From positions 6,075 to 70,074 of the forward strand of contig NZ_JBIKRX010000001.1 in the NCBI RefSeq assembly GCF_044348915.1: a DNA stretch of 64,000 nucleotides. Direction: 5' to 3'. The position numbers and the translations under genes are program-made. The stretch is from Flavobacterium sp. GTDB lineage: Bacteria; Bacteroidota; Bacteroidia; Flavobacteriales; Flavobacteriaceae. Of the stretch, positions 1 to 64,000 are shown one piece after another. The notes under the pieces were generated by a model. The model did no database searches and was not told the origin of the DNA. It was given only the letters and a program-made list of their open reading frames with translations. How positions within the stretch are numbered: the stretch's first letter is position 1; each line of letters begins with the position of its first letter.

Positions 1-177
1 GTACTTACCGATAAGAGTGAAAGTTATGCTCGTAAAGAAATCCAAAACCTGAAAAAGGTACTTAACAAGGAAAAACACCAAAAAGTAACCATAAAGGAAT
101 ATTGCCAATACTATGGTTTTAATATTGATGAAGTTCTGTCAGTTTTGTCCAAAAAGAGCCTGAAAAAAGCAGACTAA
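1..177 (+). CDS. 3' part of a small hypothetical protein (5' end outside window)
   Basis: Open frame 1 translates VLTDKSESYARKEIQNLKKVLNKEKHQKVTIKEYCQYYGFNIDEV...AD* with TAA at 175-177; not in the ORF track. Confidence 0.65.
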   Translation, partial: VLTDKSESYARKEIQNLKKVLNKEKHQKVTIKEYCQYYGFNIDEVLSVLSKKSLKKAD

Positions 178-334
178 TTAATACAGTACTAAAGCGTTCG
201 ATTGCTTATTAAGACACTAAGGAGCGAATTTTTATTGGCTATGAATTGAGGAAAAATCCTTCCTATAAAATGCTTTATCTCTAATCATATAAATTGACTT
301 TTGTGGTCAACCTATATCAGGGAAGTACACAGAA

Positions 335-369
335 CAGATAACAGATAACGGACAACTGATAACCGATAA
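335..369. repeat. Heptamer tandem repeat (5 degenerate units)
   Basis: cagataa cagataa cggacaa ctgataa ccgataa. Confidence 0.75.
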
Positions 370-371
370 CT

Positions 372-491
372 CTACCCCCTCTTCTTCGCCTTGGTCATCA
401 TTTCTAGTTGACCCCATAATTCCTCTGGGATGGCTTCCAGAATATTGAATTCACCAGCGCCTTTCAACCATTCGCCACCGTCAATCACTAT
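372..491 (-). pseudogene. Stranded diverged copy of the last 40 codons of the SDR gene
   Basis: Translates IVIDGGEWLKGAGEFNILEAIPEELWGQLEMMTKAKKRG*; 35/39 aa identical to 1212..1331, and most nucleotide changes are synonymous. Confidence 0.92.
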
Positions 492-504
492 GATTATTGT
501 ACAT

Positions 505-833
505 TTAAAGTTCTAAAATTTTTCTTAAAATTGCAGTATCAATTGTGTTGTATTCCCCTTTATTATAAATTGAACCAAAAACTAAATTTGCATCATTTAT
601 TGAAATTATGGTTTCGTGTGTGATGATTCTACCACCACCACTAGAACCTTTCCCTTTAGATTTTATGGCAATTTTTATTTTTTAAAACCATCTCCTAAAT
701 CTGTTGCTAGCTTTAATTCTTTGTCAATATTATCAAGTAAATTTTGTAAATCTGTTTTTAATGAAGGATATTTTTTTAAGAGTGGTTTCACTTCTTTTTT
801 AAAATTATCGTGCAAAATCACATTATATTTCAT
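505..833 (-). pseudogene. RelE-like toxin, frameshifted
   Basis: MKYNVILHDNFKKEVKPLLKKYPSLK...LGDGFKK* continues in another frame as IKIAIKSKGKGSSGGGRIITH...IYNKGEYNTI...LEL*; the break is at an A6 run (T678-683); start overlaps the antitoxin stop. Confidence 0.75.
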
Positions 834-1059
834 CTAAAAAGGATTGTAGTGTTTGACCTTGTGTTTTTCCTGATGATAATTGTTTCATTTCTATGGCGGT
901 CTTTTTAAGTTTATTCAAAAATTTTTTTTCTTTTAGACTTAAAGTTTTTTTGTTTTGTTGAATAGGAGTTTCTAAAAACTCTACATATGACAAGGTTTTT
1001 GCATACTCTACAAACATTTTTGCTTGTTTGCTGTTCTCTTTTATTTTTATAGTTACCAT
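823..1059 (-). CDS. Putative antitoxin (78 aa)
   Basis: Small ORF directly upstream of and overlapping the RelE-like gene; ends with TLQSFLDEI. Confidence 0.65.
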   Translation of the reverse strand: MVTIKIKENSKQAKMFVEYAKTLSYVEFLETPIQQNKKTLSLKEKKFLNKLKKTAIEMKQLSSGKTQGQTLQSFLDEI

Positions 1060-1211
1060 AATACTAGATTTTGAAACACAAATGTATTAATAATATTGAT
1101 AAGTGTGAAGTAATCAGGTACTGTTAAACACCTCCTAATTAATAGGATTGCAAAATATAGTAACAAATACATCTATTTTTCAGTGCTCAAGCATCTGTAA
1201 TCTGAATACTG

Positions 1212-2093
1212 TTAACTCCTTTTTTTTGACTTGATCATCATTTCCAATTGATCCCATAATTCCTCAGGAATCGCTTCAAGAATATTGAATTCACCAGCGC
1301 CTTTCAGCCATTCACCACCATCGATAACGATCACTTCGCCGTTGAGGTAAGCCGAAAAATCGGATACCAAATAAGCGGCGAGATTCGCTAATTCTTGATG
1401 ATCGCCCACTCTTCCCAAAGGGACTTTTTTGGCCATATCAAACTTTTCGGCTAAGTCTCCAGGCAACAATCGGTCCCAAGCTCCTTGGGTAGGAAAAGGT
1501 CCTGGGGCAATAGCATTGGAACGAATGCCATATTTAGCCCATTCTACTGCAAGACTGCGGGTCATTGCCAGAACGCCCGCTTTGGCAGCAGCACTAGGTA
1601 CCACATAAGCTGAGCCTGTAAATGCATAGGTAGTAACAATATTCAAAATGGTTGCCGAGGCTTGTTTGGTCTCTATCCAATGTTTTCCAAAAGCCAGAGT
1701 ACAGTTTTTAGAGCCTTTCAGTACAATGTCAATCACGGTATCGAATGCATTGGCCGATAATCTTTCGGTTGGCGATATAAAATTCCCTGCAGCATTGTTA
1801 AGTAATACATCGACTTTGCCATACGCTTTTAGGACTTCTTGCAGCATGTTTTCAACTTGGTCGTAATGACGTACATCACATTGAACTGCTATGCAGGTTC
1901 CTCCCGTTTCGGCTTCAAGTGCAGCGGCTGTGGTTTGCAGTTTTTCTAAATCACGGGAACTGATTGCTACTTGTGCTCCGAGTTCCATAAAATAACGGGT
2001 CATTGCTTTGCCAAGACCACTACCGCCACCGGTTACTACAATTACTTTGCCTTTTAAGGCATCATCGCGAAGCATTTTTGCTGAGAAATCCAT
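1212..2093 (-). CDS. SDR family oxidoreductase (2,4-dienoyl-CoA reductase-like)
   Basis: TGGGSGLG Rossmann motif, NNAAGNF, YVVPSAAAK, NAIAPG. Confidence 0.9.
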   Translation of the reverse strand: MDFSAKMLRDDALKGKVIVVTGGGSGLGKAMTRYFMELGAQVAISSRDLEKLQTTAAALEAETGGTCIAVQCDVRHYDQVENMLQEVLKAYGKVDVLLNNAAGNFISPTERLSANAFDTVIDIVLKGSKNCTLAFGKHWIETKQASATILNIVTTYAFTGSAYVVPSAAAKAGVLAMTRSLAVEWAKYGIRSNAIAPGPFPTQGAWDRLLPGDLAEKFDMAKKVPLGRVGDHQELANLAAYLVSDFSAYLNGEVIVIDGGEWLKGAGEFNILEAIPEELWDQLEMMIKSKKRS

Positions 2094-2293
2094 ATCGTAT
2101 TTTTTTTAGAGTTGTAAATATAGGGAAAAATAATTAGTAGGCGTGCATAGTAAAAGTATTTATGCAACCCGCATTTGAACTCAAACCATAAAGCTTTTTT
2201 TAAACCATTAAGAAATTAAGAGGCATTAAGTTTTACTGTTTCTTATTTACTTAAAAATTTATTTTTGACTTTACTTTTTTAGAAACAAGTTTA

Positions 2294-3421
2294 TTAAACC
2301 TTACACAATCTTTTCGCGGCTTCTGCGAGTGTAGCATTGTCTTTGGCGAAGCAAAATCGAATTAGTTTTTGGTCTTTTCCATCGGCATAAAAAGTTGAAA
2401 TGGGAATCGCTGCCACGCCATGTTCTACAATTAGTCGTTTGCAAAAATCTACATCATTTTCATTGGAAATAGCCACATAAGAAGCCACCTGGAAGTAGGT
2501 TCCTTCGCAAGGTATTAATTGGAAACGGCTGTTTTGGATTAGTTTTCTAAAATAGTCTCGCTTTTCCTGATAAAAATTTCCCAGTTGTGATACATCGACC
2601 AAATCTAAATATTCACTGATAGCGACTTGGGCAATGCTGTTCACGCTAAAAACCATAAATTGGTGTACTTTTTTGATTTCTATCATCAAATTTTCGGGTG
2701 CAACGAGATATCCTACTTTCCAACCGGTGATGTGAAAGGATTTGCCAAAAGAAGAAATCACTACCGCACGATTTCGGAGTTTCTCCCGAGAATGTACCGA
2801 AATATGGTGCTGTTCGAAAGTGATGTACTCATAAACTTCATCAGAAAGTACAATGACTTTGGGGTATTTCTGCAGTATTGATTCTAATGCTTCAAAATCA
2901 GTTTCATTCCAGATTTTCCCTGTTGGATTATGTGGATTGTTTATGATTATCATTTTGGTTTTTGAGGAAAACGCTTTTTCGATTCGGTCCCAATTGGGCG
3001 TATAATCATCATTTAATGGTACACGAACCGGCTTGGCATTGCAAAGAAAAATAGCCGATTCATAACTATCGTAACAAGGGTCCAGAAGAATTACTTCATC
3101 ATTGGACTGAATAAGTGCCGTAACAGCGGTGAAAATGCCTTGAGTTGCGCCAGCCGTAACTAGAATTTCGGTTTCTGGTTCAAGGTTTCTTTGATAGGAT
3201 TTGGAAACAAGCTGTGCTATTTTGCTCAATAATGGGGGATACCCTGCCATCGGGAGATACTGATGCACATTTTCTTTTGCCAAACTAGCGACAATATCGG
3301 ATAGTCTGGGGTCAATTTCAAAGTTGGGAAATCCTTGAGAAAGGTTTATGGCATTGTATTCGGTTGCCATTTTTGACATTATTGTGAAGATACTGGTTCC
3401 TATTAGAGGTAGCTTGAACAT
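2294..3421 (-). CDS. PLP-dependent class I/II aminotransferase (methionine aminotransferase YbdL-like)
   Basis: AINLSQGFP, NNPHNPTG, SDEVYE, SSFGKSFHITGWKVG, IRFCFAK. Confidence 0.9.
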   Translation of the reverse strand: MFKLPLIGTSIFTIMSKMATEYNAINLSQGFPNFEIDPRLSDIVASLAKENVHQYLPMAGYPPLLSKIAQLVSKSYQRNLEPETEILVTAGATQGIFTAVTALIQSNDEVILLDPCYDSYESAIFLCNAKPVRVPLNDDYTPNWDRIEKAFSSKTKMIIINNPHNPTGKIWNETDFEALESILQKYPKVIVLSDEVYEYITFEQHHISVHSREKLRNRAVVISSFGKSFHITGWKVGYLVAPENLMIEIKKVHQFMVFSVNSIAQVAISEYLDLVDVSQLGNFYQEKRDYFRKLIQNSRFQLIPCEGTYFQVASYVAISNENDVDFCKRLIVEHGVAAIPISTFYADGKDQKLIRFCFAKDNATLAEAAKRLCKV

Positions 3422-3434
3422 ATGTTGTTTGAAT

Positions 3435-3469
3435 TAAACCTGACAGGTTTTTAAAACCTGTCAGGTTTA
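3435..3469. repeat. REP-like double palindrome
   Basis: TAAACCTGACAGGTTTTTAAAACCTGTCAGGTTTA: 17-bp arms, 1-nt loop, each arm itself near-palindromic. Confidence 0.85.
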
Positions 3470-3471
3470 GG

Positions 3472-5613
3472 TTAGGCTAGTAATATCTCCAATATGCTTG
3501 TGGCAGCTTCGCTAATTTTGGTTCCTGGACCAAAAACAGCTACTGCTCCCGCATCGAACAAGAATTGGTAATCTTGGGTAGGAATTACGCCCCCAACGAT
3601 CACCATAATGTCTTCGCGACCGTGTTTTTTGAGTTCTTCGATGACTTGAGGAACAAGCGTTTTGTGTCCTGCTGCGAGTGAAGAAACTCCAAGGATATGC
3701 ACATCGTTTTCTACAGCTTGCTTTGCGGCTTCGATTGGGGTTTGAAAAAGAGGTCCTATATCGACATCAAAACCCAAATCGGCGTAACCTGTGGCGACCA
3801 CTTTGGCACCACGATCGTGTCCGTCTTGTCCCATTTTGGCAATCATAATTCTTGGTCGACGGCCTTCTTTTAGGGCAAATTCGTCGGCCAGTTGTTTGGC
3901 TTTCTCGAAGCTTTTGTCGTCTTTTATTTCTTTGCTGTACACGCCGCTAAAGGATTTAATTTGTGCTTTGTATCTTCCGAAAACAGTTTCTAAGGCATCG
4001 CTAATTTCGCCTAAAGTGGCTCGGTGTCGCGCTGCTTCGACTGCAATATTGAGTAGATTGCCTTCGCCAGTTTGGGCACATAGGGTTAGTTTTTTTAATG
4101 AAAGTTGTACCTGTTGAGTGTCTCTAGATGCTTTAATTCGTTCTAATTGTTCGATTTGCTGTTTGCGTACCATTTGGTTATCGACATCAAGAATTTGCAA
4201 AGGATCTTCTTTTTCTAATCGGTATTTATTGACTCCTACAATGATATCTTGGCTGCTGTCGATTCGCGCTTGTTTTCTGGCTGCGGCTTCTTCGATTCTA
4301 AGTTTTGGTATTCCCGATTCGATGGCTTTGGTCATTCCGCCCAATTCTTCGACTTCTTCGATGAGTTTCCAAGCATTTTGGGCTATTTCATTGGTGAGGC
4401 TTTCGACATAAAAACTGCCTGCCCAAGGATCTACTGTTTTGCATATTTTAGTTTCTTCCTGCAAATAGATTTGGGTGTTTCTGGCAATTCTGGCCGAGAA
4501 ATCCGTTGGCAAAGCGATGGCTTCGTCCAAGGCGTTAGTATGAAGTGATTGGGTTCCTCCGAAAGCGGCAGCGGCAGCCTCGATAGTAGTTCGAGCTACA
4601 TTGTTGAACGGATCTTGCATCGTCAAACTCCAACCAGAAGTTTGGCAATGTGTACGCAAGGCTAACGATTTATCGTCTTTTGGGTTGAATTGTTTCACCA
4701 GTTTTGCCCAAATCATTCGTCCAGCTCGCATTTTGGCAATTTCCATAAAATGATTCATACCAATTGCCCAGAAAAAGGAGAGTCGAGGAGCAAAGTCATC
4801 GATTTTCATTCCTGTAGCCAGTCCAGTTCGGATGTATTCTAAACCGTCGGCAAGGGTGTACGCCAATTCGATATCTGCAGTAGCTCCGGCTTCTTGCATA
4901 TGATAACCAGAGATAGAAATCGAGTTGAATTTTGGCATATTTTTGCTGGTAAATTCAAAAATATCGGCAATAATTTTCATCGAAGGTGTTGGTGGATAAA
5001 TGTAGGTATTACGTACCATAAACTCCTTTAAAATGTCATTCTGAATGGTTCCAGAAAGTTGTACGGGTTGCACTCCTTGTTCTTCGGCTGCGACAATGTA
5101 GAAAGCCATAATGGGCAAAACCGCTCCGTTCATTGTCATAGAAACCGACATTTCACCTAAAGGGATTTGGTCAAACAATACTTTCATATCTTCAACCGAA
5201 TCGATGGCGACGCCTGCTTTTCCGACATCGCCTACTACGCGTTCGTGGTCGGAGTCGTATCCGCGGTGGGTTGGTAAATCGAAGGCTATGGATAGCCCTT
5301 TTTGTCCTGCTGCCAAGTTTCTGCGGTAAAAAGCATTGCTTTCTTCAGCAGTTGAAAAACCTGCGTATTGCCGAATCGTCCAAGGTCGGCGAACGTACAT
5401 TGTGGCGTAGGGCCCACGTAAGTTCGGTGCAAATCCTGCTCCAAAATCGAGATGTTCGAGGTTCTCAATGTCTTCTTCGGAGTAGGTTGATTTTAGTTTA
5501 ATATCTTCGGCGGTGAGGAAGGTTGCTTCATCTGATTGGTCACTTCCGGCTTCCAGCTTCCAGCTTCCAGCTTCCGACTTTTCTAATTTTATATGTTGGA
5601 TATTTTTTCTCAT
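3472..5613 (-). CDS. scpA: Methylmalonyl-CoA mutase, catalytic B12-binding subunit
   Basis: [26 protein letters not shown]12-binding DGHDRG and GVSSLAAGH. Confidence 0.97.
5543..5577. repeat. Heptamer tandem repeat inside the 5' coding region of scpA
   Basis: cttccgg cttccag cttccag cttccag cttccga; encodes part of [13 protein letters not shown]. Confidence 0.85.
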
Positions 5614-5648
5614 TTCTACTTGATTTAGATAGTTTGTAGAATAATGGT

Positions 5649-5951
5649 TTAATAATTTTTTCTATTTTGCCAAATTTTGGAATTCCTTGAGGTATGAACT
5701 ATAGCTTTTACTACTATTTCTTTTTTATCGATTTCAAAATGTATTAAGTACGGGAATGTTTGTGTCAAAGCAACTCTTGTTTCGTCATATCTAATTTGAT
5801 ATAAATGCGGCTTGACTCTTATAATTTTCATTTCATCATTTATAGATTTTAAGAAACGTTTTCCTAGATTTTTTTGAATAGTTTCATACCAAGAAGCAAT
5901 TTATTCAAGATCATTTTTAGCTAAAGGAAGTATAGTAAGTTTATAGTTCAT
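5649..5951 (-). pseudogene. ParE/RelE-family toxin with premature stop
   Basis: MNYKLTILPLAKNDLE*IASWYETIQKNLGKRFLKSI...FPYLIHFEID...AIVHTSRNSKIW; in-frame TAA at 5901-5903; start overlaps the antitoxin stop. Confidence 0.8.
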
Positions 5952-6174
5952 TCTCAATTTCCTTCATCACTTCATCAAAATCTAAGGCAATTTTTGGGTT
6001 TTTAAAATAAGCTATTGTCCGTTCCCGTACTTCATCAATTTGCCATTGCGGAATTTTATACTCTGAGGAAGAAGGCAAAATAATTACATCAACTTCATCG
6101 GCATTGAAATCATCAGGTAGCGTAATGTTTATTTTGTGATTTTTTACTTTAACAGTTTGTCTTATTGCTTCCAT
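5941..6174 (-). CDS. Putative addiction-module antitoxin
   Basis: 77 aa, IPQWQIDEVRERT motif and an acidic C-terminus; coupled to the ParE-like gene. Confidence 0.7.
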   Translation of the reverse strand: MEAIRQTVKVKNHKINITLPDDFNADEVDVIILPSSSEYKIPQWQIDEVRERTIAYFKNPKIALDFDEVMKEIENEL

Positions 6175-6245
6175 AAGTTTTATTTTATATGTAAATTTAG
6201 CTATTTTTTTGAAATTCAGCCATCTAACTTATGATTTCCCACTTC

Positions 6246-6731
6246 TCATTTTTGCTTTGTCGGTTCGCCTTTCAGGCTCGGGTCAATAATTTTAAATTTC
6301 CACTTTCTACTTGTGTAATTCGAATTGAGCCCTTCGATAATTCCTGCACTTATTGTGGTCCCTGCTCCGATTGCAAAGAGGCTAAATGCGGACTCATTTC
6401 CTTGTGCTGCTCCAACTATCGATGCTCCAACAATGGCTAAGCCTGAAAACAGGAAGACCGTTTTTACTGTTCCAAGGGATTTTGGTTGGGTTTTAATGCT
6501 TTGTAAACTATCCATTTTGATGGACTGATTGTTGACCGTAAAGTTGAGACTGTCTATTATTTTTAGATTTCCAATCCATTTTTTATGGTTTAATGTTCTT
6601 ATTTTGATGCGTTGGTTTTCTTCAAAAACTTTTACTTTGCCTGTCTTGATGTTGGTTAACTCCAAGGTTTTATGCTGAGAGAAAGCTGTAAAAGAAATTA
6701 ATAATAGGATAAGGTAGATGCGTTTTTTCAT
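6246..6731 (-). CDS. Hypothetical exported or membrane protein
   Basis: Signal peptide MKKRIYLILLLISFTAFS plus two C-terminal hydrophobic segments. Confidence 0.75.
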   Translation of the reverse strand: MKKRIYLILLLISFTAFSQHKTLELTNIKTGKVKVFEENQRIKIRTLNHKKWIGNLKIIDSLNFTVNNQSIKMDSLQSIKTQPKSLGTVKTVFLFSGLAIVGASIVGAAQGNESAFSLFAIGAGTTISAGIIEGLNSNYTSRKWKFKIIDPSLKGEPTKQK

Positions 6732-6739
6732 TAGGTAGG

Positions 6740-8110
6740 TTAAGATTTGTTTTCTTCTTTGAGTCTTTCTTGTTCCAGTGTTTCAGCCAATCTTTTTTCG
6801 ATGATTGGTGAAATCAGCGTTTTTCTAGGTTTAATTTTTATGAAAGGATACAATTCGAGATTGTCTTTCATACTGTCTTTTTTGTTGGGATATTTGTTGG
6901 TTCCCAGTAAAATCTCTTTGCCAGCATCGAATAGTTCTTGCTCTTTATCGGCGCTTTCTTGAATTTTTCTTTTGATGATTCCTTCATTGAGTTGTTTTAA
7001 GAAACCGCCATTGGCTTCGATATCTTTAAACAGCGTTAATGCTTTTTCGGCTAGTTGGCTGGTGAGACTCTCGATATAATAACTTCCATCAGCAGGATTA
7101 TCAACTTTATCGAAATGGCTTTCGTGTTTGAGCACCAATAATTGATTTCTCGCTATTCGGTCCCCAAATTCGTTGTCTTTGTGGTAAAGAGAATCATAAG
7201 GTAAATTGGCAATTACATCGGCGCCTCCTAGTATGGCACTCATACATTCAGTAGTCGTACGCAACATATTAACATTATAATCGTAAAGAGTTTTGTTGCG
7301 TTTGGTTGGTGACACCACAATATGGCAATCGTGATTGTGGTTGTATTCTTTGGCAATTCTATTGAATAAAAGTCTCAAAGAACGTAGTTTGGCAATTTCA
7401 AAAAAGTAATTGGTTCCTACTGAGACTTCAAAAACAATGGGTCGATTGAGGTTTGGGATGATGTTGAAATATTCGTTGGCTTGTGCCAATGCATAGGCGA
7501 TTTGTTGTACCATATTGGCACCAGCATTTTGGTAAAGATTAGCATTTATAGAAATGACAGAAAGGTTTGGAGCCGCTGTTGCAATTGAATTTAGCGTATC
7601 GAAATTTGTTTTTTCTTTGGTAGTAAACCAATTGCCCTCTTTAGCTAATTGGCCTATAGGATCGAGGGTACAGTATATTGTTGCTTTGTTTTCTTTAGCA
7701 AAAGCTTCTATTTTTTTGATGTAGTCTAACGAAAGAAAAGAAAGATTGAAATAGATTGTAATGCGGTCTAAAGGGAGATTTTGCAGTAGTTTTGCAATAT
7801 CTATTTTTTCGTCTTCGATAGTAAAGCGAATACATTCAGCTCCACGGTTGATGCTATCTATGGCTCTAGCATTCGATTTTTCGAGATCTTGAACGAAGAT
7901 GTTTTGGCAAATTCTAAAATCTGATGCTTTTGTTTGTAAAGTGGGACCGCTAACGAATTCATCTTTGTGGTAAAAGGGTTTTACTTGAATGTCTTCGGGT
8001 GAATTCCACACTAGGGTTTCGTTGTAATCGGCTCCTTTGAGTTCGAACTGGATTTGTTGTTTCCATTGTTTGGAGGAAACGGGGTTGAAATCATTGAATA
8101 AATTTTTCAT
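6740..8110 (-). CDS. Methylmalonyl-CoA mutase small subunit
   Basis: YDYNVNMLRTTTECMSAILGG, DNPADGSYYIE, LLGTNKYPN; clustered with scpA. Confidence 0.92.
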   Translation of the reverse strand: MKNLFNDFNPVSSKQWKQQIQFELKGADYNETLVWNSPEDIQVKPFYHKDEFVSGPTLQTKASDFRICQNIFVQDLEKSNARAIDSINRGAECIRFTIEDEKIDIAKLLQNLPLDRITIYFNLSFLSLDYIKKIEAFAKENKATIYCTLDPIGQLAKEGNWFTTKEKTNFDTLNSIATAAPNLSVISINANLYQNAGANMVQQIAYALAQANEYFNIIPNLNRPIVFEVSVGTNYFFEIAKLRSLRLLFNRIAKEYNHNHDCHIVVSPTKRNKTLYDYNVNMLRTTTECMSAILGGADVIANLPYDSLYHKDNEFGDRIARNQLLVLKHESHFDKVDNPADGSYYIESLTSQLAEKALTLFKDIEANGGFLKQLNEGIIKRKIQESADKEQELFDAGKEILLGTNKYPNKKDSMKDNLELYPFIKIKPRKTLISPIIEKRLAETLEQERLKEENKS

Positions 8111-8228
8111 TTGCTGGGCTCGGTATTAAATTCGTTTCCTTAGAAAATTTACTATTGACAACTGCTAGGTACAATTCCGGATACATTGGAATCACTCGAA
8201 AAGACGTTTAATGCAACTTAGTTTTAAT

Positions 8229-8561
8229 CTATTTTTTAACGTCTTTTTCGATCGTGTCGCCTTCAAATTCTATGATATAGACATCTTCGCTGTCTTTTTT
8301 CATATAGTATTTTTCGCGGGCATACTTTTCGGTTTGATCAGGGTTTTTTAGTTTTTTTATGTTTTCCTTGTCTTTGTTTATTTCGTTTTGGTAGTATTCT
8401 TTATTGTCCTCGAGTTCTTGTATTTGCTTGTTGAGAACACGATGACCGTAATAGGAATAGTTGTCTAGAAATACCATCCAAATCACAAACGACAACAATA
8501 CCCAAATGTATTTGTTGCTTAAGAATTTGAACCAAGGTTTGTCTTTGTATGGGTTTGTCAT
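8229..8561 (-). CDS. Septum formation initiator (FtsB/DivIC family)
   Basis: N-terminal TM helix, coiled coil, EKYAREKYYMKK. Confidence 0.85.
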   Translation of the reverse strand: MTNPYKDKPWFKFLSNKYIWVLLSFVIWMVFLDNYSYYGHRVLNKQIQELEDNKEYYQNEINKDKENIKKLKNPDQTEKYAREKYYMKKDSEDVYIIEFEGDTIEKDVKK

Positions 8562-8578
8562 TAGTTAGTTGGTTGTTT

Positions 8579-8648
8579 TAGCCCCGATAGAGCCGATATC
8601 CTTTGTGAGGCACGAACAAAGATAAAGGCGAAAGCGGGAAATAGCTCC
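8579..8648. ncRNA. Structured intergenic element resembling the Flavo-1 RNA motif
   Basis: gccccgatag...atcctttgt...acaaagat...aaagcggg with nested stems; resemblance from recall, not a covariance-model hit. Confidence 0.45.
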
Positions 8649-8713
8649 CCCCTTCGATAAGCTTTGGGTGACACTATTTGAACATTAAATTATGCAATAA
8701 AGTTACAAAAAAT

Positions 8714-9322
8714 TTATAGAATTCGTTGATTAATTACTGCTCGAACTACATCTATGGCGACGGTGTTGTACTTGTCGTTTGGGATGATGATGTCGGCAAA
8801 GGCTTTGGTGTTTTCTATAAATTGTTGATGCATTGGTTTTAGGGTGGTTTGGTAGCGATTGAGTACTTCCTCCATATCGCGGCCGCGTTCGGCGATGTCG
8901 CGCTTCAATCTTCGGATTAAGCGCTCGTCAGAATCGGCGTGGACGAAGATTTTGATGTCAAACAAATCGCGAAGTTCTGGATTCGAAAGAATTAGTATGC
9001 CTTCGACAATCATTACTTTCCTAGGATGTGTGACAATGGTGTCGTCGGTACGGTTGTGTATGGCAAAGGAATAAACGGGCTGATTGATGGTTTTTCCTGC
9101 TTTTAGATCCTTGAGATGTGCTACCAATAGATCGAAATCAATGGCTCTAGGGTGATCAAAGTTGGTTTTAGACCGCTCTTCGTAGCTTTCTACTGTGGAA
9201 GCTTTGTAATAGGAATCTTGGGCAATTATTCCTACTTCGGTATGGGGTAATTCATTCATTATTTGATGAACTACGGTTGTTTTTCCGGAGCCTGTACCTC
9301 CTGCAATTCCTATGATGAGCAT
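8714..9322 (-). CDS. udk: Uridine kinase
   Basis: GIAGGTGSGKTT, QDSYY, NFDHP, MIVEGIL, ERLIRRLKRD. Confidence 0.95.
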   Translation of the reverse strand: MLIIGIAGGTGSGKTTVVHQIMNELPHTEVGIIAQDSYYKASTVESYEERSKTNFDHPRAIDFDLLVAHLKDLKAGKTINQPVYSFAIHNRTDDTIVTHPRKVMIVEGILILSNPELRDLFDIKIFVHADSDERLIRRLKRDIAERGRDMEEVLNRYQTTLKPMHQQFIENTKAFADIIIPNDKYNTVAIDVVRAVINQRIL

Positions 9323-9366
9323 ATGTTATGGTATTATTATTTGAACAAAAATAAGGAATTATTGAT

Positions 9367-10599
9367 TTAGATTGATGAATTATTCTTCAGATCCTTGACT
9401 AAACTACTGGTGAAATACAAAATGGCAAGCCCACCCAAACTGATGCACAACCACATAAACCAGGATTGCTGCCAGAACGATTGATTTTTTGTTTGATTTT
9501 CTATGGAAGAAATGTGCTTTATATCATAAATTTTAGCTTCGGGGAGGGTGCTGTCGAGGCTTTTTTTGAAATTTTCTAGATCGTAAGCTGGGCTTTGTAA
9601 TTTTGGGTTTTGGGTCGTGATGGTATATTTTTCATTGGCTTTCAAATCGGCAATTACCGCAATTTGATTTTGAAAAAATTGTATTTTGTTAAAAGTCAAA
9701 GGCGGATTGTCTTGATTTTCTATTTCGATGAACCGTTCTTTTTCAAAAAATTGTGGAATGGCAATGCTGTTTTTTTGGCTGGAATTCAATTCGAAAGCGA
9801 ATAGCATTTCTCGGTACGTTGTAGGTTTTCGTTTTATTTGCTCTTTTTTATTGATGTAAATGGTTGCATTGCGTTTGTATAAATTCGGACTTTCGATCTT
9901 GAAGTTTATTTGATTAACAATTTGTGGGCGATTGAAGGTTATACTAATTCTGGTTTTTTTTTCGGCTGGAATTTGCTCCAATTTGATTTTGTCAGGGGTA
10001 ATTTCGTCCTTTGTTGCAGCATTGGTTTTAAAGGAGATATAGCCAATTTTCAAGACATTAATGGGTAGAGTTTTCTTGTCATTAAAATCAATTTTTAGGT
10101 AACGATAGGAGCTAAGCGGAAAGCGAATTGGTTTTAATACACTTGTAGCATTGTTGTTTTCGAGTCCATTTAAAAGTGAATTATTGATTAAACCAAACCA
10201 TTCTTTTTGGTCGTTGCTGCCGCTGATGCTGTAGGTTTTCGTAACATCGGCATTAGTGACGGAAAGCACTATTTCATCTATAGTCGCTTTTGGGTTTTCG
10301 AAAATCAGGGTTGTTTTGTTCTTGGGAATAACTGTTTTCGAAATTATTTTGCATTCTACAAAGCTGTTTGAAACAGCTTGGGTATTGCCCTGCGAGATAT
10401 AATAGGGTACTTCGATACCTATGGCATCCAATATCCTGAAATCACCTAATTCTTCTTTGGAAAAAGATCGAATTTCTGTCGGTAGTACTATTTTGTGTAA
10501 GCCATTTTCCTTTACGGTTTCGATTTTTGCCGTGGTTTTGTGTTGTGCCAATAAAAGGTTTGACACAAACAGAAAGAATATAAATTTAATCAGTTTCAT
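9367..10599 (-). CDS. Exported protein with C-terminal TM anchor (DUF3999-like)
   Basis: Signal peptide, DFRILD...EVPY, C-terminal TM helix; overlaps the DUF2339-like gene. Confidence 0.65.
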   Translation of the reverse strand: MKLIKFIFFLFVSNLLLAQHKTTAKIETVKENGLHKIVLPTEIRSFSKEELGDFRILDAIGIEVPYYISQGNTQAVSNSFVECKIISKTVIPKNKTTLIFENPKATIDEIVLSVTNADVTKTYSISGSNDQKEWFGLINNSLLNGLENNNATSVLKPIRFPLSSYRYLKIDFNDKKTLPINVLKIGYISFKTNAATKDEITPDKIKLEQIPAEKKTRISITFNRPQIVNQINFKIESPNLYKRNATIYINKKEQIKRKPTTYREMLFAFELNSSQKNSIAIPQFFEKERFIEIENQDNPPLTFNKIQFFQNQIAVIADLKANEKYTITTQNPKLQSPAYDLENFKKSLDSTLPEAKIYDIKHISSIENQTKNQSFWQQSWFMWLCISLGGLAILYFTSSLVKDLKNNSSI

Positions 10600-13099
10600 C
10601 GGATTCTGCAGGTTTGTGGTCGTCTTGTATCAAGACTTTCAATTTTTGGTACACAAATGAAATAATCAGGATTAGAATTCCCAGCAGGATAAAGGCTATG
10701 ATTTTACCCGTTTCAGAAGCGTTGCTGATGTCGAATAAAAATAATTTCAGAATAGTAATTCCTAATAAAGATAAGGCTACAATCCGCAGGGTTTTGGTAC
10801 GTTTTCGGATTCCGATAATCAGAAAGACGAATGCAAGAATCCCCCAAAGAATGGGGTATCCTGTTTTTATAACTTGGTTTCGTGTTTGTTGTATTAAATA
10901 ATAAGCTACTGCTGTGCTATTTGTTGTTTCGTTCGGAGCGTGGTATAAATTACTTGATTGAACATCTTGAGCAGTAACCGGAGAATTAGAAAAGAACTGG
11001 CTGTGCAGCATCAATTCTGTACTAGCGATATAAATGATGAAAAAGGCAGCGATCCAAACCACAATTTTCTTTTGGAATAGTTCGATAACTGGATTTTCTT
11101 TGTTGATTTGGTACAATTGATAACCAAAGTATAGTACAATTAGTAGCGAAATATAATGCAAATAGAAGCCTATTTGTTGTTGAATTCCCGTCGCGATGTA
11201 CTGACTGTGCTCATAAAAAGGATAATTCGAGAACCAAAATGCAAATACTACTATATTGATTATGGCAATAATTGAAGCTAGCTGGTAATTGATTTTGGTT
11301 TTGCACAAGCCATAAAAGACTGCAGCACTAAAAACAAGATGATACAAATTGGGCAAAGTAGCAGCGGAATTAATTCCAATAATTCGATTAGTTGCTTGAA
11401 AACTTACTTCAAATAGACCTACAAAATAGCTGATGATTATTCCCGTAAACCAAAGTGAATTTCGGTATTTTTTTGGGTTGAATATAAAACCAAATTGCTC
11501 CAGCTCTTCCTCTTCGTTTTTTAATATATAGTGTACCGCAAATAGCGAAACCACTGCAAAAATCCCAGTGATGCAAATTTTGTTGAACAGGATATTTAGT
11601 GAAGGTTCTGACTTGTAAATTGCGCTCCAATCCATCAATAAACTTCCAATCATCAAGACGTGGACGATTATAGAGGCAAAGCGATAGTAGGTAATTTTCG
11701 ATTTTTGTCCCAGCCACATTAGCATAACGGCTTCTGCTGCCCAGAATAAGGTGATGTAATTCCCTTCAAATTGGATTGGAATGGCTAAGGTGATAAACGT
11801 AAGGGTCAAGCCTACTAATAGATAAATCGCAGTTTTGTCCAGTCCAAATTTTTTGTACAAAAACCAAGCGTAACCAAAGTTGAGTGCTCCTAAAGAAGCG
11901 GTAAATAGTCCTTTGAGCTCAGGATGAAATGGTGTTAAAACAGCCATTCCTACACCATAAAAAAGGAAGGTATTGCTAGCTAGAATGCTTAATTCTATAG
12001 GGGAGAAAAGCCCTTTTGTTCGTACATTATTGATGATATTGATGCCTACAAACACCAAGTAAAATGAAAATCCAAAAAATAATGCACCAAGATAATGTGG
12101 TGTTTTTTCGTCAAGGTCTTTGAACAACCAAACGCCATATAAAATGACAGTGAAAACATAGGAAAGAATGTTGATAATCCCCCATTTTTTGTAATAGGCC
12201 AAGGCTAGAATTCCGATGTTTAGGATGAGGATATACGTGAATAAGGTCAAGTAATTTCCTGTGCCGGTGCTTACCATAAAAGGAACTGCAAAGCCACCAA
12301 TTAGGGATAAAACGGCTAGTTCTTTTCGGTCGTAAGACAAAGAGATAAAACAACTGAATATGGTAATCAAAACCATAATTACAAAGGCTGTTGTCTGTCC
12401 GAATAACTGGTAGCTGTGAAAAGCTATCGCAATAGTAAAATAGAAAACAGAGATTGCTCCCGCTACAAAAACGGAACTGAAAGCCGCGTATTTTTTTCGC
12501 AATTTATGGGCTATTCCCATAATCAAAGCTCCGGATAACATTCCAATTCCCACACGTGCCGGTTCATTGATCCAGTCTTTGTCTATTGCATATTTCACGA
12601 AATAACTAATGCCCAAAACGAGAATCAGAATTCCGATTTTGTTGATGAGATTTTCGCCAATAAACTTTTCTAAATCGGGATTGTTTTCCCGGAAGTTTTC
12701 CCAAAAAGTCTTGGTTGGCTCTTGGGGAATATAAACTTTAGGTTCTGGTACTTGTTCTTGGAGTTTTGGAGCTGATGCATTGTCCATCGAGTAGGCCATT
12801 TTTTCAGACTCGATTTCTTTATTGATTGGGTCGAAAACCAACGATTCTGTATTTTCAAAAACCACAGCTGGTTTTACTTCTTCTGGAATGACTTGTGGTT
12901 TGGCGGGTTCTGGAGAAGGGGCAAGTTTTTCAGGCGGCTTTTCAGTAGCCTGTAATTGGTCTATTTTGTTGAATACCTCTTTGAATTTCCGGTCGATTTT
13001 ATCTTCAATGTTGCTCTCAATTTCGTTTAGTTTTGAGTCTAAAGTACTTTTGATATAGAACAAGAAAGCAATAACTAATACTACTCCAAAAACTTCCAT
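10586..13099 (-). CDS. DUF2339-like polytopic membrane protein
   Basis: LEKFIGENLINKIGILILVLG, many TM helices, KIIAFILLGILILIISFVYQK. Confidence 0.85.
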   Translation of the reverse strand: MEVFGVVLVIAFLFYIKSTLDSKLNEIESNIEDKIDRKFKEVFNKIDQLQATEKPPEKLAPSPEPAKPQVIPEEVKPAVVFENTESLVFDPINKEIESEKMAYSMDNASAPKLQEQVPEPKVYIPQEPTKTFWENFRENNPDLEKFIGENLINKIGILILVLGISYFVKYAIDKDWINEPARVGIGMLSGALIMGIAHKLRKKYAAFSSVFVAGAISVFYFTIAIAFHSYQLFGQTTAFVIMVLITIFSCFISLSYDRKELAVLSLIGGFAVPFMVSTGTGNYLTLFTYILILNIGILALAYYKKWGIINILSYVFTVILYGVWLFKDLDEKTPHYLGALFFGFSFYLVFVGINIINNVRTKGLFSPIELSILASNTFLFYGVGMAVLTPFHPELKGLFTASLGALNFGYAWFLYKKFGLDKTAIYLLVGLTLTFITLAIPIQFEGNYITLFWAAEAVMLMWLGQKSKITYYRFASIIVHVLMIGSLLMDWSAIYKSEPSLNILFNKICITGIFAVVSLFAVHYILKNEEEELEQFGFIFNPKKYRNSLWFTGIIISYFVGLFEVSFQATNRIIGINSAATLPNLYHLVFSAAVFYGLCKTKINYQLASIIAIINIVVFAFWFSNYPFYEHSQYIATGIQQQIGFYLHYISLLIVLYFGYQLYQINKENPVIELFQKKIVVWIAAFFIIYIASTELMLHSQFFSNSPVTAQDVQSSNLYHAPNETTNSTAVAYYLIQQTRNQVIKTGYPILWGILAFVFLIIGIRKRTKTLRIVALSLLGITILKLFLFDISNASETGKIIAFILLGILILIISFVYQKLKVLIQDDHKPAESDETD

Positions 13100-13207
13100 A
13101 ACAGTGTTTCTTTTAAAATTACCAATTGTAAAGATACGATTATATAAAAAACAGACGTGCTATTTTTCTTAATTTTCGTGACTTTCGCTCAATAGATATA
13201 TTGATCT

Positions 13208-15751
13208 TTATTCTTCTTCTCTGTTCTCTTTTAAAGCAATCGCAGTTGTTTTGATGTAAACGTCTTGCTGCGGAAAAGGAATCTCAATAGCATTGAGTTT
13301 AAAAATTTCATCAATGTTAATGATTAAATCGCTTTTTACATCGTTGCCATAATTGAAATGAGGCACCCAAAATTTAATTACAAAATCGATGGAACTGTCA
13401 CCAAATTGCGTTACCCAAATTAAAGGTTCCGGGTTTTGTAAAATCAAAGAATGTTGGTTTATAACTTCTCGTATTAATGATTTGGCTAATTTTAAATTGG
13501 TCCCATAGGCGACGCCCACTTTAATTTCATAGCGTCTTTTTGAACTTCCCATAGTCCAGTTTGTCATATGTTGACTCAAAATATCCCCGTTTGGGACGAT
13601 GATATCGGCTCCGTCCCAAGTGGTAACAACGCTGCTTCGGATGCCAATGGATTTCATTGTGCCTGTTTGTCCACTTATTTCTATGATATCATCGATATTT
13701 ACCGGTTTTTCGAAGGCAATAATCAATCCGCTGACCAAATTATTGACTAACCCTTGTAAACCAAAACCAATACCAACACCTAAAGCACCGATAATCACCG
13801 TAAGTCGATCGGTGGGAATTCCTGTAATGGCAAATGCAAATGTGATTCCAATGGTGATAATGGCAATTCTAACTAATAAAATCCAACTGCCAAGGGGTTT
13901 ACTTTTGTCTTTTTCTTGGTTGTTATTTGTCGTGGTAGCTGCCAAAAAGGATACTATTTTCGCAATATAAAAAGAGGCAATAATTACAAAAAAGAAAATC
14001 AAAATACTTTCATAAGAATAGGTAAAGGTTCCAAATGTTTTTTCTTCAGAAAAAGTGTCTAAAAGGGGTTGTATTTGGCTTTGAAAAGAGTAGGAGTTTC
14101 GGTTGATAATGTATATCCAACTGATAAAAAATAGTAAGTAGGCCCATTTGGTAACTTTATGATTTTCCTGTACCGTTTGATTTATTGGAGTTTTGTTTTC
14201 CGATTCTAGGATGTAGTCCGAAAAATTGATGATGTCTGATGTCAGTTGGAAAGTGTAAATAGTTAAAAGCCCAATAAAAATAGTAAAGAGTCCTACAGAT
14301 ATTAGTATTTTGCTGAGATTATAATTACCGTAAATCAAAGATAATATACCTAATATTTCGAATGTAATCATCGCAACGATGACCCATTTATGCGGAGTCT
14401 CTTCGGAGTTTTTACTTTTATTTATTCTTGCAAAACCGAATATAATCGCTGCAATTCCTATAAGCAATAGTCCAATAGTCTCTAAAATTGTTTGTCTTAA
14501 AATTAAATCATCAAAAATGGTTAAGAATGTCAAAGTCAAGTAAAAAAACCAAGATTTCATTGAAATGAAATCTTTATGTCGATTTAGTAAAAACCACATA
14601 GCAATGGCGGCAATTAGCCAAAGTATAGCGGCAAAGATGAAAGGAGGAGGCGGAATCAGTAGTTGTCCAAAAGTTATTGTTATGAGTGTTGCCGTTGCGA
14701 AAGGAGCTGTGAAAATTTTTATTTGGTATTTAAATTCATTATAAATATCGGCTTTTTTGTATTTTCTTCTTAAGATAACAATATAGAAGTACAATCCTAA
14801 TAGGCACAAAACTAGTATTTGAATGATGGAAATATTATTTACGGTATAAAAAGTTAAAACTAGAAATGCTTTTCCAAAAGAGCGTTTTAGTTCTTTGAAA
14901 AATGATTTGTGCAAAAGTTCTTTATCGTGAAAAAAGGATACTCTTCTTGAAAAAAGACTGTCCGATTCTGTTTTTCGCGCTATGTTTAATTGTACAATAT
15001 CTGAATCCAAACGATTTTTGAAAACATTGGCCTTTATTTCTAAAGTTTGAATGCTATCAATTGCATTTTTTACCTTACTATTGGCCTCGTCGATTTCTTT
15101 TGTTAGTAGAAGCAAGCGCTGAATGTAATTGTTTTTAGCGATTGAATCGTGCGGCAAGATATAGATTGTTTTTTCTGCTGAGAGCGAATCTAGTTTTTTT
15201 TGAATATCACTAAGAGCGAGGTTGTTTTTTTTAATTTTATTGATTTGGTTGTCTGTCCTGTTTATCAATTCATTCAGTAAGATAGAACTAGTAGTAAGAT
15301 CGCGTATGGATTGTTTGCTGTTTTTGTTTTTTGTAATTCCATCCACTGCAAAGTCTTTCCATTTGAAAAGCAAGTTTATTTCCTTGGTAAATCCTTTGTA
15401 ATCGAAACCTTGGTCTAAGATATTATTTGCTTTTTGAATTTCTTTGTTGATTAAATTGAAAGTCTTGTTCTGGTCACGAAGGGTGTTGTTATTCTCTAAA
15501 TTGAGTTGGCTTTTCTTCATTCGGTCCACGACTAGATTTTCAATCACCACTTTCATTGGGATTGGTTTGATTACGGTATCTTTTTGAGTGGTTGTTGGGT
15601 TTTGTTCAGCCGGGATTAGATTTTGACACCAAACGGAATTGCTCAAAAAAAATAGTAATAAAAAGACAAGTGAACTAAAATAGTGTTTAGTTTTTGATGG
15701 TTTTAAGGAAGTCTTATCGTAGGAGTTCATCTGGAATGGATATAAAATCAA
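13208..15751 (-). CDS. Large MscS-family mechanosensitive channel
   Basis: GALGVGIGFGLQGLVNNLVSG, IGIRSSVVTTWDGADIIVPN, IEIPFPQQDV; N-terminal coiled coil. Confidence 0.9.
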   Translation of the reverse strand: MILYPFQMNSYDKTSLKPSKTKHYFSSLVFLLLFFLSNSVWCQNLIPAEQNPTTTQKDTVIKPIPMKVVIENLVVDRMKKSQLNLENNNTLRDQNKTFNLINKEIQKANNILDQGFDYKGFTKEINLLFKWKDFAVDGITKNKNSKQSIRDLTTSSILLNELINRTDNQINKIKKNNLALSDIQKKLDSLSAEKTIYILPHDSIAKNNYIQRLLLLTKEIDEANSKVKNAIDSIQTLEIKANVFKNRLDSDIVQLNIARKTESDSLFSRRVSFFHDKELLHKSFFKELKRSFGKAFLVLTFYTVNNISIIQILVLCLLGLYFYIVILRRKYKKADIYNEFKYQIKIFTAPFATATLITITFGQLLIPPPPFIFAAILWLIAAIAMWFLLNRHKDFISMKSWFFYLTLTFLTIFDDLILRQTILETIGLLLIGIAAIIFGFARINKSKNSEETPHKWVIVAMITFEILGILSLIYGNYNLSKILISVGLFTIFIGLLTIYTFQLTSDIINFSDYILESENKTPINQTVQENHKVTKWAYLLFFISWIYIINRNSYSFQSQIQPLLDTFSEEKTFGTFTYSYESILIFFFVIIASFYIAKIVSFLAATTTNNNQEKDKSKPLGSWILLVRIAIITIGITFAFAITGIPTDRLTVIIGALGVGIGFGLQGLVNNLVSGLIIAFEKPVNIDDIIEISGQTGTMKSIGIRSSVVTTWDGADIIVPNGDILSQHMTNWTMGSSKRRYEIKVGVAYGTNLKLAKSLIREVINQHSLILQNPEPLIWVTQFGDSSIDFVIKFWVPHFNYGNDVKSDLIINIDEIFKLNAIEIPFPQQDVYIKTTAIALKENREEE

Positions 15752-15860
15752 CTTTATTTTTGAAAAGATAAAGATAGTAAAATTGCCTTATTAATACTTT
15801 ATAAAGAAAAGTAAAGATTACAGGGTAACCCTTTTAGAAATAATTAATCAGACATAGACT

Positions 15861-15943
15861 CCTTACAAGTAAACTTGACAGGCTAAAACCAAAAAATCCC
15901 TCCCACAAGTGGAAAGGATTTTGGTGGTCGGGGTGGCAGGATT
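15861..15943. repeat. 83-bp direct repeat of the tRNA-Pro 3' end plus downstream sequence (partner 16023..16105)
   Basis: 82/83 identical; contains the last 19 nt of tRNA-Pro and stops in the T-loop. Confidence 0.9.
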
Positions 15944-16086
15944 ATTTCTTGATCCAGATATTGAGGAGATGGTGCTCGCCAAAATCCTTTGAGCTACGCT
16001 CTGAGTTATTTTTCATTTCAGCCCTTACAAGTATACTTGACAGGCTAAAACCAAAAAATCCCTCCCACAAGTGGAAAGGATTTTGG

Positions 16087-16164
16087 TGGTCGGGGTGGCA
16101 GGATTCGAACCTGCGGCCTCCTGCTCCCAAAGCAGGCGCGATAACCGAGCTACGCTACACCCCG
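16087..16164 (-). tRNA. tRNA-Pro(TGG), CCA encoded
   Basis: cggggtgtagcgtagctcggttatcgcgcctgctttgggagcaggaggccgcaggttcgaatcctgccaccccgacca; anticodon loop tttggga. Confidence 0.95.
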
Positions 16165-16323
16165 AAAGCGAGTGCAAATGTAAAATTTATTTCGGTCTTT
16201 TGCAAGGGATAGAAACAAAATTATATTTATTATATTCATATATTAAAAAATGATTGTTCAACAACGGTAATCAAGCAATTTTCCCTTATTTTTGTAGTTT
16301 AAAAAATATTAATTTCACTTATT

Positions 16324-17271
16324 ATGTCTGATACAATCGAAAAAATAAAATGTCTTATTATTGGTTCTGGGCCAGCGGGATATACTGCGGCTATTTATGC
16401 TGCTAGAGCTAGTATGAATCCGGTTTTGTACCAAGGAATGCAACCAGGCGGACAACTTACTACAACAAATGAAGTAGAGAATTTCCCCGGATATGTTGAT
16501 GGAGTTACAGGACCAGAAATGATGATTCAACTGCAAGCGCAGGCTCAACGTTTTGGTGCCGATATTCGCGATGGTTGGGCAACAAAAGTTGATTTTAGTG
16601 GTGGAGTCCATAAAGTTTGGATTAATGACACTATCGAATTACACTGCGAAACGGTTATTATTTCAACTGGAGCTTCGGCTAAATATTTAGGTTTGGAATC
16701 CGAGCAACATTATCTTAAAATGGGTGGTGGAGTTTCGGCTTGTGCTGTTTGTGATGGGTTTTTCTATAGGAATCAAGAAGTAGTGATTGTTGGAGCGGGA
16801 GATTCTGCTTGCGAGGAAGCACACTATTTATCTAAAATGTGTTCCAAAGTAACGATGTTGGTGCGTAGTGATAAGTTCCGTGCTTCGAAAATTATGGAAG
16901 CTCGTGTTCGCAAAACCGAAAACATCAACATATTGATGAATCACGATACCGTAGAAATTTTAGGGGATGGTCAAGTAGTGACTGGTGTAAAAGCCAAAAA
17001 TAAAACCACTGGCGACATATTTGATATTCCTGCTACTGGTTTCTTTGCCGCTATTGGTCACAAACCCAACACCGATATTTTTAAAGATTATCTAACACTG
17101 GATGAAACAGGTTATATTGTGAATATTCCGGGAACATCAAAAACAGCTGTGGCCGGTGTTTTTGTAGCTGGAGATGCTGCTGACCACGTGTATCGTCAAG
17201 CGATTACTGCAGCAGGAACGGGTTGTATGGCAGCTTTGGATGCCGAAAGGTATTTGGCAGCTTTAGAATAA
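16324..17271 (+). CDS. trxB: Thioredoxin-disulfide reductase
   Basis: GSGPAGYTAAIY, CAVCDG, GAGDSACEEA, VAGDAAD...QAITAAG. Confidence 0.97.
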   Translation: MSDTIEKIKCLIIGSGPAGYTAAIYAARASMNPVLYQGMQPGGQLTTTNEVENFPGYVDGVTGPEMMIQLQAQAQRFGADIRDGWATKVDFSGGVHKVWINDTIELHCETVIISTGASAKYLGLESEQHYLKMGGGVSACAVCDGFFYRNQEVVIVGAGDSACEEAHYLSKMCSKVTMLVRSDKFRASKIMEARVRKTENINILMNHDTVEILGDGQVVTGVKAKNKTTGDIFDIPATGFFAAIGHKPNTDIFKDYLTLDETGYIVNIPGTSKTAVAGVFVAGDAADHVYRQAITAAGTGCMAALDAERYLAALE

Positions 17272-17297
17272 TAGCATTCCATGTAGTACTATAAATT

Positions 17298-17322
17298 AAA
17301 AGCCTCACAAGAGGCTTTTTTT
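17298..17322. terminator. Bidirectional intrinsic terminator
   Basis: aaaagcctc-acaa-gaggcttttttt between convergent genes. Confidence 0.75.
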
Positions 17323-17328
17323 ATGGGT

Positions 17329-18165
17329 TTACTTTGTTGGTTTCTTGCTTAAAATGGCATTGTCTGCAAATCGTTTTATTTCTATTTTCTGATCTCCATA
17401 AAGTTGAATTTCGGCATTCGCCGCGGCATCAATGCTGATGGTTTTGTTGGTATTGATGCTGCATTTCGAATAGCTTTCGGCTACTACTACGGCATTTTCT
17501 ATAACAAGATTGTTCCCTGTAAAAACGGCATTATTGTCTAGTCGAAGATTGGCATTGGTTACATCACCTTCCACAATAGCGATAGATTTTTGATATTGAT
17601 CGCATTTCATATCTGTTGCTGTGATTAAAGCTTTAAGTTTTGCATTGCCGCTTAATGCTATGGTCGCTTTTTCTGATTTTAGGTTGAGTTCAGCTTGTGA
17701 GTCGTTTTCAGACTCCAAAATAAAAATCTTTGAATTCACGTTCAAAAAAAGTTGGGATTCATCAAAGGATTTGATCGTAATTTCGTTGAGTTGAATTTCC
17801 TGAATGGCATTGATTATGGCTTCATTTTTTGCAGTTATAGCTTTCAATGCGCTGGTATAAGTGATTCTAACAATCAATTTTTTGAAGTTAGTAGCTGTTT
17901 TGGAAGTGTGCACTCGAAGTGCCTTGCTGCTTAAATCAAAATTAAAAATAGCGTGCAGATTTTCATCGGCTTCAATTTTGAGCTCGCTTTTTTCTCCTTT
18001 GTCGAGAAATACTTCAATGTTATCGCTAACTTCTAATGATTCAAAGTTGCCTATTTCTTTTTGTTCGACTGTGACAATTTTAGAGCCTTTAATTTTTTCT
18101 TTTTTTTGAGCCAATGCCAATGTAGAGACTAAAAATACTAGAAGTATGGCGGTATATTTTTTCAT
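17329..18165 (-). CDS. GIN/DUF2807-like exported protein (probable start MKKYT)
   Basis: IKGSKIVTVEQKEIGNFESLEV, IEADENL, beta-helix-like repeats. Confidence 0.75.
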   Translation of the reverse strand: MKKYTAILLVFLVSTLALAQKKEKIKGSKIVTVEQKEIGNFESLEVSDNIEVFLDKGEKSELKIEADENLHAIFNFDLSSKALRVHTSKTATNFKKLIVRITYTSALKAITAKNEAIINAIQEIQLNEITIKSFDESQLFLNVNSKIFILESENDSQAELNLKSEKATIALSGNAKLKALITATDMKCDQYQKSIAIVEGDVTNANLRLDNNAVFTGNNLVIENAVVVAESYSKCSINTNKTISIDAAANAEIQLYGDQKIEIKRFADNAILSKKPTK

Positions 18166-18252
18166 TTTAATGGGGTTGGACGTTTTTACAAATATAAAAA
18201 AATCATCCACTTTTGGTGAATGATTTTTGAGTTTTTTCTACAAAGATGTTTC

Positions 18253-18993
18253 TTAATTTTCGCTAACACTTCCGCCAGAAGATTCATCTTTTATAAGTGT
18301 TTTTGGAACCTTATAATAGTTTATAGAGCTTCCGCTAGAGGCTTTTGCGTCGAGTTTAAGAATTGGATATACTGAAGTACTACTGCCGCTCGAGCTTTGA
18401 GAAACTACTTCGTTTGCCATTAAATCTTTGGCTTTGATTTCGCTACCGCTTGTAGAGGAAGTTTCTACCTTCAATGCTTTTCCGCTGGTTTCTATACTAC
18501 TTCCGCTAGTGCTTTCTAGAGTTACTGCATCGGCTTCGACGTCGATGTCTATTTGGCTTCCGCTGCTTGATGTCACGTCTAAGTTCTCTGTTTTTAAAAC
18601 ATTGGAACTTGTGATTTGGGAGCCACTACTAGCGCTTAATCCATTAATGAAAGGCAGTTTTACATTTACAACTGGTGTTTTTGTTGAATTGTAGTTTTCA
18701 TCAGACTCAATGATTAATACATTATTTTCAACTTTGGTAATAATGTGTTTGAGTAAATTGTCATCGGCCTCAACGGTGATCAAATTATTTGTAGCTTGTT
18801 CAACGATAACTTTAATTCCATTGCTAACCTTAATTTTTTTGAAATCTTGGTTTACTGTCCTAGTTTCGTTTGAAATGTTTCCGCTTCCTTTGATTCCTGT
18901 TCCGATATTAAAGGAATTTCCACAAGAAAATAGCGATAATGCCATTAGTGCAGCAACAATAAATTTGGTTATTATGGTGATGATCTTGATCAT
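18253..18993 (-). CDS. Head GIN/DUF2807-like lipoprotein
   Basis: Lipobox LFSC, GIKGSGNISNETR, repeated ASSGS motifs. Confidence 0.8.
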   Translation of the reverse strand: MIKIITIITKFIVAALMALSLFSCGNSFNIGTGIKGSGNISNETRTVNQDFKKIKVSNGIKVIVEQATNNLITVEADDNLLKHIITKVENNVLIIESDENYNSTKTPVVNVKLPFINGLSASSGSQITSSNVLKTENLDVTSSSGSQIDIDVEADAVTLESTSGSSIETSGKALKVETSSTSGSEIKAKDLMANEVVSQSSSGSSTSVYPILKLDAKASSGSSINYYKVPKTLIKDESSGGSVSEN

Positions 18994-18995
18994 GG

Positions 18996-20720
18996 CTAAT
19001 TTGTTTTAATGATTACTCCGTTTTTATCGACTGACAACCCTTTTTTGGTTGTTGTTTCTTTTACTTTTACCACTTCGCCATTTACGGTTACAGTTGTAGT
19101 AACCACACTGTCTTTTACTTGTTCAGTATCAATGGTAATATTTTCAATATCTTCATTTGGACAATTCAGGCATCTGATTTTTTCACTTTCTACTATATAC
19201 AAAGCATCTTTGTTGTCTGGTTTCCATAAAAAGTAGTCGCCATCTGTTTGGTCATAATTGGCCATCGATTCGTCCATTTTCAATAAAGTGCCTAAAGGTA
19301 AGAATAAAGTTATTTCAATTTCTTGATCGCGGAATTTTTCTTTTAGATCAGACAATAAATAATTGTCAAATATCAATTGATTTCCAACTACTTTATAACT
19401 GTATTTTATTTTTTCAGCTCTTTGTTTTGCTTCGAAAAGGTTTTTTCCCTTTGCTTCTTTTTCTATTTGAATATAAGCCGATTTTGTATCGTTTTGTACA
19501 ATTTTAAAGCTAACATTGTTAGAATAGATTACATCATTTCCAGTTGAGTCTAAGGTAATTTTGAAATTTTCGTTATCATATAGATTCTTCGCAAAATTTG
19601 TATTATGTGTGAATTTTAACAAAAGAGTATCTGTAGGTTTTAGGATAATGTTTTCTTTCACTACGACTCTTCCGTCAACAGCAAAGGCTGATGCTTGTTT
19701 TAATCCTATTGCGATTGCCAAGGAAACAGAAATCAACCAAATGGCCAGTAGAGTGTATTTTGCAACGTTTCCTATTGATTTCAAGTTTGGAGACAGTAAT
19801 TTGAATCCCAATAATGCCAAGAAAAAGAAAGGAATTCCAACGGTAAAAAACATAATTAATCCAAAAGTCCACACCGGATAATCGGTGAAATTGCCTGCTT
19901 CAATAAAACTTTGCCAAGGCAAATCGACTACTGATGAAGAACCTAGAGTGAAAACTCCAATGAATAATGCTGCAAGGGTGAAAAGTCCGATCATAATCAG
20001 TATAACTCCTAAGAATTTCGAAAAGACTCTAAGCACTGCAATAATGAAATCGCCTAGTGAACTCCCAGCTTTCTCGGCTCCAGTTTTTACACGGTTGCCC
20101 ATTTCGTCATAATTGGCGTTTTTAATTTTTTCAGATACGTTTTCAAATTCTTCTCTTACCTTTTTTTCAATGTTAGAAATGGTTACCGGTTCGCCGGTCA
20201 TTTCTAATTTTTCAGCAGTTGTTTTTGCTTCTGGCATTACAATCCAAAGGATGATATAAGCCAAAACTCCTGTTCCCCAAGCAAACAATAGGATTAAGAA
20301 AAAGATACGTAACCATACTTTATCGATCCCAAAGTAATGTCCAAGACCTGCAAGAACACCACCAAGCATTCCGTTGTCTTTATCGCGATACAATTTTCGG
20401 TTTTGAGAATAAGCGTTAGAAGTAAAATTAGGAGTTGTTTTTCCTGTTTCTTCATCGTCAATTCTATAATCTTCTGGTTGACCCATGACAGCGATCACCT
20501 CGTCAACATCTTTGAGACCCACTACGTGTTTCTCTGTTTTTTGTTTTTCGGTCAATAATTCCGAAACACGCATTTCGATGTCTTTGATGATTTCGTCTTG
20601 ACCTGAAGAGTAAGACAAAGAACGTTTTATAGCGTCAAAATATCGCGTTAGTTTTTGGTATGCATCTTCATCAATATGGAAGAACATTCCGCCTAAATTT
20701 ATGTTTACAGTTTTGTTCAT
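18996..20720 (-). CDS. PspC domain-containing membrane protein
   Basis: KLYRDKDNGMLGGVLAGLGHYFGID...YIILWIVMP. Confidence 0.88.
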   Translation of the reverse strand: MNKTVNINLGGMFFHIDEDAYQKLTRYFDAIKRSLSYSSGQDEIIKDIEMRVSELLTEKQKTEKHVVGLKDVDEVIAVMGQPEDYRIDDEETGKTTPNFTSNAYSQNRKLYRDKDNGMLGGVLAGLGHYFGIDKVWLRIFFLILLFAWGTGVLAYIILWIVMPEAKTTAEKLEMTGEPVTISNIEKKVREEFENVSEKIKNANYDEMGNRVKTGAEKAGSSLGDFIIAVLRVFSKFLGVILIMIGLFTLAALFIGVFTLGSSSVVDLPWQSFIEAGNFTDYPVWTFGLIMFFTVGIPFFFLALLGFKLLSPNLKSIGNVAKYTLLAIWLISVSLAIAIGLKQASAFAVDGRVVVKENIILKPTDTLLLKFTHNTNFAKNLYDNENFKITLDSTGNDVIYSNNVSFKIVQNDTKSAYIQIEKEAKGKNLFEAKQRAEKIKYSYKVVGNQLIFDNYLLSDLKEKFRDQEIEITLFLPLGTLLKMDESMANYDQTDGDYFLWKPDNKDALYIVESEKIRCLNCPNEDIENITIDTEQVKDSVVTTTVTVNGEVVKVKETTTKKGLSVDKNGVIIKTN

Positions 20721-20722
20721 GG

Positions 20723-21055
20723 CTATTGTTTTTGTGTTGTGATTAGGTTTACTGCATCAGACAATTCTGTCCAAGTGCCATTCAATTCGTTTAAAAATGT
20801 TTGTCCAATTTCGGTCAAACCATAATACTTTCTTGGTGGACCGGATAGTGATTCTTCCCAACGATAGCTGAGTAATCCGTCGTTTTTCAATCGGGTAAGC
20901 AGCGGATAAACCGTTCCCTCCACAACCAATAATTTTGCGTTTTTCAAAGTGTCTAATATTTCTGAGGTATATGCTTCTTTGTCTTTTAGGACTGATAAGA
21001 TGCAAAACTCTAGAACACCTTTGCGCATTTGGGCTTTTGTGTTTTCAATGTTCAT
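20723..21055 (-). CDS. PadR family transcriptional regulator
   Basis: QMRKGVLEFCIL, EGTVYPLLTRL, GPPRKYYGLT. Confidence 0.93.
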   Translation of the reverse strand: MNIENTKAQMRKGVLEFCILSVLKDKEAYTSEILDTLKNAKLLVVEGTVYPLLTRLKNDGLLSYRWEESLSGPPRKYYGLTEIGQTFLNELNGTWTELSDAVNLITTQKQ

Positions 21056-21145
21056 AGCTCTGTTTTTTGTTTTGTGATTTGATTGTACTGTTCATTTTTT
21101 GATTGATTTGCCAGCCAGTCAGAAGACCGCTGTGATTGTTGATGA

Positions 21146-21601
21146 TTATTTAAGAAAGGGTATCGTTAGTGGATACTCGTATTTTTCTCCGTTTGATGTT
21201 TTTACCGAAGCATAAATGATTAGGAAAAACTCGGCTACTTTCATGCCAATTAGCAGCAGAATGGCGATGATGGCTACAATGACAATTCCAGTGATGTTTT
21301 CAACGCTTAAATGATTTCTCATAAAATCATGATCATTGACTAAAGTTTCCAATGGAATATTGCTAAAGATTGTGATAAGAATAATAGGAATAGCAATGAT
21401 TGCTAAAACTAATGAATAAAGGAAAATGCTCAACTGAAAATTCAGCACTTGTTTTCCGTTATGATCCACAAATTCTGATTTGTCTTTATTGGTACTCCAG
21501 ATTAATAGAGGAAAAATGTAATTCCCGAAAGGGATGCAATACTGACTTAATGCACTCAAATGAGTAAAGGTTGCAAGGTTTTTATTATTTGTAGTTTCCA
21601 T
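21146..21601 (-). CDS. DUF4870-like membrane protein
   Basis: HLSAL...GNYIFPLLIW...HNGKQVLNFQLS...YEYPLTI. Confidence 0.8.
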   Translation of the reverse strand: METTNNKNLATFTHLSALSQYCIPFGNYIFPLLIWSTNKDKSEFVDHNGKQVLNFQLSIFLYSLVLAIIAIPIILITIFSNIPLETLVNDHDFMRNHLSVENITGIVIVAIIAILLLIGMKVAEFFLIIYASVKTSNGEKYEYPLTIPFLK

Positions 21602-21835
21602 AGTTTAAAAGTATATAGTAATTTCTTATGCAAATATATGGCTAAAAGACAGTATCTTGTATCGCATAGTACCATATATTAACAAAATATTAACATTTGC
21701 GTTTTTAGTTTTAGGGATATACAATTATACAAAGTCAATAAAATCAGACTCTACAGCAGGTTTTGGTAAATTAAGCTTAGAACACCAGCCATTTGATTGA
21801 ATTTTGTTATTTTTACAAGAATAAAAGTAAAGTAA

Positions 21836-22297
21836 ATGCAAATCACGGTATCTAAACTCAATTCATTTTTGTTTTTCAAATTGCCATCAGCTTTTATTTC
21901 TGGCGTTCGTGTCCAGTTAATAGAAGATTCTAAATGCATAGTGACTGTAAAACATCGTTGGATCAATCAAAATCCTTTCAATTCGATGTATTTTGCAGTG
22001 CAAGCTATGGCCGCTGAACTATCTACCGGAGCACTTGTTATGAATCATATTGAAAATAGCGGTACAAAGATTTCGATGTTGGTGGCGAATAACAAATCTA
22101 ATTTTTCTAAAAAAGCTACAGGAAGAATCACTTTTGTATGTAATGACGGTGATTTGGCTGAAAAATCTATTCAAGAAGCCCTTGCTACGGGAGAAGGTAG
22201 AACCTTTTGGATGAAATCCATCGGAACCAACGAAAAAGGGGAGCAGGTTTCAGAAATGGAATTTGAATGGAGCGTTAAAGCAAAATCAATCCAATAG
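21836..22297 (+). CDS. Hotdog-fold thioesterase-like protein (DUF4442-like)
   Basis: NQNPFNSMYFAVQAMAAELSTG, KKATGRITF. Confidence 0.8.
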   Translation: MQITVSKLNSFLFFKLPSAFISGVRVQLIEDSKCIVTVKHRWINQNPFNSMYFAVQAMAAELSTGALVMNHIENSGTKISMLVANNKSNFSKKATGRITFVCNDGDLAEKSIQEALATGEGRTFWMKSIGTNEKGEQVSEMEFEWSVKAKSIQ

Positions 22298-22374
22298 ATA
22301 TGTAAACAATAAGCATAAAAAAAATGGTTTAGAATTTCTAAACCATTTTTTTTTTTTTTGAAATAATTTATTTC

Positions 22375-22417
22375 GTAGCGAGACCGTGATTTGAACTCGG
22401 GACCTAAGGGTTATGAA
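22375..22417 (-). repeat. Degenerate att core (tRNA-Met 3' half), distal end of the older island
   Basis: gtagcgagaccgTgatttgaactcgggacctAagggttatgaa: 41/43 match to 42275..42317. Confidence 0.9.
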
Positions 22418-22442
22418 AGCACTCTTTTAGTTTTTACCAAAA

Positions 22443-22685
22443 TTAGTCGACTTTTTTCTGAGGATTTATAACTTCTGCTTTTTGGTATTTTTTATAATAA
22501 TAAAACAGTAGAATAATACCTATTATAAACATAGGAACAATCCAATCGTCAATTGGAGCAGGTGCTCCCGGATCATCCTCTCCCGGAAATCCTGGGTCTC
22601 CACCGACATCTGCCTTAGCAACAAAACTGAATAAATTAAAAACTACTAAATAAATCTTTGACTTCATTGGGCTTATGGTTTTCAT
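22443..22685 (-). CDS. Small secreted peptide with PID-CTERM-like sorting signal
   Basis: Signal peptide, Pro/Gly/Asp-rich DVGGDPGFPGEDDPGAPA, then PIDD-TM helix-basic tail (YKKYQK). Confidence 0.75.
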   Translation of the reverse strand: MKTISPMKSKIYLVVFNLFSFVAKADVGGDPGFPGEDDPGAPAPIDDWIVPMFIIGIILLFYYYKKYQKAEVINPQKKVD

Positions 22686-22699
22686 TAGTATTATTACTG

Positions 22700-25600
22700 T
22701 TACTTAATAATTAATTTTCTTGTAAACGTTTTTCCTTCTTGCTTAACTTGTATTATATAAATCCCTATTTGTAATGAAGTAACATTTACACTATTACTTA
22801 ATTGCATCAATTTACCTTCTTGTACTTGTTGACCCAATAAATTGGTAAGTGTGTAACTAGCCGATGTTGTATTCTCTTTTAACAACACTGTAAACACTCC
22901 CGCATCCACGGGATTAGGATACACTCCAACAGACAAAATATCTTTGTCATTTGTACTCAATGCAGATTGGTAAATGATTCTAAAGCGACTATCTGGATTC
23001 GTACTATTTGCTACTACTCCTGTAAACGGAAGCACTACTTCTGAACCATCGGTCGGGATAGGCGTTACCGTTCCCGTTTGTGTGTCTTGGATAAAGGGTT
23101 GTAAATTAGTATTGGTATAACTTTCAGCTTTTACTTTTAAAAGATAAGGCTGAACCGTTGTTCCTGTCAAACGCATCGATTGTGCTGTGCTCGCAGTGGG
23201 TAGTCCTCTGTATTCAATGGCTAAATTAGAGGTGCCATTGCTAAACATTAGATTTTCATCAAAGTTTGACATTTTACCTGTATCCGTATGATCAACCTCA
23301 TTGTTTCCAGATGAACTATTTACAGCTAAAATTCCATCGGCCAATTGCCACTCTGAATTGTTTTGTTTGTACAATAAAACCCGTATTTTATCTGCTGGGC
23401 TATTCGCAATTCTTGAAAACCAACTGTTACTACTGCCTGAAATTTTATGTGATTCCGCAATAGAAAAAGTGCTGTTGCTGGCTGTGCGCACAAAAAATGC
23501 CTGACCACTTTGTATGTTTTTATCGGTAGCCGAGGGGGTTGTGGGTGCCCAATTCGTTCCGTCATACGTAAAGTATCCGCCAACTTTTCCTAAAGATGGA
23601 TCTACCATCCATACTTTAGAGCCTGAATTGGCTAGTACCATAGCTTCAGTATTTAAAGCACTGGCATAGGGATTGGCTACTAAATTGTATTGATTTCCTA
23701 TGATGCTGTTTGATACCGCTCCAGTAATTAATTGCCCTTGCGGTTTTAAAGTAGTTGCTGCTTCACCCAAGGCAACGTTAGTGCTGTTGAAATGCCCTGT
23801 GGCAAAAACTAAGAAACCATTAGTGCCAGTTGAGGTAAATAAATTTTCATTTGTTAGATTGGGAATGGCTTGCCATCCGTTATTGTATTTCCAAATGTTA
23901 GGCATTCCACCGCCCAAAGTATAACCCGTCATGGTTTGACTTTGATAGGTAGCTGGGCTAAACAATAACAATCCTTCTCCATTAACGCCTTGCCAATTTG
24001 CAGGAACAGTAGTGTTTGTAGCGCCTTTCAATGGAGCATTCAATAATCGCCATGCCCGTTTGGCAGGAATGTAACGTTCTATAGTAGCCAATCCGCTTAC
24101 ACGGTTAAATGTACCGCCTAAAGAACCAAAAGCTGCAGTTCCTGTGGCATCCGATTTAAAAATTAGATTTCCGTCATGGGTAAAGTTACCACCAGAGGTA
24201 ATGGTCTTGCCAGCGGCTATGGTGGTGTTTCCTTTGAGATGCATTATAGTGCTCGATCCAGTGGTGGTTAAATTCGAATTGATTGCCACATTATTTCCAT
24301 ATAATTCAATTCCTGCGCCACCAATTACATCAGCATTTACCGTGATATTTTTATCGTTAGTTACATTACCAATGGTAAGTCCGGTACAAGTAGCCGTTAA
24401 ATTCGCAATTGGATAGATAACATCCGCTGAAAAAGTGGTTCCTCTTGGAATGTATTTAAAAGCACCTGAAGCCGTTAATGTTCTTGCTGAGCTTAAACCT
24501 CCAAGTGGATTGTCAGTGTATAAAGAAATGTCTCCGTTATTAGTCGTCGTCAAATTGGCATTTAATGTAATTGTGCCTCCATAAATATTAATAGGACCGG
24601 CAATGGACTGGGCTGAAGAAACCGTAATGTTCGCTGTATTGCTTGCCTTACCCAAGGTCAATCCGTTTATCGTGTTGGCAATGCTTAAATTGGTAATGGG
24701 GTAAGTAAGAGCACTGGCAAAACTGTTACTTGATGGCTCAATCGTGACGGTTCCGCTGGTATTGACCGCTATGCCACCTGCTGCAAGCGCAATATTGTCT
24801 GCAGTAAGGACCACATTGCTACTGGAACTTAAAATACTTCCACCTTGCCCAATGTTTATTTTGGAAGGGCCTGAAGTTTGGCCACCTAAATTTATTGCTG
24901 TTGCCACCTGCACCGCTTTCGTATTTCCATTTAAAGTGATATTCCCTGAATTAGCAAATACATTGATGATGCCGTGATAAAAATTTCCGGCTACGATGCT
25001 TCTGCCTGTGCCCAAGGCATTACCGTTCATGACAATATTCCCGCCTCCGGAAGCTGTGATATTCAAAGTACCACTAAGGCCAATCGCGTCTTCAGTTCCT
25101 CTTCCTACACCAGTAATCGTAATCGCATCACCTGAAGTTGAAGAGGATGAGATATTCACTGTTGAGGCAATTGCATTATCATGCAAACCAAATAAAATTC
25201 CTCCACGATTTCCTGCGGCAGTACTAGTTACCTGACCGTCCATTTCAATTTTGCCACTTCCGGAATTAATATTAATGGTATTTCCATAAGAAACAATACC
25301 TCTAGCTGAAGCAGCACCATCCCCTGCAATTTTTATATTCCCGCCAAAAGAGGTTATTGAATTTCGTTCTAAATAGATACCTGCGGCTATGTCAGTACCG
25401 GTGTTAGAAGGGGTAAATAACGTTCCCGGAACAGCATAGCCGTTACCGACACTTAACCCATTCCATGTTGTTCCGTTGCTACCACCTCCAATCCAAACGT
25501 GTCCACCTGCTACAGTATTGCTGCCGGTAACAATAGATGAACCGTTTCTTAGGGCAATACTTCCATTCGCAGTTCCATTATCACTATTTGCCCAAAGGAT

Positions 25601-27166
25601 AGCAGAACCTCCGCTCGTTGTGATGCTTTTACTAGCAGCTAAAACAATATCGCCTGTACCTTTGAGTAAAACATTTCCAGAGGAAGCGCCTGCTGATGTA
25701 TTTAAATTTTCATTAATGTTGATATTACCTCCATATATGGTGATCGGCCCCGCAGGAGATAAGACATTCGCAAAGGTCAGATCGGTGGTATTGGTACTCT
25801 TACCTAACGTGAAACTAGAAAGTGTAGTTCCAAAATTCCAGTCGTTGTCATAAGTAAGTGTACCACCTGCGTCATCGGCGCGCATGTATGTAAATGCGTT
25901 GCCTGTTGGCTGAATGGTTAGGGTGCCTGTAGTTTGAACAGCTATAGAACCTGTGCTTGAATGTAAATATCGTTGATAAATGGAATTCCCTTCAATTAGA
26001 ATATTACCCGTGTACGAATTTGTCCCATCGAAACCAACTCTAATTGAATTTGATTCATTTCTCGGATCAAAACGAATAGAATTGCAATATTGTCCTGAGG
26101 ATTCAAGTGAATTGGTTCCCCTAATTGTTATATTTCCAGAACGTGATATAATTTCCGTAGCTCCTCCAATTGCTAACCCTTCTTTATCATTAACAGTTGC
26201 CGCAAAATATGCATTTCCTTCTATTTGTATATTTCCCGAAGTCGTAGAAATTATTGTTTTTGCAGTCGATGACGAACCAGTAATAACTGCTCCAAATCGA
26301 AAACCATTATCGTTTGGGGAATTATCAGACCCTGTTCCCCTAATACTTATAGATCCCGTTGTAGTGGTAATCGATGTTGCTGTTGTTGTTGTTGATTCTA
26401 TACGGGTGCCATTACCAATTGAATATCTACCATCTAATTCTCCATTAATTTCAATATTGCCACTTACACTTGAAATATCTGAGTTTACCATACGAACGCC
26501 ATAATTCTCTCCGCTGTTTGCAGAAGAATTAAAAGAAAGGCCGGCTAAATAAACATTCCCGCCATTTGTGTTTAATGTGGAGTTTTCAATCCATAATCCG
26601 GGTGTATTGTCTGTCCAGGTTCTTGCTACATCATTACCTACAGTCAAACCATTCCAGGTAACATTTCCAGAGCCGCCCCCGATCCATAGATGACCGCCGT
26701 TAGTATTGATTGTGTTATTCTGTCTTATGGAGATACGACCATTATTTGGTATGCCACCCGAACTAGCAGCTCTTAAAACCACATTCAAGGCACCGCTACC
26801 GGTGGCTGTTATTGACTGATTGAGTGATGTTAAAAAAATGTCATTGGCAATTAAAAAAGTTAATGTTCTTGTTGCCGACCCTGTGTAAGTTATAGTTCCA
26901 TCGATAGAGCATTGTCTTATTTGATTACTTTGCCCAGGTAGAACCACTGTAAGGTTACCCACATTGTTTAAGTGATTTGAGATTACGTTTGGATGCACAT
27001 CGGCTGTTCCTGAGGATGCTACATTTAAAGTGTTCCCCGTGATACTCCAGTTTGTACCAGAGGTTCCTGTTTGCCCTGTACTTATAATATTAAGATTTTG
27101 AGATTGTAGGGAATAAATCCCTAAGAAAAATAATAAAATAGGGTAGCTGGTAAGAAGTTTTTTCAT
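22700..27166 (-). CDS. Large T9SS-secreted beta-helical adhesin-like protein (probable start MKKLLTS)
   Basis: Signal peptide; G/T/N/S-rich repeats; C-terminal VYPNP...TNLLGQQV...IYIIQV...TRKLIIK type A CTD. Confidence 0.85.
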   Translation of the reverse strand: MKKLLTSYPILLFFLGIYSLQSQNLNIISTGQTGTSGTNWSITGNTLNVASSGTADVHPNVISNHLNNVGNLTVVLPGQSNQIRQCSIDGTITYTGSATRTLTFLIANDIFLTSLNQSITATGSGALNVVLRAASSGGIPNNGRISIRQNNTINTNGGHLWIGGGSGNVTWNGLTVGNDVARTWTDNTPGLWIENSTLNTNGGNVYLAGLSFNSSANSGENYGVRMVNSDISSVSGNIEINGELDGRYSIGNGTRIESTTTTATSITTTTGSISIRGTGSDNSPNDNGFRFGAVITGSSSTAKTIISTTSGNIQIEGNAYFAATVNDKEGLAIGGATEIISRSGNITIRGTNSLESSGQYCNSIRFDPRNESNSIRVGFDGTNSYTGNILIEGNSIYQRYLHSSTGSIAVQTTGTLTIQPTGNAFTYMRADDAGGTLTYDNDWNFGTTLSSFTLGKSTNTTDLTFANVLSPAGPITIYGGNININENLNTSAGASSGNVLLKGTGDIVLAASKSITTSGGSAILWANSDNGTANGSIALRNGSSIVTGSNTVAGGHVWIGGGSNGTTWNGLSVGNGYAVPGTLFTPSNTGTDIAAGIYLERNSITSFGGNIKIAGDGAASARGIVSYGNTININSGSGKIEMDGQVTSTAAGNRGGILFGLHDNAIASTVNISSSSTSGDAITITGVGRGTEDAIGLSGTLNITASGGGNIVMNGNALGTGRSIVAGNFYHGIINVFANSGNITLNGNTKAVQVATAINLGGQTSGPSKINIGQGGSILSSSSNVVLTADNIALAAGGIAVNTSGTVTIEPSSNSFASALTYPITNLSIANTINGLTLGKASNTANITVSSAQSIAGPINIYGGTITLNANLTTTNNGDISLYTDNPLGGLSSARTLTASGAFKYIPRGTTFSADVIYPIANLTATCTGLTIGNVTNDKNITVNADVIGGAGIELYGNNVAINSNLTTTGSSTIMHLKGNTTIAAGKTITSGGNFTHDGNLIFKSDATGTAAFGSLGGTFNRVSGLATIERYIPAKRAWRLLNAPLKGATNTTVPANWQGVNGEGLLLFSPATYQSQTMTGYTLGGGMPNIWKYNNGWQAIPNLTNENLFTSTGTNGFLVFATGHFNSTNVALGEAATTLKPQGQLITGAVSNSIIGNQYNLVANPYASALNTEAMVLANSGSKVWMVDPSLGKVGGYFTYDGTNWAPTTPSATDKNIQSGQAFFVRTASNSTFSIAESHKISGSSNSWFSRIANSPADKIRVLLYKQNNSEWQLADGILAVNSSSGNNEVDHTDTGKMSNFDENLMFSNGTSNLAIEYRGLPTASTAQSMRLTGTTVQPYLLKVKAESYTNTNLQPFIQDTQTGTVTPIPTDGSEVVLPFTGVVANSTNPDSRFRIIYQSALSTNDKDILSVGVYPNPVDAGVFTVLLKENTTSASYTLTNLLGQQVQEGKLMQLSNSVNVTSLQIGIYIIQVKQEGKTFTRKLIIK

Positions 27167-27220
27167 GTTTGTGTAATTTTTGCGCAAAAAAACTAATTGA
27201 AAAAAAAAAAACACCTAATA

Positions 27221-27266
27221 GTACCTCACGAAATATACTATGCCATAAAAAATGTACCTCACAAAA
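27221..27266. promoter_or_regulatory. Candidate operator: direct repeat GTACCTCAC(G/A)AAA, 33-bp period
   Basis: Copies at 27221 and 27254 upstream of the T9SS gene; followed towards the gene by an A12 run (27200-27211). Confidence 0.45.
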
Positions 27267-27301
27267 AACTCCTTAAGCAATATTATCTAATTGATTATCA
27301 A

Positions 27302-29194
27302 TTATAAATTCAGGATAAACTGCTGCAAATTAGCTTCGGTATTTAATTGTAACTTCTTGCGAATGATACTTCTGCTGTTTTCAATAGTTCGAACCGTTCT
27401 GTTGGTTAAATAAGCAATTTCTTTAGAGGTATAATTCAATCGCAACATGGCACAAATAATCAATTCATTTGGAGTCAAATCTGTAGAAATAAGTTTGAGT
27501 TTTTCGTAAAACGATTCATAAACCCCCATAAAACGATTCTCAAAATCCACTAAAAACGCATCGGGTCCAGAGGATTTTAATTTGCTTTTTAAACCATTAA
27601 ATTTAGTTTTATATTCTAAAGGCAAATCTTTTATAATAGTTTCTAAATCTGATTTAATTAATGATTTAGATTGCTGGATAGATATATTTTTTAGTGATAT
27701 TGTTACTAATTCTTTTGATTTCATCTCTAGTTCAGAGGCCGTTTTTTGATTCTTTAATTTCAACCTTTCTTGTTTTTTTAAGCTTTTATTTTGAAGGATA
27801 AAATAAACAACAAATAAAGCCATAACTAGTATAATAATACTAAAAACATAAATGTAATTATATGTGGTTTGTTTTCGTACTAGTAATTGTCGCTGTGCAT
27901 TAAGTTGTATGCTTCGCTCACGTTCTCGCGATAATTCCCATTCTGTTATTACACTTCTGGGTAAGTCGCCAGTAAAAGTTTCTTTATTTTTTATGTAGCT
28001 TCTATAATAAGCATTAGCAAGATTTGTATTCCCCAAAGCATCATAAATACGATAGGATGGTTCGTAATATCCTTTATTAAGCACTACCATATCAAAACGC
28101 TTTACCTCGTTTTCAATCAACTTAAGCGTACTCGCTGCTTCATTGTATTTTTTCTGATCATAATATACTTCGGCTCTGTTGATTTTATTAGCCAGAATAC
28201 CGAAATTAATTCCCATTTCATTACATAGAGAATCTGATAATCGAATAAAATGAAGCGCTTCGGAGTAATTTCCCTCTCTTCGTTTTAAATTGCCATAATT
28301 AGCATAACTCTGCGCAAGCAAAGCTGGTATTTTTTTTTCCTTTGCAATGCGTATAATGGTTTGATAGGTTTTTTCAGCCTCTTTGTAAGATTTCGTTTTG
28401 GTTTGAATAACTCCTAACGAATTATACAAATAGGTAGGATATTTATCGAAACTTAAAATCACTAACGAAGAATCAATATAGGTTTTAGCTTTATCCAAAC
28501 AATCCATATCCAAGTACATAGTGGCTAAATTATGATACAACGTAACTAATTTTAATTTTTCTGATGATTCTGTCAAATCAATTGCTTTATGATAGTGTAC
28601 CGCTGCTTGGAAAAAATTCCCTTGAAGATTTTCTAAATTCCCTTTATTCACGTGATAAACCAATCGTAAGGTCTTAGTGCTGTCTATTTTAACGTAATTA
28701 TGTAGCAAATCAACATATTTTTTTAAACTATCACTTTCTTTTCGATCACTAAAATATTTAGCCAAATTAACAATAGCATAAACTCGGGGCTTTTTATATA
28801 CTTTTCCTTCAGGGGTATTCAAAGTAAAACGTGCAAGTTTTTCAGCTACTTTCGCATAATCTTTATGAAAAGCAGCTACGTTTAATTCTTGTAAAAGTGT
28901 TTCTGTTAAGCCAACTTTGTCGTGTTTTTTAGCTTGAATCTTTGCTAACAACCAGGCCTCAACATCTATTGTATTTTTGTAGGGTCTCTCGATAACATGC
29001 AACAAAAAGTTCCATTGCTCGCTAGGTTTTATTTGAAGGTATTCAAGTTGAACCTCTTTTGTGACAAAATCCTGCTCTTTTACTTCGGTATGAACTTCAG
29101 ACTTCTGCTTATTGCAACTAAAGAATAGGAATGATGAAATAGAAGAGAAGATTAAAAAACAATAAAGAATGTGCTTTGGTTTCAAGTTTTTCAT
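27302..29194 (-). CDS. TPR - TM - LuxR-type HTH regulator
   Basis: N-terminal LFFSC lipobox-like segment, TPR helices (YNSLGVIQ, SYANYGNL), TM YIYVFSIIILVMALFVVYF, LTPNELIICAMLRLNYTSKEIA...RTIENSRSIIRKKL. Confidence 0.85.
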   Translation of the reverse strand: MKNLKPKHILYCFLIFSSISSFLFFSCNKQKSEVHTEVKEQDFVTKEVQLEYLQIKPSEQWNFLLHVIERPYKNTIDVEAWLLAKIQAKKHDKVGLTETLLQELNVAAFHKDYAKVAEKLARFTLNTPEGKVYKKPRVYAIVNLAKYFSDRKESDSLKKYVDLLHNYVKIDSTKTLRLVYHVNKGNLENLQGNFFQAAVHYHKAIDLTESSEKLKLVTLYHNLATMYLDMDCLDKAKTYIDSSLVILSFDKYPTYLYNSLGVIQTKTKSYKEAEKTYQTIIRIAKEKKIPALLAQSYANYGNLKRREGNYSEALHFIRLSDSLCNEMGINFGILANKINRAEVYYDQKKYNEAASTLKLIENEVKRFDMVVLNKGYYEPSYRIYDALGNTNLANAYYRSYIKNKETFTGDLPRSVITEWELSRERERSIQLNAQRQLLVRKQTTYNYIYVFSIIILVMALFVVYFILQNKSLKKQERLKLKNQKTASELEMKSKELVTISLKNISIQQSKSLIKSDLETIIKDLPLEYKTKFNGLKSKLKSSGPDAFLVDFENRFMGVYESFYEKLKLISTDLTPNELIICAMLRLNYTSKEIAYLTNRTVRTIENSRSIIRKKLQLNTEANLQQFILNL

Positions 29195-29513
29195 AGAATT
29201 AAAACTATTTGATTTGTAATATTGATTTCGTATTAAAGTTAATTGCGAGGGACTTTAATTCTAAAATATTGGTAAATGTTAAATAAAGTTAACTTTTTAA
29301 AAAAAAATTCCAAAGTTAATAAAGAATACAATACGTGAATATTATGATATCAAATATGTAGTTAAAATAATTCATCTGGTTTAAATCCTTGTAATAATAC
29401 GACTTTGTAATCGTTTTGGTTAGTTTTCCTTACACCATTCATCAAAAATAAGAGTGACTTTTAATAAAAAAAAAGCCCTTAAACAATTGATGTTTAAGGG
29501 TTTTGTTGTTGTT

Positions 29514-29558
29514 GTAGCGAGACCGAGATTTGAACTCGGGACCTCAGGGTTATGAATC
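29514..29558 (-). repeat. att core (45 bp) identical to the tRNA-Met 3' half
   Basis: Perfect match to 42275..42319. Confidence 0.95.
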
Positions 29559-29637
29559 GATAATTGATTCTTTTTTCGTCTGTAAACCCAATAAATACGT
29601 TGGTTTTTTCTACAAAATCAGATGTTTTTCAGAGTCG

Positions 29638-29660
29638 TCCTCACGCAGTTTCCTCACGCA
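29638..29660. repeat. Arm-type repeat TCCTCACGCAGTTTCCTCACGCA, left end
   Basis: Identical to 42171..42193; about 80 bp inside the att core. Confidence 0.85.
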
Positions 29661-30028
29661 ACAAAAGGTATAACTAATTGATATATAATGATTTAACTAT
29701 TATATTTAAAATTAATCATTATGGATTTGTGTTTTTTATTTGTTTAGTTAACACCTTATTCAATTTTAACAAAAAATTAAATTAAAGTAAACTCTTAGTT
29801 TTGGCATTTTTCTTTTTCATAGTTTAGAATCAATTGACTATTATTATTGTTTTGTGTTTCTGAATCCATAATAATTTTTATTTAGTAAGCCATTACATTA
29901 TGCTAATTGTCAATTTCAATATGTGTCGAGAAATATCATGATATAAAAAAACTTATATTTATGCCTCAAAATAATTGAATACGACGATTTTTTAAATTGT
30001 TATAAAAATAATAGATAGTTATTTTATT

Positions 30029-32305
30029 TTGAACCTAAAAACGAATGCCATGAAAATTAAATTACTTTTATTAGCCATCGGATTTACATTAACGGCTCAT
30101 ATAAATTTTGCTCAAATACCTTCAAATATTCCTTCAAAAGGTTTGGTTGGCTATTGGCCATTTAATGGCAATGCTAATGACGAGAGTGGGAATGGAAATA
30201 ATGGTTCAGTTCACGGAGCAACGTTAACAACCGATAGGTTTGGCAATGATAATAAAGCATATAATTTTAGTGGGAGTGATTGGATAGAATTAAATTCATT
30301 GTCTGCAATAAATGCTTCCAATAAATTAGCTGTAAGTATATGGGTAAAATCAACAGGCCTGAATTCAAATACGAATTGTAATTTGGGATGTTTACAATAT
30401 TATTTTTCTAGAGGTTTTGATAGCGGATATGGATTTGGGTTGTCAACTTTTCAAGGAAATAACCCTCATTTTTCTGCTAATATAAACGGTATACTCAAAT
30501 GGGGTCAACAAGTCCAAAGTCCAAACATAACCGATTTACCTCATACTCAATGGCATCATTTATTGATGAATTATGATGGGACATCAATAAATTTCTATGT
30601 TGATGGACTACAAACTGCAACAACCCCATACAATATGGGAGTTGGGATTGATAAGAAATATAATGCAGTATTTGGGAGGCAATTTGTCGAAGGTTCTAGT
30701 TATTATACAGTTGGAATGATTGACGACGCTGCAATATGGAATAGAGCTCTGACTGAAGAAGAAATTAGCAACTTATTTTCAGATAATTCCAATAAAATTT
30801 CTAATATTATTAATTCCTCAACAACCAAAATTTTAAATCCTGGAGAACTTGGGAATAATATTGAGTCAACTTCGAAAGATTTAGGTGATAAAAACCCTCA
30901 ACAAAATGTTATATCAACGAATCTTTTGATTAACAAAAAAAATGAAAATTCCATAGATTTTAAATCATTGAATTTAAAAGAAATAATATCCGATAATGGG
31001 TGTATTGTACTCACTAATTATCCTGACGTCATCTCAGTTTCTTGGTCTGGTAATTGTAAGGACAGTTTGGCAAATGGTAAGGGTATTCTGAAATATTATA
31101 ACAGTAATGGGGCAGTAACGATTTATGAAGGGGAAACATTTAATGGGTATCGCAATGGAAAAGGAACATATAATTGGACAACTGGTGAAAAATATGATGG
31201 AGAATGGAAAGATGATAAACCTAATGGATTAGGAATATACACTTATCCAAATGGTTCAAAATATGAGGGACAACTTAGTGATGGTAAAAAGAACGGTAAT
31301 GGAATTTTAACAGATATTAATGGCGATAAATATGAAGGAGAATGGAAGGGAGACCTACACAATGGTCAAGGAACTTACACTTGGTCAAGGGGTTCAAGAT
31401 ACGTAGGACAGTTTAGAGATGATAAACCAAATGGACAAGGAACATTTACTTGGCCAAGTGGTTCAATATATGTTGGACAACATAAAGATGGCAAAAGACA
31501 TGGTAATGGAATCTTAATTGATGTTGATGGTTCAAAATATGATGGTGAATGGCAAAATGATAAAAAACATGGACAAGGAACATACTCTATAAAAGACGGA
31601 ACGAAATATGTTGGACAATTTATAGATGGTTACATGAGTGGACAAGGGGTACAAACTGATTCAAAGGGAGAAAAATATGAGGGAGAATGGAAATATAATT
31701 CAAAAGAAGGATATGGAATAAACACATGGCCTGACGGCTCTAAATATGAAGGAGAATGGGTAAATGGTAAAGCAAATGGACAGGGTGCGTATATTTATCC
31801 AAGTGGTTCAGTACATTTCGGAGAATGGAAGGATAATTCTCTAATAAAAGAAGCGCCAAGACATAAAATCGTTGAAACTAATTCTAAAAAAGAATCATCA
31901 GAATCCAAAAACTTGGAAGCATTCGCTGCTTTTATGAGAAGTGGAAATTCTAGCAATAAAAACATCTCTGCTAAGTCTAACAATTCTACAAAAAGCAACC
32001 AAATTCAAAATCAAAAATGTTTTGATTGTCGAGGTACTGGTCAATGTTCTGATTGTTCTAAACCTCAGGTTGTAAGATATAAAAAAGGAGAAATACCAAG
32101 AAATCACAACGAAATTAGACTTGGGATGGTTATTTGTCCTCAATGTGGTGGTAATTTGATGAATTGGGGTACTAATGAAAAAGAAAGTTGTTATTTATGT
32201 AAAAAATGGTCTGGTTGGGTTTTATGTCGTAAGTGTAACTCTAATGGTGATGGACGCTCCCTTGGAAAATGTCAAAAGTGTGAGGGAACTGGTTACAGAA
32301 ATTAA
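30029..32305 (+). CDS. Secreted LamG - MORN repeat - Cys-rich zinc-finger protein (probable start at 30050)
   Basis: GLVGYWPFNGNANDESGNG LamG-type start; about 10 full YxGxW...GxG MORN repeats; six CxxC motifs ending CQKCEGTG. Confidence 0.85.
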   Translation: MNLKTNAMKIKLLLLAIGFTLTAHINFAQIPSNIPSKGLVGYWPFNGNANDESGNGNNGSVHGATLTTDRFGNDNKAYNFSGSDWIELNSLSAINASNKLAVSIWVKSTGLNSNTNCNLGCLQYYFSRGFDSGYGFGLSTFQGNNPHFSANINGILKWGQQVQSPNITDLPHTQWHHLLMNYDGTSINFYVDGLQTATTPYNMGVGIDKKYNAVFGRQFVEGSSYYTVGMIDDAAIWNRALTEEEISNLFSDNSNKISNIINSSTTKILNPGELGNNIESTSKDLGDKNPQQNVISTNLLINKKNENSIDFKSLNLKEIISDNGCIVLTNYPDVISVSWSGNCKDSLANGKGILKYYNSNGAVTIYEGETFNGYRNGKGTYNWTTGEKYDGEWKDDKPNGLGIYTYPNGSKYEGQLSDGKKNGNGILTDINGDKYEGEWKGDLHNGQGTYTWSRGSRYVGQFRDDKPNGQGTFTWPSGSIYVGQHKDGKRHGNGILIDVDGSKYDGEWQNDKKHGQGTYSIKDGTKYVGQFIDGYMSGQGVQTDSKGEKYEGEWKYNSKEGYGINTWPDGSKYEGEWVNGKANGQGAYIYPSGSVHFGEWKDNSLIKEAPRHKIVETNSKKESSESKNLEAFAAFMRSGNSSNKNISAKSNNSTKSNQIQNQKCFDCRGTGQCSDCSKPQVVRYKKGEIPRNHNEIRLGMVICPQCGGNLMNWGTNEKESCYLCKKWSGWVLCRKCNSNGDGRSLGKCQKCEGTGYRN

Positions 32306-32322
32306 AACTTTTAATTTAATTA

Positions 32323-32592
32323 CTAAATTGGAGTAAACTCCTCATTCAAACCTTTGTATTTTTCATAGTCTTGCACCAATCTTCCAACAATTTTAACCAA
32401 AGTTGAAACATCACCAACAAGTCCAATAGAATTAGGTTTGGTATCGTAGTCGTTACAAAGTTTATTAAAGAAGTTATTCACGTATTGTTTCACATCTTCA
32501 TTTATGTCCATTGTGTTCTCACCTATCTCAGGTTCGAAATGGAACATCAAATCGTCTTTCTTTACGTTGGATTGATTTGTTTCTTGAATCAT
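32323..32592 (-). CDS. Hypothetical protein (89 aa)
   Basis: ORF track; ATGA overlap with the upstream small ORF. Confidence 0.6.
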   Translation of the reverse strand: MIQETNQSNVKKDDLMFHFEPEIGENTMDINEDVKQYVNNFFNKLCNDYDTKPNSIGLVGDVSTLVKIVGRLVQDYEKYKGLNEEFTPI

Positions 32593-32693
32593 GGTCGCAG
32601 CGGTTTAACTAATTCAGTTATTAATTTTTCGACCTGACTTTCAGATAAGATTATAACCGTTCGTGTTTTTTGAGGTTTTTTGTCTGTTTTCAT
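32589..32693 (-). CDS. Small hypothetical protein (34 aa)
   Basis: MKTDKKPQKTRTVIILSESQVEKLITELVKPLRP*; stop overlaps the next start (ATGA); below the ORF-track cutoff. Confidence 0.55.
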   Translation of the reverse strand: MKTDKKPQKTRTVIILSESQVEKLITELVKPLRP

Positions 32694-32825
32694 ATTGTTG
32701 TTTTACAATAAATATCCTAAGACTATCTAATATTAATGCTAAACAAAATGTTTTTGAGTACACACAAATAATTTATATTTTTGGAAGAATTATGTTATCT
32801 ATAATTTCAATATAATGCTGAAGTA

Positions 32826-34256
32826 ATGAGTGAAAATATTCAATCAAGAATGACTGAATTTATAGAAAAATCAATAAATACCCACGGGGACAAATACGAT
32901 TATTCTAAAGTTGAATATGTCAATTCTAAAACTAAGGTTTGTATTGTTTGTAATAAAACTGATGATGTTACAGGGGAAAAGCACAATGAATTTTGGCAAG
33001 TCCCATACAGTCATCTAAGTGGAGCAAATTGTCCTAAATGCTCAAAACATTTCATGAATCAGGAAATTTTTATAAAAAGAGCTAATGTTATTCATAACAA
33101 AAAGTATGATTATTCAATAGTTGAATATAAAGCAGCAAAAGTAAAGGTAGATATTCTGTGTCCTGAGCATGGTGTATTTTCTCAAGCACCTGATGGTCAT
33201 TTAAATGGAGTAGGCTGTCCCAAATGTAGTGGTGTACATAGATATAATACCAATGAATGGATAGTAAAGACAAAAGAAATTCATGGTGATAGATATGATT
33301 ACTCTAAGGTGATTTACGTTAAAAATAGTTCTAAAGTTTGTATTATTTGTAAAGAACATGGTGAGTTTTGGCAGACACCAGCTAACCATATAAAAGGTAA
33401 AAATTGTCCTAAATGTTCAGGACATTTTATGGATAAGAGTTTTTTTATTGACAAATCAAAAGAAGTCTATAAAGATGATTTTGGGAATCCAATATATGAT
33501 TATTCATTAGTTGACTATAAAGATTCATCTACTAATGTTACTATAATTTGTCACAAGATTGATGGTGTAACAGGGAAAGAACACGGCCCATTTTCTAAAA
33601 CTCCAAATAAACATCTAAGCGGACAAGGTTGTCCTTTGTGCGGCAACGAATCAGGAGGGTTAAAAAATCGTCTTAGCAATGAGGAATTTCTAAATAAAGC
33701 ATTTCATAACGAATATGAATATTTAACAGAATATGTAACTGCTAAAACCAAAATTCATATTAAATGTAAAAAATGTGAACATAAATTTTGGCAAGAAGCC
33801 TTTAGTCATTTAAGTGGTTGTGGATGCCCAATTTGTAATGAAAGTAAGCTAGAAAAAGAAGTGAGTAGATATTTGAATGAATTACACATACGGCATGAAA
33901 AACAAAAAAGGTTTGGATGGTTGGGTAAGCAGAGTTTAGATTTTTATCTCACTGATTATAATATGTCGATTGAATGTCAAGGTATACAGCATTTTGAATC
34001 AAGAGATTTCTTCGGTGGAGCAAATGAATTAGAAAAAATAATACAACGAGATAATAGAAAGCTTGTTAAATGTTTAACAAATAATATTGAGATGATTTAT
34101 GTAGTAGACAATGACAAATACCATGATAAAAAGTACCATTTTGATATTGTAGAACCCTTCACAGACAATCTAAATTATAAAATTATACATGTAAAACATT
34201 TTGAGGATTACATAAAACATATGGTTGAAAAATCTAATTTTATAGGGTCGAAATGA
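32826..34256 (+). CDS. Zinc-ribbon repeat (DUF723-like) protein with C-terminal PD-(D/E)XK-like nuclease domain
   Basis: Five HGxxYDYSxVxY...C...H...HLxGxxCPxC repeats, then ESKLEKEV...LDFYL...IECQGIQH. Confidence 0.8.
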   Translation: MSENIQSRMTEFIEKSINTHGDKYDYSKVEYVNSKTKVCIVCNKTDDVTGEKHNEFWQVPYSHLSGANCPKCSKHFMNQEIFIKRANVIHNKKYDYSIVEYKAAKVKVDILCPEHGVFSQAPDGHLNGVGCPKCSGVHRYNTNEWIVKTKEIHGDRYDYSKVIYVKNSSKVCIICKEHGEFWQTPANHIKGKNCPKCSGHFMDKSFFIDKSKEVYKDDFGNPIYDYSLVDYKDSSTNVTIICHKIDGVTGKEHGPFSKTPNKHLSGQGCPLCGNESGGLKNRLSNEEFLNKAFHNEYEYLTEYVTAKTKIHIKCKKCEHKFWQEAFSHLSGCGCPICNESKLEKEVSRYLNELHIRHEKQKRFGWLGKQSLDFYLTDYNMSIECQGIQHFESRDFFGGANELEKIIQRDNRKLVKCLTNNIEMIYVVDNDKYHDKKYHFDIVEPFTDNLNYKIIHVKHFEDYIKHMVEKSNFIGSK

Positions 34257-34608
34257 TAAAAATTTGTGTTATCTTATATTTTTTGAAGGAAGTCATTAGT
34301 TGATTAAGTTGTCAATTGACAACTTTCTCATTTATAGTCAAAAAATCAAAAATTTTTCAAACAGAGTATTACAAAAAAAGTCAATCTGCAGAAAAAATTC
34401 TGGAAAATATTTCACCTTTAGAATCGTCCCCTCTTTTTAAACAAGGAATTTTGGCTATATAGGCCGGGGATACCTGAGGGAGGAGAGACTTCAGTGGAGA
34501 AGGGCGGAGGGGGTAATTTGCGGATTAAGTTTTCATCATAGGTCCATGCGCAATTGCGCTAAACCATCAGTTAATTTAACTTAAAAGTGCAGCAGAAATA
34601 TTACCCCA

Positions 34609-35199
34609 TTAAATTCTTAAACTATCATATACAGACATTACTTCACGTTCACGGATTCCCAAATAGTTTTTGGTAATTGAAATCGAACTGTGACCAAACA
34701 ACTCCATCAGAAGCATCACCGATTCGTTGGAGAAGTTATTTAACTTCAACACACGATTCCCCAATGTTTTCCTGAACAGGTGTGAACTTATATTCCCCTC
34801 ACACTCGACACCGTATTGTTTAAATATCATTTTCAAGTTGACGTTGACCCATGATTTGTCAATTGGTTTAGTTCCGTATCGGTTAACAAAGATGTATTGG
34901 TTATTATCTGTTACACCCATTTGGATTTTGATTCTTGAGATTATACTTCTCAAGTCGGGGTTGATTTTGATTTTTCGGGTCTTCTTTGTTTTCTGTTCTA
35001 CTATTATTAGGTATTCGTTTTCTTCAAATTGAGAAAATCGAAGCTGCAACAAATCTGAGATTCTTAGACCCGTGAAAACTCCTGTTGAAATCAAAAGACA
35101 GTACTTGTAATTTTTGTCTCTCTCCAATTTTGAAATTAATGATTTGAATATGTCCCAATCTAAAGATGTGGTTGTTGTTTTTTGTCCTTTTAATGACAT
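34609..35199 (-). CDS. Small tyrosine recombinase, catalytic domain only (probable start MSLKGQK)
   Basis: TGLRISDLL, EQKTKK, SSHLFRKT, FGHSS...NYLG. Confidence 0.92.
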   Translation of the reverse strand: MSLKGQKTTTTSLDWDIFKSLISKLERDKNYKYCLLISTGVFTGLRISDLLQLRFSQFEENEYLIIVEQKTKKTRKIKINPDLRSIISRIKIQMGVTDNNQYIFVNRYGTKPIDKSWVNVNLKMIFKQYGVECEGNISSHLFRKTLGNRVLKLNNFSNESVMLLMELFGHSSISITKNYLGIREREVMSVYDSLRI

Positions 35200-35646
35200 G
35201 ATGATTAAATTTAAAGTTACTACGCTAAAAATACCGCAGCAACTTATACTTTGCCGCATTTTTATAGCTAAGAAAAAGCTAAATTTTCACCACACTATTC
35301 CAATATCGTTGCAACCCTTATTGGCACTATGATTGACTGATTTTGGTTGCTTATACTTCATACTTAAAGTGTAAGCAACTCATCTCATGGAATAATTAAA
35401 ACTCCTTCCACTTCACGTGGTGGTCAATATCCCAACAGTGAATTAGTATTCTAAATTTGTGAAATAATTTGAGGTTGCGGTATCGGTATCGACAATTTCA
35501 CATGAAACAGAGATTCAAATTATATATGTGTCTCTTACGATAAAGAAATACTAAAACCTACCTAAGAAATACGACTAAAAATAAATGCTGGTTTAGACTT
35601 TATAAATTTCATTTCAATGTTTATATTTTAAAAAAAAAGTAAACCT

Positions 35647-37152
35647 TTGAAACAAATTAGAATCCCATCAAACATTAATTATAAGCAATTATTCTCAAAA
35701 ATCGAGGGTAAAGACACTTACATTAAAGAACTGATTGATGCCACGTATGTGGTACTTTCATTTCTTTATCCTTCCAAAAAATATCTCAAGGCAACAATTG
35801 GTTTTGAAGGTTTTAAATCCATTAATAATGTCGAGATAAACAAAATTACACGAAACAGATTTGGAAAGGTTAAACGTCTTCTAATGGGTCAAGATTCCCA
35901 TTCTTCAGAAGTCATTCTAATTGAAAATACGAAATACCAACCCGGTATAAAATCTATGTCCTACAAGTTAAATGATGAACTATTTTTAAACCCCGGCGAA
36001 AGATGGGTTGTATTAGGTTCAAATGCTGAGAAAAGGTTATTAAGATATGAAAAGGAAGGAATTGAAAAATATGAGGACTTCAAATCGACCTACCAATTTC
36101 TCTTTGATAAATACGAATCTGATATTACGATTGATTCTAAAGTGTTGAATTACGTTACTACTCTTAAATCATTACTACTTGACAGAGTGGATAAATTTGA
36201 TGGTGATAAATTTGAAATGACTAATAGGGTTAATGATACTATTAAAGATATGAACTCTAAGATTCGTTCAATTCAAAAGAAGAGTTTTAGAACTTCGGTA
36301 TCTAAAAGTAATCATAGGTTGAATTCTGTTGTCACAACGCTTTATAGAGAACTTAGGTACTATCTTAGAATAAATGGTAATAGATTAGTTGAAGTGGATT
36401 TGAAAAGTTCTCAACCGTACGTGCTGGGTTCTATTCTTACTGATAGTTTCTTTACCGGTGGTATTAGTAATGATTTTAGTCTTACTAGTATCTATCCTCA
36501 ATTATACAATCAACTTAATTACATAGTTTCTAAATCTACTACTGATATTACTTCTCTGATTGGTAATTCCCTATATAATAATAAAGAAGGTTACCCGAAG
36601 TACTTTATGTCTGGCACTTTAGATAATTGTAATGAAATACAATCCTATCGTAATCTACCTTTCAATGAAGGATTCTATTCACATCTTAATAATACTTGTT
36701 TGAACGGTGATTATGAACTTCGAAAGGTAAAAAACGACGTAATGTTAATACTCAACTTAAAGAATCTAATGAAAAGAGATAAAATTGTCTTGATTCAACA
36801 ATTCAAAAAACACTTTCCCAACATCAATTTGTTCATTGAGAGTTTAAATAATTTAAAAAGTTTTAAAGCTGCGGTTGCAATTCTACTTCAAAGGTCAGAA
36901 TCCTATTTATTTTTAAGAGTGGGTTGTAAAGCTGTAAATGAACGATTACCTGATGTTCCTTTTATGACTATCCATGATTCGATTCTGATTGAAGAACAAT
37001 ATTCTGAAGTAGTTACTCCAATTTTAAAGCAAAGTTTAAATTTAGTTACAGGGATAGAACCTGGAGTTATTGTTAAAGTAATTCAAGACCCAATGGATAC
37101 AATAGAGATAGATATAGAGGAGATTTGGGGCTATTTAAAAATAAAAAATTAA
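35647..37152 (+). CDS. Putative minimal family-A/T7-like polymerase-fold protein
   Basis: NHRLNSVVTTL, VEVDLKSSQP (motif A-like), RKVKNDVM (B-like), LLQRSES, TIHDSIL (C-like); no exonuclease motifs seen. Confidence 0.65.
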   Translation: MKQIRIPSNINYKQLFSKIEGKDTYIKELIDATYVVLSFLYPSKKYLKATIGFEGFKSINNVEINKITRNRFGKVKRLLMGQDSHSSEVILIENTKYQPGIKSMSYKLNDELFLNPGERWVVLGSNAEKRLLRYEKEGIEKYEDFKSTYQFLFDKYESDITIDSKVLNYVTTLKSLLLDRVDKFDGDKFEMTNRVNDTIKDMNSKIRSIQKKSFRTSVSKSNHRLNSVVTTLYRELRYYLRINGNRLVEVDLKSSQPYVLGSILTDSFFTGGISNDFSLTSIYPQLYNQLNYIVSKSTTDITSLIGNSLYNNKEGYPKYFMSGTLDNCNEIQSYRNLPFNEGFYSHLNNTCLNGDYELRKVKNDVMLILNLKNLMKRDKIVLIQQFKKHFPNINLFIESLNNLKSFKAAVAILLQRSESYLFLRVGCKAVNERLPDVPFMTIHDSILIEEQYSEVVTPILKQSLNLVTGIEPGVIVKVIQDPMDTIEIDIEEIWGYLKIKN

Positions 37153-37196
37153 AAAATATCAAAATATTTGTAACAATGATATTTTAATTTATATCT

Positions 37197-37772
37197 TTGT
37201 ACCCACAAAAGAATTCAATTATGAAAAATAATATTGCAAAGGGCGTTTTTACCGATTTAGTAGAAGGGTTTGGAAAGAAAAGTTCGTTCGAGATGTTTAT
37301 GGATATAGATGAAATCTTGAAGTTTAACATAGATGAAATTAAATTAACAAAATCAAAGGGAAGTTCTGTTGCAGCAAATCATATAAATTCCTCAATCAAA
37401 GAGACGGTTCAAGAAAAATTAATCAATAATAAACAAGAGTACTCAAGAATTATCAGGAGTTTAGAATTCAGACAGATAATAGATAAATTGGTAGACATAG
37501 AAACTGAAATGATTCAAGCGAGATGTTTTCTAAACATGGATGTTAAACTGGGTATTACTAAAAGGGTAATTAAAAGCGGTGAGAAAGTTGAGTACGTTAT
37601 TGCAAGAGCACCATTTTACAGACCTGGTTATGTGCGTTCTGAATTGACTGTTTATATGGGAGGAACTCAAGACTTAGGTGATGATTTAGAGAAATTAAAA
37701 AGTAATACTAAATTTATGTCTAACGCTTATGAAGAATTGAGAGACGTAATGATTAAAGAAATGAGGTTGTAA
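37197..37772 (+). CDS. Hypothetical protein (probable start at 37221)
   Basis: ORF track; co-oriented downstream of the polymerase-like gene. Confidence 0.75.
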   Translation: MYPQKNSIMKNNIAKGVFTDLVEGFGKKSSFEMFMDIDEILKFNIDEIKLTKSKGSSVAANHINSSIKETVQEKLINNKQEYSRIIRSLEFRQIIDKLVDIETEMIQARCFLNMDVKLGITKRVIKSGEKVEYVIARAPFYRPGYVRSELTVYMGGTQDLGDDLEKLKSNTKFMSNAYEELRDVMIKEMRL

Positions 37773-37876
37773 TATTATCTGATAATTTTAGGGGTTGCAG
37801 AATCCCCTTTTTTTGAATCAAAAAATATATCAAAAAATCTGTAACAATGAAACAACAATTTTAAAACTAAAGAGAC

Positions 37877-38086
37877 ATGAGAAAAATTGCCAAAAAAAGG
37901 AGGGTAAAAAGAATGAATACCTCAAGGAATTACAGGAATGAAAAAAAGATGGAAAAGGTCTTTAACAAGCAGTTGATTGAATATCTAATTGAATCAGAGA
38001 AAACAGGGACAAAATTTGGTTCTAAAGAACAATTAGAACGACTTACAAAATTAAAATTAAAGCAACGTAATCAATTAAATTTTTAA
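37877..38086 (+). CDS. Small basic hypothetical protein
   Basis: 69 aa, K/R-rich N-terminus; 2 bp from the next ORF. Confidence 0.6.
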   Translation: MRKIAKKRRVKRMNTSRNYRNEKKMEKVFNKQLIEYLIESEKTGTKFGSKEQLERLTKLKLKQRNQLNF

Positions 38087-38088
38087 AT

Positions 38089-38439
38089 ATGGCATTAGCA
38101 GTGTACCCGGACAAAAGCGTCCAAGAATTAAGAGAGCAGTTTTCAAATTCAATGTTTTTTGAAACAAAATTTGACAATGCAGTAATGGGAATTGAAACAG
38201 ATTCCAATAGAGTAATCTATCATGAATATGAAATGATTCATATTCTAATGAAGGAAGTAAACTACGAAATCTATGAGGACGATACATTTACTTATGAATG
38301 GGAAGACCTTTATGATTTTTGCAGCAATAGGTTGGAATCTTATGAAGTTGAGATGAGTTCATATTCTAATGAATTCTCTAAAGCATCAGTTTGCAGAGAT
38401 GAAAGGATGCTTGCTAACCACCGCTTTGAAAGAATGTAG
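38089..38439 (+). CDS. Acidic hypothetical protein
   Basis: 116 aa, E/D-rich; ORF track. Confidence 0.6.
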   Translation: MALAVYPDKSVQELREQFSNSMFFETKFDNAVMGIETDSNRVIYHEYEMIHILMKEVNYEIYEDDTFTYEWEDLYDFCSNRLESYEVEMSSYSNEFSKASVCRDERMLANHRFERM

Positions 38440-38610
38440 CTGGGTTTAATTTACTCCCCTTACCTCGATAAAATTTATTTTCTTGATTTTCTAAATTTTA
38501 GGTTTGGGGGGTATTTTAAGATTTTATTACCTGAAAGAGTGTCCAGGACCATGTCACTCAATTAAAATCCTAAAACCTCGAGAGTGATATAGGGAACTCT
38601 TAATATAAGT

Positions 38611-38877
38611 ATGGAAATGATAACTATTACATTTGAAATTGCTACTGCAGCAATAGTACAACAATCGTTCAAAATTCCTAAAAATTATTTAATTGAGGAT
38701 GCTTCAATTGAAGAATTGTATGAAAAAATCCAATCAAAATTTAGCAGCGATTATGGTGGTGATGTCTTGAACGGAGATATTGATATTACTGAATTTTCTG
38801 TTGATAATTTAGAGTATAATGGTTTTTGTAGTTGCAGTACACATAAAAATGGGGAACTAATTAATGTTGTTTTTTAA
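38611..38877 (+). CDS. Acidic hypothetical protein
   Basis: 88 aa; ORF track. Confidence 0.55.
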   Translation: MEMITITFEIATAAIVQQSFKIPKNYLIEDASIEELYEKIQSKFSSDYGGDVLNGDIDITEFSVDNLEYNGFCSCSTHKNGELINVVF

Positions 38878-39145
38878 TTTGTTGTTGACCTTGAGGGTGG
38901 TATAGGAAAACCCTCTTTTTTATGATTTATAAAAAGAGTTAATTCAAAAATTCAAATTTTGGTTGTAACTGCTTGACCGGTAATTCAAACTAGCATACAT
39001 TAGCTCTAATAACTAAATTTTAACCATTGAAACTATACAAAATAAGATGAATTCAATGAATTAAATCGATGGTCTAGATATGACCTTATAAGAATAATTC
39101 TCGCTCCCTGTGATAAAAAAAAGAGAAAAGGGGAGTTGATACAAA

Positions 39146-39526
39146 ATGGAAGAAGTAGAATCTACAATTTCAAAAAGTCAACCAAGATTGACATTAAGAC
39201 AAGTTGCAGCAGAATTAAATTACAAGGATGAATTAGCCACACGTAGATGGTTAAAAAAGAATGGAATTCAAAAACATCGCCTTGCTAAGGAAAATTTTGT
39301 TTATCAAATCGAATTTGATTTAGTATTCGATAGACCGTATGTAAACAGTCTTAGAATGAAGCATCCACAAAAGTGGAAGGAAATATATCGCCGTGCTTGC
39401 AAAGACGATACCTTATATGAATTAATGGTGATGGAGATAGAGGAATCAACACCTCGTATTCCAATGACTAAAGTGAGTTTGAGAAGTAAATCAGATGATA
39501 AGCGTTATAAATCCTTATTAGTATGA
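39146..39526 (+). CDS. Excisionase-like HTH protein
   Basis: LTLRQVAAELNYKDELATRRWLKKNGI HTH; stop overlaps the integrase start. Confidence 0.65.
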   Translation: MEEVESTISKSQPRLTLRQVAAELNYKDELATRRWLKKNGIQKHRLAKENFVYQIEFDLVFDRPYVNSLRMKHPQKWKEIYRRACKDDTLYELMVMEIEESTPRIPMTKVSLRSKSDDKRYKSLLV

Positions 39527-40791
39527 GTGTTTTAAAACTTCCAAAGAATCCATATAAAGGATTAAAACTATTCTGTAAAAAGTGCAGAGTTGATAACCCA
39601 AAATGTAATCATCATGATAGGATAATATATAGGGTCAGAGTTCACGTTCCAGGTACAGATAAAGATATTAAATCCAAAATGTTATCCGCTACCAACTATG
39701 AGGATGCGGTTGCAGAAACCATCGAGTTTGAAAAAGAACTCAAGTCAAACGGTTATGAAACGATAAAACCGAAAGTAGACGAAGGAAATGATTATTCTGT
39801 TACAGGTGCAATTATGAAATTTGACTATTATTTAAGGGGAGAATCTGAGTACGCTCACCTTAGAAAGAATGTTACCAAGGGTCATATTGATGAAATGTTT
39901 CGTTTCTGCAGATTCTTTGCCAATTCATTAAAGCAGAAATATGACATTCAGAGGATGAGAATCGTTGATGTTTCCCAACAGGATGTGGCTGATTTTTATG
40001 TTTGGGCTGAAGAACATTACGCACCTAAGACATTCAATAAATGTTTGGCTGGCTTGAAAACGTTTTTTGATTTCTTAATTGAGGTTGAAGAAGTAGAGAT
40101 GAAGAACCCATTTAGAAAGTACGTTAGGAAGTATGTTCCGCAGTCTGATATTCAAACAATAAATCAAGACCAGTTTGAAGCAATTTTAAATTCAATTGAT
40201 ACTTACACCCCATATTCTGTTTTGGGAGGTAGAGGAGAGAGGAAAAACTTATATCGACCTTATTTGAAGGATGGGTTCAAATTATTTTTATTGTCAGGTG
40301 GCAGAAGAGAGGAAGTTCTTAATATGCGATGGAATAATATATTTAAAACCCCGGACAATCATTTATTTTTCAGAATAGTAAATTTGAAGGTATCAAGGAT
40401 TATGAAAAAGGAGTTGGTTTATAAGTTCATTCCAATTAATGCGGACTTACTAGAATTTCTATATGAGTTAGGTTTTGAAGAAAAACGTAACACAGGCGAG
40501 TACATTTTGTATCCTCAGCGTTATGAAAAATCTGAAACCATGATGGACATCATAAGTAAAGCATTTACTCATTATAGAATTGGTGCTGGCGTGGAAGTGG
40601 ATTTAAGTCTTAAAGACCTTCGTAAAACATTTATTAGCTGGGTTAAAGTAGAAATGGGAGATGAAACCGGACTAATTACGTCTCATTCTACAAATGGGGT
40701 ACTAGAGAAGTATTATTTAGACCCCAAACTATTGTCTTCAATTGAAAAAGCAGCACTTAATGTTCGGGTATTTGGAAAGAATAAACCATAA
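39523..40791 (+). CDS. Tyrosine integrase of the element
   Basis: SAM-like region (APKTFNKCLAGLKTFFDFL), catalytic GGRREEV, KDLRKT, SHS, EKYY; 1.5 kb from the tRNA att. Confidence 0.9.
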   Translation: MSVLKLPKNPYKGLKLFCKKCRVDNPKCNHHDRIIYRVRVHVPGTDKDIKSKMLSATNYEDAVAETIEFEKELKSNGYETIKPKVDEGNDYSVTGAIMKFDYYLRGESEYAHLRKNVTKGHIDEMFRFCRFFANSLKQKYDIQRMRIVDVSQQDVADFYVWAEEHYAPKTFNKCLAGLKTFFDFLIEVEEVEMKNPFRKYVRKYVPQSDIQTINQDQFEAILNSIDTYTPYSVLGGRGERKNLYRPYLKDGFKLFLLSGGRREEVLNMRWNNIFKTPDNHLFFRIVNLKVSRIMKKELVYKFIPINADLLEFLYELGFEEKRNTGEYILYPQRYEKSETMMDIISKAFTHYRIGAGVEVDLSLKDLRKTFISWVKVEMGDETGLITSHSTNGVLEKYYLDPKLLSSIEKAALNVRVFGKNKP

Positions 40792-40812
40792 GTACGAGTT
40801 GTACAAAATTTA

Positions 40813-40872
40813 AATTTGAATGAACCTCAGATGGAAATCTGAGGTTTTTTTATGGTAGTTCAGAAAAATCCT
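40813..40872 (+). terminator. Integrase terminator hairpin; first copy of a 60-bp repeat (partner 42111..42170)
   Basis: aacctcaga-tggaaa-tctgaggttttttt; 50/60 identical to the partner. Confidence 0.75.
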
Positions 40873-41036
40873 TTTAATCCCTCTGTTTTGTAGATCGGCA
40901 AGAGTTTTTGTTTTAAGGTAATACTACCTTGTTTAGCGTTGATAATAATAAAAAAGGTTATTCTACTTTGAATAACATGTCTAGCTCTAAATTAATTTCT
41001 TTAGTTTATATTTGTAGGAATCCTAAATTTATAATT

Positions 41037-41498
41037 ATGAAAAAAATATTTTTTTTATTAATACTGCTTGTAAATGCATTTTTTGCAACCGCACAAACTA
41101 ATTCAATAGGTAAACCCCCGAAAAATACCTGGAAGATTTTAATTAAAAATTCTAATACTAAAGAAGTTAATTATAAACTAGTTGGGCAAACAATCATAGA
41201 TAATGACCTTTCAATTGAAAAAAGAGATGAAGAATATCTGATTATGACAACAAGTCCAAAACTTACTGAAAATGAATCGAGTATTTTTTATCTAAAGATT
41301 ATTGCAAAAGATAATTTAATTACAATAACAGGTATGGCAAAATCACGTATAAATACTAATTTAGTTGGTATAGACGAAGAATATTCGAAAATTATCAATA
41401 AAGGCATGAGTGGTTCAATTTTGAAAGACCAATTTAACTCCATGTTAAATTTCGCAAAACTATTTACCAATTCAGAATTTGAATTTATATCAGAATAA
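41037..41498 (+). CDS. Secreted hypothetical protein (probable start MKKIFFLL)
   Basis: Signal peptide; TATATTTG promoter element at 41007-41014. Confidence 0.75.
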   Translation: MKKIFFLLILLVNAFFATAQTNSIGKPPKNTWKILIKNSNTKEVNYKLVGQTIIDNDLSIEKRDEEYLIMTTSPKLTENESSIFYLKIIAKDNLITITGMAKSRINTNLVGIDEEYSKIINKGMSGSILKDQFNSMLNFAKLFTNSEFEFISE

Positions 41499-41591
41499 AC
41501 TTTTTCACCACTAATTATATTACCAACATATACTCAAAATATAATTGAGTAAATTGTATGTTATATTTGATTTAGTCCCAATTAATAACTT

Positions 41592-42071
41592 ATGAAAAAA
41601 ATATTATTTTTATTATTACTTTCCAATGCATTTGCAAATGCTCAAAACCCTAATTTTAAAGTTGACAACGGTACATTAATTTGGCAATGGATTTATGAAG
41701 ATTCATTAGATGTAAACAATCTTAAGCAGAATCTTAAATTAGATTTTATAACTGATACAACTGGAAAATTAAAAAGAACAAATTTCAACGATAAAAATTT
41801 ACGTGAACAAATAGCCGAATTTAAAATTGAACAAAAACAAGGAAGATATAGAGTGACAATGTTCAATATTAAGATAATTCCAATGCAAATATCCTTGGAC
41901 TTAGGAGGTGTCTCTTCTTTACCCGATGATTTATTATCCCTAGAAGCCGTACTAATAAAAAAGGACGGTTCTATAAGAGCCGCACTCTGGGGATATAATA
42001 TGACTGAGGTTCTACATAAACACTATCTTAATTTATTTTCCAAGAAAGAAAAAGCAAAAGACGATTGGTAG
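41592..42071 (+). CDS. Secreted hypothetical protein (possibly DUF4468-like)
   Basis: Signal peptide MKKILFLLLLSNAFANA; C-terminal KDDW; TATATTTG at 41562-41569. Confidence 0.7.
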   Translation: MKKILFLLLLSNAFANAQNPNFKVDNGTLIWQWIYEDSLDVNNLKQNLKLDFITDTTGKLKRTNFNDKNLREQIAEFKIEQKQGRYRVTMFNIKIIPMQISLDLGGVSSLPDDLLSLEAVLIKKDGSIRAALWGYNMTEVLHKHYLNLFSKKEKAKDDW

Positions 42072-42110
42072 AGACATTATTTTTTTTGTATTAACTCCAA
42101 TCGCAATGAT

Positions 42111-42170
42111 AATTTGAATTAACCTCAGGTAAAAATCTGAGGTTTTTTTGTTTTTGTTCAAAAAAATTCT
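42111..42170 (+). terminator. Second copy of the 60-bp terminator repeat
   Basis: aacctcag-gtaaaaat-ctgaggttttttt; abuts the arm repeats. Confidence 0.75.
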
Positions 42171-42193
42171 TCCTCACGCAGTTTCCTCACGCA
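42171..42193. repeat. Arm-type repeat, right end
   Basis: Identical to 29638..29660. Confidence 0.85.
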
Positions 42194-42275
42194 GAAGAAT
42201 GGAGGTAGTGTTTTATTAGTCATTAAAATCCATTAAAAAACCCCTAACACTTTGGTGTTAGGGGTTTTACTTTAG

Positions 42276-42349
42276 TAGCGAGACCGAGATTTGAACTCGG
42301 GACCTCAGGGTTATGAATCCTGCGCTCTAACCGACTGAGCTATCTCGCC
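42276..42349 (-). tRNA. tRNA with CAT anticodon (Met; Ile2 not excluded), CCA not encoded
   Basis: ggcgagatagctcagtcggttagagcgcaggattcataaccctgaggtcccgagttcaaatctcggtctcgcta. Confidence 0.93.
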
Positions 42350-42504
42350 AAAATTTTAAGATGTAAACCATCTTTCATTGCGGGTGCAAATATAAAAATT
42401 AAATTAGAGGTTACAAGCATATATTAAATAAAAAAAAATATTTTTAAAAAGACTTTTTTTTTGGGTTTATATTCTATACTTTTCCAAAAAATTAATTCTG
42501 ACTA

Positions 42505-42897
42505 ATGGATTCAAAAATACGATACGAAATAGAATTTCCTATAAACTCGTCGCCCCAATTGTTGTACCAATATATTTCGACGTCTTCGGGCTTGTCAGAG
42601 TGGTTTGCAGATAATGTCAATTCTCGTGGAGAGTTTTTTACCTTCATTTGGAATGATTCAGAAGAAAAAGCCAGACTTGCATCCAAAAAGTCAGGAGAGA
42701 AAGTTCGATTCAAATGGGTGGACGAAAATAATAAAGACACAGAGTACTATTTTGAACTCGGGATTTTAGTAGACGAAATTACAAAAGACGTTTCTTTGAT
42801 GGTTATTGATTTTGCGGATAAAAGTGAAATGGACGAAGCGAAGCTTCTTTGGGAAAACCAAATTTCAGATCTTAAACACGTAATAGGTTCGGTTTAG
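42505..42897 (+). CDS. START-like domain protein
   Basis: LLYQYIST...GLSEWFADNVNSRG...FKW. Confidence 0.8.
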   Translation: MDSKIRYEIEFPINSSPQLLYQYISTSSGLSEWFADNVNSRGEFFTFIWNDSEEKARLASKKSGEKVRFKWVDENNKDTEYYFELGILVDEITKDVSLMVIDFADKSEMDEAKLLWENQISDLKHVIGSV

Positions 42898-42958
42898 TGA
42901 AATTGTATTTTATAGCTTATATTTGTCCCGATTTAATCGGGACTTTTTTTTGATTTTT

Positions 42959-43798
42959 ATGATAAATTTTAATGGAGCTGTTGTGTCTACTGACGCAAGT
43001 TTGTTGACTCAAAATCGTGCATTTTTGTACGGAGATGCTGTTTTTGAAACAGTTAAAATAGTAAATTCTAAAATTCTCTTTTTGGAAGACCATTATTTTA
43101 GATTGATGTCTTCTATGCGAATTGTTCGAATGGAGATTCCGATGAATTTTACGATGGAATTTATTGAAGAACAAATCATTACATTGGCCAAGGTTAACAA
43201 TCTCGAAGATTCTTCGCGCGCGCGAATTACAGTTTATCGCAACGATGGTGGTTATTATCTGCCGCAGAACAATTCGGTTTCCTATTTAATTCAGGTTGAG
43301 AAGTTGGATAATACAACCTATTCTATTGTTGAAAAAGAGTACGTTGTTGATTTGTATACCGATTTTTATGTGGCGAAACAGCTGCTTTCGGCAATAAAAA
43401 CAACGAATAAAATACTCAATATCACAGCAAGTATCTATGCCAGCGAAAATGGTTTAGATAATTGTTTGTTGTTGAATGATAGTAAGAATGTAATCGAAGC
43501 TTTGCAGGCTAATTTATTTATGCTCAAAGGGAAAATGTTGGTTACACCGCCAGTTTCTGAAGGTTGTTTGAATGGGGTGATGCGAAAACAAATCTTGAAT
43601 TTGGCTCGAACGATCGAAAATTTGGAAGTAATTGAAGCTGCAATCTCGCCTTTCGAACTGCAAAAAGCGGATGAATTGTTTATTACTAATGTGATAAAGG
43701 GTATTCAACCAATTACGAAATACCGTAAAAAGGAATTTACAACAGATTTTTCTAAAAAAATGCTGCAGAAATTAAACGAAATGGTCAGTTTGAATTAG
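42959..43798 (+). CDS. Class IV aminotransferase / aminodeoxychorismate lyase-like
   Basis: NRAFLYGDAVFET, IKT, GCLNGVMR, ADELFITN. Confidence 0.88.
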   Translation: MINFNGAVVSTDASLLTQNRAFLYGDAVFETVKIVNSKILFLEDHYFRLMSSMRIVRMEIPMNFTMEFIEEQIITLAKVNNLEDSSRARITVYRNDGGYYLPQNNSVSYLIQVEKLDNTTYSIVEKEYVVDLYTDFYVAKQLLSAIKTTNKILNITASIYASENGLDNCLLLNDSKNVIEALQANLFMLKGKMLVTPPVSEGCLNGVMRKQILNLARTIENLEVIEAAISPFELQKADELFITNVIKGIQPITKYRKKEFTTDFSKKMLQKLNEMVSLN

Positions 43799-44355
43799 TT
43801 GTAAGAAGGGTTTTCGGGTGCATTCACCCAAAGTAAGTATTCGCCACCTAGCTCCATAATTTGTTTTTTCCAAAAGTGGCTAGACGATTTTCCAAGTATT
43901 TTGTTTTCATAGTTGTTTTTGGCAACAATCCAGGAACTTTCGGCCATTTCAGATTCTAGCTGATCTTCGTCCCAACCCGTGTATCCTAGAAAAAAACGAA
44001 TATTATTCTTGTTTATCTTACCCTCATTGATAAGGCCTTTGGTGATTTCATATTCTCCGCCCCAATATATACCATTAGATATTTCAATGCTATTCGGGAT
44101 TAAATCGGGTACGTTATGAATAAAATAGAGATTGTCTTGTTCGACTGGACCACCATTGTATATTTTTAAATTGGCTTTGATGTCAGGAATCAAATCATTA
44201 ATGGTGTATTTTAATGGTTTATTGATAATAAAACCTACAGACCCTTTTTTATCGTGATCCGCTAGTAAAATTACGGACCTATTGAACGACAAATCTCCAA
44301 TTATAGAAGGCTCTGCAATCAGTAATTTCCCTTTTTTTAATTTTTCTGAAATCAT
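43795..44355 (-). CDS. YqgE/AlgH family protein
   Basis: FNRSVILL, GGPVEQD, RFFLGYTGW...QLE. Confidence 0.92.
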   Translation of the reverse strand: MISEKLKKGKLLIAEPSIIGDLSFNRSVILLADHDKKGSVGFIINKPLKYTINDLIPDIKANLKIYNGGPVEQDNLYFIHNVPDLIPNSIEISNGIYWGGEYEITKGLINEGKINKNNIRFFLGYTGWDEDQLESEMAESSWIVAKNNYENKILGKSSSHFWKKQIMELGGEYLLWVNAPENPSYN

Positions 44356-44472
44356 AGGTCTTATTTTTAACTAAATTTAGTAAATATTGCCTGAGGAAAC
44401 CAAATATTTTCGATAAAATGCAAAAAAAAACCTTCCAGAGGAAGGTTTAATGTTATTTTACGAAAGCTTTAA

Positions 44473-44745
44473 TTAGTTTACAGCTCCTTCTAATTCAGCT
44501 CCAGCTTTAAATTTCACTACATTTTTAGCAGCAATTTTTATTGTTTTTCCTGTTTGAGGATTTCTACCATCTCTTGCAGCTCTTGAAGAAACTGACCAAG
44601 ATCCGAAACCTACTAAAGATACTCTTCCACCTTTTTTCAAAGTACTACCTACGTTTCCTAAAAAAGATTCTAAAGCTAGTTTAGCAGCAGCTTTTGTAAT
44701 TCCTGCATCAGCAGCGATAGCGTCGATTAATTCTGATTTGTTCAT
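44473..44745 (-). CDS. hup: DNA-binding protein HU
   Basis: MNKSELIDAIA, LVGFGSW, GRNPQTG. Confidence 0.95.
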   Translation of the reverse strand: MNKSELIDAIAADAGITKAAAKLALESFLGNVGSTLKKGGRVSLVGFGSWSVSSRAARDGRNPQTGKTIKIAAKNVVKFKAGAELEGAVN

Positions 44746-44927
44746 AATTTTAAGTTATTAAATGTTGGTTAAAAAAAATTTGTTAATAGTAACAAAATTA
44801 GTAGGAATAACTTCCCTTACAAGTGTTTTGATTATTTTTAGCTTATTTTGTTAATAACTTGTTTTTTTTGTTCATAAACCAATGTAAATTCTTCTAAAAC
44901 AGCCCGAAAACACCCGCTTTTGTTGGT

Positions 44928-45875
44928 CTAAACCACTTTTGCAGCCTCAGAAAAAGTCATTCCGTTTAGTAATTCTCCTATATTCATCTTCTTTTTTCCT
45001 GGAAATTGAAGGCTAATGACCTGAATATACCCGCCATGGACTGTAATTAGCATTTCTTTTTTACCGCAAATCAGACTTCCCGGACTATGATTGTGGCTTT
45101 CTAAAATCAATTTTGCTTCGTGAATTTTTACATTCCACTCTTCGTTTTTATCCTGGAAAAAACACCAAGCAGACGGATAGGGGCTTAAACCTCGTATTAA
45201 ATTATAAATTTCCGTTCCCGATTTGGACCAATCGATTTTGCAATTTTCTTTATTTAATTTGTATGCGGTTTTTATTTCTGGATTTTCTTTTTGTATTATA
45301 GTGCTAACATTTCCTTTTTCGATCAAGGTCAAAGTGTCTATTACAGTTTGGCTTCCCAACAGCATTAAACGGTCATGCAATTGTCCAGCATTTTCTTCAG
45401 CACCAATTTCTGTTTCAGCGCTAAGAATCATAGCGCCAGTATCAATTTTGTCATCTATAAAGAAAGTAGTTACTCCCGTTTTTGTATCACCATTAATTAT
45501 AGCCCAATTGATGGGTGCTGCTCCGCGGTAATTGGGTAGGAGGGAAGCGTGAAGGTTGAATGTTCCTAATGTAGGCATTCTCCAAACCAGTTCAGGCAAC
45601 ATCCTGAAAGCAACAACGATTTGTAAATTGGCATTTAACCCTTCTAGTTCGGATAGAAAGCCTGGGTCTTTCAAATTAGTGGGCTGTAATAAAGTTAGAT
45701 TATTGGCTAACGCATATTCTTTTACAGCGGAATATTTTATTTTCTGACCTCGACCTGCTGGTTTGTCGGCTGCGGTAATGACACCTACTACAGTATAGTT
45801 GTTTTTGATTATGGTGTCTAGAATGCCCACGGCAAATTCTGGCGTTCCCATAAATACGATTCTTAATTTTTCCAT
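44928..45875 (-). CDS. fmt: Methionyl-tRNA formyltransferase (probable start MEKLRI)
   Basis: FMGTPEFA, NLHASLLPNYRGAAPINWA, IRGLSPYP. Confidence 0.95.
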   Translation of the reverse strand: MEKLRIVFMGTPEFAVGILDTIIKNNYTVVGVITAADKPAGRGQKIKYSAVKEYALANNLTLLQPTNLKDPGFLSELEGLNANLQIVVAFRMLPELVWRMPTLGTFNLHASLLPNYRGAAPINWAIINGDTKTGVTTFFIDDKIDTGAMILSAETEIGAEENAGQLHDRLMLLGSQTVIDTLTLIEKGNVSTIIQKENPEIKTAYKLNKENCKIDWSKSGTEIYNLIRGLSPYPSAWCFFQDKNEEWNVKIHEAKLILESHNHSPGSLICGKKEMLITVHGGYIQVISLQFPGKKKMNIGELLNGMTFSEAAKVV

Positions 45876-45920
45876 TTTCATTGTGAGGAGTTGCGAGGCA
45901 CGAAGCAAAGCAATCTCCTC

Positions 45921-47813
45921 TTATTTAAGTGAATATTTATTGTTAGATTTTATAGCAATTTTATTATTTTCTAATAAATTTTGCAGTGCAAAGATAATAT
46001 CGTCTTCGCTTATTTTGGTCAGTTTTTGAATTTCTCTCGAATTCAAGTCTTGAATTTTTAGCAAGGCAAGGATTTTCTCTGCAATAGGCGAATTGTCGCT
46101 TGGTTTTCGTTTTTTGGTAATACAATAGGAACATATTCCACAATCGTTTTCGGTTTTTTCGCCGAAGTATTCCAATATCAATTTGCTTTTGCAATTTTTC
46201 TTGTCGTTGGTATAATGTAAAACCGATTCGAATTGGGCTATTTTTTGTTTGTTTTGGTTTTCAAGGTATTTCGAAACACGGTTTATAGTTCTTTCGTCTT
46301 CTCGGACTTCGTTGAAAATAATCGTGGCATCATTTGTTTTTTTATGATAGTCAATGATTTCCATACGTTGCAGTTTTTCGAAAGTAGCGAGGATTAGGGT
46401 TTCCTCACAATTCGATTTTTTTACCATTAAAGGTAAATTAATGGCAGTTTGTGATTCGTATATTCCTGGATACGTTCGAAGTAGCGACAAGATGATAGAT
46501 TCTTCATGTGGGTTTAGACTCATATAGCGAATAACTTCCTTGGATTCGATTATAAATTGCATCGTAATCTTTTCGGAATATTCTTGAGACAAACTCAAAA
46601 TGCCTTGACGGTCTAAAAACTGAATCGCATTGAAGGTTTTCAAGGTTGGAAATCCATATTTTTGACAAAAATGGTTCAGATTGAATGAAAATTGTTCGTT
46701 GATGCCTTCGCCATACGCAATGCGGAAATAGGTGCACAATTTAATATAGATTTGCGTAAGAATGGTTTTGTCAGGCAAAACGTTGATAAACTGACTTTGC
46801 GCTTGAATTTTATCGGATTTACTCGTGAGTAGCACGGCAAAAGCTTTCTCGTTATCTCTGCCGGCCCGTCCTGCTTCTTGATAATAGCTTTCCATGCTTT
46901 CTGGCAAGTGAATGTGAATCACTGTTTTTACGTTCGATTTGTCTATTCCCATGCCAAAGGCATTGGTCGAAACCATAATCTGGACTTCTTCATTCATCCA
47001 AAGGTTCATGTTTTTCTCCTTTTCCTTTATGGATAGTCCACCGTGATAAAAAGTAGCTTTGAAGCCTAAAGATTGTAGCTGCGAGGCGGTGTCGGAACAG
47101 GATTTTCTATTTCGGACATATATAATAGAAGGTTGTTGGTTTTTCTTCAGGATTTGCTCCAGACGATACAATTTATCTTCTACTTCAAAAACCATATACG
47201 CTATGTTTTTTCGAGCAAATGATTTCGTGAATACTGCAGGATTTTCTAATCCCAATTGCTGAATGATATCGTCAAGTACCGTCTTCGTCGCCGAAGCGGT
47301 CAAGGCTAGAAAGGGAACTTTTGGAAAATGAGTTTTTAGATTGGCAATTTTCAAATAAGCTGGTCGAAAATCGTGTCCCCATTGCGAAACACAATGCGCT
47401 TCATCAATGGCAATGAGATTGATTGGTAAATTTTTGATACGTTCCAAAATCCAATCGGATTGCAAACGTTCAGGAGATAAATACAAGAATTTATAATTGC
47501 CAAATTCGCAATTATCTAGAAGGACAATCATTTCGTCTGATTGAATTCCGCCAGTCAAGGCAATTGCTTTGATGCCCAAATCTTGCAATCGCTGCACTTG
47601 GTCTTTCATTAAGGCGACTAAGGGTGAAATCACCAAACATATTCCGTCTTTCATCAGAGCAGGAACCTGAAAACAGATTGATTTACCGCCGCCAGTTGGC
47701 ATTAGGCCAAAAGTGTCTTTGCCGTCTAAAACCGAATTGATAATTTCGTCTTGCGGCGACCTAAATGTGTCGTGTTTCCAGTATTTTTGAAGAATTGCTA
47801 ATGCTTCTTGCAT
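45921..47813 (-). CDS. recQ: RecQ-family DNA helicase
   Basis: PTGGGKS, DEAHCVSQWGHDFRP, TAS, YYQEAGRAGRD, C-terminal Cys cluster. Confidence 0.93.
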   Translation of the reverse strand: MQEALAILQKYWKHDTFRSPQDEIINSVLDGKDTFGLMPTGGGKSICFQVPALMKDGICLVISPLVALMKDQVQRLQDLGIKAIALTGGIQSDEMIVLLDNCEFGNYKFLYLSPERLQSDWILERIKNLPINLIAIDEAHCVSQWGHDFRPAYLKIANLKTHFPKVPFLALTASATKTVLDDIIQQLGLENPAVFTKSFARKNIAYMVFEVEDKLYRLEQILKKNQQPSIIYVRNRKSCSDTASQLQSLGFKATFYHGGLSIKEKEKNMNLWMNEEVQIMVSTNAFGMGIDKSNVKTVIHIHLPESMESYYQEAGRAGRDNEKAFAVLLTSKSDKIQAQSQFINVLPDKTILTQIYIKLCTYFRIAYGEGINEQFSFNLNHFCQKYGFPTLKTFNAIQFLDRQGILSLSQEYSEKITMQFIIESKEVIRYMSLNPHEESIILSLLRTYPGIYESQTAINLPLMVKKSNCEETLILATFEKLQRMEIIDYHKKTNDATIIFNEVREDERTINRVSKYLENQNKQKIAQFESVLHYTNDKKNCKSKLILEYFGEKTENDCGICSYCITKKRKPSDNSPIAEKILALLKIQDLNSREIQKLTKISEDDIIFALQNLLENNKIAIKSNNKYSLK

Positions 47814-47895
47814 CTTTCGGTTTAAAGTTTAAAGTTTAAAGTTCGGGCTCGAATTTAAGTTAAATAACCTTAAATCTTAAACTTTAAACAATTTA

Positions 47896-48450
47896 CTAAA
47901 TTTGGTCTAAGATAAATAAAATTCTGTTATCAAGGCTGTCTTTTGGAACTTCTATTAGTTCATAGCCGTAACTTTTGTAGGTTTCTACCAGGTGATTATG
48001 AATGAGTTTGGCCTGTTCGAAGTTCTCATAACGGGCTTCATCGCTTACATAGATTTCTTCCCAAGGCGGAAGAATGAAAATTTTTGTATACACATTTTCG
48101 CGACAAGCCAAGTCGAAATGAGCAGGATAACTATCGCCAATATAGTGCATATAGGCTAGAACATCTGGAATTCCGCGATCGATAAAAACAATCTCCTGTT
48201 TTTCATCTGAAGCGTCTGTGTATTGCTTCTTTCTGCCTTCAAGAAGTAATTCGCTGAAAAGCAATGGATTTTCAAGGAACAACTGTTCGATGCCTTGTTT
48301 TTTGGCTTCTAAGGTTACTTGTCTTGAAATTTCAGGATAACAACAAAAACCTTTTGCTACCAATCCATCGATGATAGTACTTTTGCCAGTGCCTGGTCCG
48401 CCGATGATGACTATAATTTCTTTGCTCACGTTATCCAAAATAAGCCGCAA
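47896..48450 (-). CDS. NadR/AAA_28-type P-loop ATPase or kinase
   Basis: GGPGTGKST, FIDRGIPDV, ILPPWEEIY..D..R.E. Confidence 0.82.
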   Translation of the reverse strand: MRLILDNVSKEIIVIIGGPGTGKSTIIDGLVAKGFCCYPEISRQVTLEAKKQGIEQLFLENPLLFSELLLEGRKKQYTDASDEKQEIVFIDRGIPDVLAYMHYIGDSYPAHFDLACRENVYTKIFILPPWEEIYVSDEARYENFEQAKLIHNHLVETYKSYGYELIEVPKDSLDNRILFILDQI

Positions 48451-48570
48451 ATTTACCTAAAGTTATTCGGAATTGGAAAGATTTTGCCAACTTATGCGTT
48501 GGTTTGTTTTCTAAACTAGTAAAAGTCAAATGTAAATTTGTTTTTCTATAAGATTCAACCCAAAATCTGC

Positions 48571-48800
48571 TCCCGAAATTTCGGCAGGGCAAACGCACAC
48601 TTTGTTAAAAATTTATAAAAAACAGCCACGAATTGCACGAATTGGCACAAATTTCAATTTTTAAATTACTCGAATTTCCAAAAAAAATGAGAATTAGTGT
48701 GATTAATTATTAAAACTTACCTGTTTTGATATTTAGATTTGTGTTAATTTGTGTAATTAGTGGCAAAAAAAAGTATGCGTTTGCCCTGGAAATTTCGGGA
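48571..48800. repeat. Nested inverted-repeat element (MITE- or BIME-like)
   Basis: Outer IR 48571-48602 / 48771-48800; inner IR 48625-48652 / 48737-48764. Confidence 0.75.
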
Positions 48801-48855
48801 CTAAAATCTTAAATGTAATTCCAAAACTGTATATTTGCTTTTATTTTAATTTAGA

Positions 48856-49152
48856 ATGGCTACAGAAAAAGAAAATGAAGCTCGAGAGTTTTATGAAAGA
48901 TTGAAAAAGGAGTTGGATTTGAGTACCTCTTGGCCCTCTTTGTATTTGTTTAAATTTATTGTGCCGACAAATACAGAAAATATTCTTCGAGTGCAGGACT
49001 CTTTTGATTGCTTGGGAGCAGTAATAAAAACCACTAAGTCAAAAACCGGCAAATTCACTAGCGTTTCGGTTGATGTCCAGATGAAAAATTCTCAAGAAGT
49101 GATTGATAAATACATTGAACTGTCTACTATTGAAGGTATTATTTCCCTATAA
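48856..49152 (+). CDS. DUF493 family protein
   Basis: WPSLYLFKFIVP, SKTGKFTSVSV. Confidence 0.85.
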   Translation: MATEKENEAREFYERLKKELDLSTSWPSLYLFKFIVPTNTENILRVQDSFDCLGAVIKTTKSKTGKFTSVSVDVQMKNSQEVIDKYIELSTIEGIISL

Positions 49153-49267
49153 ATATGAAATGAGCATAACGGAAATGTGATCCAAACATCGATGAAGATA
49201 TTTACGACCCGAGCGCAGAGAACAGGCGAAGCAATTACATATTCCTATAAAAAAATATTATCTACAT

Positions 49268-49993
49268 ATGAATACAAAATATATAAAAGAAGTGGCAAAC
49301 GATGTCGTTTTTAATTTGGAATATAATGCGGAGCGACCTCATTTAATTATTCCAGAATATGGACGTCATTTGCAAAAATTGATAGATCAGGCCACTCTTA
49401 TCGAAGATAGAGACGAGCGCAATAAAGCAGCTAAGTACATTATACAAGTAATGGGAAGTTTGAATCCTCATTTACGAGATGTGCCAGATTTTCAACACAA
49501 ATTATGGGATCAGATTTTTATTATGTCCGATTTCAAATTAGATGTAGAATCTCCTTATCCGGTGCCTACTCGTGAGGTTTTGCAGTTGAAACCTGACGTT
49601 TTACAGTATCCGCAAAATTTCCCAAAATACCGATTTTACGGAAACAATATCAAATACATGATTGATGTTGCTAATAAATGGGAAGAGGGGGAAATGAAAA
49701 GTGCATTGGTAAAAGTTATTGCCAACCACATGAAAAAATCCTATTTGAGTTGGAATAAAGATACGGTCAAAGACGATGTAATCTTTGAACACTTGTATGA
49801 ATTATCAGGAGGAAAATTGGATATGCTTCAAAGCACTGAAGAGCTCCTAACAACAACAGATTTGTTGCGCACCAATAAAAGAGTGTCAAATAAAATTACC
49901 CCAGCTGGACAACCTAAAATTCAAAGCAACAAAAATAACAAGCCGGGTAAATCGAACCAAGTTCACAAAAACCAAAACAGAAAATCTTTGTAA
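49268..49993 (+). CDS. DUF4290-like protein
   Basis: LEYNAERPHLIIPEYGRHLQK, HKLWD, YRFYG. Confidence 0.85.
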   Translation: MNTKYIKEVANDVVFNLEYNAERPHLIIPEYGRHLQKLIDQATLIEDRDERNKAAKYIIQVMGSLNPHLRDVPDFQHKLWDQIFIMSDFKLDVESPYPVPTREVLQLKPDVLQYPQNFPKYRFYGNNIKYMIDVANKWEEGEMKSALVKVIANHMKKSYLSWNKDTVKDDVIFEHLYELSGGKLDMLQSTEELLTTTDLLRTNKRVSNKITPAGQPKIQSNKNNKPGKSNQVHKNQNRKSL

Positions 49994-50032
49994 AACAGTT
50001 ATGAGCTATGAGTTATGAGTTTGTCAATGGAC

Positions 50033-50067
50033 AGCTTCTAACTTCTAACTTCTAACTTCTAACCTCG
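50033..50067. repeat. Heptamer tandem repeat
   Basis: agcttct aacttct aacttct aacttct aacctcg; a related agttatg array lies at 49997-50017. Confidence 0.8.
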
Positions 50068-50073
50068 AAAAAA

Positions 50074-51384
50074 ATGGGAATATTCAAAATAGAAGGCGGT
50101 GTTTCTCTAAAAGGTGAAATCACTCCACAGGGAGCAAAAAACGAAGCTTTGCAAATATTGTGTGCTATATTATTGACCGATGAAAAGGTGACTATCAATA
50201 ATATTCCAGACATTATCGATATCAATAAGTTGATTACGCTCCTAGGGAATTTAGGAGTGAAAATCCAAAAAAACGGGCCAGGTTCTTATACTTTTAAGGC
50301 CGATGAAGTCAATGTAAAATACCTTGAAACAGAAGCTTTCAAAAAAGAAGGCGGTTCGCTAAGAGGTTCGATTATGATTGTTGGTCCACTTTTGGCTCGA
50401 TTTGGCAAAGGATATATTCCTAAACCAGGTGGTGATAAAATAGGACGTAGAAGATTAGATACCCATTTTGAAGGGTTTATCAATCTTGGTGCAAAATTCC
50501 GTTACAATCGTGAGGACCATTTTTACGGAGTTGAAGCTCCGGATGGATTGGTTGGAGCTGATATGTTGCTTGACGAAGCATCGGTTACGGGAACAGCGAA
50601 TATAGTTATGGCTGCCGTTTTAGCCAAAGGAACGACTACTATTTACAATGCTGCTTGTGAACCTTATCTGCAACAATTGTGTAAGATGATGAATGCCATG
50701 GGCGCTAAAGTTTCAGGTATTGGCTCGAATTTACTGACTATCGAAGGGGTTGAAAAACTGGGTGGTTGTGTGCATGGAATTCTGCCCGATATGATTGAAA
50801 TAGGGAGCTGGATTGGACTTGCCGCAATGACAAGAAGCGAAATTACAATCAAAGATGTCAGTTGGGAAAACCTTGGTTTGATTCCAAACGTATTTAGAAA
50901 ACTTGGAATTACTATAGAAAAAGTAGGAGATGATATTTATATTCCTGCTCATAAAGATGGTTATCAAGTAAAAACCGATATCGATGGTTCTATTCTTACC
51001 GTGTCAGATGCACCTTGGCCGGGATTCACGCCCGATTTATTAAGTATCGTTTTGGTGGTGGCTACCCAATGTAAAGGGGATGTCCTGATTCATCAAAAAA
51101 TGTTTGAAAGCCGTTTGTTTTTCGTTGATAAATTGATAGATATGGGAGCAAAAATCATTTTGTGTGACCCACATAGAGCTGTAGTCATTGGACACGATTT
51201 CAAATCGCAACTCAAAGCAACAACAATGTCATCGCCAGATATTCGTGCCGGAATTTCGTTGTTGATTGCCGCACTTTCAGCCAAAGGAACGAGTACCATC
51301 CAAAATATTGAACAAATAGATAGAGGTTACGAGCGAATCGATGAACGATTGAGAGCTATTGGAGCCAAAATTGTAAGAGCATAA
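50074..51384 (+). CDS. murA: UDP-N-acetylglucosamine 1-carboxyvinyltransferase
   Basis: GAKNEAL, LRGS, PGGDKIGRR (Asp at the catalytic Cys position), PWPGFTPD, DIRAG, IDRGYE. Confidence 0.96.
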   Translation: MGIFKIEGGVSLKGEITPQGAKNEALQILCAILLTDEKVTINNIPDIIDINKLITLLGNLGVKIQKNGPGSYTFKADEVNVKYLETEAFKKEGGSLRGSIMIVGPLLARFGKGYIPKPGGDKIGRRRLDTHFEGFINLGAKFRYNREDHFYGVEAPDGLVGADMLLDEASVTGTANIVMAAVLAKGTTTIYNAACEPYLQQLCKMMNAMGAKVSGIGSNLLTIEGVEKLGGCVHGILPDMIEIGSWIGLAAMTRSEITIKDVSWENLGLIPNVFRKLGITIEKVGDDIYIPAHKDGYQVKTDIDGSILTVSDAPWPGFTPDLLSIVLVVATQCKGDVLIHQKMFESRLFFVDKLIDMGAKIILCDPHRAVVIGHDFKSQLKATTMSSPDIRAGISLLIAALSAKGTSTIQNIEQIDRGYERIDERLRAIGAKIVRA

Positions 51385-51404
51385 TTCATTCAATAAAAAA
51401 ATGC

Positions 51405-51439
51405 TAAACCTCAGAGGTTTTTTTAAACCTTTGAGGTTT
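51405..51439. repeat. REP-like double palindrome, variant of 3435..3469
   Basis: AAACCTCAGAGGTTT-tttt-AAACCTTTGAGGTTT. Confidence 0.6.
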
Positions 51440-51453
51440 TTATATAAGACAGT

Positions 51454-52326
51454 ATGTCAAACGAACAAACCGCCATAAAGGCCACGTATTTCAGTATTGT
51501 AAGCAATACTTTATTAGCCTTGATTAAGGGATTGGCTGGTTATTTTGGTAATTCGTATGCTTTGACAGCTGATGCTATCGAATCTACTACTGATATTTTT
51601 TCATCGCTATTAGTTTTATTCGGAATCAAATATTCAAACAAACCTGCTGACGAAAACCACCCTTATGGCCACGGTCGAGCCGAACCTTTAGTAACTTTCT
51701 TAGTGGTTGGTTTTTTGATTACTTCGGCAACAATTATTGCTTATGAAAGTATAATCAATATTGGAACTCCTCACGAATTGCCGGCTTCTTGGACACTAAT
51801 TATTCTCGGAACTATCATTTTATGGAAGGAATATTCTTTTCGCGTTGTGATGAAAAGGAGCAAAGAAGCGAATAGCACCTCCTTGAAAGCGGATGCTTGG
51901 CATCATCGAAGCGATGCCATTACCTCGGTTGCGGCATTTATTGGGATTTCTATCGCATTGTTCTTTGGAAAAGGCTATGAATCAGCCGATGATTTAGCCG
52001 CTCTTTTTGCCTCTGGATTTATTTTTTACAACAGTTACAAAATTTTCAGACCTGCCTTAGGAGAGATTATGGATGAACATTTGTATGATGATTTGGTGAT
52101 CGAAATACGAAAGGTTTCAATGCAAGTGAAAGGTGTGGAAAGTACGGAAAAATGTTTTATTCGAAAAGCAGGCATGAAATACCATGTGGATTTACATGCC
52201 AGTGTCAATGCCAATATCACAGTGCGTGAAGGTCACGATATTTCCCATTTGTTAAAAGATACTTTACGAACAGAAATCCCTGAATTAGGCCACGTTTTAA
52301 TTCATATTGAACCTTCTTATTCTTAA
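51454..52326 (+). CDS. Cation diffusion facilitator family transporter
   Basis: ADAIESTTD, HPYGHGRAE, HHRSD, HVLIHIEP. Confidence 0.93.
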   Translation: MSNEQTAIKATYFSIVSNTLLALIKGLAGYFGNSYALTADAIESTTDIFSSLLVLFGIKYSNKPADENHPYGHGRAEPLVTFLVVGFLITSATIIAYESIINIGTPHELPASWTLIILGTIILWKEYSFRVVMKRSKEANSTSLKADAWHHRSDAITSVAAFIGISIALFFGKGYESADDLAALFASGFIFYNSYKIFRPALGEIMDEHLYDDLVIEIRKVSMQVKGVESTEKCFIRKAGMKYHVDLHASVNANITVREGHDISHLLKDTLRTEIPELGHVLIHIEPSYS

Positions 52327-52412
52327 GAATTTTTTTACTTAAGATTACTTTATTAGAGCTTAAAATCTAATTAAAAGTTTGCAAATTGAAAACTTTTAAT
52401 TAAATTTGTGGC

Positions 52413-52742
52413 ATGAAAATCCTTGTAAAGAAAACGATTCTATTTTATACTGAAAAATATCCAATTGCAAAAACTCAATTGTTAATTTGGTATAATGAAT
52501 TTTCAAAACTGGATTTTAGCAATTTCAACGAGCTTAAACGTGTTTATGGAAATGCAAGTATTGTGAACAATGAACGAGTTGTTGTCAATATAAAAGGGAA
52601 TGATTTTCGTTTAGTGGTTTCAATAAACTTTTTACAAACTGCTTGCTATGTGATTTGGTTTGGAACTCATAAAGAATATGACAAGATTAATGTGGAAACT
52701 ATTGCTTTTGACACAGCAATCCTAAATTATAAAAAGCTATAA
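52413..52742 (+). CDS. higB: HigB-family toxin
   Basis: WYNEF...ELKRVYGNASIV...VVNIKGNDFRLVV...GTHKEYDKI. Confidence 0.88.
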   Translation: MKILVKKTILFYTEKYPIAKTQLLIWYNEFSKLDFSNFNELKRVYGNASIVNNERVVVNIKGNDFRLVVSINFLQTACYVIWFGTHKEYDKINVETIAFDTAILNYKKL

Positions 52743-52744
52743 CT

Positions 52745-53101
52745 ATGAACTGGAAAGTATTAAAAACAGAAGAAGATTACAATAAAGCTTCAATGAGATT
52801 GATGGAAATTTTCCATGCCAAACCTAACACACTAGAAAGTGACGAGTTAGATTTGCTTATGGTTTTGGTTAAAGATTATGATGATAAACATTATGAATTG
52901 CCTGAACTTGATGTTTTGGAAGTTATCAAATATAAAATGCAGGAAATGGGCTTGAAGTCAAAAGATCTTGAACCAATAATTGGTAGTAAAGGCCACGTCT
53001 CATCTATTCTTTCGGGCAAACGTGAAATTACTTTGAAAATGGCGCAAAAACTTAAAAATTATTTCAGTATTCCTGCCGAAGTATTTTTGCATAACGCATA
53101 A
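52745..53101 (+). CDS. higA: HigA-family HTH antitoxin
   Basis: EEDYNKA, DELDLLMVLVKDYD, SKGHVSSILSGKREITL. Confidence 0.88.
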   Translation: MNWKVLKTEEDYNKASMRLMEIFHAKPNTLESDELDLLMVLVKDYDDKHYELPELDVLEVIKYKMQEMGLKSKDLEPIIGSKGHVSSILSGKREITLKMAQKLKNYFSIPAEVFLHNA

Positions 53102-53159
53102 CAAAACTTCAATTCACCCCGATTTTCAGGGATTTCCGTTATCGTTATGGTAATACAAC

Positions 53160-53258
53160 GAAGGTCACGACATCTCGCATTTATTGAAAGATACTTTACG
53201 AACAGAAATCCCTGAATTAGGCCACGTTTTGATTCATGTTGAGCCTTCTTATTCTTGA
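53160..53258 (+). pseudogene. Stranded diverged copy of the last 33 codons of the CDF gene
   Basis: 90/99 identical to 52228..52326; 8 of 9 differences are synonymous (including TAA/TGA) and one is Ile to Val. Confidence 0.95.
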
Positions 53259-53271
53259 AACCTTCTTTAGA

Positions 53272-55761
53272 CTACTCCAAAACATTCAAAATTTTCAAAC
53301 CAAAAACGACTCCGTTTTCCTGAACTCCGTTTTGATTAGAATGCACATAGTCCAGTCTAAATACTTTGAGTTTGCCAAAACCAAGATTGTCCAGGCCTAC
53401 TGTGAATTCTGAATAGGGTTTTATGTCAGGAGTGGCAAGAGCGTGAAATCCTAAAACCAAAGTAGAATTCAATTTGTTCAACAACGGAATTTTATTCATA
53501 ATATAACCTTTGTCGTTGTGTTCCAAATGCGCCTCGAAATACGAATCATTCGTGCTGTTAGAATAATAAGGCATTAGGTTGAAAACGTTCAAATAGCGAT
53601 CGCTGGTTCCAATGTGCGTTCTGTTTCCGTTGAAATGTTTGTAGTCCACAAATGAAATATTATCGCCGTGAATGAAAGTTCCCGCTTTCAGATTTATTCC
53701 CAAAGCTCCTTTGTTTCCTGCATTAAAATCATATCTAACTTGACCCGTAAACAATTGGTATTGATATTTGTTTTCGTTGGCTGCAAAGGCGTTTTCATAT
53801 CCAAAATAGAGTGTCGGATAGTCGTTATTGCGAATGTTTAATTTCCCGTCAGGTCTCGAAATGTATTTGTTGCCGAAATTGATTCTTGCGGACACGGATG
53901 CTTTAGTAAGATGATGTTGATCGAAAGCTGGAGTTACATAATCGTCAGGCAATAGCGGATTATTTGAACTGTACACATCATCACTTTTAATGAATGTTTG
54001 TGTCGTAGTATTGAACAAAGGTTTCCGTTGTTGGTATTCGACAGTGCCTCTTAGGTAGAAATTATTGCCAACATCCTGACCGTAAGCAGCACCTGCAAAT
54101 TCTTTGTTGTACAATTTCATGTAATTATCCACAAAAAACAAGGAGCTTACGGTGTTTATGAATTTAGAGATAGGCTCGTCAGGATTGAATTGATTTACTT
54201 TGGTTCCACCAAAAACAGTTAGTGTTGCATAATTTTGATTGTTGAAGCGATGGTAATAATTGGCAGTTACACGTAATCTGTCATCAGAAAAGCCGTAGTT
54301 AAACTTCGTACTTATCGAGGTTGATTTTCCTTTTTCTTCTTCCTCGGCCCATTTCCGGAACGAAAAGCCGGAGTCTAGATTCCAGCCCTGAACCGTATTG
54401 AAATTTAAGGAGGACAAATTCAATACGCCATCATAGCCAAAAGAAATTTTCTTACTGCTGTTTTTCCAATTATAACCCGTGATTGGACTGTAAAATTTGA
54501 ATTTATTATCTTTCTTGTCGATCGAGTCTAAATATTTTTTAGAAGTTCGAACAGTACGTACGCTATCTTTTTTGATGTAATCGGTGTTCTCCTCAATTGT
54601 AAGTGGAATGGGTCTGATTTGATTCCAAAACAGCGTGTCTTTTTTATTGGAATCGGTTTCAAAACTTACAATTTCATTGGTAAAGGTCTTTTTTGCAAAA
54701 GCTTTTTCGAATTCGTAATTGCTGTAAACATAAGAGAATTTACCATTGAATTTTATGCCAAAGATTCCCGCTGAAAACTCAAGGCTTTGGGTGTTTTTAG
54801 CCCAAATTTTAGTGTTTTTATTATAATTGAAATTTTGTTTCAACTTCATCACATCAACAAATTCTTGATGCATTCTGTAGCCTTTGATGTCTAAATCTAC
54901 CGCGTAAATCGCCCAAGAATCTTCTACAATATAAATGTATCCTTCAAAAACGGGCTCAGCATCTCGCTTGGCGATGACTTTTATTTTGTTGATCATCATG
55001 TTGTTTTCGTCCTGAAAAGTACCTTCTATTTTGTACTTATAATAGTTGAAAGCATTGTCAGCGATAGGGGAAATCATTTTGCTGTTGAAATCCAAAGTAT
55101 TATCGTAAAAATCATAAATTGTAGAGCGCGCTGTATTGTAACTGAAACCTTTATTGTCTCCGCTTACTTTTGAAGCTATGATTCTCTCCTTTAAATTGTC
55201 GGGTTTTTCAAAAATAATTTTCGAAACGGTCTCCGATAAGTAGATAATTCCAGTTCCAGTTGAATCGACCGCACCATTTAGGTCACCAACTTTTTGGCCT
55301 AATATTTTTTTAGGCAAATCTTTGACTTTAAAGATGCCCCGGGAATAGAAATCGGCTTTGAAACGAGCTGTTTTTTCGGAATTGCCTTTTTTATTCTTAA
55401 TCGCATTTCTAATAACAGCATTTGCCGGATTGTCTTTTGGGTTTACAACTACTTCCGAAAGTGAAAGATTTTCTTCAAGCAGTTTTATGTTTTGAACGAA
55501 GGGAAATTTGTCTATGTTTAGGGTGATTTTTTGAGTTTTATATCCCAAGTATTGATAAATAATAGTGTGCTTTCCTGTTTTTTTGACGTTCAATTCGTAA
55601 TTGCCTTTATCATTCGAAGAGGTGCCGTTATAGGTATTCGCTTCTAAAACGGTAACAAGAGAAAGTGGAATTCCATTGCTGTCTGTAATGGTTCCTCTGA
55701 TTTGAGAATAGGAAAATAACGAACACAGAAAAGTGAGAAGCAAGTAAAAATTTTTCATCAA
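53272..55761 (-). CDS. Carboxypeptidase-regulatory-like domain plus DUF5686-like outer-membrane protein
   Basis: IRGTITDSNG.PL, YLGYK, SPIADNAFNYY, FNTVQGW, beta-strand-rich C-terminus. Confidence 0.8.
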   Translation of the reverse strand: MMKNFYLLLTFLCSLFSYSQIRGTITDSNGIPLSLVTVLEANTYNGTSSNDKGNYELNVKKTGKHTIIYQYLGYKTQKITLNIDKFPFVQNIKLLEENLSLSEVVVNPKDNPANAVIRNAIKNKKGNSEKTARFKADFYSRGIFKVKDLPKKILGQKVGDLNGAVDSTGTGIIYLSETVSKIIFEKPDNLKERIIASKVSGDNKGFSYNTARSTIYDFYDNTLDFNSKMISPIADNAFNYYKYKIEGTFQDENNMMINKIKVIAKRDAEPVFEGYIYIVEDSWAIYAVDLDIKGYRMHQEFVDVMKLKQNFNYNKNTKIWAKNTQSLEFSAGIFGIKFNGKFSYVYSNYEFEKAFAKKTFTNEIVSFETDSNKKDTLFWNQIRPIPLTIEENTDYIKKDSVRTVRTSKKYLDSIDKKDNKFKFYSPITGYNWKNSSKKISFGYDGVLNLSSLNFNTVQGWNLDSGFSFRKWAEEEEKGKSTSISTKFNYGFSDDRLRVTANYYHRFNNQNYATLTVFGGTKVNQFNPDEPISKFINTVSSLFFVDNYMKLYNKEFAGAAYGQDVGNNFYLRGTVEYQQRKPLFNTTTQTFIKSDDVYSSNNPLLPDDYVTPAFDQHHLTKASVSARINFGNKYISRPDGKLNIRNNDYPTLYFGYENAFAANENKYQYQLFTGQVRYDFNAGNKGALGINLKAGTFIHGDNISFVDYKHFNGNRTHIGTSDRYLNVFNLMPYYSNSTNDSYFEAHLEHNDKGYIMNKIPLLNKLNSTLVLGFHALATPDIKPYSEFTVGLDNLGFGKLKVFRLDYVHSNQNGVQENGVVFGLKILNVLE

Positions 55762-55860
55762 GGAATTTTTTCTTACAAATATACAAGTAGGAATAAATTT
55801 GAATCCTAAAATTTTGTTATATTATTCCCAGTCAAAAAAAACTTTTTATTTGAGGAGAAT

Positions 55861-56280
55861 CTATAGGAAAGACAAGATCGCAAGTTCATAGCTTTTCATG
55901 CCAAAACCCAGAATAACGCCTTTGGCATTTCCTGAAATGTAGGATTGATGACGAAAACTTTCGCGTGAAAAAGTATTCGAAATATGGACTTCAACCACTG
56001 GGGTTGTTATACTTTTTATGGCATCACCAATGCCAATTGAAGTGTGGGTATAAGCTCCGGCATTAAGAATAATTCCGTCATACGAAAAACCAAATTCCTG
56101 AATTTTGCCAATTAATTCGCCTTCAATATTACTTTGAAAATAGGTTAATTCAACTTGTGGAAACTTAGTTTTTAAGGTGGAGAGGTAGTCTTCAAAGGTT
56201 TGTGAACCATAAATTTCTGGTTCGCGTTTTCCTAGTAAGTTGAGGTTTGGTCCGTTGATGATGGCAATTTTCATTTTCAA
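55861..56280 (-). CDS. aroQ: Type II 3-dehydroquinate dehydratase
   Basis: NGPNLNLLGKREPEIYG, NAGAYTHTS, EVHISN...RE.FR. Confidence 0.96.
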   Translation of the reverse strand: MKMKIAIINGPNLNLLGKREPEIYGSQTFEDYLSTLKTKFPQVELTYFQSNIEGELIGKIQEFGFSYDGIILNAGAYTHTSIGIGDAIKSITTPVVEVHISNTFSRESFRHQSYISGNAKGVILGFGMKSYELAILSFL

Positions 56281-56348
56281 TGTTTTTGTAAAAATAAAAA
56301 AACCGTTTCAATAAAAACGGTTTTGATTCACTAATGATTTAATTTTTC

Positions 56349-56891
56349 TTAAAATAGTATCCCCGCCGATAGTTGAAGCACGGAGTTTTTTGATTCGGCA
56401 TTCGGCGAAACCTCTGTCAAGCCTAGAACGTATCTTCCTTGTATGAAAAGGCTTTTTGTAATTTTAAAGCACAGTCCTGCATCAAGTGCAAAATCAAATG
56501 TATTGGAATTAGACACGTCAAACTGATTTTTTTCGCTCACTAAGAAAGAAGCCTGTGGCCCTAGCTCTAAACTAAAGGATTTGCTTAAATAAATTTTTGC
56601 CAGAACAGGAATCGCTATATAGCCCAATTCATTTTCGACATCTCCTAAAATTGTATTGTAGGTAGCTCCTTGTGTGGTGTAGAGCAACTCGGGTTGAATA
56701 GCAAATTTTTCAAGCAATTTGATTTCAGAGACTAATCCAACATGATAGCTAGTAATGGCGTCTGTCTGAATGCTTGTTCCAGAAAAGTTTGCGTAATTTA
56801 ATCCTGCTTTAAGACCAATTTTTAATAATTGAGCTTGGCTGTTGATAGTTAAAAGGAGTAATAATGCCGAAAGAAAAAATTTTTTTTTCAT
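56349..56891 (-). CDS. Outer-membrane beta-barrel (porin family) protein
   Basis: Signal peptide, GLKAGLN, IQPELLY, terminal Phe. Confidence 0.85.
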   Translation of the reverse strand: MKKKFFLSALLLLLTINSQAQLLKIGLKAGLNYANFSGTSIQTDAITSYHVGLVSEIKLLEKFAIQPELLYTTQGATYNTILGDVENELGYIAIPVLAKIYLSKSFSLELGPQASFLVSEKNQFDVSNSNTFDFALDAGLCFKITKSLFIQGRYVLGLTEVSPNAESKNSVLQLSAGILF

Positions 56892-57149
56892 AAACAGTGT
56901 TTTAAAGATTTAGTGGACTATTCTAAAACTCTTTTAGATACCTTTTATTGTATTGTACGGTTTAAATTATTTTGTGATTTGCAAAAAATAAGATTGGGAC
57001 CAAATGCAGAATATGATAATATTATAGGTGTGTTTTTGGCGAATTGTTAAAAACGATGTTAATAACTATGTTGATAACGATATAAAAATGTTTATAACTC
57101 AAAAATTTTATAGGTTAAATTTGCATAATTAACTTTAAATAAAACAAAA

Positions 57150-57743
57150 ATGAAAAAAATTATTTTATCAGTAGTTGCAGTTTTTGCATTTGGATTTGCA
57201 AACGCACAAGACGTACCTGCGGGTATGGGTTTCTCTAAAGGGGATAAATTTGTAGAAGGAGCTTTTAGTTTCCGTTCAGGAGACGTAGAAGATAGCTGGG
57301 CATTTACCCCGAAAATGGGTTATATGCTTGACGATAAATGGGCAGTTGGAGGGTTTTTAGCTCTTGCTGGTCAAGATAATGGGAATACAGAAACCGGTAC
57401 TTTTAGTATTGGTGGTTTCGCTCGTTATTATTTCTTGTCTTTAGGTGAGAAAAAAAGCTTTCAAGCATACGGTGAAATTGGTTTAGGATATGCTTCTATA
57501 TCAAGTGAGACAAATAACGCTAATAAGAATACTAGCAGTTCTATTAGTGCAAATATTGATTTAGGAATGAACTATTTCTTTACACCTCATTGGGCAGCTA
57601 CATTTGAATTGGCAAACATTTTGAGTTACAACAATGTGAATCCAGAAGGTAGTGCAGGTAATTCAAGTGATTTAAATGTAAATGTAAACTTGTTCAATAA
57701 CATTTTTGCTACTCCACAATTCGGTTTATTGTATAAATGGTAG
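57150..57743 (+). CDS. Outer-membrane beta-barrel protein
   Basis: Signal peptide, amphipathic strands, terminal FGLLYKW. Confidence 0.85.
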   Translation: MKKIILSVVAVFAFGFANAQDVPAGMGFSKGDKFVEGAFSFRSGDVEDSWAFTPKMGYMLDDKWAVGGFLALAGQDNGNTETGTFSIGGFARYYFLSLGEKKSFQAYGEIGLGYASISSETNNANKNTSSSISANIDLGMNYFFTPHWAATFELANILSYNNVNPEGSAGNSSDLNVNVNLFNNIFATPQFGLLYKW

Positions 57744-57766
57744 TAAATCACGATTGAAATTTTTAT

Positions 57767-57799
57767 AAAACCATCCGCCGCGGCGGATGGTTTTTTTTT
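57767..57799 (+). terminator. Intrinsic terminator
   Basis: aaaaccatccgccg/cggcggatggttttttttt. Confidence 0.8.
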
Positions 57800-57904
57800 G
57801 GTTTAGTATACTTGTAAGTAAATATTCCGTATCAAAAAAATGATTTTAATAATTTATTTCGTATCTTTAATATAGAATTTTAGTATTAATTTAATGTATA
57901 TATT

Positions 57905-58504
57905 ATGAAAAAAATTATTTTATTGGTGTTATTGGCTTTGGTTATAACCAATGGTTATTCTCAAAAAAAAGGTGCTTTTAGAGTTGGTTTAGACGCAGGT
58001 TACGTGCCGACCGGAGGTGGAGGTGGAGGTCTTTTGTCTTTAGAAGGTAAGTATAATTTAACCGACAATATGAATGTCGGTTTGAGATTTTGCAGCGCAG
58101 GAATAGCCCGTAATATAGAAACAGGTAATGGCCAAGTTACAAATGCTGATATTTCTGGTATTGGTTCTATCGTTGGAACTTATGATTATTACATTCATAT
58201 TGGATCTATGTCATTAGTTCCTTATTTTGGTGCTGGTATAGGTTATTACTCAATTGCTAATGTCGAAGCTGAGGGTTCGTCTTATACTTCAAATATTGAA
58301 TCTACCAGTGAAATTGGAGGTTTGATTAGAGGAGGAATTGAATGGGGAAAACTTAGAGTTGGATTAGAATACAATATAGTTCCGGATTCTAATCTACAAG
58401 ATATTTACGGAAATATGACCAACGTAAAAGTGGAAAACGCCTATTTTGGAATTACAATTGGATTTTATTTAGGAGGTGGAAAATGGGGCGCAAAAAAATC
58501 TTGA
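57905..58504 (+). CDS. Outer-membrane beta-barrel protein
   Basis: Signal peptide, PYFGAGIG, YFGITIGFYLGGG. Confidence 0.82.
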   Translation: MKKIILLVLLALVITNGYSQKKGAFRVGLDAGYVPTGGGGGGLLSLEGKYNLTDNMNVGLRFCSAGIARNIETGNGQVTNADISGIGSIVGTYDYYIHIGSMSLVPYFGAGIGYYSIANVEAEGSSYTSNIESTSEIGGLIRGGIEWGKLRVGLEYNIVPDSNLQDIYGNMTNVKVENAYFGITIGFYLGGGKWGAKKS

Positions 58505-58576
58505 TTTAATTTAAAGTTGTTAAACCACGCTATCGGCGTGGTTTTTTTATGTCTAAAAATAGCTTTTCTTTGTACT

Positions 58577-59473
58577 ATGAATTGGAACTCTCAAATCAAA
58601 AATTATCAATCGTATCTCCGCATTGAAAGAGGTTTGTCAATAAACACTATCGATAATTATTCTTTCGATATCGAACGATTGTGCCTTTTTTTAGAAGAGA
58701 ATGCCATTGAAGTTTCTCCAATCAAAATCAATGAAGAAATCATTCAGCAGTTTATTTATAGTGTTTCGAAAGAAGTGAATCCTCGTTCGCAAGCTCGAAT
58801 TATTTCGGGATTAAAAAGTTTTTTTAGTTATTTGATTTTCGAAGATTATCGTTCTGACAACCCGATGGAACTCATTGAAACGCCTAAAACAGGCAGAAAA
58901 CTTCCCGATACCTTATCTGTCGAGGAGATTGATAAGTTAATCTCTGCAATCGATTTGAGTTCGAATGAAGGGGAGCGCAATCGAGCCATGTTGGAAACCC
59001 TCTATGGTTGCGGGCTTCGGGTTTCGGAATTGGTTTCTTTGAAAATATCGGATTTGTTTTTTGACGAAGGATTTCTGAAAATCACTGGAAAAGGAAACAA
59101 GCAGCGTTTTGTACCAGTTGGCGATTTGACACAAAAATACATACAGATTTATCGAGATTACAAAAGAGCAGATTTGAATATAAAGAAAGGGCAAGAGGAT
59201 ACTTTGTTCTTGAACAGACGAGGAAGTCAGCTTACCAGAGCGATGGTTTTTACGATTATCAAAGATTTGGCTGTCAAAATTGAATTAAATAAAAGCATCA
59301 GCCCGCATACCTTGCGCCATTCCTTTGCTACCCACCTTTTGGAGAATGGTGCCGATTTGCGTTCGATTCAATTAATGTTAGGTCACGAATCGATTACCAC
59401 TACGGAAATTTATGTGCATTTAGATCGACGATTCTTAACAGAAGTAATGAACAATTTTCATCCGAGAAAATAG
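58577..59473 (+). CDS. xerD: Site-specific tyrosine recombinase XerD-like (probable start MNWNSQ)
   Basis: LYGCGLRVSEL, GKGNKQR, SPHTLRHSFATHLL, LGH, TEIY. Confidence 0.88.
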   Translation: MNWNSQIKNYQSYLRIERGLSINTIDNYSFDIERLCLFLEENAIEVSPIKINEEIIQQFIYSVSKEVNPRSQARIISGLKSFFSYLIFEDYRSDNPMELIETPKTGRKLPDTLSVEEIDKLISAIDLSSNEGERNRAMLETLYGCGLRVSELVSLKISDLFFDEGFLKITGKGNKQRFVPVGDLTQKYIQIYRDYKRADLNIKKGQEDTLFLNRRGSQLTRAMVFTIIKDLAVKIELNKSISPHTLRHSFATHLLENGADLRSIQLMLGHESITTTEIYVHLDRRFLTEVMNNFHPRK

Positions 59474-59595
59474 TGTCCAGTCGCAGTTTTCAGCTTGCAG
59501 ATTTACGGATAACAAAAAAATCGCAGTATGAATCGATAAAATTGATTCATACTGCGACTGTAAACTGTAAACTGAATACTGCTTCCTGCTGACTG

Positions 59596-61158
59596 TTATT
59601 TAGCGATATTCACCGCTCTGGTTTCTCTAATCACGGTTACTTTTACCTGACCAGGATAGGTCATTTCAGTTTGAATTTTTTGTGAAATTTCAAAAGATAA
59701 AGTAGCTGCATTTTCATCGGATACTTTTTCGCTTTCTACAATAACACGAAGTTCTCTACCGGCTTGAATAGCGTAAGCATTTTTCACACCGCCAAATCCG
59801 TAAGCTACTTCTTCTAAGTCTTTCAAACGTTGAATGTAAGAGTCTAAAACTTGTCTTCTTGCTCCTGGTCTTGCTCCTGAAATGGCGTCACAAACCTGAA
59901 TGATTGGAGACAACAATGACTTCATTTCGATTTCGTCGTGGTGCGCTCCAATGGCGTTGCAAACTTCTTCTTTTTCACCGTATTTCTCGGCCCATTGCAT
60001 TCCTAATAAGGCGTGAGGTAAATCGCTTTCTGCATCTGGAACTTTACCAATATCGTGCAATAAACCAGCTCTTTTGGCCAGTTTAACATTCAATCCTAAT
60101 TCGGCTGCCATTATTCCACAAAGTTTTGAAACTTCGCGAGAATGTTGCAGTAGATTTTGTCCGTAAGAAGAACGGTATTTCATTCGACCGACAACTTTGA
60201 TCAATTCAGGATGCAAACCGTGAATGCCTAAATCGATAACCGTACGTTTTCCAACTTCGATAATTTCGTCGTCAATTTGCTTGGTAGTTTTAGCTACTAC
60301 TTCTTCGATACGTGCCGGGTGAATACGTCCGTCAGTTACTAATTTGTGCAATGACAAACGAGCAATTTCTCTACGAACTGGGTCGAAACAAGAAAGAATA
60401 ATCGCTTCTGGAGTATCGTCGACAATGATTTCAACCCCTGTTGCGGCTTCAATTGCTCTAATATTTCTACCTTCACGACCAATAATTCTACCTTTTACAT
60501 CATCAGATTCGATGTTGAAAACAGAAACGCAGTTCTCTACCGCTTCTTCCGTTCCCACCCTTTGAATGGTGTTGATGATGATTTTCTTGGCTTCTTGTTG
60601 CGCTGTTAATTTAGCCTCTTCTATAGTGTCTTGAATATGAGACATTGCTTCGGTTTTGGCTTCAGCTTTTAGTCCTTCTATCAATTGACTTTTAGCTTCT
60701 TCGGTAGATAGTCCAGAAATTACTTCAAGGTGCTGTAGATGGCTTTTGTGTAGTCTGTCAACTTCAGCTTGTTTCTTTTCTAAAGCGTCGATCTTGGAAT
60801 CGTACTCTGATGTTTTCGCTTCAAAATCGTCATTTATTTTTTTTGCTTTTGACAATTCGTTGGAAACTTGAGATTCTTTATCTCTGATTCTTTTTTCAAC
60901 TTCGGCCATTTTTTGGTCGCGAGAAAGAATAACTTGTTCGTGTTCAGATCTTAATTCGATAAATTTTTCTTTTGCTTGAAGAATTTTATCTTTTTTGATG
61001 TTTTCGGCTTCAAGATTAGCGTCTTTCAAAATGGAAGCAGCCTCTTTTTTTGCGTTTTTAATCAAATTAGAAATATTGCTTTTTTCAATGAGTTTGGCCA
61101 AACCAAAACCTCCAGCAATACCCGCAACTCCTAAAATAATTATTGTAATAATGTCCAT
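59596..61158 (-). CDS. rny: Ribonuclease Y
   Basis: N-terminal TM helix and coiled coil, KH domain [15 protein letters not shown] domain LLHDIGK. Confidence 0.96.
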
Positions 61159-61185
61159 AGTTGTTAAAATTTATATATAAAAAAA

Positions 61186-61337
61186 CCTACATTAGGTTGC
61201 TTGTATAAACTCGGAAATACAAGTTTTGAGCTAACTCGCTGTTCAAGCTTCCAAACTGAATTGGCTTGCTATAGTAACGATGATTTGCTCATTCTAAATT
61301 GTTAGTGTTGAGTTTACCAAATGTGAACTAATGTAGG
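61186..61337 (-). ncRNA. ssrS: Probable 6S RNA (6S-Flavo type)
   Basis: Closing stem cctacattag/ctaatgtagg spanning about 150 nt; downstream of zapA, a known 6S RNA context. Confidence 0.65.
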
Positions 61338-61367
61338 CAGTGCTTTAGTTTCTGTAAAGAACGTGTT

Positions 61368-61661
61368 TTAATCTAGGAGATATTGATCTAATAGCGCATT
61401 GATTTTTTTAATCCTTTCGATAGTCGCTACACCATCTATGGCATTATCAATTTGTTTTTGTTCAGTTTGTGCGGCAAATTGTAAAGCGCACATCGCTAAT
61501 ACGTCTTGCTTGTCACGAACGGCATAATTTTCTTCAAATTGCTTTATCATCGTATCAATTTTTTTAGAAGCACTTCGAAGTCCTTCTTCTTGAGAGAGTT
61601 CCACAGTTAGTGGATAGACTCTGTCCGCAATCGATATCTTAATTTTAAGCTTTTCGTCCAT
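61368..61661 (-). CDS. zapA: Cell division protein ZapA
   Basis: IKISIADRVYPL, DKQDVLAMCALQ. Confidence 0.9.
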   Translation of the reverse strand: MDEKLKIKISIADRVYPLTVELSQEEGLRSASKKIDTMIKQFEENYAVRDKQDVLAMCALQFAAQTEQKQIDNAIDGVATIERIKKINALLDQYLLD

Positions 61662-61669
61662 GTTTTTTA

Positions 61670-61960
61670 CTAGTCTGATAGCTGCGCTATACAGTAATCA
61701 ATTTCACGAATTAATGAATTTATTTTAAGCTTTGTATCTCTTTTATTCTCTTCACTGCCAAGTAATCCGTTGGCCAATTTTAGTGTTTCATACTGCTTTT
61801 TTAAGGCTTCAATCTCTTGGGCCTGAGTTTGTATGGTCTCTGCAGAATTGGTTAATTCAATTTTCAAATCTTGTGCTTTTTTCTCCAAACTATTTATTTT
61901 TGTAAATAGTTTTTCGATCTTATTTTCAAGAGTATCAATTATTTCTGCAATTACACTCAT
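61670..61960 (-). CDS. Coiled-coil protein upstream of zapA (ZapB-like)
   Basis: Heptad-rich; INSLIREIDYCIAQL. Confidence 0.75.
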   Translation of the reverse strand: MSVIAEIIDTLENKIEKLFTKINSLEKKAQDLKIELTNSAETIQTQAQEIEALKKQYETLKLANGLLGSEENKRDTKLKINSLIREIDYCIAQLSD

Positions 61961-62131
61961 AATGCGTCCTAAGTATTACTTAATCTTACAAAGTTAGTAT
62001 TCCTTTTTATTTTTACAATACTTTATTTGCTTTTTTATGCTAAAAATAATCAATTGTCAGTATAACAGCGGATTAAGCTAGGGGGCGTTTTTATATTATT
62101 TTGTAAACTTGTTTTTTTTATCTTAGCAAAA

Positions 62132-63835
62132 ATGTATTTTATGAGATTGAGTTTGTTTTTCAGCCTAATTTTTATTCCGTTATTCGCCCAAGTTAATTAT
62201 CCAAAGGATTATTTTAGTCCTCCGATGAAAATTCCAATGCAACTGTCTGGGAACTTTGGAGAATTAAGACCCAATCATTTTCACGCTGGATTTGATTTTA
62301 AAACCTTGCAAAAGGAAGGTATCGAAGTTTATGCCGTTGCTGATGGCTACGTGTCTAGGATTAAGATATCCACTTTCGGAAATGGAAAAACCATTTATAT
62401 CACTCATGATAATGGCTATACTTCGGTTTATGGGCATTTGCAGAGGGCAGCTGGTGAAATTGCAGATTTGGTTAAAAAGACGCATTATGAGGAGCAATCT
62501 TTTGAAATTGAAAGGTATTTGAAGCCAGGTGAGTTGGTTGTCAAAAAAGGGCAAGTTATTGGTTTGTCAGGTAATACGGGTGCTTCTGAAGGGCCTCATC
62601 TGCATTTCGAATTTCGCGATAATATTACGGAACATATTATCAATCCAATGTTGTTTGGGTTTGATAAGTTTTTGAAAGATTCCAAAAACCCCGTGATTTT
62701 TAATATTTATGCCTATCCTTTAGACAATGCATCCATAGTGAACCAATCCAAAAGACCTTTGTTGCTTAATCTTTCGCTGCAAAAAGACGGGACCTATTTG
62801 GCGGATAAAGTGGTGGCAAGCGGTAAAATAGGTTTCGGAATAAACACTTTTGATTATGATGATGTTTCTTTCAATAAAAATGGAGTATACAAAGTGCAAT
62901 CTTTTTACAACGGTAATCCCAATTTTGGTTATCAATTCGACACCTATTCGTTTGATGAGATGCGTTATGTGAATGCTTTGATAGACTATTCGATGTATAA
63001 AAAAACGCAGCAACGGGTGCAAAAGTTATTTATGAAAGCTCCATACGGTTTGAGTATAATAAAAACAAATGCTAGCAATGGAGTTGTAAATGTTGTGCCC
63101 AATTTGACTGCTCAATATCGTATTGAAGTTGCTGATTTTTTTGGTAATACGACAATTGTTACGATTCCCATTGTCAATGGTATTTTACCTGCGATTATTG
63201 AGAAAGAGCCTACTTCGAAGTATTTTGTGAAAGCTAAAAATGAATCTAATTTTTCAAAAGATAATATATCCGTTTTCTTTCCTGCTAATACTTTTTATGA
63301 GGACTTTAATTTGAATTTCGACGTCCGAAATGATACTTTGTATCTTCATGATGATTCTGTGCCTGCACATGCTAATTTCACTCTTGAAATTGAAGATCGT
63401 AAATTTTCAGAAGCACAAAGAGAAAAATTGTTTATCGCATCCATTGGTTCAAAAAAGTTGGGATACAATACTACTTTTCGAAAAGGGAATGTTTTTACTA
63501 CTAATGTGAAAACTTTAGGAAAGTATGCTTTAGTGGTAGACGCAGTTCCTCCCAAAATCAGCATTTCAAAACCTATCGAAGGCCTTTGGCTGACGGATAA
63601 AAAATCGATTCAATTCACCATCAGCGATGAATTGTCTGGAATTAAATCTTATAACGGATACCTGAATGGTAAATGGATTTTATTTGAGTATGACAATAAA
63701 ACCAAGAAAATAACACATAATTTTAGTGACGGAATTGTTGCCGAAGGCGCAAATGAATTAAAAATTATAGTTGCAGATAATTTAGGAAATTCTACTATCT
63801 TTGAAACTCGGTTTTTTCGAAGTCAAAAACAATAA
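62132..63835 (+). CDS. M23 family metallopeptidase
   Basis: HFHAGFDFK, YGHL, SGNTG.SEGPHLHFE. Confidence 0.92.
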   Translation: MYFMRLSLFFSLIFIPLFAQVNYPKDYFSPPMKIPMQLSGNFGELRPNHFHAGFDFKTLQKEGIEVYAVADGYVSRIKISTFGNGKTIYITHDNGYTSVYGHLQRAAGEIADLVKKTHYEEQSFEIERYLKPGELVVKKGQVIGLSGNTGASEGPHLHFEFRDNITEHIINPMLFGFDKFLKDSKNPVIFNIYAYPLDNASIVNQSKRPLLLNLSLQKDGTYLADKVVASGKIGFGINTFDYDDVSFNKNGVYKVQSFYNGNPNFGYQFDTYSFDEMRYVNALIDYSMYKKTQQRVQKLFMKAPYGLSIIKTNASNGVVNVVPNLTAQYRIEVADFFGNTTIVTIPIVNGILPAIIEKEPTSKYFVKAKNESNFSKDNISVFFPANTFYEDFNLNFDVRNDTLYLHDDSVPAHANFTLEIEDRKFSEAQREKLFIASIGSKKLGYNTTFRKGNVFTTNVKTLGKYALVVDAVPPKISISKPIEGLWLTDKKSIQFTISDELSGIKSYNGYLNGKWILFEYDNKTKKITHNFSDGIVAEGANELKIIVADNLGNSTIFETRFFRSQKQ

Positions 63836-63846
63836 AATCAATATTC

Positions 63847-64000
63847 TTGGGTCTACATAAAATAATACTCGTTTCCTTATTTTTCTGTTTAGGATTGGTT
63901 GCCTCAGGTCAATCTGCTCGTATTAAAGGAGTTATTCTGGATAACAAAAATAATCCCGTTTCCAATGTAAATGTGACTTGCCAAGGGAAAGGTGCGCAAT
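63847..64000 (+). CDS. 5' start of an exported protein with a CarboxypepD_reg-like domain (probably a TonB-dependent receptor); runs off the window
   Basis: TTG start; LGLHKIILVSLFFCLGLVASGQSARIKGVILDNKNNPVSNVNV. Confidence 0.65.
   Translation, partial: MGLHKIILVSLFFCLGLVASGQSARIKGVILDNKNNPVSNVNVTCQGKGAQ

Follow-up and report, generated by a model that had tools for sequence, protein, structure and literature searches.

C-terminal sorting signals of the PEP-CTERM (exosortase A) and PGF-CTERM (archaeosortase A) types are tripartite, with a short motif, a transmembrane (TM) helix and a basic cluster, and are read by a polytopic membrane enzyme resembling a cysteine protease. Haft et al. are said to have found this motif–TM–basic tail arrangement typical of exosortase and archaeosortase signals (2006 and 2012), and very small, low-complexity PEP-CTERM substrates were reportedly noted in the 2006 work. 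PID-CTERM, exosortase X (XrtX) and its partner are curated in databases (NF046080, NF046081 and NF046082), and no paper on them was found in the literature that we searched. The Flavobacteriia have the exosortase F system, consisting of XrtF (TIGR04128) and an associated membrane protein (TIGR04127). We know of no XrtF-family enzyme for which substrate cleavage has been demonstrated. In F. johnsoniae, deletions of xrtF and Fjoh_1449 phenocopy mutants of the T9SS attachment complex (porU/porZ) in biofilm, zorbs and sand colonisation, and the substrates of XrtF are described as unknown (PMC10936215).

We analysed a 64,000-nt stretch of a Flavobacterium sp. genome (the window; positions are those of the window unless a contig is given). 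It contains a mini-protein gene beside genes for a type IX secretion system (T9SS) cargo and a regulator, which an earlier note on this DNA had read as a peptide-sensing module. RRNPP receptors of Firmicutes (Rap, NprR, PlcR and PrgX) are cytoplasmic and sense re-imported peptides, with an HTH that is typically N-terminal in those members that bear one. The locus resembles these systems in combining TPR and HTH regions with a nearby gene for a small exported peptide. It differs in that the TPR region is predicted to be exported, with a TM helix between it and a C-terminal HTH, and in that the small protein is predicted to be membrane-anchored; nor is the pairing conserved.

Three co-oriented genes on an island remnant

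The three co-oriented genes previously claimed were all found on the minus strand: the regulator (P0003, 27302–29194), the T9SS cargo (22700–27166) and the mini-protein (P0001, 22443–22685). They are flanked by two minus-strand copies of the tRNA-Met 3′ end. The upstream copy (29514–29554) is att-like and exact over 41 nt, and the downstream copy (22375–22415) is degenerate, with 2 mismatches in 41; the actual tRNA-Met gene lies at 42275–42349. The 7.1-kb segment between these edges (22375–29554), which has no integrase gene, is what remains of an island at tRNA-Met and carries two separable functional units; the two copies support the earlier view that the trio makes up a whole older island. 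A tRNA-Met remnant also lies within ∼40 nt of the end of the mini-protein gene in loci L033, L034 and L039–L041.

The cargo has the length given earlier, 1488 residues, when counted from the ATG at 27166 (MKKLL...); a longer ORF starting with GTG (22700–27214) encodes 1504 residues. A signal peptide and a repetitive N-terminal region are followed by an uncharacterised pre-CTD module of ∼420 residues (22925–24217) and a type A CTD (22703–22924). In the 1504-aa ORF, residues 1431–1504 match Pfam Por_Secre_tail (E = 5e-12) and TIGR04183 (E = 4e-13). The N-terminal ∼1000 residues are rich in Gly, Asn and Thr, and PATR is present in orthologs. The cargo would be a giant surface protein exported by the T9SS, probably beta-helical, and its N-terminal region can be read as a beta-helix adhesin.

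The mini-protein ORF starts 14 nt past the cargo stop codon. No terminator-like site was found between the regulator, cargo and mini-protein genes; one lies downstream of them, a bidirectional hairpin with a T-run (22317–22353), which would end the cargo/mini-protein transcript. The cargo and mini-protein genes are probably co-transcribed.

The mini-protein is a divergent relative of PID-CTERM

The 80-residue mini-protein runs from a signal peptide, MKTISPMKSKIYLVVFNLFSFVAKA (22611–22685), through an 18-residue acidic Pro/Gly linker, DVGGDPGFPGEDDPGAPA (22557–22610), the PID motif (22548–22556) and D, to a TM helix, WIVPMFIIGIILLFYYY (22494–22544), and a basic tail, KKYQKAEVINPQKKVD (22446–22493). 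This agrees with the earlier description of a precursor whose mature part, of ∼18 residues, precedes a PID–TM–basic tail. The same order of signal peptide, short Pro/Gly/acidic linker, P-I-D, TM helix and basic tail, within a total of ∼60–90 residues, is found in PID-CTERM. Unlike the canonical members, which score 38–43 bits with NF046080, P0001 gave no match to that model at any E-value up to 10, and none to Pfam; two paralogs in this genome, on contigs C51 and C1, reach 18.5–20 and 12–13 bits, respectively. The motif context also differs, being APIDDW(I/V)VPM in the P0001 type and APIDGGLxLLAAAGG in canonical PID-CTERM, and the cytoplasmic tail of P0001 is longer. The PID-CTERM label of the earlier note therefore stands as regards the layout and membership in our own profile, and not as regards NF046080. 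Judged by that profile and by motif architecture, on which its family membership is based, the mini-protein is a divergent, Flavobacterium-type member of a phylum-wide PID-CTERM mini-protein family.

Close orthologs (51–100% identity) have the signal peptide–linker–PIDDW–TM–basic layout in common, and P-I is invariant in an alignment of 24 members. The TM helix and tail are better conserved than the linker in the close orthologs, which is also compatible with a stable membrane partner instead of a cleaved tag. The product is predicted to remain membrane-anchored unless it is cleaved by an exosortase.

Mini-protein genes frequently follow T9SS cargo genes

Four of the five mini-proteins in this genome sit 2–47 nt behind T9SS cargos, and orthologs lie 4–14 nt behind giants with PATR and Por_Secre_tail. 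Among the 2408 ORFs of this genome that encode 150 residues or more, our own profile finds a type A CTD tail in only 39. When the best mini-protein copy was taken from each of 59 genomes, 42 copies had a co-oriented ORF no more than 150 nt ahead of them, which matched Pfam Por_Secre_tail in 40 of the 42 cases. Such a gene directly precedes the best copy in 40/59 genomes, against a background of ∼2% of ORFs as estimated from this genome.

The ∼420-aa pre-CTD module is the sole region common to the four linked cargos here, whose CTDs are of type A or type C, and it occurs in 13 of 45 linked cargos of other lineages (best in G119, E = 5e-70). Five of the nine module-bearing cargos in this genome have no mini-protein, and some Flavobacterium mini-protein genes adjoin prfC or ribE with no cargo alongside. 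Therefore, the link to cargos is frequent but not obligatory.

The mini-protein family co-occurs with XrtF/XrtX-type exosortases

Across 301 Bacteroidota genomes, the family was found in 74 of the 101 that encode an XrtF/XrtX-like exosortase and in 3 of the other 200 (Fisher, 3e-43), these counts being uncorrected for phylogeny and dominated by lineages f1 and f43. The three exosortase-negative genomes all had marginal E-values. For PorV-positive genomes scored with TIGR04128, the corresponding figures were 74/98 and 3/138, and within the Flavobacteriales mini-proteins occurred in 19/22 XrtF-positive and 0/4 XrtF-negative genomes (p = 0.002). No mini-protein was detected in 24–27 of the exosortase-positive genomes. 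The mini-protein gene abuts an exosortase gene in four genomes (G163, G211, G139, twice, and G119), and three of these adjacencies are cargo–mini-protein–exosortase triads, in that order.

In this genome, XrtF (228 bits) and its partner TIGR04127 (165 bits) are both encoded at C3:7978–8959, as opposed to XrtX and NF046082 in the PID-CTERM system; XrtX was not found here (112 bits against a cut-off of 170). Flavobacterium xrtF is not adjacent to a mini-protein gene, and exosortase F is linked to the mini-protein by co-occurrence and by the sister systems (XrtX, XrtY-like), not by adjacency in this genome. Placement behind T9SS proteins and near-restriction to genomes with XrtF/XrtX-type exosortases, both shared with PID-CTERM, make the mini-protein a candidate XrtF substrate. 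In contrast to PEP-CTERM and PGF-CTERM, the motif is PID and the mini-protein substrates are almost all 'cargo-less'; their genes keep company with those of T9SS cargos and not with EPS loci.

The regulator and its conserved intergenic region

Domain matches and orthologs indicate that P0003 (630 aa) is a transmembrane one-component regulator. A lipoprotein-type signal (29114–29194), with a lipobox Cys27 after a hydrophobic N-terminus, precedes a TPR region matching TPR_12 (E = 1e-14) and a TM helix (27794–27856; residues 447–467) followed by a K/R-rich stretch. Behind a cytoplasmic linker lies a LuxR/sigma70-r4-like HTH (27344–27478) that scores below family thresholds (GerE gave a weak match, E = 0.029, under the cut-off). 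The topology is as previously described, with an exported TPR region and a cytoplasmic C-terminal HTH. A periplasmic sensor, one TM helix, a cytoplasmic DNA-binding domain and no phosphorelay are shared with ToxR/CadC and with the Flavobacterium beta-propeller (Y_Y_Y)–TM–LuxR proteins. P0003 departs from ToxR/CadC-type regulators in its sensor, a TPR array preceded by a lipoprotein signal, and in its HTH, which is LuxR-like, not winged-helix. The TM–linker–HTH module (residues 466–629) matches ORFs of mostly 920–990 residues in 30+ congeners, which are putative Y_Y_Y proteins.

P0003 has no paralog in its genome, and its orthologs were found at 36–84% identity. At 8 metagenomic/genomic and 16 GTDB loci with a regulator homolog (28–84% identical), the gene that follows is almost invariably co-oriented and encodes a giant secreted protein homologous to the N-terminal region of this cargo. 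As this order holds across genera, the regulator probably controls the adhesin gene. Conserved synteny in these 8 + 16 loci suggests that it acts on the promoter of this adhesin family, and the previously claimed regulator–adhesin link is likely.

The regulator–cargo intergenic region (27167–27301) has a mean column identity of 84% across five orthologous intergenic regions and may act as a putative promoter/operator. It contains a palindrome, TAATTGATAATCAATTA (27288–27304), two GTGAGGTAC direct repeats (27254–27262 and 27221–27229) and a TAGTTTTTTTG box (27185–27195) that resembles the Bacteroidota −7 element.

Discussion

The locus is best read as a cassette of an adhesin and an exosortase-tagged mini-protein, plus a separate adhesin regulator, on an island remnant; we give this a probability of roughly 0.6. 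The earlier note held that a free ∼18-residue peptide from the mini-protein binds the periplasmic TPR region of the adjacent regulator, in a one-component circuit controlling adhesin expression. We consider this very improbable; most likely, the regulator does not sense the mini-protein as a signal. The trio is the entire gene content of the island, predicted export places the TPR domain in the same compartment as the N-terminal part of the peptide, and at least one other contig, L054, keeps the full trio, with identities of 78% for the regulator, 83% for the C-terminus of the cargo and 67% for the mini-protein. A trio-like order also occurs in a Chitinophagales MAG (L135), and in L057 and three Psychroflexus loci the regulator is preceded, at a distance of a few hundred bp, by a mini-protein gene; about three complete trios are available in all. 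However, just one of the five mini-proteins of this genome, the island copy, is accompanied by the regulator; the other three that are cargo-linked have none nearby. A P0003 homolog was present at 0/20 mini-protein loci of relatives, and the 2.2 kb upstream of an orthologous cargo–mini-protein pair in L033 (mini-protein 78% identical) contain no regulator. Conversely, of nine regulator loci in which the adhesin is covered in full, six lack a mini-protein (L137, L139, L143, L144, L058 and L129; among complete loci, L129 has the regulator ortholog nearest to P0003, at 83% identity). The phylogenetic partner of the family is the exosortase, and, exosortase aside, no route that would free a peptide is evident. 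With the mini-protein pairing with cargos, its family tracking exosortases and regulator loci often lacking it, the proposed ligand role is unsupported, and nothing points to the mini-protein as the ligand of the regulator.

The mini-protein could instead be a stable single-pass inner-membrane partner, not an exosortase substrate, that uses its short acidic head in the periplasm and its conserved TM helix to tether, chaperone or pilot the cargo via the pre-CTD module before T9SS export. An anchor or chaperone role of this sort, already named as an alternative in the earlier note, fits the tight coupling to cargo genes, and we regard it as possible, if on the unlikely side. The association with the module holds regardless of CTD type, the L058 giant lacks both module and mini-protein, and P0009 and P0010 have nearly identical TM helices and tails despite different N-terminal halves; the PID-CTERM model also misses P0001. 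Left unexplained are the near-absence of the family from T9SS-positive genomes without an XrtF/XrtX-type exosortase (3/138) and the abutment of mini-protein and exosortase genes, and the motif–TM–basic tail is the standard architecture of exosortase/archaeosortase signals. A third reading, that the mini-protein serves the envelope in general and independently of the cargo, its gene being placed there by common regulation or by hitch-hiking with mobile adhesin cassettes, appears improbable. Paralogs at housekeeping sites in Flavobacterium genomes (beside prfC, or with ribE on one side and mce-like genes on the other) and the module cargos without a mini-protein favour it, but it sits poorly with the Por_Secre_tail genes directly preceding most best copies, with the short intergenic gaps and with the triads.

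Family membership, cargo linkage, and exosortase co-occurrence and adjacency are direct observations, from which we infer four steps for the exosortase-tagged mini-protein. It would be exported by Sec and cut by signal peptidase after AKA, and its C-terminal helix would anchor it in the inner membrane, leaving the basic tail on the cytoplasmic side. XrtF, the only exosortase of the genome, and its partner would then recognise and cleave it at or near PID, passing a ∼20-residue acidic Pro/Gly peptide to an acceptor. The product would cooperate with the cargo encoded next to it, its most plausible part being to help attach cargos with the pre-CTD module to the surface or to help mature them. As the second unit, the regulator, with its periplasmic TPR sensor and cytoplasmic LuxR-like HTH, would act on the adhesin promoter. 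The mini-protein is thus a candidate, put forward on sequence grounds, for the sought substrate of exosortase XrtF.

The three genes and their island

The three genes are co-oriented on the minus strand, with reading frames exactly where the earlier note had placed them. The regulator P0003 (27302–29194, minus strand, 630 aa) carries a lipoprotein-type signal, TPR repeats, a TM helix and a putative C-terminal HTH. It is followed by the giant T9SS cargo P0002 (minus strand, ATG at 27166, 1488 aa) and by the mini-protein P0001 (22443–22685, minus strand, 80 aa, an ORF read from the sequence), which starts 14 nt beyond the stop of the cargo gene. No terminator-like hairpin was seen between the three genes; one lies downstream of the mini-protein gene, at 22317–22353. 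At 29514–29554 the 3′ end of tRNA-Met is repeated exactly over 41 nt, and at 22375–22415 with two mismatches; the real tRNA-Met gene is at 42275–42349. Because these copies flank them on both sides, the three genes make up the whole of the older island, as had been proposed.

Remnants of the tRNA-Met 3′ end were also seen in orthologous metagenome contigs (L033:8951–8991, L034:1960–2000 and L039:6043–6083). In the window and in these contigs, one of them without the regulator, the remnant lies within ∼40 nt of the end of the mini-protein gene. It appears that the cassette of cargo and mini-protein moves as a tRNA-Met island.

P0002 begins with a signal peptide (MKKLLTSYPILLFFLGIYSLQSQ) and ends in a type A sorting domain (CTD, residues 1431–1504, ∼75 aa), which scores 49 bits on TIGR04183 (cut-off 23; E = 4e-13) and 46.3 bits on PF18962 (cut-off 27; E = 5e-12). 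With PorV encoded in the genome, these features identify P0002 as a T9SS type A cargo.

The mini-protein and PID-CTERM

In P0001, the signal peptide ends at AKA and gives way to an acidic Pro/Gly stretch of 18 residues (DVGGDPGFPGEDDPGAPA); PID-D, a hydrophobic helix of 17 residues and a basic tail complete the protein. Read from the sequence, this is the PID-CTERM architecture (signal peptide, P-I-D, TM helix and, at the very C-terminus, a basic cluster). P44 and I45 are invariant throughout A1, an alignment of 24 mini-proteins that includes canonical PID-CTERM members. The A1 profile recovers P0001 (95 bits) and its four paralogs, and also canonical APIDGG mini-proteins of other classes with E-values down to 1e-13, which is homology at the profile level. 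P0001 was ruled out as a spurious ORF: the gene is kept across classes of the phylum and is, because of this conservation in Bacteroidota, a real gene.

The curated cut-off of the NCBIfam PID-CTERM model, NF046080, is 26 bits. Neither P0001 nor its 32-aa tail matched this model at E-values up to 10, and no family in the Pfam and NCBIfam libraries matched P0001. The paralogs in the same genome score 12–20 bits on NF046080, below the cut-off, and canonical members of other lineages 38–43 bits. The Flavobacterium-type mini-proteins (APIDDW, APIN and GLPID) are missed by the NCBIfam model. Our literature search on PID-CTERM found no paper.

Linkage of the mini-protein to T9SS cargos

Searching the 3.14-Mb assembly with the A1 profile gave five mini-protein copies. 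Four of them lie 2–47 nt downstream of large, co-oriented T9SS cargos (contigs C106, which holds the window, C42, C75 and C1), and the fifth (C51, PPPPPGLPIDD) lies between ribE-like and mce-like genes. Our own profile of the type A CTD finds such a tail in no more than 39 of the 2408 ORFs of ≥150 aa in this genome, so that four cargo-linked copies out of five is far above chance. In close orthologs (mini-proteins 61–78% identical) the mini-protein gene always starts 4–14 nt after a giant PATR+Por_Secre_tail gene. Across the phylum, where the best-scoring copy was taken from each of 59 genomes, 42 had a co-oriented ORF ≤150 nt ahead of that copy, and 40 of these 42 ORFs matched Pfam Por_Secre_tail.

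Neither the N-terminal part nor the CTD type is constant among the four linked cargos of this genome: those of C106 and C1 have a type A CTD, those of C42 and C75 a ChiA-like type C CTD. Common to all four is a region of ∼420 aa directly ahead of the CTD, for which there is no Pfam or NCBIfam model. This pre-CTD module, defined here, is an unannotated mark of the cargos concerned. It occurs without a mini-protein in five further cargos of the same genome, and its HMM finds it in 13 of the 45 mini-protein-linked cargos of the phylum sample. The AlphaFold2 model of the module plus CTD, from a 12-row alignment, is weak (mean pLDDT 57), with confidence limited to beta-sandwiches at residues ∼275–505.

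Some Flavobacterium mini-proteins have no cargo link and occupy two conserved housekeeping positions: an acidic ...DDDPPPAPIN... type beside prfC (loci L013–L015, L021, L030 and L070) and a PPPPPGLPID type near ribE/mce (C51:20961–21182 in this genome, L027 and L032). The paralogous cargo at C75:20345–25802, outside the window, is broken into two ORFs 35 nt apart: one of 395 aa, with a signal peptide, and one of 1411 aa, whose start reads as a subtilisin-like (S8) region. This cargo is probably a protease-adhesin disrupted by a frameshift or reduced to a pseudogene, although its mini-protein gene is intact. In Psychroflexus maritimus, two near-identical 50-aa ORFs (MLKRLKNLTWIDVVLYLL...) lie at L060:5421–5573 and 9729–9881, one immediately behind the mini-protein gene, the other just upstream of the regulator gene.

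Co-occurrence with exosortases

Among 301 Bacteroidota genomes of ≥90% completeness, the T9SS marker PorV was found in 236 and an XrtF/XrtX-like exosortase in 101, all of them PorV-positive. The mini-protein profile matched 77 genomes; absences are soft, because no more than 19 candidates per genome were scored at the first filtering step. Exosortase-positive genomes had the mini-protein in 74 of 101 cases, as against 3 of 200 exosortase-negative genomes, where all E-values were marginal (>2e-4); the counts (Fisher p = 3e-43) ignore phylogeny, and two lineages dominate them. Set against the 236 genomes with PorV, this distribution indicates that the mini-protein family follows the exosortase and not merely T9SS.

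Gene adjacency is independent support for this association. An XrtX(-like) operon that includes the XrtX-associated protein opens with the mini-protein gene in genomes G163 and G211, and in G139 (two loci) and G119 there are triads of T9SS cargo, mini-protein and exosortase, in that order. The triad mini-proteins are bona fide PID-CTERM proteins, and the triad cargos carry the same pre-CTD module (E = 5e-70 in G119, with matches in both G139 cargos). The triad exosortase is XrtY-like, at 134 and 115 bits on NF046083 (cut-off 160), and no partner-protein gene was evident in the triads, which are compact (L063:734–4393, L064:3802–7519 and L065:3391–7557).

At 228 bits, the single exosortase of the Flavobacterium genome is a genuine XrtF (112 bits on the exosortase X model NF046081, cut-off 170), and the TIGR04127 partner protein adjoins it (C3:7978–8959). 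Neither the cognate exosortase X nor the XrtX-associated protein (NF046082) was found in this genome. In contrast, the canonical PID-CTERM lineage f43, which has many APIDGG mini-proteins, encodes an XrtX above cut-off, and its mini-proteins score 43 bits on NF046080. The PID-CTERM label that P0001 had been given thus stands for architecture and profile homology, but not for the NF046080 cut-off or for the cognate XrtX and NF046082.

With NF046081 and NF046083 tested alongside, true XrtF was found only in Flavobacteriales. Within this order (n = 26), the mini-protein was present in 19 of 22 XrtF-positive and in none of four XrtF-negative genomes (p = 0.002, phylogeny ignored). The genome encodes XrtF and the mini-proteins follow XrtF, which is the distribution expected of an XrtF substrate. 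This distribution, together with the sister systems, suggests that the Flavobacterium-type mini-proteins are candidate XrtF substrates. In a 2024 study of F. johnsoniae, xrtF was essential for biofilm formation and surface colonisation, deletions of xrtF and Fjoh_1449 gave the same phenotype pattern as deletions of porU and porZ, and the substrates of XrtF were explicitly stated to be unknown (PMC10936215).

The regulator and its adhesin

Cys27 of the P0003 lipoprotein-type signal is conserved in the regulator-family alignment A4, and the one TM helix (residues 447–467) is followed by a K/R-rich stretch. Since the TPR region lies between the lipoprotein signal and the TM helix, it is predicted to be exported; an exported TPR region with a cytoplasmic HTH, as described in the earlier note, is the natural reading. 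The TPR repeats score above family cut-off (TPR_12, 54.8 bits, E = 1e-14; TPR_1, 42.3 bits), and the family profile matched solved TPR proteins in the PDB (E = 2e-9), the HTH part staying below significance on the whole-protein E-value. The HTH of P0003 scores weakly on GerE (PF00196, 14.4 bits, cut-off 23.5). Of 23 family members, six match GerE (best E = 7e-4) and eight Sigma70_r4_2. There are weak, concordant matches to the HTH domains of VraR, ComA and EL222 (E 0.06–0.3), and also to the C-terminal ends of two LuxR-type regulators, MctR and TtrR. We found no P0003 paralog in the genome and no close ortholog among 36 congeners; orthologs in metagenomes and GTDB genomes are 34–84% identical. 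No paper was found joining Flavobacterium, a LuxR/tetratricopeptide regulator and T9SS.

At nearly all of ∼24 regulator loci, a large secreted-protein gene lies 3′ of the regulator on the same strand, after a gap of roughly 90–300 bp (∼600 bp in L135). In the loci tested, this gene encodes a homolog of the P0002 N-terminal region (51% in Psychroflexus, 50% in L058 and 31% in Flagellimonas). The regulator–cargo spacer is also conserved (84% mean column identity). Conserved pairing and conserved spacer together make it likely that the regulator controls the adhesin; the regulator itself is best read as a unit of its own, tied to the family of the adhesin's N-terminal part. This conserved regulator–adhesin pair is defined here.

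In the spacer (27185–27304), a palindrome, TAATTGATAATCAATTA, overlaps the stop codon of the regulator, and two GTGAGGTAC direct repeats, GTGAGGT(A/G), lie 33 nt apart; there is also what we take to be a −7-like box. The adjacent TV-Pol island has TGCGTGAGGA ‘arm-site’ repeats (29638–29660) that contain the same GTGAGG core, which may be coincidence. Beside cassettes of cargo and mini-protein in several genera we saw an AraC-family (HTH_18) regulator of ∼380–410 aa (L036–L038, L058:3235–4431, L060:5704–6846 and L134:5674–6849), possibly a second type of adhesin regulator, independent of the first.

Nine adhesins downstream of regulators were fully covered. The mini-protein is present behind three of them (the window, L054 and L135) and absent behind six (L129, whose regulator is 83% identical, L137, L139, L143, L144 and L058). 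The adhesin of L058 also lacks the pre-CTD module, which fits a link between module and mini-protein. Locus L033 has an orthologous cargo and a mini-protein (78% identical) and no regulator, and complete trios number about two or three. The mini-protein is dispensable for the regulator–adhesin pairing.

The adhesin of L129, the locus with the closest regulator ortholog, is followed not by a mini-protein but (8700–10050) by a short ORF in two copies, each ending ...IDTEFTYFSTSVDP(V/T)P(V/P)NPG(E/G)NSLGFNPLKFFK, which flank a signal-peptidase-like ORF. By sequence, these short ORFs look like RiPP-type precursor peptides.

Interpretation of the locus

We read the locus as the remnant of a tRNA-Met island that carries a cassette of adhesin and exosortase-tagged mini-protein and, independent of it, a regulator of the adhesin (probability about 0.6). 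The earlier note had suggested the processed peptide as a possible ligand of the TPR domain. Receptor and peptide genes show no conserved pairing here: the mini-protein pairs with T9SS cargos, and regulator and mini-protein each occur without the other. RRNPP systems, by contrast, pair the receptor gene with the peptide gene, and their TPR domains are cytoplasmic and bind a re-imported mature peptide, whereas that of P0003 is predicted to be exported. With the mini-protein missing at six of nine regulator loci and the regulator missing at L033, the ligand proposal has no comparative support, and we regard such a circuit, even at this one locus, as very improbable. The attractive idea of a Gram-negative ‘RRNPP-like’ peptide sensor is removed as unsupported.

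The other role that had been offered for the mini-protein, as anchor or chaperone of the cargo, points in the direction supported by the linkage of the two. The main rival to an exosortase-tagged cassette shares this linkage: the mini-protein would partner the cargo with no exosortase processing. The co-occurrence counts and the triads bear on that processing step, and we consider the rival unlikely.

For the exosortase-tagged cassette, we hold a tentative mechanism to be possible, if somewhat doubtful. The APIDDW, APIN and GLPID mini-proteins would be XrtF substrates, and the XrtF pathway would turn each into a short acidic Pro/Gly peptide, either anchored or conjugated. Adhesins with the pre-CTD module would then require this peptide for surface attachment or maturation. 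No counterpart of the Porphyromonas A-LPS anchor is known in the bacteria concerned.

These results bear on the targets of XrtF and on how type IX-secreted adhesins stay on the Bacteroidota surface. The candidates are tiny genes directly behind adhesin genes, with a distribution that follows the exosortase, and the locus and its four paralogs make them concrete and genetically tractable in an XrtF-only genus. If the mechanism is true, two sortase-like systems, XrtF at the inner membrane and PorU at the outer membrane, would be coupled, which would explain why the F. johnsoniae xrtF and Fjoh_1449 mutants share the porU/porZ pattern in biofilm and zorb formation.

What the first reader, a model, noticed from the sequence alone, without database searches (positions are those of the whole stretch)
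52228..53258. Intact higBA inserted between the CDF gene and a 99-bp stranded copy of its 3' end
Seen: 52228..52326 and 53160..53258 differ at 9 positions, 8 of them synonymous, so both evolved as coding sequence in separate lineages. Only higBA lies between them. This is the same architecture as 372..1331 at an unrelated gene with an unrelated TA family. Inference: a recurring integrase-free route by which TA cassettes enter this genome by replacing a host gene's 3' end.
Basis: partly seen in the sequence, partly recalled or inferred. Interest (0 to 1): 0.64.

Follow-up and report, generated by a model that had tools for sequence, protein, structure and literature searches.

The report
Toxin-antitoxin cassette between duplicated gene ends
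A small toxin-antitoxin gene pair sits between two slightly different copies of the last 33 codons of a metal-efflux gene in a Flavobacterium, one of at least ten such "gene-end bracketed" accessory cassettes in this genome, which points to a way of moving defence-type genes that seems to need no integrase of its own.

Summary
Window 52228-52326 and 53160-53258 are two alleles of the CDF gene's last 32 codons plus stop: 9 differences in 99 nt, of which 7 are synonymous, one is I->V and one is TAA->TGA. Only an intact higBA module lies between them.

The site is empty in most of the genus, where CDF abuts the convergent DUF5686 gene. One other species (G221) has the same cassette at the same gene, with a shorter stranded end. 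Its cassette is far less diverged from this genome's (pS 0.24-0.29) than the host genes are (0.65-0.72).

The architecture recurs at 10 or more gene ends in this genome. Differences between copies fall 51/30/128 by codon position. Cargo is largely TA or defence-candidate genes, and includes both HigB genes. No integrase lies in or beside any cassette. The nearest recombinase is syntenic XerD. At atpG the stranded-copy length varies between species (0-237 nt).

Best reading: recombination-driven, integrase-free insertion and spread, with the duplicated gene end acting as homology. This is a Flavobacterium/TA variant of "insertion with long target duplication", described for restriction-modification genes. 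The mechanism and the polarity of the two alleles are not proven. A recombinase acting in trans is not excluded.

The parts
51454..52326 (+). CDF (cation diffusion facilitator) gene, intact; its last 99 nt are the 'attached' repeat copy
   Evidence: Cation_efflux E 7.9e-50 and ZT_dimer E 1.6e-20. Orthologues of the same 290-aa length occur in relatives.
52228..52326 (+). Attached copy of the CDF 3' end (32 codons plus TAA)
52327..52412 (+). Cassette leader: AT-rich promoter region and a 22-nt-arm palindrome (52363-52407), the likely HigA operator. This is where conservation of the cassette begins in more than 40 genus genomes.
   Evidence: Inverted repeat I1; promoter-like site 52339-52366; conserved AAGTTTGCAAATTGAAAACTTTT in all relatives. 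The operator role is inferred.
52413..52742 (+). higB, RelE-like toxin, intact (109 aa)
   Evidence: PF09907 HigB_toxin E 6.7e-26; same length in G221.
52745..53101 (+). higA, HTH (XRE-type) antitoxin, intact (118 aa)
   Evidence: HTH_3 E 6.3e-6; TIGR02607 E 1e-4, below cut-off.
53102..53159 (+). Cassette 3' tail. It aligns with the 3' UTR of the same cassette in G081/G188 up to about 53141, the point where an attC-like element begins in those genomes. It ends ...ATACAAC at the junction.
53160..53258 (+). Stranded copy of the CDF 3' end (32 codons plus TGA), in the ancestral position 13 nt from the DUF5686 stop
   Evidence: In empty-site relatives one CDF end matches both copies and is followed directly by DUF5686.
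53272..55761 (-). Convergent DUF5686 gene, the ancestral neighbour of CDF
   Evidence: PF18939 E 2e-254; adjacency in relatives.
1212..2093 (-). SDR gene of the sister locus; 1213-1331 is its attached 3' end copy
   Evidence: adh_short_C2 E 2.3e-49.
505..1059 (-). Cargo of the sister locus: a 78-aa putative antitoxin (823-1059) and a RelE-like toxin gene interrupted by a frameshift in an A-run (833->505)
   Evidence: The family call is weak (RelE E 0.11 on the read-through).
373..491 (-). Stranded copy of the SDR 3' end (119 nt, 83% identity; 14 of 20 differences at third positions)
58517..59473 (+). XerD, the nearest tyrosine recombinase (5.3 kb away). It is housekeeping and not part of the cassette.
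   Evidence: TIGR02225 336.8 bits, above the equivalog cut-off. Orthologues lie at the same distance from CDF in 22 of 120 other loci.

Best explanation
Window 52228-53159 (or any circular permutation of it) is a 0.93-kb accessory insertion at the ancestral CDF|DUF5686 convergent junction. It has two parts. One is a self-contained higBA module with its own promoter/operator palindrome, a RelE-like toxin and an HTH antitoxin. The other is a second allele of the CDF gene's last 32 codons plus stop.

I think host recombination installed it, using DNA from another Flavobacterium lineage, and that no element-encoded integrase was involved. The duplicated gene end is the homology that directs the cassette to this gene. 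Three routes give the same product: a Campbell-type single crossover of a circular [gene end + cassette]; a double crossover in which the stranded copy serves as the right-hand arm; or homology-facilitated illegitimate recombination. In each case CDF stays intact, one allele is stranded, and the cassette ends up bracketed by direct repeats. Those repeats can later undergo gene conversion, loop-out and re-insertion in relatives. The very first duplication at a given gene probably arose by an illegitimate join.

Shown: the duplication; the allelic (synonymous) divergence; the empty site in relatives; the same cassette at the same gene in a second species with much lower divergence than the host genes; the recurrence; the absence of integrases; and variable repeat boundaries at atpG.

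Inferred: dependence on RecA, the form of the intermediate, the direction of transfer, and which copy is native.
For: (1) Two alleles, not an in-situ target duplication that drifted. At this locus 7 of 9 differences are at third positions. Over 10 loci the counts are 51/30/128 (p=1.5e-16). Polarising with relatives puts about 4-6 changes, all silent (synonymous, or stop-to-stop at site 97), on the attached copy and 3 on the stranded copy, where neutral drift predicts about 4:1 the other way.

(2) Empty site. In G330, G288, G256, G135 and G338 a single CDF end is followed directly by DUF5686. Twelve further genus genomes have gaps of 70-330 nt.

(3) Site fidelity with horizontal transfer. G221 has CDF, then the same higBA, then a 52-nt stranded CDF end. 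Between G000 and G221, pS is 0.65 for murA, 0.72 for CDF codons 1-258, 0.38 for the CDF last 32 codons, 0.29 for higB and 0.24 for higA. Cassette versus CDF gives Fisher p=1e-15. G221's own two copies also differ mostly synonymously (4 of 5; sequence).

(4) No recombinase. None lies in the cargo. There are 11 PF00589 hits in the genome and none is adjacent to a cassette. The nearest is XerD. In 120 further CDF-end loci only syntenic XerD appears, and there is no second CDF end.

(5) Boundaries are not fixed. The stranded copy is 99 nt in G000 versus 52 nt in G221 at CDF. At atpG-Uma2 it is 91, 81, 237, about 14, 6 and 0 nt in six species. G026 carries two tandem [atpG end + Uma2] units that are 85% alike, as repeated Campbell-type addition predicts.

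(6) Cassette orientation relative to the repeats is opposite at the genome's other higBA locus, C101.

(7) 14 of 32 higBA loci in other species are flanked by diverged direct repeats. These include gene 3' ends, gene 5' ends and terminators, which are exactly the classes of target fragment that leave genes intact after insertion-duplication.
Against: So RecA dependence, the intermediate and the polarity of the alleles are all untested.

Both CDF-end copies are about equally close to relatives.

The last 32 codons of CDF are somewhat more conserved across the genus in general. The cassette is also AT-rich (GC 0.30 versus 0.356). Both facts could inflate the apparent drop in pS.

Repeats of about 100 nt at 83-91% identity are poor RecA substrates.

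At atpG the cargo's pS equals the host's pS. That linkage is therefore old, and its 97% identical copies need gene conversion or re-recombination to explain them. A recent entry does not.

No microhomology is evident at the 53159/53160 junction.
Confidence: 0.5

Rival explanations
1. The repeats are attL/attR of a non-autonomous mini-element. This could be a CIME-like remnant, or an integron-type cassette inserted at a non-canonical site. It would be moved by a recombinase encoded elsewhere, such as one of the roughly 400-aa integrases in the genome or the Xer/IntI-like enzyme on contig C148. The element-borne half of the att site would restore the CDF 3' end, as in e14 and phage 21 at icd.
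For: Surrogate gene ends with synonymous differences are the classical signature of integrase-mediated insertion into protein genes (established knowledge: e14 and phage 21 in E. coli icd). The same higBA cassette lies in arrays of attC-like hairpin repeats in relatives. G000 has attC-like sites next to an Xer/IntI-like recombinase. The genome encodes 11 tyrosine recombinases. The repeat begins with an 11-nt identical block.
Against: Ten or more different target genes would need as many specificities. No integrase-bearing element was seen at the CDF end in about 270 genus genomes with hits or in 120 further loci. Repeat boundaries vary between species at the same gene. The cassette here has no attC, only a roughly 40-nt 3' UTR remnant. 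Cassette orientation relative to the repeats is not fixed.
Confidence: 0.2
2. A 'long target duplication' was made at the moment of insertion, through staggered breaks or replication-associated repair, and gave two identical copies. The present allelic differences arose later. Ordinary homologous recombination replaced the functional CDF allele (or the stranded copy) with alleles from other strains, with patchy gene conversion between the copies.
For: This is the mode proposed for restriction-modification units flanked by 30-500-bp target repeats (PMC2853133). At atpG the insertion is old yet the copies are 97% alike within each genome and 88-89% between species, so post-insertion recombination between or into the copies does occur. 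The 44-nt identical core here is compatible with a conversion tract.
Against: It does not explain why the same cassette sits at the same gene in two species whose host genes are saturated at synonymous sites while the cassette is not. It needs an extra step to account for the strong synonymous bias. No enzyme is known that makes about 100-nt staggered cuts.
Confidence: 0.2
3. Assembly artefact: two strain variants of the CDF end were joined around a cassette in a draft assembly.
For: The genome is a 163-contig draft. Reads could not be checked.
Against: The same architecture occurs in independent assemblies of other species: G221 at CDF; G222 and G026 at atpG; L054/L058 and L053/L062 at other genes. 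Completeness is 100% and contamination 0.39%. Both junctions lie well inside a 114-kb contig.
Confidence: 0.02

Closest known systems
Insertion with long target duplication of restriction-modification gene units (Nobusato et al. 2000; Furuta, Abe and Kobayashi 2010, NAR, PMC2853133)
   Same: A small selfish or defence-type gene unit with no mobility gene. It is flanked by direct repeats of more than 30 bp that are single-copy in the empty site of relatives. The repeats sometimes overlap a gene's 3' end, and repeat lengths vary.
   Different: Here the cargo is TA modules and other accessory genes in Bacteroidota, not RM systems. There are 10 or more loci in one genome. The copies are distinct alleles that differ mainly at synonymous sites, not near-identical duplicates. 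The same cassette recurs at the same gene in another species with lower divergence than the host genes.
Integrative elements that carry a surrogate 3' end of the gene they enter (e14 and phage 21 in E. coli icd; established knowledge, not re-read here)
   Same: The gene stays intact because the insert supplies an alternative 3' end. The displaced native end is left as a pseudo-fragment. The differences are largely synonymous.
   Different: Those elements are 10-40 kb, encode their own integrase and use a fixed core. Here the inserts are 0.6-3.2 kb, no integrase is present, and the boundaries vary.
Homology-facilitated illegitimate recombination and insertion-duplication (Campbell-type) integration during transformation or conjugation (e.g. 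PMC3240628; de Vries and Wackernagel 2002 and Prudhomme et al. 2002, from memory)
   Same: The product topology is the same: one homologous anchor, foreign DNA added, and possible duplication of the anchor. No dedicated recombinase is needed.
   Different: These are laboratory phenomena. Natural competence of this Flavobacterium is unknown (F. johnsoniae was negative, PMC7965970). No microhomology is visible at the junction.
Integron gene cassettes and CALIN arrays, including higBA cassettes of the Vibrio cholerae superintegron (the Vibrio case is from memory)
   Same: The same higBA unit, promoter included, occurs in relatives between attC-like hairpin repeats with R''...AAC and GTT...R' ends.
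   Different: At this locus there is no attC and no attI or IntI context. The flanks are copies of a host gene end.
Type II toxin-antitoxin system HigBA
   Same: HigB_toxin domain, HTH antitoxin, toxin-first gene order, and a palindromic operator upstream.
   Different: Nothing unusual in the module itself. Activity was not tested.

Membership tests
HigBA type II toxin-antitoxin module | RelE-superfamily HigB toxin domain | tested here: met
   PF09907 E 6.7e-26, 90.8 bits against a cut-off of 27.
HigBA type II toxin-antitoxin module | HTH (XRE) antitoxin encoded immediately downstream of the toxin (toxin-first order) | tested here: met
   HTH_3 26.6 bits (cut-off 23). The ORFs are 2 nt apart, with higB first. 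The HigA equivalog TIGR02607 scores only 22 bits against a cut-off of 47.7.
HigBA type II toxin-antitoxin module | Toxin arrests growth and antitoxin neutralises it | not testable with these tools
   Needs expression assays.
Insertion with long target duplication | Direct repeats longer than 30 bp flank the insert and correspond to one copy in an empty site | tested here: met
   99-nt repeats. A single copy followed directly by DUF5686 in G330, G288, G256, G135 and G338.
Insertion with long target duplication | No transposase or integrase in or beside the insert, and insert shorter than 20 kb | tested here: met
   Only higB and higA lie in the 833-nt interval. PF00589 hits are elsewhere. The nearest is XerD.
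Insertion with long target duplication | Repeats generated from the target at insertion (near-identical when young) | tested here: inconclusive
   The copies are 91% identical and differ as alleles. This could reflect import of a foreign allele or later allele replacement.
Integrase-mediated integrative element (att sites in a gene 3' end) | Cognate integrase within or adjacent to the element, here or in relatives | tested here: not met
Integrase-mediated integrative element (att sites in a gene 3' end) | Fixed crossover core, hence the same repeat boundary wherever the site is used | tested here: not met
   CDF: 99 nt versus 52 nt. atpG: 0 to 237 nt in six species. Erosion by deletion could explain some of the shorter copies but not the longer one.
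Integron gene cassette | attC hairpin site at the 3' end of the cassette | tested here: not met
   Only a roughly 40-nt tail aligns with the cassette UTR of relatives. The attC-like element that follows in G081/G188 is absent. attC-like sites do flank the cassette in L003, L059, L061 and L069.
Transposon / IS / MITE | Terminal inverted repeats, short target duplication, transposase | tested here: not met
   There are no terminal inverted repeats at the insert ends. The repeats are 99 nt and direct.

The most novel reading that the evidence does not exclude
The duplicated gene ends are the working parts of a recombinase-free class of mobile cassettes. Each cassette would carry a copy of the end of a conserved housekeeping gene as a portable homology arm. 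It would home to that gene in any related genome by host homologous recombination, leave the gene intact, and be able to loop out again as a circle. This would be a general mobility mode for TA and defence genes in Flavobacterium, and, judging from earlier notes of this scan, in other phyla too.
Probability: 0.35. Interest if true: 0.75.

Novelty: new variant of a known kind. Interest (0 to 1): 0.55.

Why it matters
How small defence and toxin-antitoxin genes move between genomes without recognisable mobile-element genes is an open question in the study of defence islands and hotspots.

This genome gives a dense, internally replicated data set. It has 10 or more gene-end-bracketed cassettes, including both of its HigB modules. 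It shows both an old locus (atpG-Uma2) and a recently exchanged one (CDF-higBA). It also links the cassettes to integron-like arrays in relatives.

If the gene-end copy is indeed the targeting homology, three things follow. Cassettes would sit immediately after conserved genes for a mechanistic reason. The 'long target duplication' seen around restriction-modification genes would have a mechanism. And there would be a simple bench test: recA-dependent integration of a circle carrying about 100 nt of a gene end.

If the cassettes are instead mini-elements moved in trans, the loci define new att sites and non-autonomous elements in Bacteroidota.

Tried and rejected
1. In-situ target-site duplication followed by neutral drift. 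Rejected on the codon-position bias and the polarised change counts.

2. Adjacent integrase or 'reduced island'. None was found in the cassette, the flanks, G221, G393, G034 (which has an IS30 at the site but no duplication) or 120 other CDF-end loci. The nearby recombinase is XerD.

3. tRNA or other RNA gene as the att site. None present.

4. Search for the donor or for conspecific empty sites. The exact 44-mer of the shared core gave no hit in genome contigs or metagenome contigs. A degenerate codon pattern returned 120 loci, all with a single copy. The nearest relatives are only 82-88% identical, so crossover points and polarity could not be mapped.

5. Identity profiles along CDF and DUF5686 against G393, G221 and G288. 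No clear import breakpoint.

7. Shared motif or microhomology at the junctions of the 10 loci. None convincing.

8. SDR sister locus in 150 genus genomes. The site is empty in about 130 and the cassette occurs elsewhere in only two, so nothing could be learned about boundaries.

9. Family assignment of the sister-locus TA. Pfam and NCBIfam gave nothing significant.
Full report
**Observation**

The window is C106:6075-70074 of a 3.14-Mb, 163-contig Flavobacterium draft genome (genus names from the record titles). The CDF gene 51454-52326 (+) carries Cation_efflux and ZT_dimer domains. Its last 99 nt (52228-52326) recur at 53160-53258.

The two copies differ at 9 positions. Seven are third-codon-position synonymous changes, one is I->V, and one changes the stop from TAA to TGA. 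Homology starts abruptly at 53160 and ends at the stop codon.

The 833 nt between the copies hold three things:
- an AT-rich leader with a 22-nt-arm palindrome (52363-52407);
- higB (52413-52742; PF09907, E 6.7e-26) and higA (52745-53101; HTH_3);
- a 58-nt tail.

No RNA gene is present. Thirteen nt after the stranded copy lies the stop of the convergent DUF5686 gene (53272-55761, -).

SDR gene 1212-2093 (-) has its last 119 nt repeated at 373-491 at 83% identity. Two corrections apply. The toxin gene of that cassette is interrupted by a frameshift in an A-run. The TA family assignment is weak.

**The site in relatives**

In most of the genus, CDF and DUF5686 are adjacent with a 70-330-nt spacer. 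In the closest empty-site relatives (G330, G288, G256, G135, G338) a single CDF end matches both copies and is followed directly by DUF5686. The stranded copy therefore sits in the ancestral position, and the higBA segment is an insertion.

Other species hold other things at this junction without any duplication: a 168-aa ORF in G393 and an IS30 in G034.

One other species, G221, has CDF, then the same higBA, then a shorter stranded CDF end. That end is 52 nt and starts right at the HigA stop. Four of the five differences between G221's own two copies are synonymous (sequences).

Between G000 and G221 the proportion of synonymous differences (pS) is:

| Segment | pS |
|---|---|
| murA | 0.65 |
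| CDF codons 1-258 | 0.72 |
| CDF last 32 codons | 0.38 |
| higB | 0.29 |
| higA | 0.24 |

Cassette versus CDF body gives Fisher p=1e-15. So the cassette, and possibly the attached gene end, share a much more recent ancestor than the host genes, yet occupy the same site. That is horizontal transfer with site fidelity.

Two caveats apply. The CDF end is somewhat more conserved across the genus in general. The cassette is AT-rich, GC 0.30 against 0.356.

**Recurrence**

A self-comparison of the genome found the same architecture at ten gene 3' ends. Host genes were checked; cargo.

| Host gene | Contig | Repeat length (nt) | Identity | Cargo |
|---|---|---|---|---|
| Class II aminoacyl-tRNA synthetase | C17 | 131 | 84% | two 62-aa ORFs, no family |
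| S4/pseudouridine synthase | C38 | 97 | 82% | four-ORF cluster incl. PadR-type HTH_34 and DUF4153 membrane genes |
| UvrA-like ABC ATPase (UvrA by eye; Pfam shows only ABC_tran) | C58 | 77 | 91% | DUF559 nuclease-like |
| CvpA | C59 | 49 | 88% | 46-aa ORF (not searched) and 151-aa ORF, no family |
| Mg-chelatase/ComM-like | C69 | 217 | 82% | 190-aa ORF, weak DUF4440 |
| ATP synthase gamma (atpG) | C88 | 91 | 97% | Uma2 (PADLOC PDC-S03) |
| DUF1508 protein | C101 | 43 | 91% | second higBA |
| SDR | C106 | 119 | 83% | RelE-like TA, toxin frameshifted |
| CDF | C106 | 99 | 91% | higBA |
| MnmE | C163 | 274 | 84% | 1017-aa GHL10/T9SS protein |

All ten repeats end within 0-2 nt of the stop codon. 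Pooled differences fall 51/30/128 on codon positions 1/2/3 (p=1.5e-16). About 70% of the divergence therefore accrued under coding constraint.

Further cassettes lie between diverged repeats that are not gene 3' ends. These repeats are intergenic, or in one case a tRNA fragment. Their cargo is Bro-N (PDC-S13), AAA_14/DUF4143 (PDC-S01), BlaR/BlaI, an ankyrin protein, and AbiEi/AbiEii with a PrimPol. Both HigB_toxin genes of the genome lie in this architecture. At C101 the cassette is in the opposite orientation relative to the repeats. None of the 11 PF00589 hits in the genome is in or beside a cassette. The one 5.3 kb from this locus is XerD, and it is syntenic with CDF in other genomes.

**The cassette elsewhere**

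The higBA unit (about 52373-53106, beginning at the conserved palindrome) occurs at 79-94% identity in more than 40 genus genomes in many contexts. Of 32 loci examined, 14 have diverged flanking direct repeats of 30-282 nt. These are gene 3' ends, gene 5' ends, terminators, and about 140-nt hairpin repeats with ...CTAAC and GTTAG... ends. The hairpin repeats fold like integron attC sites.

G000 itself has such attC-like sites next to an Xer/IntI-like recombinase on contig C148. The 58-nt tail at 53102-53159 aligns with the cassette's 3' UTR in G081/G188 up to where their attC-like element starts. The module therefore probably derives from an integron-type cassette that lost its attC.

**A second, older locus**

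Uma2 follows atpG in G126, G404, G222, G026 and G128 as well. The stranded atpG end varies in length:

| Genome | Stranded atpG end (nt) | Note |
|---|---|---|
| G000 | 91 | |
| G222 | 81 | |
| G026 | 237 | lies between two tandem [atpG end + Uma2] units that are 85% alike |
| G404 | about 14 | |
| G126 | 6 | |
| G128 | 0 | |

Here cargo pS is about equal to atpG pS, so the linkage is old. Yet the two copies are 97% identical within G000 and within G222, while the species differ by 11-12%. The repeats therefore keep recombining, by gene conversion or re-insertion.

The variable boundaries argue against a fixed att core. So does the 237-nt copy, which cannot derive from a shorter one.

**Interpretation**

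The data fit a recombination-based, integrase-free process in which a copy of a conserved gene end provides the homology. A circle or fragment [gene end + cassette] from a related lineage recombines with the resident gene end. This keeps the gene intact, strands one allele, and creates direct repeats that permit conversion, loop-out and spread.

Only target fragments that contain a gene end or intergenic DNA leave genes intact. Those are exactly the classes observed.

I put this at about 0.5. The intermediate, RecA dependence and allele polarity are untested. The repeats are short and diverged, and competence of this organism is unknown (PMC7965970 reports F. johnsoniae as not competent).

The rivals are:
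- A recombinase acting in trans on mini-elements, including the integron-like enzyme (about 0.2).
- A true long target duplication at insertion, followed by allele replacement and conversion (about 0.2).
- An assembly artefact (about 0.02). This is made unlikely by the same architecture in independent assemblies.

**Comparison with known systems**

The closest described phenomenon is 'insertion with long target duplication' of restriction-modification units (Nobusato 2000; Furuta et al. 2010, PMC2853133). Its mechanism is still unknown. The present case extends it in five ways:
- to TA and other defence-candidate cargo;
- to Bacteroidota;
- to many loci per genome;
- to repeats that are distinct alleles;
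- to a case of cross-species transfer to the same gene.

It resembles e14 and phage 21 at icd in outcome but fails the membership tests for an integrase element: no integrase and no fixed boundary. It also fails the tests for an integron cassette at this locus (no attC) and for a transposon. The higBA module itself is ordinary.

**Earlier notes of this scan**

Earlier notes describe the same class in other Flavobacterium genomes and other phyla. I treated them as leads. My own tests here agree with them.

**Limits**

No genome closer than about 85-88% identity was available.

Noticed in passing
genome contig C148:100-5400 (not in the window): Two ~140-nt attC-like hairpin repeats (R'' GCCTAAC / GCTAAC ... 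R' GTTAGGC / GTTGGCA, with a 4-nt unpaired spacer and bulged bases) bracket small reverse-oriented ORFs. They lie next to methyltransferase- and nuclease-like genes and a 347-aa Xer/IntI-like recombinase that scores below the integron-integrase cut-off. This may be an integron-like array in a Flavobacterium.
   Followed up: partly
L003, L059, L061, L069 (G016, G164, G074, G220): In these relatives the same higBA cassette sits in arrays of cassettes about 0.9-1.4 kb apart, separated by the same kind of attC-like repeats (motif GCTAACGTCCCG ... CTGTTAGC).
   Followed up: partly
L221 (G026:C1 ~693.3-695.3 kb): Two tandem [237-nt atpG end + Uma2] units that are 85% identical follow atpG. This looks like two successive additions at the same gene end.
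   Followed up: partly
L218, L219 (G126, G404): A 19-nt copy of the atpG end (GAAGCTTTGAAAGGATAA) lies 32 nt after the real atpG stop, immediately before the Uma2 cassette. The cassette seems to carry a remnant gene end on its left side here.
   Followed up: no
window 53125-53140 and 53201-53216 (also 52269-52284): A 16-nt stretch of the cassette tail (TTCAGGGATTTCCGTT) is 15/16 complementary to the centre of the CDF-end repeat. It could form a hairpin with a 60-nt loop next to the junction. It may be chance (roughly 0.2-1 expected per 6 kb).
   Followed up: no
window 505-833 (-): The RelE-like toxin gene of the SDR-locus cassette is split by a frameshift in an A6-7 run while its 78-aa partner is intact. 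This is a decaying module, a sequencing error or slippage.
   Followed up: partly
window 330-375: A run of GTTATC-type heptamers (GTTATCGGTTATCAGTTGTCCGTTATCTGTTATCTGTT on the minus strand) directly follows the stranded SDR end.
   Followed up: no
genome contig C42:4762-7917: A 3.1-kb block with AbiEi, AbiEii and an AEP/PrimPol (TOTE-type) gene lies between a tRNA gene and a diverged copy of part of it, with no integrase inside.
   Followed up: no
L077 (G221:C3 ~45.6-50.8 kb): Downstream of G221's stranded CDF end, DUF5686 is reduced to a 178-nt 3' remnant. A 142-aa ORF, a PEP-carboxylase-like 901-aa gene and a further small gene pair (165-aa and overlapping 82-aa ORFs, TA-like by eye, not searched) occupy the region. 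The junction is a rearrangement hotspot.
   Followed up: no
genome contigs C58:3161-3200 and 3700-3750; C88:41496-41530: GC-rich hairpins (CCCCTTCTCTGGAGGGG, CCCCTCCATAGGAGGGG, CCCCCGCCGCGGCGGGGG) sit at cassette edges in an AT-rich genome that also encodes an IS200/RAYT-like gene (C75:29051-29479). They may be REP-type elements.
   Followed up: no
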